Assembly (NCBI GenBank): GCA_048938295.1
Contig: JBHLMI010000004.1
Location: 91,082 to 123,081 of the forward strand
Origin: Promethearchaeota archaeon
GTDB lineage: Archaea > Asgardarchaeota > Hermodarchaeia > Hermodarchaeales > Hermodarchaeaceae
DNA: 32,000 nucleotides
Direction of reading: 5' to 3'
Shown here: in pieces, positions 1 through 32,000 of the stretch
Layout: each line of letters begins with the position of its first letter
How positions within the stretch are numbered: position 1 is the stretch's first letter
Made by a program: the position numbers and the translations under genes
Notes under the pieces: generated by a model
Seen by the model: the letters and a program-made list of their open reading frames with translations, nothing else
Databases searched by the model: none
What the model was told of the DNA's origin: nothing

Positions 1-20
1 TTCCCTTTGCGACAACATCA

Positions 21-1625
21 ATGGTTTTCGAACAACTTGCCATGAAGATTCGTCGGGCTGAATATGTGAATGTTGAATGTCCTGATGAGTCATTAGGAAA
101 TGGTTGCCTAACCCGTCAAGAACTTCAAATTCTGGGTGCCATGTTTGATTATTTTGCTGAACAACCCTCACATGCTGAGGCCAGCCTTCTTACAAATCGT
201 CGTGAAGTCTTCATAGATTACTTCAAATGGATTCACGGTGGCAATATTGAAGAAATCTCGGTCTGCTGCGGCCAAGTGATTGATCGATTACAGAGCGCAG
301 TTTCTGCCACAATTCAAACCCTTGATTCAGTGACACCCACTCCTAATCCATATGAAGCGGCTCTTGAGCAACTGGATCTCGCTGCCGAAAAATTGGGTTT
401 AGACCCAGCCACTCATGAGGTTTTGCGTCATCCACAGAGAATTCTCATCGTAAATATTCCAGTTCACATGGACGATGGAACAGTTCGTGTTTTCACTGGA
501 TATCGTTCCCAGTACAATGATGCACTGGGACCTACGAAAGGGGGGATTCGATATCATCCTGATACAACACTCGATGAAGTGATTGCCTTATCGGCGTGGA
601 TGACCTTCAAAACTGCTGTCGTGGGCTTACCTCTGGGTGGCGGTAAAGGCGGGATACGGTGTAATCCCAAAGAAATGTCATTGGGCGAGCTTGAACGTTT
701 AACCCGGGGATATACCAGAGAACTGGTTCGATTTATCGGCCCACAGACAGACGTCCCTGCCCCTGACGTGTATACGGATGCACAGATAATGACATGGATA
801 ATGGACGAATATGCTGAATGCACAGGTCTTTATTGTCCGGGTGTGGTTACAGGAAAACCTGTGGGGATTGGTGGCTCGAAAGGTCGAGAGGAAGCAACCT
901 CACTAGGATTAGTCTTCACAGTGATTGAAGCAGTTCAAGAACTGGGAATCCCCCTTAACGAGACCCGAGTAGTTGTCCAAGGTTTTGGAAACGTTGGCTT
1001 TAACGCGGCTCAAATTCTAAATGAGCGAGGCTGTAAAATTATTGCTGTTTCTGATTCTCAGGGAGGAATATTCAATTCCGACGGGCTAGACCCTGAGCAG
1101 GTGAAAGAACACAAGAAACTGTCCGGTTCAGTGATTGGCTACAAAGACGCTATTCCGATCAGTAATCATGATATTTTGGAACTTGATTGTGATATCCTGA
1201 TTCCAGCTGCTTTAGAAAACGTCATTACGGCTGAAAACGCCTCTAGAATCAAAGCGAAGATTATTGCTGAGGGAGCAAATGGCCCCACAACGCCTGAAGC
1301 CGATGTAATCCTACACCAACAGAACGTCTTCTTAATCCCTGATATTCTTGCTAATGCTGGAGGCGTTACAGTCAGCTACTTCGAAATGGTCCAGAATCAA
1401 ATCAATTACTTCTGGACTATAGAAGAAGTTCATAGCAAGCTCAAACAAATCATGCAAACTGCATTTCACGATGTGCAGGTGCTTTCAAAGGAACATGATG
1501 TTCCCATGCGTATTGCCGCCTATATGCTTGCCTTGAGCCGTATCAGCTATGCAATGCAGATGAGAAAACGTTCATCTACTAAAGAACGTCTTACACAGCC
1601 TAAACAAAGAATCTTGAAAACCTAA
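21..1625 (+). CDS. gdhA: Glu/Leu/Phe/Val (glutamate) dehydrogenase with N-terminal extension; 5' end may lie outside the window
   Basis: Motifs GPTKGGIRYHP, GGGKGG, DVPAPD, QGFGNVG, EGANGPTT, PDILANAGGVTVSYFE. About 105 extra N-terminal residues; the frame is open from base 3 to the ATG at 21. Confidence 0.95.
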   Translation: MVFEQLAMKIRRAEYVNVECPDESLGNGCLTRQELQILGAMFDYFAEQPSHAEASLLTNRREVFIDYFKWIHGGNIEEISVCCGQVIDRLQSAVSATIQTLDSVTPTPNPYEAALEQLDLAAEKLGLDPATHEVLRHPQRILIVNIPVHMDDGTVRVFTGYRSQYNDALGPTKGGIRYHPDTTLDEVIALSAWMTFKTAVVGLPLGGGKGGIRCNPKEMSLGELERLTRGYTRELVRFIGPQTDVPAPDVYTDAQIMTWIMDEYAECTGLYCPGVVTGKPVGIGGSKGREEATSLGLVFTVIEAVQELGIPLNETRVVVQGFGNVGFNAAQILNERGCKIIAVSDSQGGIFNSDGLDPEQVKEHKKLSGSVIGYKDAIPISNHDILELDCDILIPAALENVITAENASRIKAKIIAEGANGPTTPEADVILHQQNVFLIPDILANAGGVTVSYFEMVQNQINYFWTIEEVHSKLKQIMQTAFHDVQVLSKEHDVPMRIAAYMLALSRISYAMQMRKRSSTKERLTQPKQRILKT

Positions 1626-1662
1626 AAGGCAGTCAATCACTGCCTTTATCTTTCTTTTTTTT
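1625..1662 (+). terminator. Hairpin plus T-tract terminator after gdhA
   Basis: 9-bp stem AAAGGCAGT (1625-1633) / ACTGCCTTT (1639-1647), followed by TTTCTTTTTTTT. Confidence 0.75.
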
Positions 1663-1672
1663 CTGATTCCAT

Positions 1673-1712
1673 GGTGTACATAATGTACAAGATTAATAAA
1701 CGAGTGTACACC
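1673..1712. promoter_or_regulatory. Cluster of three TGTACA palindromes, candidate operator
   Basis: TGTACA at 1675-1680, 1684-1689 and 1705-1710. GGTGTACA (1673) and TGTACACC (1705) are reverse complements. Lies directly upstream of an RHH-type gene. Confidence 0.5.
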
Positions 1713-1734
1713 GATTGAAATTGAGGGAACATCG

Positions 1735-3666
1735 TTGTCGGTGCATATCCACACAACCATCCCCAAAAAAACTGGAGCAATTTTAGATGAATTAGCAGGA
1801 ACGTATGGGACTAAAAGTCGTGTTATTGAAACGGCTTTGGAGACGTTACTACGCGTTGATAAGGTAGGGTCCTGCGATGATTGCCAATTAAAGGCCCAAA
1901 TCGAAGAAGAGATCAAACTCCGTGAATCCATAGAGCTAGCCTCGATTCGTCGAGACTTGCTGGATGAGCTTCTAAAAGTTGCACTAGCAGACAAAACATT
2001 TGAAGAATTCATTCAATGGCAACAAAATGAGGTACAGAATACAATAGAACTAATTCAGAATACAATCCATTGGAAACCCCCCACCCAATTTCATGAATTT
2101 CTTGCAGTGATTGACCAAATTAGTAGGACAACAAAGGCGTTTGAAATTGCTTCTCACCGCGAAACCGATAACACCATCGTGTTACGCCCCTTGGTCTTTC
2201 TTAGATTACCCCAATTGGTTGCTTTACAACTCACGATTATACTTGAAGGAATTGGCAGTCATTTTGATCTTCGAATTATGCGTAAAGAAATCATTATCAA
2301 AATGCTTCGAAGAGATTTATCAACTATACGACACACTGACCCCATGCAACTCGTTCTTCAAAGCCTGCAGGAGAAGTTAACCACCATTCGACCATTAATC
2401 TTTAAGGAACAACTTGCGCTAGTTGGACCAGCATTCTTGAAATGGGCGACGAAGAACCTCGAAGACTCTGTTACGGATTTGGGAACAGCCATAGAAGATA
2501 TCCAGTTATTTTTGAAACCCACTGAACTATCTGATGTACCCCAAGAATTCATGCAAGGATTACTCGAAGCTGTTCAAGGAATGAATTGGATTTCGCAATA
2601 CAAAATTAAAACAGAATCCAACAATCAATGCCACATCACCTTTCAAGCAACCTCACCTCCCATCGCAAATATCACTACAGTAAGCCTTGCCATAATTTTA
2701 GCAACTCGTGGATGGAAACTCATCCGGCACTCAACTGAATACAATAATGGCTCACTAATCGTCGAATTAGCAGGAGAAGGGTCTCAGAAAATTTTAGACC
2801 AACTGAGTGATTTGAATCTTTATGGTGTGGTAAATGAACAGTTCCTTGATTCCATTCCAGTCCCCCGGGAATTATACGAAACCTTTGCTATTAAAATATA
2901 TGACAGTGATCGGCGACGATTTGAAGAAATCTATAGAAACATGGGCTTCCGAGTCGCAAATGCAATTCGTATGCTGAGCAACAATGATGATTCGCGCACA
3001 CTGCAACTCATTCAAATGTTTATCGAAAAGAACGTTCATCAATCTCAACCCAATGCTGACGTTCGCTTTGTTGATGATGAAAATTTCTCTATTGTCTTCA
3101 AGAAAATGAATGTGGTGATATTAGCCAGCCAACGATTAATCATTGGAGCGATGCTTGAAGCACTGGGGTATCAGGTCACATTCACAGAGTTTCAAAACCT
3201 ACTGAATGTTGTGATGAAGAAAATTGACAAGCCCTTTCTGAGCCCCCTTCATCGAAGAGAAGTCGTTCAGATGGTGAGTGACGCTATTGCCGCGGATTCA
3301 GCGAAAAACGCCCTTAACCAAGTAAAACCGACCTTAGATGATCTGTTCCCCCTGGAATACCCCTGGACGATTCATGAAATTGGAGATCGGCTCCTAGAAA
3401 TGTATCGTGAGTTGGGAATACAGGTAGAAGTCGAGTACTTCGAAGGCGGATTTACCCTCAAATATCGCACATGCCCTTATTACAAACTAGTGAAGAATGA
3501 TCAAAAGACTTGGCTCTGTACCTTCCGTAAAAAAGCCATCGAGTACATTCTATCACGAGTTACAAAGACCGGAAAAGGACGGATTAGGGTAATTAAATCG
3601 CTTATCCAAGACGGCACACATCCTTGCGAATATGCAGTTTTCCTAGAGGAATTTCTAGCAACATAA
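1735..3666 (+). CDS. Putative transcriptional regulator: N-terminal ribbon-helix-helix, CxxC, about four tandem V4R/HNOX-like domains, the last Cys-containing
   Basis: TTG start after GAGGG. The N-terminus SVHIHTTIPKKTGAILDELAGTYGTKSRVIETALETLL fits RHH strand-helix-helix. Repeated ~130-aa helix/strand units; the C-terminal unit has TCPY...WLC...PCEY as in V4R-like ligand-binding domains. Confidence 0.6.
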   Translation: MSVHIHTTIPKKTGAILDELAGTYGTKSRVIETALETLLRVDKVGSCDDCQLKAQIEEEIKLRESIELASIRRDLLDELLKVALADKTFEEFIQWQQNEVQNTIELIQNTIHWKPPTQFHEFLAVIDQISRTTKAFEIASHRETDNTIVLRPLVFLRLPQLVALQLTIILEGIGSHFDLRIMRKEIIIKMLRRDLSTIRHTDPMQLVLQSLQEKLTTIRPLIFKEQLALVGPAFLKWATKNLEDSVTDLGTAIEDIQLFLKPTELSDVPQEFMQGLLEAVQGMNWISQYKIKTESNNQCHITFQATSPPIANITTVSLAIILATRGWKLIRHSTEYNNGSLIVELAGEGSQKILDQLSDLNLYGVVNEQFLDSIPVPRELYETFAIKIYDSDRRRFEEIYRNMGFRVANAIRMLSNNDDSRTLQLIQMFIEKNVHQSQPNADVRFVDDENFSIVFKKMNVVILASQRLIIGAMLEALGYQVTFTEFQNLLNVVMKKIDKPFLSPLHRREVVQMVSDAIAADSAKNALNQVKPTLDDLFPLEYPWTIHEIGDRLLEMYRELGIQVEVEYFEGGFTLKYRTCPYYKLVKNDQKTWLCTFRKKAIEYILSRVTKTGKGRIRVIKSLIQDGTHPCEYAVFLEEFLAT

Positions 3667-3768
3667 TTGGAGAAGAGAAAGCATTGTGTTTTAAATTCAA
3701 TTGTATAAACAAGGCCTGTATAACCTTGGGAGGGTTTCATAGACTGAAGGAATTAAGGAGGATTTGTA

Positions 3769-6582
3769 TTGGTAACAACCAATTTGGATCACATATTTAA
3801 TCCTAAGAATATTGCCGTCATTGGAGCTAGCGAAGAGGAGGGATCAGTGGGACATATTCTGATGCGCAATTTGGCGATGAATGGATTTGGTGAAAAGGTC
3901 TTTCCTGTGAATATTCGTCGCACAGAAGTAATGGGCATTAAGGCTTATCCGACGGTAGGAGAAATCTCACAGCCTATTGACTTAGCGATCATTGCGACTC
4001 CAGCAAAAACTGTGCCCGAGATTGTTGAAGAATGTGGAAAAAAAGGAATTAGGGGAATAATAATCATCTCAGCTGGGTTCAAGGAAATTGGCTCTGAGGG
4101 ACTTGCACTCGAGAAGGAATTAATTGAGTTAAAAAAGAAGTACAATCTTCGAATAATCGGACCCAACTGTTTTGGTATTATTCGTCCGAGTATCCAATTA
4201 AATGCAACCTTTGCAGAAGCGATGCCAAAGGCTGGGAATATTGCATTCATCTCTCAGAGTGGAGCCTTAGGTTCAGCTATCATTGATTGGGCACTTGGTC
4301 AAAATCTGGGATTCAGTAATTTTGTTTCAGTTGGTTCGATGATTGATGTGGATTTTGGGGATTTAATCGATTATTTTGGAACTGATCCCCAAACGCGAAG
4401 TATAATCCTGTACATCGAGGGCATATCCGATGCGAGGAAGTTTATGAGCGCTGCCCGTCACTTTGCGAAAACTAAACCCATTATTGTGGTAAAAGCAGGT
4501 CGGTTTAGCGAAAGTGCCCAGGCAGCTGCCTCACACACCGGCTCACTGACAGGGTCAGATCTGGTTTACGATGCAGCTTTCAAACGGGCAGGTATTGTAC
4601 GTATCGAAGAAATTTCGGATCTATTTAATGCGGCAGAAACATTGGGAATGCAACCATTACCAGAAGGCCCACGTTTAGCAATCGTCACAAATGCGGGGGG
4701 CCCAGGCGTGATGGCAGCAGATGCTTTACTGCAAAAGAGAGGAAAACTTGCCCAACTATCAGAAACCACAATAAAAAAATTGAACAAGATTCTGCCACCA
4801 TTTTGGAGCCAAGGAAATCCTATCGATATTTTAGGCGACGCCGATGCCCAACGCTACCGCGAAGCGATGAGTATATGCCTAGCTGATAAAAACGTTGATG
4901 GAATCCTGCTTATTTACACCCCACAAGCGATTGCTGCCGCTGAAACTATTGCACAGAATATCGTTTCAGCTTGTGACGCCCGCGGAGGATGTGAAAAAAC
5001 CATATTGACCTCATTTATGGGCGGAAATAAAGTCGAAAAAGCTAACCAGATTTTCACAGAAAACGGATACCCTACATATTGGACTCCCGAACACGCTGTT
5101 GCAACTTACATGTATATGTACCAATACAAACGAAATCTTGAGTTATTATATGAAACTCCTGAAGAACTCCCCATTGAGAGCGCGCCTCCAAAACGTCCCG
5201 TTATGGTGCTTTTACGAAATGCAGCTAAGGAGAAGCGTGAAATCCTTACTGAAGTGGAAGCCAAAAAGCTTCTAGAATTTTATAATATTCCTGTGGTAAA
5301 AACCCGAATCGCGAAATCAGTGGATGAAGCCGCTGCAGCTGCAGCCACAATAGGATATCCGGTCGTCTTGAAGATTTACTCACCCGATATCACACACAAA
5401 TCTGATGCCGGTGGAGTAAAACTCAATCTACGTGATGATAACGAAGTGCGCAATGCTTACAATCTCATTATCGAAGCAGCTAAAGCTTACAAACCAAAGG
5501 CTAAGATTCAAGGCGTGACGGTCCAGGAAATGATTGAACCCACAGGAACGGAAGTTATTCTGGGCGCAAACCGCGACCCTCTCTTTGGACCCGTCATACT
5601 CTTTGGAATGGGAGGCGTAGGCGTCGAATTTTTCCATGATGTATCACTTGGTTTTCCTCCTCTCAATCAAACTCTTGCACGACGAATCATGGAAGACACC
5701 CGAGTATATGAGGTTCTCGTCAAAGGACACCGACAGACCATCCCGGCCAATCTCAAATTATTAGAAGAACTCATAGTTCGCTTCTCTCAAATGATTGTCG
5801 ATTTTCCCGAAATCAAAGAGATAGACATCAATCCACTTCTTGTCGATGACAAACAAGCCATTGCATTAGATGCTCGCGTCGTACTCGATTTATCACGAAT
5901 AGAAAAAAAATCAGACACCCCACAGGAACTAATAATAAGTCCTTATCCAAAACGGTATGAACAGATTTGGCGCATGCGAGATGGACGTACCGTCTTATTC
6001 CGCCCAATCAAGCCTGAAGACGAACCACTTTGGTTAGAAATGTTTCAAAACTTTTCTGAAGAATCGATTCGCTACCGGTTTTTTCAAATCATTAAAGATA
6101 CGCCCCACGAAGTTAGGATACGATACACAAATATCGATTATGACCGGGAAATCGCCATCGTCCCCATATTACACGAAAAAGGAAAAGATAGAATCTTAGG
6201 TGTGGTACGATTAATAGAAGAACCAGATAGAAAACGGGGAGAAATCGCCTTTATCATTGCTGATCCATGGCAAGGTCTTGGACTCGGCTCCAAGTTAATT
6301 GACTTTATGATTGAAATCGCAATTGACAGAGGATTGGAAGAAATCTATGGAATGATGCTCCCCGATAATTATCGAGCACATAAAATAATGGAAAAAATGG
6401 GATTTGCGCTCGAACGGACAAAAGATGGGCTGGTCAAAGCCACACTCGATTTAATGGAAGAAAGACGCTGGCGAGCACCACGAGAATTTCGCCCCAGCTC
6501 TGATGCTGCAATTGAAGTGGAAGAACCGAAGAAGCATGTTCAAGCATCAAAGGAACGAAGGAAAAAAGCCAAAAAGTCCTGA
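3769..6582 (+). CDS. ADP-forming acyl-CoA synthetase (alpha+beta) fused to C-terminal GNAT acetyltransferase (Pat/PatZ-like architecture)
   Basis: TTG start after AAGGAGGA. Motifs GPNCFG, SQSGALG, SHTGSL, NAGGPG, NPIDILGDA, HKSDAGGV, DINPL; GNAT part RYRFF, DYDREIA, WQGLGLG. Confidence 0.92.
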   Translation: MVTTNLDHIFNPKNIAVIGASEEEGSVGHILMRNLAMNGFGEKVFPVNIRRTEVMGIKAYPTVGEISQPIDLAIIATPAKTVPEIVEECGKKGIRGIIIISAGFKEIGSEGLALEKELIELKKKYNLRIIGPNCFGIIRPSIQLNATFAEAMPKAGNIAFISQSGALGSAIIDWALGQNLGFSNFVSVGSMIDVDFGDLIDYFGTDPQTRSIILYIEGISDARKFMSAARHFAKTKPIIVVKAGRFSESAQAAASHTGSLTGSDLVYDAAFKRAGIVRIEEISDLFNAAETLGMQPLPEGPRLAIVTNAGGPGVMAADALLQKRGKLAQLSETTIKKLNKILPPFWSQGNPIDILGDADAQRYREAMSICLADKNVDGILLIYTPQAIAAAETIAQNIVSACDARGGCEKTILTSFMGGNKVEKANQIFTENGYPTYWTPEHAVATYMYMYQYKRNLELLYETPEELPIESAPPKRPVMVLLRNAAKEKREILTEVEAKKLLEFYNIPVVKTRIAKSVDEAAAAAATIGYPVVLKIYSPDITHKSDAGGVKLNLRDDNEVRNAYNLIIEAAKAYKPKAKIQGVTVQEMIEPTGTEVILGANRDPLFGPVILFGMGGVGVEFFHDVSLGFPPLNQTLARRIMEDTRVYEVLVKGHRQTIPANLKLLEELIVRFSQMIVDFPEIKEIDINPLLVDDKQAIALDARVVLDLSRIEKKSDTPQELIISPYPKRYEQIWRMRDGRTVLFRPIKPEDEPLWLEMFQNFSEESIRYRFFQIIKDTPHEVRIRYTNIDYDREIAIVPILHEKGKDRILGVVRLIEEPDRKRGEIAFIIADPWQGLGLGSKLIDFMIEIAIDRGLEEIYGMMLPDNYRAHKIMEKMGFALERTKDGLVKATLDLMEERRWRAPREFRPSSDAAIEVEEPKKHVQASKERRKKAKKS

Positions 6583-6611
6583 ATCAAGTGAACCATAGGT
6601 GTGAATTCCGT

Positions 6612-7148
6612 ATGACAAATTTATGGCGTATGTTACCGCCAGGTTCGAATCCACCAAAACGGGTTAATGTAATCGTGGAAGTCCCCAAGGGGGAGACGAA
6701 CAAATACGAATACGATCATGAATTAGGGTTCTTTCGTCTGGACAGAGTACTGTATGGAGCACTCTACTATCCGGCTGACTACGGGATTATTCCACAAACC
6801 TGGTATATTGATAACGATCCGTTAGATATCATGGTACTAACATCCAAACCCACATTTACTGGTTGCGTTCTGGAAGCCAGACCTATTGGCATGCTCACTA
6901 TGGAAGATGAAAAAGGTGAAGATGATAAAATCATCAGTGTGCCAATATCTGATCCACGGTTTGAAGAGCTGACTGATTGTTCCTTGATGGCCAAGCATCT
7001 TCGTGTCGAGATTGCTGACTTTTTTTTAAATTATAAAAATCTTGAACCACGGAAATGGGTTAAGGTCAAAGAATGGAAAGAGTCCCCTGAAGCAGAGAAA
7101 ATCATCAATCTATCAATCAAGATGTATCAGGAGAGATCAGCTGACTAG
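6612..7148 (+). CDS. ppa: Family I soluble inorganic pyrophosphatase
   Basis: KYEYD, YPADYGIIPQT, DNDPLD, DEKGEDDKI, FFLNYKNLE motifs. ATG 6612 after AGGTG is preferred over the GTG at 6588. Confidence 0.95.
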   Translation: MTNLWRMLPPGSNPPKRVNVIVEVPKGETNKYEYDHELGFFRLDRVLYGALYYPADYGIIPQTWYIDNDPLDIMVLTSKPTFTGCVLEARPIGMLTMEDEKGEDDKIISVPISDPRFEELTDCSLMAKHLRVEIADFFLNYKNLEPRKWVKVKEWKESPEAEKIINLSIKMYQERSAD

Positions 7149-7734
7149 CGGATTTACCAGAAACCCTATTCTTTCGATGTTGCGCAAAAAACATCCGAAT
7201 ACTCGGAACTAGAAAAGGAGTCTTTCGTTTATAATCCAGATATTTTTCGCCAAACCGGCGGATTAAACTGGGTTCCTCACGTCTCTTGATTATGATGATT
7301 TGAATCCCGAGCACGATAGCAGGAATTAACAAACTCATTCCAAGGGATCTGAATAATAATCCCATGCCCAGTGGAAGCAGTGTATACCCAAAGGTCATAG
7401 GATTCCGTGTGTATGTAAAAATCCCGGTGGTCACGAGAGTTGATGATTGAGAAGCTTTTGTTGCTTCGCCCCAGGGAAGCCCCTTACCCACCTTGTGCAA
7501 TTGCCGAGTCGCCTTGATGCCCACTGCTGCACCTCCAACCATCACAATTACACCGGATATAATGTTGAAGGGGAAAGGAGGAAAAGGAGGAAGCGACAGG
7601 ATAAGGTCAGTCCAGCTTCCGAGTAGAAAGGTTCCAAACGGCACCAACAGAAAGATGAGCAAATAGGGTATGAAATAACGTAACTGAATTTTTGGCTGAG
7701 CCTTCGTATCCGCCTGTATTTCACTGTCAGGCAT
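7117..7734 (-). CDS. Isoprenylcysteine carboxyl methyltransferase / PEMT-family membrane methyltransferase
   Basis: Hydrophobic helices plus LVTTGIFTYTRNPM and EE..L..RFGEKYLDYKRKTPF motifs. ATG 7734 after GAAGGAG. Confidence 0.85.
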   Translation of the reverse strand: MPDSEIQADTKAQPKIQLRYFIPYLLIFLLVPFGTFLLGSWTDLILSLPPFPPFPFNIISGVIVMVGGAAVGIKATRQLHKVGKGLPWGEATKASQSSTLVTTGIFTYTRNPMTFGYTLLPLGMGLLFRSLGMSLLIPAIVLGIQIIIIKRREEPSLIRRFGEKYLDYKRKTPFLVPSIRMFFAQHRKNRVSGKSASQLISPDTS

Positions 7735-7753
7735 CACAATCTCCTTCAAATAA

Positions 7754-7830
7754 TGGCGGGCCCGCGGGGATTCGAACCCCGGATTTTCGGCTTAGAGGGC
7801 CGATGCCTTGTCCAGCTTGGCCACGGGCCC
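7754..7830 (-). tRNA. tRNA-Arg(UCU), intronless, CCA encoded
   Basis: Minus strand GGGCCCG...CGGGCCC-G-CCA acceptor stem; T arm CGGGG-TTCGAAT-CCCCG; anticodon arm TCGGC-CCTCTAA-GCCGA; 77 nt. Confidence 0.95.
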
Positions 7831-7939
7831 AGATGGTGTGAATGAGGATTTCGGGATATTTGCAAGAAACAGCGGGTGGAGCTGGATATATTTTTATCTG
7901 TACATCGCATTGTGAGTGTAGTATAGCGGGTGATTATCG

Positions 7940-8155
7940 ATGGAAACTGATATCTATTCCACAGAGATGGCGTTACGTAGTGGCATTTCTGAGATTCATG
8001 TGACTGAAACCAAAACCGTACGGGCGCTTTTAAAGGAATTGGGTTTGCTTTATCGACACCATGTAGTTTTAGTCGACGGAAAACGAGCCTATCTAGACGA
8101 CGAAGTCGCTGAAGGGCAACGCGTTATTGTCCTCCCAATCATCGCAGGTGGATAG
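7940..8155 (+). CDS. MoaD/ThiS-like ubiquitin-like protein (SAMP-type)
   Basis: 71 aa beta-grasp pattern (VLVDG, DEVAEGQRVIVLP) ending in IAGG. Confidence 0.85.
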   Translation: METDIYSTEMALRSGISEIHVTETKTVRALLKELGLLYRHHVVLVDGKRAYLDDEVAEGQRVIVLPIIAGG

Positions 8156-8347
8156 AACCACTTCGTCATATTCGGATTATCCCTAATCATTTGAATTTGG
8201 GAAATAAACTTCTAACAGTATACTTTCAGAGTGTGATTGATGGGATGCTAGTAAGAAATGTTCCTATCGGAAAATCTTTTTAAAACCTTTGAGCATTCGG
8301 GTTCATTCCCGTTATTTCGTTCACGGGCTTGTTGGTGTATTGCTGTG

Positions 8348-9721
8348 ATGAAAAAGACAACTCTGATTCCACTTATGATTTTGCTAGGGTTTCTCCTTCT
8401 TAACGCCTTACTTGCTCCTGGTCTCATTTTTCGAGTGAATGAGCCAGCAAGTAGTCCTCGTTTGAATGTGAATGCACCGCCTACCCCCCAATCAACGCCA
8501 GATTGGATTGATGTCTATCTCGATGCTGAATACACCTTTGATAATGATTCAGTCATCATAAGTTGGACCGGGCGCCCACGTACAAATCAGGATTCGCCTT
8601 TCAACTCGTTATACAACTGGACGAAGGCGGGATATATTGATGGTGGCATTTGGGATGGAAATCCAGGTAATGCAACCATTCATGCTGTTGCGTGGGATAA
8701 CACGACTACAGCCTCTGAAGTCAGAGATTTCCTCAACCATACTATGATGACCTATGTACGGTATACGAGTTTCCCATCCTTGAGCATCTTCAACTTCACT
8801 GACTATGAGAACCAAACTACGTGGGCTTTCGATGATGAAATTGCTTCCCATGAAGAATTCCTGAACACAACCTTCTATCTCGTCAACAACGCGACAGGCT
8901 ATCTAATGGATGGGTTTAACACCACCGGAATCGCAGCAGGTCTCACAAGTTACCGCATACATCTTGAATGGTTTGAGAATGAACCTATTGCCAAAGTAAA
9001 CTTCACTTATACCATTGCAAATGTCATCGAAGCCCAAGATGACGCCTTCCTATTTCGACTAGGACGTGCTTTGGGTTTGACAGCACCCCTGAACCTAACA
9101 GGACAAGGGCAATTAACCATCCATGGTCCGTTCAATCGCGTCTATCTTGAAGGTTCTCCAGAGATAGCGTTTGAAGGAACCGTCTTTCCATTCTATCCAA
9201 TTGGTGTTGAGGCTTTTGGATTTTCAGATGAAACGTCAGAGTTTGATTATACAATTAGGTTCCAGGAAGGATCCTCTATTCTTTCTGTAACTCGTGAGTT
9301 TAGTACAACCACAATTAACCGAGGAGATCTAATCTCTGTACGAGTGGTTGTGGAGAACACTGGTAACACCATCTTCTCCCAAGCAACTGTGCGCGATGTA
9401 ATTGCCATTGAAACAGGCGTTTTCCAACTTGTGAGCGGATTGGCTTCGATGACTGCTTTCAACCTCCAACCCGGTGACAATGTGACCCTCGAGTATTCCG
9501 TAATGGCGCTTGCCTCTGGAGTATATGAATACCCCGCAGTTCAGATTGTGGGAATTGATGTTTTCTCGCAACAGTGTACGTTTACCTCATCAACACAGTC
9601 ACTTACAATCGGAAATGGCTTAACACCAAACGAAATCACGCTTATAGGATTGGGAGTAGGCGTCATTATCATCGTCGTTATCCTTCTGATTCTTTACCGA
9701 TTCCGACGACGTATCTTCTAG
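8348..9721 (+). CDS. Secreted, C-terminally membrane-anchored surface glycoprotein with a DUF11/Ig-like domain
   Basis: Signal peptide MKKTTLIPLMILLGFLLL (ATG 8348 preferred over 8258). 13 NxS/T sequons. Ig-like segment VTREFS...GDLISVRVVVENTG...LQPGDNVTLEYSV...GVYEYP. C-terminal TM followed by RFRRR. Confidence 0.7.
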   Translation: MKKTTLIPLMILLGFLLLNALLAPGLIFRVNEPASSPRLNVNAPPTPQSTPDWIDVYLDAEYTFDNDSVIISWTGRPRTNQDSPFNSLYNWTKAGYIDGGIWDGNPGNATIHAVAWDNTTTASEVRDFLNHTMMTYVRYTSFPSLSIFNFTDYENQTTWAFDDEIASHEEFLNTTFYLVNNATGYLMDGFNTTGIAAGLTSYRIHLEWFENEPIAKVNFTYTIANVIEAQDDAFLFRLGRALGLTAPLNLTGQGQLTIHGPFNRVYLEGSPEIAFEGTVFPFYPIGVEAFGFSDETSEFDYTIRFQEGSSILSVTREFSTTTINRGDLISVRVVVENTGNTIFSQATVRDVIAIETGVFQLVSGLASMTAFNLQPGDNVTLEYSVMALASGVYEYPAVQIVGIDVFSQQCTFTSSTQSLTIGNGLTPNEITLIGLGVGVIIIVVILLILYRFRRRIF

Positions 9722-9844
9722 CGTCTCACACACTTCAAGCAAACTCCAAGTCCTTCACGCAATCCCCAGTTGAGATACTAAGCATGATAGGGGCAAAGTC
9801 CTAAAAGCCCAGAGCCCCAACATCCATACAGGCGGTCGTTTGAT

Positions 9845-11200
9845 ATGCCACCAGAAGAACCAGCAGGTTATTTGGGGAAAGCCCAAAAAGTCCTAGAGAA
9901 ATCGAAGGTCCAAATCGGTGACCGTATATCTATTCAGACCTTGGACAATATCTTCGAGGGTATTGTGATTCCCCGCGCAGAGATTGGTGCCGATGATCAG
10001 CACATTGTCTTAAAACTTGATTCGGGTTATAACGTTGGTATCCACGTCGATAGAATCCAGCAGCTCAAACGCCTTAAAACAGGGAAACCCGTCGAACCCG
10101 AACTTCCAGCGATATCTCGGAAAATCAAGAAAGGATTGCCCTGGGTGAGTATCCTTAGCACAGGAGGCACCATAGCCAGTCGAGTCGACTATCACACTGG
10201 AGCTGTCAATCCTGCATTATCTGCTGATGACCTCTATACAGTCGTTCCTGAACTAGGTGACCTGGCCAACATTCGCGCTGATGTGCTCTTTAGCGAGTTC
10301 AGTGAGAACCTCACACCAAAGCACTGGACGACCATAGCCAAACAAACGGCAAAACACCTCGAGGAATCCGAAGGAGTAGTAATTGCGCACGGAACCGATA
10401 CCATGGGGTACACTGCGGCAGCGCTCAGCTTTGCCCTCCAGAATCTCCCGCGACCTGTTATTCTAACTGGCTCACAACGTTCATCAGACCGACCCTCCTC
10501 AGATGCGGCACTGAACCTAATGGGAGCCGTGATAACAGCTTCTCACGCCCCATTCGCTGAAGTCGTCTTGGCTATGCACCGATCACCGGATGATACAAAG
10601 ATTGCTCTTCATCCTGGAACCCAAGTTCGCAAATGCCATACCAGCCGGCGTGACGCCTTCTTGACCATTAACGCTGACCTTCTTGGCGAGGTCTATAATG
10701 GTAAAGTACACATGCTGGTTGATGATTCAGCTTATCGACATCGCAATTCGAAACGGAAACTTACCCTCCAACCAGAATTTGATTCCAAAGTGGCTTTGCT
10801 TAAAACCACTCCAGGAATGACAGGAGATCTCATAGAGTCTCTCATCGATCGTGGATATCATGGAATTGTGCTTGAAGGAACGGGACTGGGTCACGCCCCT
10901 GCCTCTTTACTAAAAGCCATAGAAAGGACACGAGAGGAGCAGATACCAGTTATCATGACCTCACAATGCATTTGGGGACGAGTCCAGATGCGTGTGTACC
11001 GAACAGGCGTAGAATTAGTACAACGTGGAGTGATTTCTGCCGAAGACATGATTGCTGAAACCGCTTATGTGAAGTTGATGTGGGTACTTGCCAAAACTCG
11101 AGATATTACCGAAGTGCAAACACAAATGAGAGCTAACCTAGTTGGGGAAATCACGGAGTGTTCCAAACGTAGCCAATACGATGAGATGAGCCACCTATGA
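9845..11200 (+). CDS. gatD: Glutamyl-tRNA(Gln) amidotransferase subunit D
   Basis: KLDSGYNVGI, STGGTIASRVDY, HGTDTM, GSQRSSDRPSSD, KCHTSRRDAF, EGTGLGH. Confidence 0.97.
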   Translation: MPPEEPAGYLGKAQKVLEKSKVQIGDRISIQTLDNIFEGIVIPRAEIGADDQHIVLKLDSGYNVGIHVDRIQQLKRLKTGKPVEPELPAISRKIKKGLPWVSILSTGGTIASRVDYHTGAVNPALSADDLYTVVPELGDLANIRADVLFSEFSENLTPKHWTTIAKQTAKHLEESEGVVIAHGTDTMGYTAAALSFALQNLPRPVILTGSQRSSDRPSSDAALNLMGAVITASHAPFAEVVLAMHRSPDDTKIALHPGTQVRKCHTSRRDAFLTINADLLGEVYNGKVHMLVDDSAYRHRNSKRKLTLQPEFDSKVALLKTTPGMTGDLIESLIDRGYHGIVLEGTGLGHAPASLLKAIERTREEQIPVIMTSQCIWGRVQMRVYRTGVELVQRGVISAEDMIAETAYVKLMWVLAKTRDITEVQTQMRANLVGEITECSKRSQYDEMSHL

Positions 11201-13104
11201 CCAAGATCAACTACGAAAAAGTAGGAGCCCTCATTGGCATCGAAGTCCATCAACAACTCGATACCCGAACGAAGTTATTCTGCAGCTGCCCTACAGAAAT
11301 CCGAGAGGACAACCCGGATTTCACTTTTCTTAGACAGCTACGGCCCACACAAAGTGAACTTGGTGAAGTGGATCCAGCAGCGCTATTTGAATTTCAAAGA
11401 GGTCGAGTCCATATCTATGAATATTATGACGATTCAATCTGTTTGGTTGAACAGGACGAAGAACCGCCCCATCTTTTAGATGAAGAAGCGGTGGATTTTG
11501 CCCTCGAAATCTCATTGCTCATGAATTCGCACCCTGTTGACGAGATACAGGTCATGCGAAAGCTGGTAATTGATGGTTCTAATACAACAGGATTTCAGCG
11601 AAGTGTAGTGGTGGCATTCGGGGGCTCGATCGAGGTGAATGGATTCACAGTTCCAATTCAAACCATCGGAGTGGAAGAGGATGCCGCTCGAAAAATCCGT
11701 GAAGACGGCATCCAAACCTATTGGCGGCTTGATCGACTTGGAATTCCGCTCATTGAAGTTGCAACCGCTCCAGTAATGAACACGCCCCAACAGGTTCTTG
11801 ATACGGCCTTGCGTATAGGTCAGATCTTTCGGGTGACCGGGAAGGTCAAGCGTGGACTGGGTACTATTCGACAAGATATCAATGTCTCCGTGAAAGGAGG
11901 CGCCATCATTGAAATCAAGGGTGTGCAAAAACTCAATCTCATCGGGCAGGTTGTCGAATACGAGGTCCAACGACAGTTGGAGCTGCTCAAGATCCGCGAT
12001 GAACTTAAAGAGAGGGGTGTTCGCAGTGTACAGATTAAGAGCATAATTCACGATGTTACTCCTCTTTTCGAACAAAGTAGTAGCAAGGTCATTAAGGCTG
12101 CATTAAAGCGGAAGGAAGGTGTTTATGCTCTTGTACTGCCAGAATTTGCTGGAATCGTTGGAAGAGAAGTACAGCCAGGACGACGGTTAGGCAGTGAACT
12201 GGCAGATTATGCCAAGTTCTGGGGAGGCGTACAAGGTTTATTTCACACGGATGAATTACCAAATTATGGCATCACTGCGGCTGAAGTGGCTGCATTGCGA
12301 AAATACTTGAAGGCTCAGGATGCGGATGCGATTATCATTGTGGCGGCCACTGAGACGGCATCCAAGGACGCGTTGAAAGCCGTCGCTGAACGGGCACGTC
12401 AGGCCTTGAAGGGTGTCCCCGATGAGACGCGAGGACCACTTGCTGATGGAACCACCCGTTACTCGCGCCCACGGCCTGGTGCCGCTCGAATGTATCCTGA
12501 AACGGATGTAGCACCTGTCGCCGTAACACCAACGCGACTAGAACGAATCCGACAGGGGTTGCCAGAACTCCCCGAGGAGAAGCTACAGAAATTCAGAAAG
12601 GAATACCACATGAGTGACGAGTTGGCAGGGATTATGATTCGTTCCCTGCGTATTGACCTTTTCGAAAATATCATCACCGAATATCCAGAATTAGCCGTGA
12701 CTGTAGCCGCAACCCTTGAAACGACGTGGCGGAACCTTGAACGTGAGGGAGTCGATGTTGAGGGAATTCCGGAAAAGCAAATTTTACTCCTCTTTAACCG
12801 ACTGGCGGCCGAACGGTTCGCCAAAGAGGCCATCGAAGAGCTTCTAACCTGGTTGGCTCAGCATCCTGAAAAGACTGTAGATGATGCCGTTGCAGCTCTT
12901 GGACTGGGAGTTATTTCTCGCTCTGAGCTGAAAAGCATCATTGACCAAATTGTGAAAGCGAATGCAGCCATGGTGGCTGAGCGGGGGGAAAGAGCTGTTG
13001 GTCCATTGATGGGGTTGGTGATGAAAGAAGTTCGGGGCCGTGCAGATGGAAAGTTAGTAAATAAGCTTCTTCAGGATGTAGTGAAGACCCAGATGAAATC
13101 ATGA
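11197..13104 (+). CDS. gatE: Glutamyl-tRNA(Gln) amidotransferase subunit E
   Basis: GIEVHQQL, KLFC, DGSNTTGFQR, EEDAAR, RLDRLGIPLIE, RGLGTIRQD, RPRPGAARMYPETD; overlaps the gatD stop (ATGA). Confidence 0.97.
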   Translation: MTKINYEKVGALIGIEVHQQLDTRTKLFCSCPTEIREDNPDFTFLRQLRPTQSELGEVDPAALFEFQRGRVHIYEYYDDSICLVEQDEEPPHLLDEEAVDFALEISLLMNSHPVDEIQVMRKLVIDGSNTTGFQRSVVVAFGGSIEVNGFTVPIQTIGVEEDAARKIREDGIQTYWRLDRLGIPLIEVATAPVMNTPQQVLDTALRIGQIFRVTGKVKRGLGTIRQDINVSVKGGAIIEIKGVQKLNLIGQVVEYEVQRQLELLKIRDELKERGVRSVQIKSIIHDVTPLFEQSSSKVIKAALKRKEGVYALVLPEFAGIVGREVQPGRRLGSELADYAKFWGGVQGLFHTDELPNYGITAAEVAALRKYLKAQDADAIIIVAATETASKDALKAVAERARQALKGVPDETRGPLADGTTRYSRPRPGAARMYPETDVAPVAVTPTRLERIRQGLPELPEEKLQKFRKEYHMSDELAGIMIRSLRIDLFENIITEYPELAVTVAATLETTWRNLEREGVDVEGIPEKQILLLFNRLAAERFAKEAIEELLTWLAQHPEKTVDDAVAALGLGVISRSELKSIIDQIVKANAAMVAERGERAVGPLMGLVMKEVRGRADGKLVNKLLQDVVKTQMKS

Positions 13105-13129
13105 ACCGACGCCTTCAGTACCTTGCGTG

Positions 13130-13747
13130 CTAATGAAACACTATGGTAAGCGCAACCAAGAGGATCGCAGTAACGACTCCTGCGAGCGCCATACGTAATC
13201 CCCCTGCTATCAGATTCGCCTTAGCGAAATGACCCATCCACAAGCCTAGAACAAATAGAAATACCATTGTAATAAACACTGAGATGATACCTGCTAACAT
13301 GAAATCAAAGGGGATAAGTATCAGAGGAACTAGGGGAAGTATAGCGGCAGGAATTGGGGCAAATCCGTGAATGAACGACGCCCAGACCGTGGCAAAGCGA
13401 ACCGCAGAATCCACCATACACCCGTCCAAGGGACGATGCAATTGCTGCTCAAGATTTTTGATTTCCAGCTTCCGTTCCATCCTTTCAGCTTCATAAGCAC
13501 CCCATCCACTTGAAATGGCTAAACCTACTGCAGCAGCCAATCCTGCACTAATGAGAATCTTCACGTCCAGTGGTTCAATTATCGCTCCGAATAGCATCAT
13601 GGCTGCAAGTGCACCTAAGACAATGGCAACAATGGTCAGTGCACCATCAAAAGCGCCAATTACGATATAACGGCGAGTCAGAGATCCCAAATCTGTTATT
13701 CGCCAATACAACTTCCAGCATTGAACCGTTCCCATTGAGTTTGACAT
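13130..13747 (-). CDS. VIT1/CCC1-like membrane protein (TIGR00267/DUF125 type)
   Basis: RRYIVIGAFDGALT, GAYEAERME and several TM helices. Confidence 0.75.
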   Translation of the reverse strand: MSNSMGTVQCWKLYWRITDLGSLTRRYIVIGAFDGALTIVAIVLGALAAMMLFGAIIEPLDVKILISAGLAAAVGLAISSGWGAYEAERMERKLEIKNLEQQLHRPLDGCMVDSAVRFATVWASFIHGFAPIPAAILPLVPLILIPFDFMLAGIISVFITMVFLFVLGLWMGHFAKANLIAGGLRMALAGVVTAILLVALTIVFH

Positions 13748-13868
13748 AGCTGTTTACCTGACCTGACATCAAATCGGCTTAAGAAGAAAGTAGTACTAGT
13801 TAATAGGTAAGCAATCAGAAAAAGGTTCAGGGTTTGCGGAAAAATCGAAGAAAGGATCTGAAATCGTG

Positions 13869-15368
13869 TTATAATTCCAACAAGCTTGGTATTTCGATAA
13901 GTAAGTGTCGAGTTTGGTTCCCCGTATTACGGTCCCGAATGGTAACCGTTTCGTCTTCAAGACTCTGCGGGTCAATTGTAACTGCCTTTGGAATTCCGAT
14001 TTCATCAGCTCGTGCGTACCGGCGACCAATTCGTCCACTCGCATCATAGAGAACATCAAGACCTTGACCTCTACATACTGAGTATAATGTTGTCGCCTTT
14101 TCTTCCAGTTCAGGACGGTTCAAAAGGGGTAGGATAACTGCATGATAGGGAGCAAGTTGGGGAGGTAGCTGGAACCAGGTCCATCCTCGCGTTTTATCTT
14201 TGGGTCGATAGGTGTGCTCCAGAATCGCATAGATTAATCGATCAATACCAAATGAAGGTTCAAGGACGTGAGGAATTACTTTCGCCCCTTCAAGGTCATA
14301 ACTTAGGTCTTTTTGGCTTCCCACCATATGGGATTTCAAATCATGATCCCGTCGATATGCATTCCCGATGACTTCCTTCCAGCCAAAACTCAAATGGACC
14401 TCTAAATCGAAGTTCCCCCCACTGTAATGAGGAGTCTCCTCAGGCCGCATATGTCGGAACCGAATTGCTTTATCCGGGATGCCTAATAACTTGAAAAATT
14501 CTACTTCATCGCCAAGGATACAAGCCATCCACTGATTCGGAACAAACTTCTTTTCGAAGGCTTCCTGGACGCTGATCTGAATCGAAGCAAAATCAGTGGT
14601 TGATTGTTCTGCAGCTTTTTCTTGGTTTTCCCGAGTTACGAAATTTATCGGAACCTGGGCTAATTCATCAAAAAGGGGGCACGCATCCAATTGGTTTGGA
14701 TCAACGAAATATTCGATTTCCATTTGCCCGAATTCTCGAACCCGCACTATACTCTGACGTGGTGAAATTTCATTGCGGTAGGAGTGCCCGATTTGAGCCA
14801 CCCCAAAGGGGAGTTTTGCCCTAAGAGCTGTTTGGATACGTTTGAATCCCAAGAAAATATTCTGTGCGGTTTCGGGACGAAGAAAAGCCTCACGATGTTC
14901 ACCACCAACACTCGTTCCAAACATGAGTCCAAAACGTTTCACTTCGCCTAAGTGATCTCCACAGATGGGACAACGTAGCTTCTTTTCCCGCACAATTGCC
15001 TCTAATTCCTCATTTGGCTTGCCCTCAGCAGGAATTTTCAATCGCTCTTCTATCAACTGGTCAACACGTGTAATGTGACCTTTGGAGCATTCAGCAGAGG
15101 GATCAGTGAAATGATCCAAGTGGCCTGAAGCTTTGAAAACTGGGCTAGGTAGAAGCGTATTCCCACTTACCTCGAAAACGTTATCTCTATTTTCAACGAA
15201 CCGAGTACGCCAGAGACGAATCAGATGATTACGGATTCTAGTCCCAATTGGTCCGAAATCATAGAATCCGGCAAGCCCACCATAGATTTCAGCAGTGGGG
15301 TAAATGATACCACGCCGTAGGGATACGGTCATTACTTCTTCGAGTAGCGAGTTCGTCATTGAGAACAC
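13869..15368 (-). CDS. glyS: Glycine--tRNA ligase (class II, alpha2 type)
   Basis: EIYGGLAGFYDFGP, LRPETAQ, YRNEISPRQ..RVREF.QMEIE, EPSFGIDR, IGRRYARADEIG. Start could be ATG 15359. Confidence 0.96.
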   Translation of the reverse strand: MFSMTNSLLEEVMTVSLRRGIIYPTAEIYGGLAGFYDFGPIGTRIRNHLIRLWRTRFVENRDNVFEVSGNTLLPSPVFKASGHLDHFTDPSAECSKGHITRVDQLIEERLKIPAEGKPNEELEAIVREKKLRCPICGDHLGEVKRFGLMFGTSVGGEHREAFLRPETAQNIFLGFKRIQTALRAKLPFGVAQIGHSYRNEISPRQSIVRVREFGQMEIEYFVDPNQLDACPLFDELAQVPINFVTRENQEKAAEQSTTDFASIQISVQEAFEKKFVPNQWMACILGDEVEFFKLLGIPDKAIRFRHMRPEETPHYSGGNFDLEVHLSFGWKEVIGNAYRRDHDLKSHMVGSQKDLSYDLEGAKVIPHVLEPSFGIDRLIYAILEHTYRPKDKTRGWTWFQLPPQLAPYHAVILPLLNRPELEEKATTLYSVCRGQGLDVLYDASGRIGRRYARADEIGIPKAVTIDPQSLEDETVTIRDRNTGNQTRHLLIEIPSLLEL

Positions 15369-15535
15369 ACACCAATGAAGGAACAGCGCACTATATTAAA
15401 GCCTGTCGCGTCAATTCATTGTTTTATTCCTTCCTGAATAGGCGCTGTCACCTCAACAGAGTGACGAAACATTTTAAGCAATATGTGGGAGTGGTTAACT
15501 AATGCTCACTGAGCGTACTTACCACGTTTGCCTAC

Positions 15536-16249
15536 ATGTGGGAAAGGTGTAATCACGAAATGTCACAGGAAGAATTTGGACAAATGTACTGGAACGGCGT
15601 CCGTGACGCCTTGCGCATGACCCAAACGTTCCTATTCTGGAAGGAAAAGAACCCCAACGAGAACCGCACAATTGAAACTTTCATTAGTGAAGCCCTCGAA
15701 GCCGTTCGCCAAAAATGCGCCCCTTGCTTGAAAGAAATCCTTGGTGTGACTTTTGGCGAAGATGAAGCAACAGTCGAAGAAATGCTGCCTGGCCTGCAAG
15801 AGATCGAAACCCCAGCTCCGGAACCTGAACTAGCACCCACCTTCGAACCCGCACCCGAGTTTGAACCAACCCCGGAACCGATTCCAGAACCAATTCCCGA
15901 ACTTGAACCAGAGCCTGAAGCTATACCACCACCTGTACCTCCAGTTCCTGAACCTGCTGCAGCCCCTGAAACCATTCCTGAACTAACGCCTATCGAAGCA
16001 CCATCAGAGCCTGAAGTCTTTCTAGCCGAAGAACCAGCCCCTGAACCGGAACCAACCTTTGATTTCGGCGAACCTGAACCAGCACCCACCTTCGAACCAG
16101 CCCCTGAATTTGAATCCGTACCCGAACCTATTGCTCCACCACCTGCTGAACCAGTAGCTCCTGCTCCAGCACCCGCCGAACCAGCTGCCGAAGAAGAACC
16201 AGCAGAGGGCGAAGAGGAAGAACCCAAACGGCGAACCTTCTTCTTCTAG
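15536..16249 (+). CDS. Hypothetical protein: small helical N-terminal domain with CxxC, long Pro/Glu-rich disordered tail, C-terminal RRTFFF
   Basis: Open frame with coding-like codon pattern; internal repeat with only synonymous differences. Start may be MSQEE. Confidence 0.75.
   Translation: MWERCNHEMSQEEFGQMYWNGVRDALRMTQTFLFWKEKNPNENRTIETFISEALEAVRQKCAPCLKEILGVTFGEDEATVEEMLPGLQEIETPAPEPELAPTFEPAPEFEPTPEPIPEPIPELEPEPEAIPPPVPPVPEPAAAPETIPELTPIEAPSEPEVFLAEEPAPEPEPTFDFGEPEPAPTFEPAPEFESVPEPIAPPPAEPVAPAPAPAEPAAEEEPAEGEEEEPKRRTFFF
15832..16114 (+). repeat. Two copies of a 34-bp repeat encoding APTFEPAPEFE
   Basis: 15832-15865 versus 16081-16114; four mismatches, all at synonymous third positions. 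Confidence 0.85.
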
Positions 16250-16310
16250 CTCCCCACGCTCTATTTACCAGGCGAAGTTCACAACGTTAATGCACATTAG
16301 GTTGACTGAA

Positions 16311-17411
16311 GTGAACTACCATCGACTGAAGACGATGGCTTCTATGCAACTGCATAGTCAAGGGCCGGTTCACAGGCGGCCCCACACAATGGCATATAGC
16401 CAAGGTGTCTCTCGACTTTCCGAGCAATATTAATGGCACCATTAAGGTCCGCATTGTACTCCCCGCATTCTGGACATCGAAACCGTGCCTGAGTGGGACG
16501 CACTCCACGTCGACCACACACGTGACAGGTGACGCTGGTATAGGCCTCGTTCACCAAGACCACTGGGATACCCCGCATCATCGCTTTGTAGATGATCATG
16601 CGTGTCAGCCGATGATAGGGCATAGTGCCGATAATTCTCTGCAGCCGTTTGCCCTTCGTCGTAGTTGTCCGCCGGATACCGGTAAGGTCACCCATCGCAA
16701 TCCATGCCATGGTCAGTTCAGCCAGCTCCACGATTTCCTTGCTTATCCGGTGGAGGACGGCGTCGACTCGCCGCTTCTCCCTGTCACGAAGGCGCTTGAC
16801 AACCCGCGTCAGGCCACGTTCTTGCAACCGCCGGCGTAGCCATGCGTGATGCCGTCTAATCCTCCGGACCTCTCGTCCGAGAAACCTTGGTCGTGTTATA
16901 CAGCTGTTTTGCAGCAGCACCGTTGCTGCAATGATACGCTCGCCAAGATCCACGCCAAGCACAGATTTACCTCTGCGAAGAGGCGGGGCATTAAACGTGA
17001 ACACCAAGTTCACGTAGAACTTCCCCTGTTTACGAAGCAGTTTGCTCTCGCTCAGTTCAGCGTCTTTTGGAAACGCTCTATGAGGGAGTATGGGGATACG
17101 GAGTCCTCCCCGTTGCCCATATACGCGGATTCGTAGGAACCAGAAGGTCTTTGCTTTGTGGAGGTCGATGAGGTCCTGCCGGAGAGAGAGGGGATACTCT
17201 TTCCCCGGTTTGGGTTGCTTGTAGTATCGTGCAGCCTGTTGACGGTTGGCGGAATAGAGCTTCACCCCTGTGTCTCCTTGAAGGAATCGTTGGAGGTTGT
17301 CATATTCTGCGTCCAAGAGAGCTCTTTTTCTCTTTGTGAGTCTGACCACGCCGCATTTGACGGCCAGCCGCATCTGCATACATTTGAGGTTACAACTTTT
17401 GCTAAAAACTC
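16311..17411 (-). mobile_element. Solo-tnpB IS200/IS605 (IS1341-like) element
   Basis: Right end on minus strand: GAAG-CCATCG-TCTTCAGT-CGATGG-TAGTTCAC ending at 16311. Left junction tentatively after TTGAT (17416-17412). Visibly GC-richer than the flanks. Confidence 0.75.
16342..17379 (-). CDS. tnpB: Compact TnpB RNA-guided endonuclease with rearranged RuvC-II
   Basis: RuvC-I VLGVDLG; RuvC-II position reads IAMGDL; VNEAYTS; zinc finger CHVC...CPEC; RuvC-III NADLNGAINI. Confidence 0.92.
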   Translation of the reverse strand: MQMRLAVKCGVVRLTKRKRALLDAEYDNLQRFLQGDTGVKLYSANRQQAARYYKQPKPGKEYPLSLRQDLIDLHKAKTFWFLRIRVYGQRGGLRIPILPHRAFPKDAELSESKLLRKQGKFYVNLVFTFNAPPLRRGKSVLGVDLGERIIAATVLLQNSCITRPRFLGREVRRIRRHHAWLRRRLQERGLTRVVKRLRDREKRRVDAVLHRISKEIVELAELTMAWIAMGDLTGIRRTTTTKGKRLQRIIGTMPYHRLTRMIIYKAMMRGIPVVLVNEAYTSVTCHVCGRRGVRPTQARFRCPECGEYNADLNGAINIARKVERHLGYMPLCGAACEPALDYAVA

Positions 17412-17412
17412 A

Positions 17413-17790
17413 TCAAAATAATTTTGAGAGCTGTTTTGCTGCTTGTTCCACCAACAGCAAAATCGCGCCTAAATGCTGCCGCTTAAACACCGCTACCAAC
17501 ACCATATCCTCATTCACGCCATGCAAGATGAGACTTCCGCCCTCCGTATCCAGGATAATTCGTGCGGGTGTCACGGTGAATAGCTTATCCGACAAATCCA
17601 CCGACACATTTAGCAATGTCGCCAGACTCGCGGAGAGGAAGGTTTCATCAACGTGGACCCGAATCCGAGCTGTCACAGGCAATCCAGTCTTCATTAGCAG
17701 CACAACGCCCACAAGCCCCCCAGCGCGCTCGTCAAACTCCTCTAGCACCTGCTCAACATCTTCCATCAGACGGTACGCTTCAGCAGTCAT
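17413..17790 (-). CDS. Roadblock/LC7 (MglB-like) protein
   Basis: Helix, then VGVVLLMKTGLPV, LSASLATLL helix, IILDTEGGSLILHGV, VLVAVF, and a LGAILLLVEQAAKQL terminal helix. Confidence 0.88.
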   Translation of the reverse strand: MTAEAYRLMEDVEQVLEEFDERAGGLVGVVLLMKTGLPVTARIRVHVDETFLSASLATLLNVSVDLSDKLFTVTPARIILDTEGGSLILHGVNEDMVLVAVFKRQHLGAILLLVEQAAKQLSKLF

Positions 17791-17886
17791 GCAAGCAACC
17801 CCTGAACACCCTAACCACCCAATCCTTGAAAAGACCTGTGGTTAGGAGTCTAAGTTAACTCCAAAAAACTACAGAGCTACCAACAA

Positions 17887-17917
17887 AGAAAAATGGTGTG
17901 TCGGAAAGACCCGACAC
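17887..17917 (-). terminator. Hairpin plus T-tract after thioredoxin
   Basis: 7-bp stem GTGTCGG/CCGACAC (17898-17917), followed on the minus strand by TTTTTCTTT. Confidence 0.6.
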
Positions 17918-17933
17918 CACGTAGAATCAACAC

Positions 17934-18251
17934 TTAAAGAATTGCAGCAAGTTCCTTTTCAATCTCTTCCCGCGGCCACACACCAACATGCGTGGTGACC
18001 GGCTCCCCATTTTGAAATAAGATCAGCGTTGGAATTGCACGGATCTGATATTTCATCGATGTTTCTGGCGCCTGATCTGCATCAATCTTGGCAATCCGCA
18101 CCCGACCCTTATCCAACCCCTTCTCCAAACTCTCCAAAATTGGTGCCTGCATCTTACATGGGCCACACCAAACGGTGTAGATGTCTAGTATCACGATTTC
18201 GTGTTCGTTAAGAAATGCGTCGATGGTTGTGTCGGTTAATTGTTCAACCAT
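17934..18251 (-). CDS. trxA: Thioredoxin
   Basis: WCGPC active site, KIDAD, IRAIPTLILFQNG; 105 aa. Confidence 0.95.
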   Translation of the reverse strand: MVEQLTDTTIDAFLNEHEIVILDIYTVWCGPCKMQAPILESLEKGLDKGRVRIAKIDADQAPETSMKYQIRAIPTLILFQNGEPVTTHVGVWPREEIEKELAAIL

Positions 18252-18329
18252 GGTAGTTGTCTCCGTGATTCGCCATCAATCTTGTTACCGATTGAAAAGC
18301 CTTGTGCACTTTCCGTTATTGTTAATGCG

Positions 18330-18848
18330 CTATGCGTTTTCGAGGAGCGTAGTGATGTTGAGACCTTTTCCGATGTCTCCGAGGTAGCGGATGAAGCTAA
18401 TGAAGAGCTGATCAAGTCCAAGACCGCGGTTGGCTTGGGTAGGGAATACGGGGGCTCGGATCTTCATGAGGCTCTCGATTTGTTTGGGATGAATTGCCCC
18501 TGGTAGGTCTTGTTTGTTAGCAGCTACAGCGACAGGAGGATGATTTGGACCAAAGATTTCAAAGAGGTAGCGTTCGGCTTGGACGAGGGTGTGGGGGTTG
18601 GCGCTGTCGACGACGAGGATGACACCGTCGGTGCCGCTGGAGAGCGCTTTGCGAACGAGACCGAAGTGTTGGAGTCCTGGGCTGCCGAACAGGTGGGCCT
18701 TGAATTCTTGGTATTCAAGAGTGCCGAAGTCGAGGCAGACGGTGCAGCCGTTGACTTCGGTGGAGATGGCGTGGTTGGTGACCTGTTTGATGAGCGTAGT
18801 TTTGCCGACGCCTTGAGGTCCAATGACCAGAAGTTTCAGATGCCGCAT
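18330..18848 (-). CDS. Small GTPase, MglA/Arf-Rab-like archaeal family
   Basis: G1 GPQGVGKTT, switch I CTVCLDFG, G3 FGSPGL, G4 NKQD, G5 TQA. Second Met (18848) preferred over 18863. Confidence 0.9.
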   Translation of the reverse strand: MRHLKLLVIGPQGVGKTTLIKQVTNHAISTEVNGCTVCLDFGTLEYQEFKAHLFGSPGLQHFGLVRKALSSGTDGVILVVDSANPHTLVQAERYLFEIFGPNHPPVAVAANKQDLPGAIHPKQIESLMKIRAPVFPTQANRGLGLDQLFISFIRYLGDIGKGLNITTLLENA

Positions 18849-19211
18849 GGAGCCACTCCGCAATGATTAAGCCGTTGGTTGTGTGGTCTTAAGCCTTAAG
18901 GTTTGTGTTTTCCCGTGTTTTCTACGCCCTCCAGTGATATGTGATTGAAAGTGGAGCGCTGGAAATCCGCGCGGTTGCCGCAATGACTGGGGCTGTGGAG
19001 GGATGTTGAGGTTAAGAAGATTGGACTAATTCATGCGATGAGGAGGGGAGGGAAATATTGGGATAGGAGGGAGTTCCGGGTTCCTCAACATCCTATCTCT
19101 GCGATTTTCGGTATTTGAGGTTTTTGTCGGCTCTTTACTATTAAGCCTTACGGCTCATAGAACCCCACAGAATGGGAGTATTCAGCAAAATGATGGCAAG
19201 ATTGAGATGAA

Positions 19212-19541
19212 TTACTCTTCCACATATACAACTGTGACATATTCTATGATGGCAAATCGGTCCTTGCCCCGGGAGATGAGCTTCAAATCCGCCCGAAGTG
19301 CGTTGAGATGGAGGAATCGCTTAATATAAGTTCGGAGCTGAGTTTTGCTGGGATAGTTGGGAAAATCACTGCGAACATAGACTTCCGTATCAGACACCGT
19401 TACGGTGATATCCTTGGCAAGTTTTTCACTTAGGAAATTCACCATGGCTGTGCCAAGTTCCCCTCCGTGCGAAATCATCTCTTTGATTTCAATGGTAAGG
19501 AAAGTCTTGGCCGACTCCGGCTCTGCGGCAGTTTTTGACAT
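19212..19541 (-). CDS. rpl22e: Ribosomal protein eL22 (L22e) homologue
   Basis: SKTQLRTYIKRFLHLNALRADLKLISRGKDRFAIIEY aligns by eye with the eukaryotic eL22 [34 protein letters not shown] pattern; N-terminal strand/helix order and 109-aa length also fit. Confidence 0.8.
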   Translation of the reverse strand: MSKTAAEPESAKTFLTIEIKEMISHGGELGTAMVNFLSEKLAKDITVTVSDTEVYVRSDFPNYPSKTQLRTYIKRFLHLNALRADLKLISRGKDRFAIIEYVTVVYVEE

Positions 19542-19603
19542 CGAGAGGATCCCCCAAAAGATAGGATGATGCCCTAACCAAAAGCAAGCCCCTTAAAAAG
19601 TCT

Positions 19604-20908
19604 CCGTTCCCCGAATCTAACAAGAATTTAGGAAATTCTAAGTTCGGTTCCTGCTTCATCGACGGGCACTGCCCGAAGGCTGCAACCTCCCACCTCTAGA
19701 CAGGCGTTTTGCGTCTCCGTGGAACTCACGGCGACAGCTACTAGATTATAACTTGCATTCAAATCTCTATCGATTTCCAATCCACAGTATTCGCATTTGA
19801 AGATCCGAGTTGAAAGCGAAAGTTCGCTTTTTGTAGTTCCGCATTTAGAACATCTTTTTGTTGATGGAAAAAATCTAGAAACAATAAAGATATCCGAGCC
19901 ATACCATTCTGACTTGTATTCCAATTGTTGCCGAATTTTGTTAAAGCATGCTTCAGTTACTGATTTCGCTATTGAATGACATTCCTGCATTCTTCTGACA
20001 GAAAGATTTTCAATTGCTATCACTGACTTGGTTTTCGTCAAATACGTGGTAGCTTTATGAATAACATCTCCTCTGATATTAGCTATACGCGAATGCAACT
20101 CTTGTAACTGCAATACTATTTTTCTTCTATTACTACTCCCTTTCCGTTTTCTTTCTAATGACCGTTGGGTACGTTTCAACTTACGTTCATATCTTGAAAG
20201 TACTTTTGGATTCTGAATAATTGTTCCGTCAGATACCGTAGCAAGGTTTCTAACACCAAGATCCACACCTACAATGCTACCTTTATTCTTCGACACTTTG
20301 ATTTCCTCTTTAACCTGGAGCGATACAAACCAACGTCCGGCTTTTTCTGACACAGTTGCAGAAAGAACATGGACTCTATCATCCATATGAGGTAAGTAAT
20401 CTCGTTCCTTCAATCTAAGTAGTCCTAAGCGAGGTAATTGAATTGAACTGTGAAAAACACGGATGACTCCAGTTAATCTAAATGAGCCCCTCCCTCTTTT
20501 TCTTGATTTGAATTTTGGGAAACCAGGGTTTTCTTTTTTCTTAATTCGGCGAAAAAAATGACGAAAAGCATAATCGAGATTTCTTAAGGCTTCCTGAGGA
20601 GCACACTTTGAAACTTCATACATCCAAGGAAATTCAGTCTTTTTAAGTTGGTTTAACTCGCGATGCAAGTCCATTGCACTTGGCATTTTCCCAATTCGTT
20701 CGTATTCCTCTATCTTCCGTTGAAGGCCCCAATTGAAAGCAAAGCGGGCACAACCTACGTGTTTAATGCAAAGACACTTTTGGATGTTGTTTAATTCTAG
20801 TTCAGTTTTGTAGGCTCGAAAAATTGTCTTTCTTCCAGATTTGCCTAATTCAGATCCAGCCATACATTACAAAACTATAAGAAATTAGTATTTAGACTAA
20901 GAGGCACC
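19604..20908 (-). mobile_element. Non-autonomous IS607-like solo-tnpB element; ends tentative
   Basis: Minus-strand 3' end ...TTCGGGGAACGG at 19604, an IS607-like terminus as recalled. Imperfect repeats CTAATTTCTTATAG (left) and CTAAATTCTTGTTAG (right). AT-rich; no room for tnpA. Confidence 0.55.
19628..20863 (-). CDS. tnpB: TnpB RNA-guided endonuclease, canonical D-E-D RuvC
   Basis: N-terminal RAYKTEL...GCARFAFNWGL; VGVDLG; IAIENL; CSKC...CEYC; DRDLNASYNL. Confidence 0.94.
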   Translation of the reverse strand: MAGSELGKSGRKTIFRAYKTELELNNIQKCLCIKHVGCARFAFNWGLQRKIEEYERIGKMPSAMDLHRELNQLKKTEFPWMYEVSKCAPQEALRNLDYAFRHFFRRIKKKENPGFPKFKSRKRGRGSFRLTGVIRVFHSSIQLPRLGLLRLKERDYLPHMDDRVHVLSATVSEKAGRWFVSLQVKEEIKVSKNKGSIVGVDLGVRNLATVSDGTIIQNPKVLSRYERKLKRTQRSLERKRKGSSNRRKIVLQLQELHSRIANIRGDVIHKATTYLTKTKSVIAIENLSVRRMQECHSIAKSVTEACFNKIRQQLEYKSEWYGSDIFIVSRFFPSTKRCSKCGTTKSELSLSTRIFKCEYCGLEIDRDLNASYNLVAVAVSSTETQNACLEVGGCSLRAVPVDEAGTELRIS

Positions 20909-20950
20909 TCTGGATAAGTGATTCAGACGAAGAATTTAACGATTATTAGA

Positions 20951-21517
20951 CTAAATTAGATTCTCCTCTTCGTCACGCACTGGATTTTCAGAGTCGACGG
21001 AACTAGCCTTAATGGGGAGTGGTGGAGGATTGTCTTCGCGGAGGGCATGGCGGTGCGCTCGCCAGCGGATGATTCGGGGGGCTATAGCGCCGAAGCCTAG
21101 GGTGTAACCACTGTAAAGGACGACAACGAGGAGGTAATAAATGACGTTGAAGGAAGAGAGCACAAATCCGACGGCATAGCCCAACAGAAAGCCGGTAAGA
21201 GCACGTATAGGATTTCGGCCCTCACGCATCTGCAGCGTCTGGGTGGACCAATCAACGACTGCAGGTAAGCTGAGAAGAAAGGCGCCAAAGAAGGTTAAGG
21301 GATTAAGTGGAATGTAAATGACGACAATGTGGATGTAAAGGGCTAAAATGATTCCAACGAGGAGGGCAGAGCATCGCGCGCAAATGTGGAGGGTGTGACC
21401 GCGAAAGGTGATAGACCAAGTCCGATGCATGTAAGGTGGATCGTGGTGGCTAATGAGCAGGTGAAGGGTATCCAGTAGTCGTCGTTTCCGTGATTTGCGG
21501 GGTGGTTGGTCAGTCAC
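20951..21517 (-). CDS. DUF2085-like membrane protein
   Basis: HH.P...RTW, HICARC, PAVVDW.TQ, N.IRALTGFLLG. GTG 21517 after GGTG preferred over 21604. Confidence 0.75.
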   Translation of the reverse strand: MTDQPPRKSRKRRLLDTLHLLISHHDPPYMHRTWSITFRGHTLHICARCSALLVGIILALYIHIVVIYIPLNPLTFFGAFLLSLPAVVDWSTQTLQMREGRNPIRALTGFLLGYAVGFVLSSFNVIYYLLVVVLYSGYTLGFGAIAPRIIRWRAHRHALREDNPPPLPIKASSVDSENPVRDEEENLI

Positions 21518-21615
21518 GTTGACACCAGCTATTTTTAGCTGTACACGGTAATTAGGGATTAAAAAACCATTACTCAACCTAGAGTTCTTGTATGAGAATA
21601 ACATGTATGGTGTAG

Positions 21616-22011
21616 GTGAATCCTCTGTCCGCTTCAGATCTTCTCATCGCCGCGATTGGAGTCATTTTGAGAGATAAGAGACTATGGATTCACGAATCAG
21701 CTCAGTCAAGTCTTGAGCTTCCCGGATATATCGTCGCAAAGAGCCAAGAGGCTGTGATCCACCTGAACAGATTCCTATCTGAGCTAGGCTTACAAGACCT
21801 GCCACAAGAATCTCTTTACCTCACGGCGGTGAACATTGACCAGAAACCGAGCCGAAAAGCAACCGCTTTAGTAAGGATAATCCGGTTTGTCAAAAAACCT
21901 GAATTTGAGCTGCCCAACCATCGTTGGGCAACTCTAGGGGAACTGTTAGAAAATGAACAGGCATCCTCCTTAACGAAAGCGGTCGCCAGTCGGCTAATTG
22001 TAGCCCATTAA
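21616..22011 (+). CDS. Nudix-fold-like protein with degenerate Nudix box
   Basis: AAIGVILRDKRLWI...LELPG....ELGL order and C-terminal HRWATLGEL resemble Nudix; the REUXEE motif is missing. Confidence 0.5.
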   Translation: MNPLSASDLLIAAIGVILRDKRLWIHESAQSSLELPGYIVAKSQEAVIHLNRFLSELGLQDLPQESLYLTAVNIDQKPSRKATALVRIIRFVKKPEFELPNHRWATLGELLENEQASSLTKAVASRLIVAH

Positions 22012-22499
22012 GCGTCAATGAGTATCCGAAGGAGTTCTACACTGAAGTACCCCTTAGCGCGGAGCTCCTCTAAAGGAGTGTGGAGTTTGATTGTCACGTA
22101 AGAGGCTTCACCGGTCGCACCCACCATCTTCTTGTAAGTTTTCTTGAACTCCGCCAGTGAAGAAGTCATTGCTAAATCCCCAGCAGCTGCCTCTGACATC
22201 CGGATGAAGACATCAGTGTTAACACTTCGTTCCAGTGATAAACTCATGGGGGCTACGCCCTCCTTCTTCATTAGAAGTGGTTCGCCACCGACAATCAGCT
22301 GTAATGTGGTGTCCTTGATTGCTTTTGTTTTGGCACTGATTTCGGGATCCGCTAAGAGATCATCGAGTCGTTGAATGTAGGCGTCTACGGGATTGACCAT
22401 TGAGACTAGCGAACTTTCTGGCAGACCTGAGCTTTCAGTTTCGGAGTCCTTTGAAACTTGCTCGGGGGCATCCGTTTTCTTTCGTTTAAACCATCGCAT
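22008..22499 (-). CDS. Hypothetical protein, possibly SCP2-like
   Basis: 163-aa ORF; the LQLIVGGEP...TDVFIRMSE pattern is weakly SCP2-like. Confidence 0.55.
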   Translation of the reverse strand: MRWFKRKKTDAPEQVSKDSETESSGLPESSLVSMVNPVDAYIQRLDDLLADPEISAKTKAIKDTTLQLIVGGEPLLMKKEGVAPMSLSLERSVNTDVFIRMSEAAAGDLAMTSSLAEFKKTYKKMVGATGEASYVTIKLHTPLEELRAKGYFSVELLRILIDA

Positions 22500-22680
22500 C
22501 TTCTTTCATTCCAAGGCTATTCTCAAAACACGGTTGGATATATTGAGAAAACGATGGGAGCCATAAAAGCATGCCGGGATGAAAGTACTAGGTACGATTA
22601 AGGGAGAGGAAAACGCAGAAGCTTAACGGTGAGAGCGGACTTTATAACCATCGCCACGTAATACCCCTCAGTGACTCTCC

Positions 22681-22977
22681 ATGACGAAAGTAACTGAAAT
22701 CGTTCACTTCTTCGAACAAAAAGTCTCATCCGTTCTCAGTGTAGATGGGTTCCCACCTGAATTGAAGAAGGATAGATTCGTGAAAGAAGGTGGCTTCTGG
22801 CTTCGTGTGGCTGATGGCGAAGGTAATGCTCAGACTATCAAGCTAAGCGATACCGAAATGACTAATCTTCTACAAGACATTAAACTCGCTCTAAAGAAGC
22901 ACCGTGAACTAAAATTGAAACTATTTGCAGATATTGATCAGAGGGAACGCTCTGCATCTGGTAAAGATCGCGACTAG
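22681..22977 (+). CDS. Hypothetical small protein
   Basis: 98-aa ORF with a TTTATAA box upstream (about 22641-22647); fills the gap between two minus-strand genes. Confidence 0.65.
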   Translation: MTKVTEIVHFFEQKVSSVLSVDGFPPELKKDRFVKEGGFWLRVADGEGNAQTIKLSDTEMTNLLQDIKLALKKHRELKLKLFADIDQRERSASGKDRD

Positions 22978-22983
22978 TCCGAT

Positions 22984-23760
<777 letters not shown>

Positions 23761-23823
23761 TCACCCATAGATTTTTAGTAAAAATCATAGCGAGGGGAAA
23801 GAAACTCACAAGGATGTGATGCA

Positions 23824-24219
23824 ATGTCAACAAATGAACAAATGCTAGAAGAATTACGGCAAATTCGTGAAGCTTTGGTTCCCAAACCGCCGCCACCACC
23901 AGAAAAGCAAGGGCTTTGGCAGGAATTCAAAGATTTCCTCGACCAATACAAGGTCATGGGACTTGCTGTAGCATTCATCATGGGCCTTTACCTTGGCAGA
24001 CTCGTGCAAGCTCTTGTGACTGCCTGGATAACACCTATCATCAACCAAATCCTACTAGTTTTGGGATTATTGAGTTTGGCCACCGTCGAGCTGAATCCAA
24101 GTGCTTATCCACTCACCTTCAATCCAACACTGTTCATCAGTGAATTCATAACCTTCCTAATTGTCGCCGTTGTCATCTTCATTCTAGTTAAATTTACTAA
24201 GCGCATAGGAATCAAGTAA
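23824..24219 (+). CDS. mscL: Large-conductance mechanosensitive channel MscL, apparently permuted
   Basis: S1 helix LWQEFKDF, TM1 VMGLAVAFIMG, LV....ITPII, TM2 FISEFITFLIVAVVIFILVK. Confidence 0.85.
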   Translation: MSTNEQMLEELRQIREALVPKPPPPPEKQGLWQEFKDFLDQYKVMGLAVAFIMGLYLGRLVQALVTAWITPIINQILLVLGLLSLATVELNPSAYPLTFNPTLFISEFITFLIVAVVIFILVKFTKRIGIK

Positions 24220-24584
24220 CTCAGAACCATTTGAGCTACTCCTCATTACTAAGGAGTGAGAGCTACCAGGTTGTAAATAACTCTGAATTCTATATTCGGC
24301 TAACAGAGCCTCAGCAGTTCATAGAACCAGGTGTATTAAGGCTTGATTCATTTATTTTAATGCCAAAAAAGCCACTATATCCTTGTTTTCGGATTCATAG
24401 ACATATTACGTCTTCATTTAATGTATGATTTCTCATTATCCCTCATTTCTTCCTTACAACCGAATATTCGAGGATATATAAGAAACGTAGCGAAGTTTAC
24501 CATTCAAATTTCGCTAGATTCGTTTTTATCTAATCATTAGGGTTGCTAAAACGAAATTTGCTCATAAAAATAGGAGCATTCAGC

Positions 24585-25388
24585 ATGATTGATCGCCGAG
24601 TGGCAGATTTTTTCCAATATTGGCGTCAGCAATATCAATGGCCATTAAGACGAACAAGAGTCAATACCGAAAAGAAGATTCAAGAGTTCAAAGAAAACGC
24701 CCAGTTAGCAGTAGCATCAGGGAAGGACGAGAGATTAGCCAATACATTGATTCAGATTCACCGTTGGAAGACTCGCAATCAAGCTGGCATAACCGATGAT
24801 TATGCCCGCCAGTTGGACAAAGCACCGAAACGCCTTAGAGAACTCCAGAAAGAACTACCCCTCACACTCAAAACACCAAATGAGATACTAAAAAAAGCTC
24901 TTGACTTATTGCGATTCTCCGATTGCAATCTACCAGTGTGTACAGCACAACTAAGCTTCCTCTCAGATCGGGTATTCCCAATCCTAGACCGCTTCTTAGC
25001 TCAATTCTTTAGCCGAAAAGTTCATCCCATGATTCTCAAATGGGCTGATTTTGACATTCAAAACGTTTTCGAAACTCTTGGCATAATCGACTTTGCACTC
25101 GAAGATGACGGACGAGGAAAAGGAGTACCCAGAATGGCAGTGTATACCGAAAAATTCTATCGCTATAATCGGAACCTGTTTGTAGACGAACTTATCCCAC
25201 GGCTCCAAAATTTAGCAAGACAACTGAGTGAAGCAGATATAACGTATGAAGGCATCGATCGGAACTTACACTATTTCACAAGTGTTGACCTACAAATGGC
25301 GATTTTTATCTTCGGCAAAAAGAATCCGCGACTATTCAGGCAGTTTTACAAAGTTCCTCCAATCCCAAGTCTGCCACCGCATCTTTAG
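24585..25388 (+). CDS. Hypothetical protein, possibly HhH-fold DNA glycosylase-like
   Basis: ATG 24585 after AGGAG. I.RWK, LPVCTAQLSFL...FPILDR and VDLQMAIF resemble HhH-GPD-like motifs. Confidence 0.55.
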   Translation: MIDRRVADFFQYWRQQYQWPLRRTRVNTEKKIQEFKENAQLAVASGKDERLANTLIQIHRWKTRNQAGITDDYARQLDKAPKRLRELQKELPLTLKTPNEILKKALDLLRFSDCNLPVCTAQLSFLSDRVFPILDRFLAQFFSRKVHPMILKWADFDIQNVFETLGIIDFALEDDGRGKGVPRMAVYTEKFYRYNRNLFVDELIPRLQNLARQLSEADITYEGIDRNLHYFTSVDLQMAIFIFGKKNPRLFRQFYKVPPIPSLPPHL

Positions 25389-25446
25389 CAAATTAAACAA
25401 CTCAAATGCTAAAAAGGTACATATTATCGATGGTGGAAGCAAAAAG

Positions 25447-26034
25447 ATGGAACGAATTGAAAGATATCGGCAACTAGCGAAATTCTCGCACTCAGGAGCA
25501 GTGAATCGACGCTATTTTGCTACCAATGCTTTTGATGGCACCTTAACAATTGTAGGTTTAATACTTGGAAGCTATTTTGCGGTCATACTCAATCCAATTG
25601 CTGTAGTGAGAGCAGGAATCGGTGCTTGTATAGCCATGATGTTTTCAGGGTTTGCTGGAACCCTTTTTGCAGAGCGACTTGTTCAACGTGAACAGATACA
25701 GGAACTAGAAAAAGCTATGCTTCGTAAACTCGATGAATCGCTTCCCAGTAAAGCATCCACCTTTGTGATTATCTCTTCCGCATTAGTAGATGGAATTGCT
25801 CCACTTCTTACAGGGCTATTCTGTCTTATTCCAATATTTGCTGCGGCCTTGGGATTAATAGTATGGAATCTAGCGGTATTCGTATCTTGTATTATTGGAT
25901 TAACTATACTTTTCACTTTAGGGTTCTATATCGGAAAAGTTGCCCGAATGAATCCACTTGTTCAAGGTGTTCAAACACTTTTCATCGGGATTGGAACAGT
26001 AATTGCCATTATTCTAATACAACTCGCATTATAG
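25447..26034 (+). CDS. VIT1/CCC1-like membrane protein, second paralogue
   Basis: RRYFATNAFDGTLTI, GTLFAERL, IQELEKAML. ATG 25447 preferred; the longer ORF overlaps the upstream gene. Confidence 0.8.
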   Translation: MERIERYRQLAKFSHSGAVNRRYFATNAFDGTLTIVGLILGSYFAVILNPIAVVRAGIGACIAMMFSGFAGTLFAERLVQREQIQELEKAMLRKLDESLPSKASTFVIISSALVDGIAPLLTGLFCLIPIFAAALGLIVWNLAVFVSCIIGLTILFTLGFYIGKVARMNPLVQGVQTLFIGIGTVIAIILIQLAL

Positions 26035-26106
26035 CTTAAATGACAAACAAAGAGAAATAATGTGTCCATTAAATCACATATCGATTAAAAAAAAGGAGGT
26101 TCAACA

Positions 26107-26604
26107 TTGAAAGTCGGTGAAATCTTAGAAAAAAGCAAAAACCGTCTGTCAAGCTATGGAATTAGTTATCGACACCCTTTTGACGCCTACTACGATTTAT
26201 TTCTGTCAAATGATGATATAAAACCGGTTCAGATCAAATCTGTGTTGGTTCTAACAGATAAGCGTCCTCGGTCATTAGTAGCCATCGCTTATGCCCTTCG
26301 GTTAACAAGAGCCCTCAATGCCAACCTTTTAGCGATAACAAGAGGTGTACATCAAGAACTGATTAAAGGTGAAGCTGAATTCTATGACATCAATTTATCT
26401 CTCCTACATATTTCGAAACAACAACCATCATTGGACTTCATTCTAAGAACAATCCATCAGCATGACGTCGGAATGGTCATATTTCACAATCTGTATGCCC
26501 TTTCTGATGAACTCCAAGAAAATTCACCCGTTCCAGTGTTAGTTGTGAAAATCGACCAATTCTTCAAGATTACAAAGGACAAAGTAGGAGGATACATATC
26601 ATAG
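26107..26604 (+). CDS. Universal stress protein (USP)-like
   Basis: TTG start after AGGAGGT. VLVLTD...SLVAIAYALRL....A.L, DVGMVI, SPVPVLVVK. Confidence 0.7.
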   Translation: MKVGEILEKSKNRLSSYGISYRHPFDAYYDLFLSNDDIKPVQIKSVLVLTDKRPRSLVAIAYALRLTRALNANLLAITRGVHQELIKGEAEFYDINLSLLHISKQQPSLDFILRTIHQHDVGMVIFHNLYALSDELQENSPVPVLVVKIDQFFKITKDKVGGYIS

Positions 26605-26688
26605 CCAAGGTCCGGTGACTAGATTGGCTACGAGGTTTTGGAGCGTAATGAAGCAGTCGAAGTCTTTACAATTAGACTGATTTGAGTT

Positions 26689-27228
26689 TCATTCACGTAA
26701 TGAGAACTCCCACGCGCACCACCAGTCCTCGGGGTGTGGGTCTGGTGGACAGCCTAGACACCGAGTTGTGATTCGTGGATCGATAGTTTTTGCAAATTCA
26801 CTGTATTCAACCAAGCCTACGGCTTTACATGGAAAATCTGGTAATCCTCTGCGTTTTCGTGCATCCTGAACACGGCATTGTTCCATTCGGTAAATGAAGC
26901 GAGTCTCGTCGATCTCTTCAATGGATTGTTTGTTTAATCGTGCATAAACCCGGAATTGCAGTGCTTGTTTCAATCCTTCCAATCCCGAATTTGGTGGAAT
27001 CTTCATCTCTTTCATAATTCGCTGCGCTTCAATTGGAGAAAAATGCCGCCATGATTCGGTATCGAGTTCGATTGCAGTTTCCATATCATATTTCTTTTCT
27101 GCGGCAAGGAACCATGTGCCGTCAATGGCTAGCCAGTTCTTGGCATACATATCGATGATTTTGAGAAGTTCTTCTCGAGAGAGTTCTTCAAAGACTACTG
27201 GTTTTGGCAAAAAAGGTAGCCTCCGCAA
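26689..27228 (-). CDS. DUF6125-like Cys-containing V4R/HNOX-type protein
   Basis: NWLAIDGTWF, CRVQDARKRRGL..FPC, CLGCPPDPHP...CAWEF. Confidence 0.75.
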   Translation of the reverse strand: MRRLPFLPKPVVFEELSREELLKIIDMYAKNWLAIDGTWFLAAEKKYDMETAIELDTESWRHFSPIEAQRIMKEMKIPPNSGLEGLKQALQFRVYARLNKQSIEEIDETRFIYRMEQCRVQDARKRRGLPDFPCKAVGLVEYSEFAKTIDPRITTRCLGCPPDPHPEDWWCAWEFSLRE

Positions 27229-27274
27229 ACTCCTGGGGCTTGCGGTTATTTTAGTTTAGCTTTCAGCTAAGAGC

Positions 27275-28237
27275 CTAAAATTCCACAGCGAGATCGAGTT
27301 CGCGGACAAGTTCCTTATAGCGATTACGAACCGTAACTTCAGTGACATGGGCGACTTCAGCGATTTCCCGTTGGGTACGTCGTTCGCCTTCCATGATTGC
27401 TGAGATATACAAGGCTGACGCCGCAAGACCAGTCGGATCTTTGCCAGTGGTGAAACCTTTACGCTTAGCATTTTCAAGGATTTGGACAGCCCGACGTTGT
27501 ACTCGGCTGCTGAGGCCGAGACTTTGGGCAAACCGTGGAATGAAGTTGGTTGGTTGGGATACTGGCATTCGGACATCAAGGCGACGGAGGAGTAATCGGT
27601 AACAGCGACCTAGTTCTTTACGGTTGATTCGGCTCTGCTGAGCGATTTCAACAAGGGTACAGGGAGCTTCTCGAAGCCGACAAGCAGCATACATAGCAGC
27701 GGCGATCATGGCGTCTATACTGCGACCACGGATTAGTCGACGTTCTAAAGCCCGTCGATACATCACAGCGGCTGTTTCTTTGACATTGCGCGATACACCA
27801 AGTTGACTACTAAGACGATCCAATTCACTCATAGCACTGGCAAGGTTGCGTTCAATGCTGGAGTGGACTCGTGACCGACGCTGCCATTTTCGGAGGCGAT
27901 AGATTTCAGCGCGTCGATTGGAGGTGATTTGACGACCAGCGGCGTCACGATTCCGCCAATCAATCATTGTGCTTAAATCATGATCTTGAAGCGCATAGTT
28001 AATGGGGCTTCCTGTTCGTGCTCGTTTTTCTCGTTCCTCGCTAGTGAAGGCACGCCATTCCGGGCCAGAATCAATGGTATTTCCATCTAGAACTAACCCA
28101 CAGTTCGCGCATGTGAGCTCCCCTCGGCTCTCATCACGGATCATATCTTTTTCACCGCAGTCAGGACACACGCGATGTTCCTGCAAATCTGTAAATTGCC
28201 GATGTTTGTCATGGATTGAGGAATTTTCTTCCATCAT
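27275..28237 (-). CDS. tfb: Transcription initiation factor IIB (TFB), paralogue 1
   Basis: Zn ribbon CPDC...CANC, GPEWRAF, RLRKWQ, two cyclin repeats, GKDPTGLAA, TQREIA..A.VTEVTVRNRYKEL. Confidence 0.97.
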   Translation of the reverse strand: MMEENSSIHDKHRQFTDLQEHRVCPDCGEKDMIRDESRGELTCANCGLVLDGNTIDSGPEWRAFTSEEREKRARTGSPINYALQDHDLSTMIDWRNRDAAGRQITSNRRAEIYRLRKWQRRSRVHSSIERNLASAMSELDRLSSQLGVSRNVKETAAVMYRRALERRLIRGRSIDAMIAAAMYAACRLREAPCTLVEIAQQSRINRKELGRCYRLLLRRLDVRMPVSQPTNFIPRFAQSLGLSSRVQRRAVQILENAKRKGFTTGKDPTGLAASALYISAIMEGERRTQREIAEVAHVTEVTVRNRYKELVRELDLAVEF

Positions 28238-28521
28238 ACATTCTTCTCCTAATATATGGTCAGGGAAGTTTAGGATTCAGACCGTACCCTGCATATGGAT
28301 GCATGATGTTTCAAGATGACCAAGAGGTTCAACAATGGAACCTGAGATGGTAGTAAATCTCGCGGGATAAAGTGAATTTAACCGCGATGCTCATCAATAG
28401 CCTTATAAACTTTCCCATTTATTTACTAGTTGAACAAGTATTTAAATGTATGCTTTTTCTTCATAGTAATTTGTGAGACCCGCCTCTGGAAAGGAAGTGC
28501 ATGTTCCACCTCAGTTACCCA

Positions 28522-29493
28522 TCAGATGTCCACATGGAGCTGTAGGACACGAACCATTTCCTTGTAGCGATTCCGGACCGTCACTTCAGTGACACGAGCA
28601 ACAGCCGCAATTTCGCGTTGAGTCCGTCGTTCACCCTCTTGGATGGATGCAATATAGAGGGTAGCCGCAGCCAGCCCAGTAGGGTCTTTACCCGCTGTGA
28701 TCCCCTTGGCTTTAGCTTTGTCAAGGATGTCGATGGCACGACGTTGCACACGACTTGACAGATTCAGGGCTTGAGCAAACCGGGGAACAAAGTCCGTTGG
28801 TTGGGAAATTGGAACTCGCATGTCGAGTTTTCGAAGTAGCAGCCGATAGCAGCGACCAAGTTCCTTACGATTAATTCGACTATGATGGGCGATTTCATCC
28901 AAGGTTCGAGGAACCTGGCGGAGCCGGCAACCCGCATAGACACAGGCCGCGATCATCGCTTCGATACTACGTCCACGAATCAAATGGCGCTCGACAGTTC
29001 GGCGATACAAGATAGCAGATGCTTCTTTCACTGGGCGGGGAACGCCTAGCTGGCTTGTGATACGGTCCAACTCGCTCATAGCCCGCGCTAGATTTCGATC
29101 AATACTAGAATGAACACGTGTACGAATTTGCCATTTGCGGAGTCGATATATTTGAGCCCGAAGACCTGGCGCTAGTTTTCGGCCATTCGCGTCTCGGTCA
29201 CGCCAATCGATGGTAGTACTAAGTCCTTTATCGTGACGGGTGAAATCAATGGGGGCCCCAGTACGGGCACGTCTGTCCCTTTCTTCACTTGTGAAAGCGC
29301 GCCATTCAGGTCCCTGATCGACCATATGGGAATCGAGGACTAGCCCACAACTTGTGCAGATAACTTCACCACGAATAGGATCGCGGATTACATCGGAGGT
29401 TCCGCAATCGGAGCAAGTGACTACTACGGCATCGGGTGCCTCCCGTTGACGCTGGGAGCGTATGAATGTGTCAGGCTGGATAGTCTTTGCCAT
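28522..29493 (-). CDS. tfb: Transcription initiation factor IIB (TFB), paralogue 2
   Basis: Zn ribbon CSDC...CTSC, GPEWRAF, HDKGLST, RLRKWQ, GKDPTGLAA, VTEVTVRNRYKEM. Confidence 0.97.
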   Translation of the reverse strand: MAKTIQPDTFIRSQRQREAPDAVVVTCSDCGTSDVIRDPIRGEVICTSCGLVLDSHMVDQGPEWRAFTSEERDRRARTGAPIDFTRHDKGLSTTIDWRDRDANGRKLAPGLRAQIYRLRKWQIRTRVHSSIDRNLARAMSELDRITSQLGVPRPVKEASAILYRRTVERHLIRGRSIEAMIAACVYAGCRLRQVPRTLDEIAHHSRINRKELGRCYRLLLRKLDMRVPISQPTDFVPRFAQALNLSSRVQRRAIDILDKAKAKGITAGKDPTGLAAATLYIASIQEGERRTQREIAAVARVTEVTVRNRYKEMVRVLQLHVDI

Positions 29494-29807
29494 TTACGTT
29501 CTACCAATGAGTTTGATGTTGCGCGGAGATGGAGTCTCTCCTACTTTATGCGGAAACATCCGAGGGCGGATATTACGGTAGGGATTCGAACCAGAGGGGG
29601 CCTCTCCAATACTCATGAAAAGGATCCATGTGGAGTGTGAGAGACAGCGTATGAAGGGCTAATCCCGCGCAAGGTGTCGAAACTTTTTTAAGGTTGCGAG
29701 TGGCGTTTGACACTTCTTTATCATATAAAAATGTTCTTATTTTCCACAGATTACTCGACAAAATCTCATTCTGAGTCGAGTGAAGAAGGAGATGTTGACG
29801 ATGGCAG

Positions 29808-30692
29808 CTAGATTTCTTTTTCACAAGCGTTGCAATAACGTGACCCATGAATGATTGTTGCGTTGCAGTGAGGGCACCGGGATTGTCCTGTAGGCGCTTG
29901 CCGACCTGTGCCTTTTAGGTGCTTGGTAACTTTTCCTTTCAGTGACGAGATGGCTTGGGCGCTTGGGGAGCCGCCTTTAGATGGTGGTGGGGGTGGAGCT
30001 TGTTCAACGGGATGTGGTGCTGGTAATGGTGGTGGTGCTTCCATGGGTGGAGCGGGAGCAGGTGGTGGCGGTGCAGGGCTACTCTGGGCTGGTACGTAAG
30101 CTGGTGCCGCATCAACGGCAAGTGGTGGTTGGCTGGTTGGTTCAGTGTATGAAGAAATGTCGACGGCTGATTCGGGAGCGGTGGCCACGTATAAGCCGGG
30201 TTCACGAGTGAAATGACCGCTAATTCCTGTAATTAGTAACCCAATGAAGCCGATGAATAGAGACGCCACAAGGAATTCCAGAAAAATCGCTAAAACCGAT
30301 GTGCCGCCAGTCATGGCACTAAGCAAGGCGGCAAGATCTGAAAAAAGCGTTAGAAATGGGATATACGAATTCACAAAAAACTGAAAAGAATCCCAGGCTT
30401 GAGAAATTTCGTAAAAGGACAATGGGTGTAAAAACACTCCGATGAGGAGTGTTGAACACAATGCGAGAAAGATCATGAGTCCCAAGTAGATGAGGAAAGA
30501 AATCAGTAAAAGGTGTAACACGCGAATCCGCCCACCGATTCCAACGATAAGACACGCGATAATGAATCCCAAAGGGATTAACCACATACGAATAGAAAGT
30601 GGAATTAGAGTAACTCCAGCAAGTAAAGTAAACACGATGACAGATATCGCCCCACCGAGGACGGCTACCAGACTCCGATCCATTGGAAGCAC
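29808..30692 (-). CDS. Multi-pass membrane protein with polyproline linker and C-terminal zinc ribbon
   Basis: About 4-5 hydrophobic helices, PAPPPPAPAPP...APPPPP, C-terminal CPHC-x10-CNAC; TTATAA box upstream. Confidence 0.75.
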   Translation of the reverse strand: MLPMDRSLVAVLGGAISVIVFTLLAGVTLIPLSIRMWLIPLGFIIACLIVGIGGRIRVLHLLLISFLIYLGLMIFLALCSTLLIGVFLHPLSFYEISQAWDSFQFFVNSYIPFLTLFSDLAALLSAMTGGTSVLAIFLEFLVASLFIGFIGLLITGISGHFTREPGLYVATAPESAVDISSYTEPTSQPPLAVDAAPAYVPAQSSPAPPPPAPAPPMEAPPPLPAPHPVEQAPPPPPSKGGSPSAQAISSLKGKVTKHLKGTGRQAPTGQSRCPHCNATIIHGSRYCNACEKEI

Positions 30693-30827
30693 CCATATTT
30701 AGTGTCCCCGAAAATGCCTTATAAGCAGATTGACCGGCTTCAAAAACATTGAAAACTTTGTAGAGAATCACAAGGTTATTGAAAAAGGTAAAGACACAAG
30801 TTTCATTCTATTCTGTAACACCTTATT

Positions 30828-32000
30828 TCAAATCGTTACCGAATATGGGTGTAACCCCACACCCTCTATCCTGTCCACCTTGAAGGCTTCCGGGACTGCT
30901 TTTCTACCAATATTGTATCCTGCATTCACATCCGCGTTGATGACAAGCCCTGTCGAGGACTGGAAAAGCCCTCGTTTTACTCGATGTCCCAAATACTTAG
31001 TTTGGTGATCAAGTGGTTCATTATCAAGGAAACTCACTCTAGAAGTATAACTTTCATCCACCAAACACACCTCAACACCCACCAATTTGGCCTTATACTG
31101 TATTTGTTGTAGAAGCTTCAGGAACGGTACATTCACAAAATTTTGGTTTGTGTATTTGCCTAAGCTGATATGTTGTTTCCACATTTTGTTATATCCAATC
31201 ACAATTCGTCCGAAATCATTCTCGATTGCATAATCAACAATTCGCCTTGAAACTTTATGAAAATAATCTGTAATCTTGTTCATTCGTTTCAAGAGTAACC
31301 GTTGTAGTCGTCTGGTTTGACCCATAAGACCTTGTTTATCCGCAATGGAACAAAGGCGTGCTCGCTCTTTGTTATAATATTGATTGATAGATTTTACAAC
31401 TCCGCCTTTAACTCGCCAGGGCAGAAGCCCTGCGTTGTTTACAACAGTTACGAGGTTGTAAAGACCAATATCAATACTGATGATGCGGTGTTTTTCTAAC
31501 ATTAGATTAACAGGCTTTACCTCATAGACAACCTCTAGGATGTAATGATTTCCCCGTGGCAATATCCGAACATGACGAAACCTCGCCAAAATCCGAGTTT
31601 TGATAGGGCTAAGCTGGGTTTTCCTTGGGAAGATCAGGCGGCCTGCTCTGGTACAGCACTGTTGGTTTGTGAAAATAATGATGCTCTCACCACTTTTTGC
31701 CTTATAACGAGGAATACCTGGTTTACCTCTGTATTTCTCCGGGTATTTCTCCCAGTCTTTAATGGCTTCAAAGAAAGATTTCCAGTTTTTATCAAGTAAT
31801 CTGAGAATCTGCTGAGCTGTCTGTGCTGGAAGGCGCCTGTATGCATCTGTTTTCTTCATAAGTGAATACAATTCTCTATATCGAATCCAGTACCTCTCGC
31901 TGATGAATTTTTGACGAATGTGATAATTAGCTTGATTGTAGAGATTCTTTGCTAAATGACAGATTCTTGAAAAAGCAGCTGTCTTACTTAATTGGATTCT
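30828..32000 (-). CDS. tnpB: TnpB (Cys-less zinc-finger type, rearranged RuvC-II), 5' end outside the window
   Basis: Frame is open to base 32000 (RIQLSKTAAFSRICHLAKNLYNQANY...). ISIDIG, IVIGYN..WKQ, VDESYTS, INADVNAGYNI. Confidence 0.92.
   Translation of the reverse strand, partial: RIQLSKTAAFSRICHLAKNLYNQANYHIRQKFISERYWIRYRELYSLMKKTDAYRRLPAQTAQQILRLLDKNWKSFFEAIKDWEKYPEKYRGKPGIPRYKAKSGESIIIFTNQQCCTRAGRLIFPRKTQLSPIKTRILARFRHVRILPRGNHYILEVVYEVKPVNLMLEKHRIISIDIGLYNLVTVVNNAGLLPWRVKGGVVKSINQYYNKERARLCSIADKQGLMGQTRRLQRLLLKRMNKITDYFHKVSRRIVDYAIENDFGRIVIGYNKMWKQHISLGKYTNQNFVNVPFLKLLQQIQYKAKLVGVEVCLVDESYTSRVSFLDNEPLDHQTKYLGHRVKRGLFQSSTGLVINADVNAGYNIGRKAVPEAFKVDRIEGVGLHPYSVTI

Follow-up and report, generated by a model that had tools for sequence, protein, structure and literature searches.

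A rearranged form of the RuvC nuclease site, with glycine (or proline) in place of the RuvC-II glutamate and an alternative glutamate about 45 to 50 residues downstream, has been described as RIIr-5 by Altae-Tran et al. 2023 (PMC10691335) and as 'TnpB2' by Jiang et al. 2023 (PMC10530073). In RIIr-5 the glutamate has relocated from beta-4 to beta-5 (PMC10691335), and an NADxN version of the RuvC-III motif characterizes derived clades of TnpBs with rearranged RuvC-II sites. TvTnpB of Thermoplasma volcanium, the biochemical representative of TnpB2, cleaves DNA (PMC10530073). Among Fanzors, the structure of Fanzor2 displays a D/E/D triad, and the E467A mutant of ApmFz2 is dead. The original prediction for the locus studied here, a compact TnpB with such a site, had named Fanzors and related TnpBs as the carriers of this arrangement, which agrees with the literature on Fanzors and some TnpBs. 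Because the rearranged site and its activity, in Fanzors and one archaeal TnpB, were reported earlier, this central claim is not new.

The locus lies in a 32,000-nucleotide stretch of DNA (the window) whose host is an Asgard archaeon, as had been suspected, and specifically a Hermodarchaeum-like one; its closest kin, including the genomes of the same genus used below, are Hermodarchaeum MAGs. The tnpB open reading frame occupies 16342..17379 on the minus strand, the strand of every feature given below, and encodes 345 amino acids, or 343 with the second ATG (17373) as the start codon. The protein matches NCBIfam NF040570 (guided_TnpB) at 172.8 bits (cut-off 100; E 1.3e-50) and the Pfam family Cas12f1-like_TNB (PF07282) at 75.3 bits (cut-off 26.3), so that the call of a compact TnpB stands. 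Its family has more than 1,000 database matches, nearly all of them archaeal.

Alignment to AsCas12f (PDB 8j3r) sets IAMGDL of the window protein opposite IQMEDL, with the AsCas12f glutamate facing Gly230 (codon 16690-16692); the canonical RuvC-II glutamate is thus replaced by glycine. The same alignment sets VNEAYTS opposite IDPQYTS and places Glu278 (codon 16546-16548) 48 residues past Gly230, bearing out both the substitution and the distal glutamate that had been read from the sequence. Across 28 aligned family members, Gly230 and Glu278 are invariant, as are Asp144 of RuvC-I (16948-16950) and Asp311 of RuvC-III (16447-16449), and the canonical glutamate is replaced by glycine in every one. 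Between Glu278 and RuvC-III lies a zinc-finger motif, CHxC (Cys285, His286, Cys288) followed by CxxC (Cys302, Cys305), at 16465..16527, in which the first four of these residues are invariant and Cys305 nearly so over the same 28 members. The RuvC-III region carries the NADxN motif (NADLNGAIN, residues 309 to 317). In the AlphaFold2 model (pLDDT 82), for which the best Foldseek matches are Cas12f and TnpB, a WED strand begins directly at the N terminus, Gly230 falls within strand 225-231, and Glu278 follows immediately after strand 273-277, positions that agree with the beta-4 to beta-5 relocation of RIIr-5. The modeled layout suggests that Glu278 would complete a catalytic triad with Asp144 and Asp311, and by analogy with characterized relatives the protein would act as an RNA-guided nuclease. 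The window gene looks like an intact gene for what is predicted to be a very small RNA-guided DNA nuclease.

Residue pattern, rather than clade placement, points to membership in the rearranged class RIIr-5/TnpB2. The likenesses comprise the Glu-to-Gly change, the alternative glutamate at 48 residues, NADxN, the zinc finger, IS200/IS605-type ends, an omegaRNA that overlaps the gene at its 3' end, and an archaeal host. The locus departs from that class in that its left end is truncated and it has no partner transposase. It also differs from TvTnpB, whose TAM is NTGAC as opposed to the (T)TTAT deduced below for the window family, and whose alternative glutamate is residue 323, compared with residue 278 of 345 here, which suggests a shorter N-terminal half in the window TnpB.

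The closest solved relatives are Cas12f nucleases (CnCas12f1, 8hr5; AsCas12f, 8j3r and 8dzj), which match in profile searches at E 1e-26 to 4e-24 and in fold at TM 0.65 to 0.69 (query-normalized), with the same WED-REC-RuvC-ZF layout and similarly small size. Cas12f proteins, however, keep the canonical RuvC-II glutamate (IQMEDL), take their guides from CRISPR arrays, act as dimers, and have 420 to 500 amino acids, whereas the window TnpB is borne by a transposon whose flank supplies the guide. Fanzors, which are found in eukaryotes and giant viruses, exceed the window TnpB in size and have an NLS as well as N-terminal extensions. A phmmer alignment of residues 183 to 320 with residues 377 to 510 of the Fanzor2 ApmFz2 (PDB 9b0l) pairs Asp311 with Asp501 and brings Glu278 within one residue of Glu467. 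Judged only by profile E-values against the PDB and by Foldseek ranks, the family appears much closer to Cas12f (E 1e-26) than to Fanzor2 (E 7.7e-10; 35th in Foldseek), and Fanzor1 was not among the profile matches. The description 'Fanzor-type' therefore suits the active-site layout but not the overall similarity, and nothing in the window copy points specifically to Fanzors having arisen in Asgard archaea.

Comparison among copies settled where the element ends on the right. Homology to five close copies and to a solo relic ends exactly at GTTCAC, which puts the boundary at 16311|16310, and the right-end motif is common to 45 distinct family loci whose flanks diverge immediately beyond GTTCAC. 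The right end past the stop codon (16311..16341) consists of (G)AAG, a hairpin with arms CCATCG (16338-16333) and CGATGG (16324-16319), and TAGTTCAC (16318-16311), in line with the family consensus of GAAGC, a hairpin, and GTAGTTCAC. The right end was thus correctly described as intact and ending at 16311.

Upstream of this boundary, RNAalifold identified an omegaRNA-like scaffold core of about 98 nt (16311..16408) with four covarying stem-loops, two inside the 3' coding region of tnpB, one across the stop codon, and one corresponding to the terminal right-end hairpin. Over 20 loci, 22 of the 32 pairs show compensatory changes, and pairing holds in 96.9% of cells, compared with 75% in shuffled alignments (none of 500 reached the observed value) and 33 to 50% when partners are slid. 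The covarying stems stop 7 nt short of the element boundary, and the next 100 nt upstream of the core contain no further ones. In the window copy the terminal hairpin has a U-U at one apical pair; all four stems are otherwise intact. A loop about 63 nt from the end carries GTGAAC, which complements the terminal GTTCAC and occurs in 30 of the 45 loci, where about 0.9 would be expected, and the two may form a pseudoknot; neither partner varies in the aligned set, so this pairing carries no covariation signal and must be deduced from complementarity and recurrence. An alternative 3-bp pairing proposed by RNAalifold between the Glu278 codon region and the 3' end lacks covariation and was rejected. 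A scan of 15800-17900 against Rfam (E<=1) matched no family, and Rfam appears to have no model for the omegaRNA of this tnpB family.

With the right boundary confirmed, the guide position foreseen earlier also stands. The predicted template, TTCAGTCAACCTAATG (16295..16310), is the flank that adjoins the right end on its 3' side, and the guide may extend to about 20 nt, reaching 16291. This is native host DNA, found at the empty sites of seven genomes of the same genus, and elsewhere in the host genome every 16-nt match has at least 3 mismatches.

Among described elements, ISDra2 and IS608, which are canonical IS200/IS605 elements with both TnpA and TnpB, are close counterparts. They too insert on the 3' side of a short, T-rich motif and duplicate no target sequence, have similar sub-terminal hairpins at both ends (a likeness seen in sibling copies of the window element, not in the window copy itself), and draw a guide from the flank beside the right end, with the empty site as the expected target. 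The window element differs in its rearranged RuvC-II, in having no tnpA of its own or, as far as found, in the host genome, and in its family motif, (T)TTAT as opposed to TTGAT and TTAC for ISDra2 and IS608. TnpB of ISDra2 has 408 amino acids, compared with 345 here. An IS607-type mechanism, mediated by a serine recombinase, was rejected because sibling copies have similar sub-terminal hairpins at both ends and a fixed insertion motif without duplication.

TTGAT is the known TAM of ISDra2, and it stands directly ahead of GAGTTTTT in the window. On these grounds the element could be taken as intact and potentially mobile, extending from 16311 to 17411 with the flanking TTGAT as its TAM, which was the original reading of the left junction. 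Sibling copies make this highly improbable. In L012/L054, L013/L055, L028, L017, and L051, 55 nt precede GAGTTTTT, compared with 6 in the window copy, and TT(T/A/C)TGAT is conserved inside all of them, 49 nt downstream of their true left boundary. Full-length siblings measure 1154 to 1156 bp, whereas the window element (16311-17417) measures 1107 bp. It lacks the first 49 nt of a full-length left end, including a hairpin (CCACCGA/TCGGTGG) that resembles the one at the right end and is present in the siblings and at 21 loci bearing the left-end signature, and so is not intact. What it keeps is the 3' part of the left end, TTTGAT followed by GAGTTTTTAGC...ATGT (17380..17417). Within this remnant a TATA-like TTTTTA (17408-17403), centered about 26 nt ahead of the ATG, is conserved in all copies, and its position and conservation suggest that it serves as a promoter.

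The motif that does precede the element is TTAT (17418..17421; ATTAT with the preceding A), with the element starting immediately 3' of it. TTAT also stands directly before full-length siblings at four distinct flanks. In a family-wide search, 22 matches to the left-end signature were preceded by TTTAT in 20 cases and ATTAT in one, the 22nd being a second match within one of these loci, so that every one of the 21 loci sampled carries one motif or the other, 11 to 17 nt ahead of AGAAGAC-hairpin-GATGAA. The left end of the family can accordingly be summarized as TTTAT, about 12 nt, AGAAGAC, a hairpin, and GATGAA; a sub-family in Hadarchaeota has TTAA or TTAT at its target site. Empty sites, sibling left ends, and the 21 family loci together identify TTGAT as interior left-end sequence and point to (T)TTAT as the TAM. 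This motif is deduced from insertion sites, which reflect the target choice of a transposase, and TnpB would usually, although not necessarily, read the same one. The deletion in the window copy begins exactly at the TTAT|element junction, with only a 2-nt AT microhomology. We considered whether deletion from this junction recurs, as the solo right-end relic C66 might imply, but two unexplained nucleotides between TTTAT and the retained right end of that relic mean that the pattern is not solid.

The gene struck by the insertion encodes a Roadblock/LC7 protein (17413..17790; Pfam Robl_LC7). As originally reported, TTGAT (17416-17412) overlaps its stop codon, TGA (17415-17413). The last three codons of the gene have been displaced and the stop now comes from element sequence: orthologues at empty sites end in LF(P/R/Q/K)ST, whereas the window protein ends in LF. 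None of the 14 other genomes of the genus has the insertion at this site. In seven of them the empty site reads AAATTAT|TTC(A/C)GTCAACC and contains no TTTGAT, a junction different from the one anticipated for a TTGAT element; the sequence just ahead of the guide match is TTAT in six and CTAT in the seventh (G014). Comparison of empty and occupied alleles shows insertion 3' of a conserved motif of 4 to 5 nt with no target-site duplication. The counterpart of the L013 locus in contig C4 of the host genome is 68 to 74% identical, too diverged for a clean reading of its junction.

In the case of mobility, the host genome (G000, 91.6% complete) contains no match to the Y1 transposase family PF01797, a search in which positive controls matched, and a Y1 gene was found in only one of the 14 other genomes of the genus (G013, contig C208). 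The TnpB relatives that adjoin Y1 genes in G029 are more distant, with matching segments 39 to 42% identical. A transposase could lie in the missing part of the host genome. The loss of the left-end hairpin and the failure to find Y1 in a 91.6%-complete genome indicate that the window copy is probably immobile.

One possibility is that such a copy is simply a decaying fossil, with a gene and RNA that have been nonfunctional or unexpressed since mobility was lost and that look intact only because the loss was recent. The truncated left end and missing transposase fit this explanation, as do a guide with no target in the host, a genome holding one full copy plus a 43-nt solo right-end relic elsewhere, the U-U pair in the terminal hairpin, and the private change G173R in a column where 90% or more of the family has Gly. 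We nevertheless consider it unlikely. The reading frame is complete, every invariant residue is kept, the TATA-like box and the RNA stems survive, and G173R is one of only two private deviations (the other is T6A) among 123 highly conserved columns, with total deviations at conserved columns not above those of siblings. Copies in the same genus that have truly decayed look different, with an internal TGA in L013 and ATG changed to AAG in L017, lesions that the window copy lacks. Pairwise dN/dS between copies from different genomes (0.14 to 0.25) indicates purifying selection on tnpB, although such pairwise values do not prove constraint on the window copy since its truncation.

Another possibility is that host or locus has retained the immobilized TnpB, which might, for example, eliminate empty alleles of the Roadblock-GTPase locus that come in from outside or arise by recombination, or act as a regulator after co-transcription with Roadblock. 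The deletion was confined to the part that a transposase would bind, leaving promoter-like box, reading frame, RNA, and guide in place; tnpB begins 32 nt after Roadblock and is read from the same strand; and the literature records many immobilized TnpBs. In contigs from four sediment DNA runs (one study, with two runs possibly the source samples of the window), both junctions of the occupied site are bridged, and positions 15800-18000 yielded no empty allele, excision joint, or full-length left end. The only loose ends in these contigs belong to C66. A search across sequencing runs listed no RNA run containing the locus. Against retention, exapted TnpBs in the literature are mostly catalytically inactivated and positionally conserved across species, the guide has no second target in the host, and all 14 other genomes of the genus lack the insertion, so that nothing points to long-term retention. 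We regard it as extremely improbable. A related and still very unlikely proposal is that the copy lost the capacity to transpose while its nuclease and guide were retained in working order, as a fixed allele-drive or guard that would cut transposon-free versions of the Roadblock-GTPase locus entering by recombination or gene transfer.

The reading that we favor, and consider probable, is that of a stranded solo-tnpB element of the IS200/IS605 type, truncated at its left end, whose rearranged-RuvC TnpB, omegaRNA, and guide are apparently intact. Under this model a non-autonomous insertion sequence, now spanning 16311-17417, entered 3' of TTAT within the last codons of the Roadblock gene. The 3' end of tnpB and the 31-nt right end together encode the scaffold of an omegaRNA, with four stems or more, and read-through into the flank would add the guide, UUCAGUCAACCUAAUG... 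If gene and RNA are expressed, the ribonucleoprotein would cut DNA in which (T)TTAT is followed by a match to the guide, by analogy with characterized TnpBs, and its target would be the empty, transposon-free version of the Roadblock site. Loss of the first 49 nt, and with them of the expected binding hairpin for a Y1 transposase, would then have left the element stuck in place, with nuclease gene, likely promoter, and guide RNA looking intact in a genome that offers the guide no target.

These comparisons also carry a caution, as reading a TAM from a single copy can mislead; here the apparent TAM was interior sequence bared by a deletion. If the window copy were indeed disarmed but kept, it would show TnpB domestication at an early stage in an Asgard archaeon. 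What is new is a parts list for a widespread archaeal family of predicted nucleases of about 345 amino acids, comprising consensus sequences for both ends, an omegaRNA core of about 98 nt, and a probable T-rich TAM; with such a list, the family could readily be entered into screens for miniature genome editors.

The tnpB gene (16342-17379, minus strand) has 345 codons without interruption, and its product matches NCBIfam guided_TnpB (172.8 bits against a cut-off of 100, E 1.3e-50) as well as Pfam Cas12f1-like_TNB. Among sequences of solved structures, its top matches are Cas12f proteins. Alignment with AsCas12f (8j3r) set the canonical RuvC-II motif IQMEDL over IAMGDL and IDPQYTSQRC over VNEAYTSVTC, so that the canonical glutamate position is Gly230 and Glu278 follows 48 residues later, exactly as the original prediction had it. 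A 28-member family alignment reaching down to 51% identity shows full or near-full conservation of Asp144, Gly230, Glu278, Asp311, and the CHxC...CxxC zinc motif. An AlphaFold2 model built from that alignment (mean pLDDT 82) places Gly230 within strand 225-231 and Glu278 directly after strand 273-277, and Foldseek returned Cas12f, TnpB, and Fanzor2 structures for it.

This arrangement is already known rather than new, since it has been published for RIIr-5, TnpB2, and Fanzors. Several TnpB clades have a rearranged RuvC-II; in the largest, RIIr-5, Gly replaces the RuvC-II Glu and an alternative Glu lies on the next strand, and NADxN in RuvC-III is a feature of derived rearranged clades (Altae-Tran et al. 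2023, PMC10691335), one that the TnpB of the window shares. Proteins with such a site were named TnpB2 by Jiang et al. (2023, PMC10530073), who located the alternative Glu at a distance of about 45 residues in all Fanzors and TnpB2, found ApmFz2 E467A to be inactive, and showed that archaeal TvTnpB cuts DNA with TAM NTGAC and without collateral activity. In the Fanzor2 cryo-EM structure, the triad is Asp324/Glu467/Asp501, the Glu being shifted 50 residues. This literature bears out the earlier statement that E-to-G with a distal Glu is typical of Fanzors and related TnpBs. The term "Fanzor-type," however, fits the active-site layout and not the kinship: a family profile search found CnCas12f1 (E 1e-26) and AsCas12f (4e-24) to be much closer than Fanzor2 (7.7e-10), with no match to Fanzor1, and on these comparisons the term should be read as a label for layout.

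A database search (E<=1e-5) found 1,124 relatives, mostly 340-375 aa, the named ones belonging to many archaeal phyla. Because the family spans at least a dozen archaeal phyla, with two matches titled as bacteria, it is not an Asgard speciality; the host itself is Asgard as anticipated, the same-genus genomes being titled Hermod or Candidatus Hermodarchaeum. Among nine TnpB paralogues in the window's own genome, six have the Gly and downstream Glu and three the canonical site. Besides the gene described above, the window has two more on the minus strand: a 411-aa TnpB (19631-20866) whose RuvC-II is canonical (IAIENL) and which lacks an alternative Glu, and a TnpB-like gene of the rearranged type (30831-32000) that extends past the window and contig end. 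The latter has VIG..YN at RuvC-II and VDESYTS downstream but no zinc-finger cysteines, and contig C35 carries a similar paralogue.

A 3.1-kb query across the locus showed that the flanks of the insertion are contiguous in same-genus genomes. In seven of them (G001, G012, G009, G004, G003, G014, and G007), the empty site reads ...TTAT (CTAT in G014) directly before TTC(A/C)GTCAACCTAA or a close variant, whereas the occupied site in the window reads AAATTAT, TTTGAT-GAGTTTTT...GTTCAC, and then TTCAGTCAACC. The comparison indicates that TTTGAT arrived with the insert (17417-16311, minus strand; 1107 bp, give or take the T run). In sibling copies (L012/L054, L013/L055, L028, L017, and L051), 55 nt precede GAGTTTTT, of which the window copy has the final 6 alone. 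Their left end runs from TTAT into yAAAtyTA..AAGAAGAC, the hairpin CCACCGA/TCGGTGG, ATGAATTGG, and then TTyTGAT. The hairpin is similar to that of the right end, as expected for IS200/IS605 ends, and full-length elements measure 1154-1156 bp. TTGAT, proposed originally as the left junction, is thus evidently interior left-end sequence, the junction recovered from relatives being a different one, which refutes this part of the original prediction. By the same comparison, the left end of the window copy is missing its initial 49 nt, hairpin included. Overall, the observation in the original prediction is confirmed and its interpretation is partly supported.

Element copies in four different flanking sequences all follow TTAT. 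The family's left-end signature (AGAAGAC-hairpin-GATGAA) gave 22 matches, of which 21 have TTTAT (20) or ATTAT (1) 11-17 nt upstream (mode 12), preceded by sequence that is unrelated among loci; locus L122 accounts for the remaining one, as its second match. A Hadarchaeota sub-family has TTAA/TTAT. These sites point to (T)TTAT as the insertion target and hence, likely, as the TAM.

The Roadblock protein, which is MglB-like, ends ...LF[P/R/Q/K]ST before the stop at all seven empty sites. The insertion removed these last three residues ([P/R/Q/K]ST), kept in 7/7 orthologues, and put element sequence in place of the stop codon (17413-17421). Decayed copies are common in the genus: L028 (G013:C204) and L017 (G010:C19), from two other same-genus genomes, match only in the left end and first ~66 codons, at orthologous flanks (92.6% identical over 704 nt), and L017 has ATG changed to AAG.

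The predicted right boundary at 16311 was upheld. Similarity to the window copy is gone directly after GTTCAC in L012, L013, L025, L051, and L053 (same-genus genomes and metagenomes; the three compared by BLAST are 75-86% identical in DNA), and 45 distinct family loci share GAAGC, a hairpin, and (G)TAGTTCAC, past which their sequences are unrelated. Searched at the DNA level, the genome of the window yielded a single additional fragment, a 43-nt relic on another contig (C66:54407-54449; L002:1501-1543), 95% identical to the window copy, whose homology stops precisely at ...GGTAGTTCAC. This intergenic relic consists of the final four codons of tnpB followed by the right-end hairpin and GTTCAC, in which the stop codon of an adjacent 495-aa ORF falls; TTTAT lies 2 nt upstream. 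Also outside the window, a right-end-like terminus on C33 (about 14988-15040, minus strand; hairpin CCCCCGTCC/GGTCCGGG, then TAGTTCAC), with no TnpB match nearby, is possibly left over from a related sub-family. With the boundary fixed, the predicted guide is 16310-16295, as first proposed. The host spacer downstream of Roadblock keeps GTCAACCTAAT, with GTGAAC about 28 nt further, in 5/7 same-genus genomes; this GTGAAC (16270-16310 region) is host sequence outside the element and complements the terminal GTTCAC by chance.

Applied to the terminal 150 nt of 20 loci, RNAalifold predicted four main stem-loops, two of them within the tnpB coding region, with compensatory changes in 22 of 32 pairs. 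Paired cells made up 96.9%, against 75% in column shuffles (0/500 equaled the observed value) and 33-50% once partners were slid by 1-3 columns as a control. Extending the alignment by 100 nt upstream yielded no covarying stem, which confines the predicted structured core to about 16311-16408. One loop is GTGAAC, the complement of terminal GTTCAC, present in 30/45 loci where composition would predict about 0.9, and a pseudoknot between the two is plausible. The same loop, together with a GGGCCG/CGGCCC stem, encodes the conserved tail of TnpB (..GA.CEPALN.., codons 329-345; 16342-16395, minus strand), the loop coding for C-E-P. Because the tail is loop-encoded, is disordered in the model (pLDDT below 50), and lies within codons 281-345, where synonymous divergence is below the whole-gene value in 6/6 pairwise comparisons, its conservation may reflect RNA rather than protein.

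Y1 transposase (PF01797) was not found in the 91.6%-complete genome of the window, while positive controls were detected, and occurs in 1 of 14 other same-genus genomes. The main rival reading, that this copy is already a silent fossil, strikes us as improbable. The ORF has every invariant residue. Over 114 relatives, 123 columns are at least 90% conserved, and it deviates at 8 of these, as do its siblings (7-8); T6A and G173R alone are private to it, and pairwise dN/dS between copies is 0.14-0.25. The residual left end keeps TTTTTA, which all copies conserve and whose centre lies about 26 nt upstream of the ATG; it is plausibly the archaeal TATA box of a leaderless mRNA. In contigs of four sediment metagenome runs from a single study (two of the runs possibly being the source samples of the window), both occupied-site junctions are bridged and no empty allele was seen. 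A search of sequencing runs listed no RNA run that contains this stretch. Elsewhere in the window's genome, the guide matches nothing more closely than with 3 mismatches in 16 nt, and near-matches are as numerous as chance predicts; the sole one preceded by TTAT (C22, about 36880, plus strand; TTCAGTCATCCTTATT) has 3 mismatches in 16, one in the first 12.

We consider it probable that this is an immobilised solo-tnpB insertion of the IS200/IS605 type with a (T)TTAT target, and somewhat better than even that, within this reading, the RNP is still catalytically competent. A non-autonomous element would have entered 3' of TTAT within the last Roadblock codons, trimming the protein by three residues and supplying its stop codon. 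If ISDra2 and TvTnpB are a guide, the complex of TnpB and omegaRNA would recognise and then cut DNA in which (T)TTAT is followed by a guide match. Its substrate would be the transposon-free allele, so that cutting would favour retention of the element. Given the left-end deletion and with no transposase found, the window copy would no longer be able to excise, which would leave its nuclease with nothing to cut in the genome that carries it.
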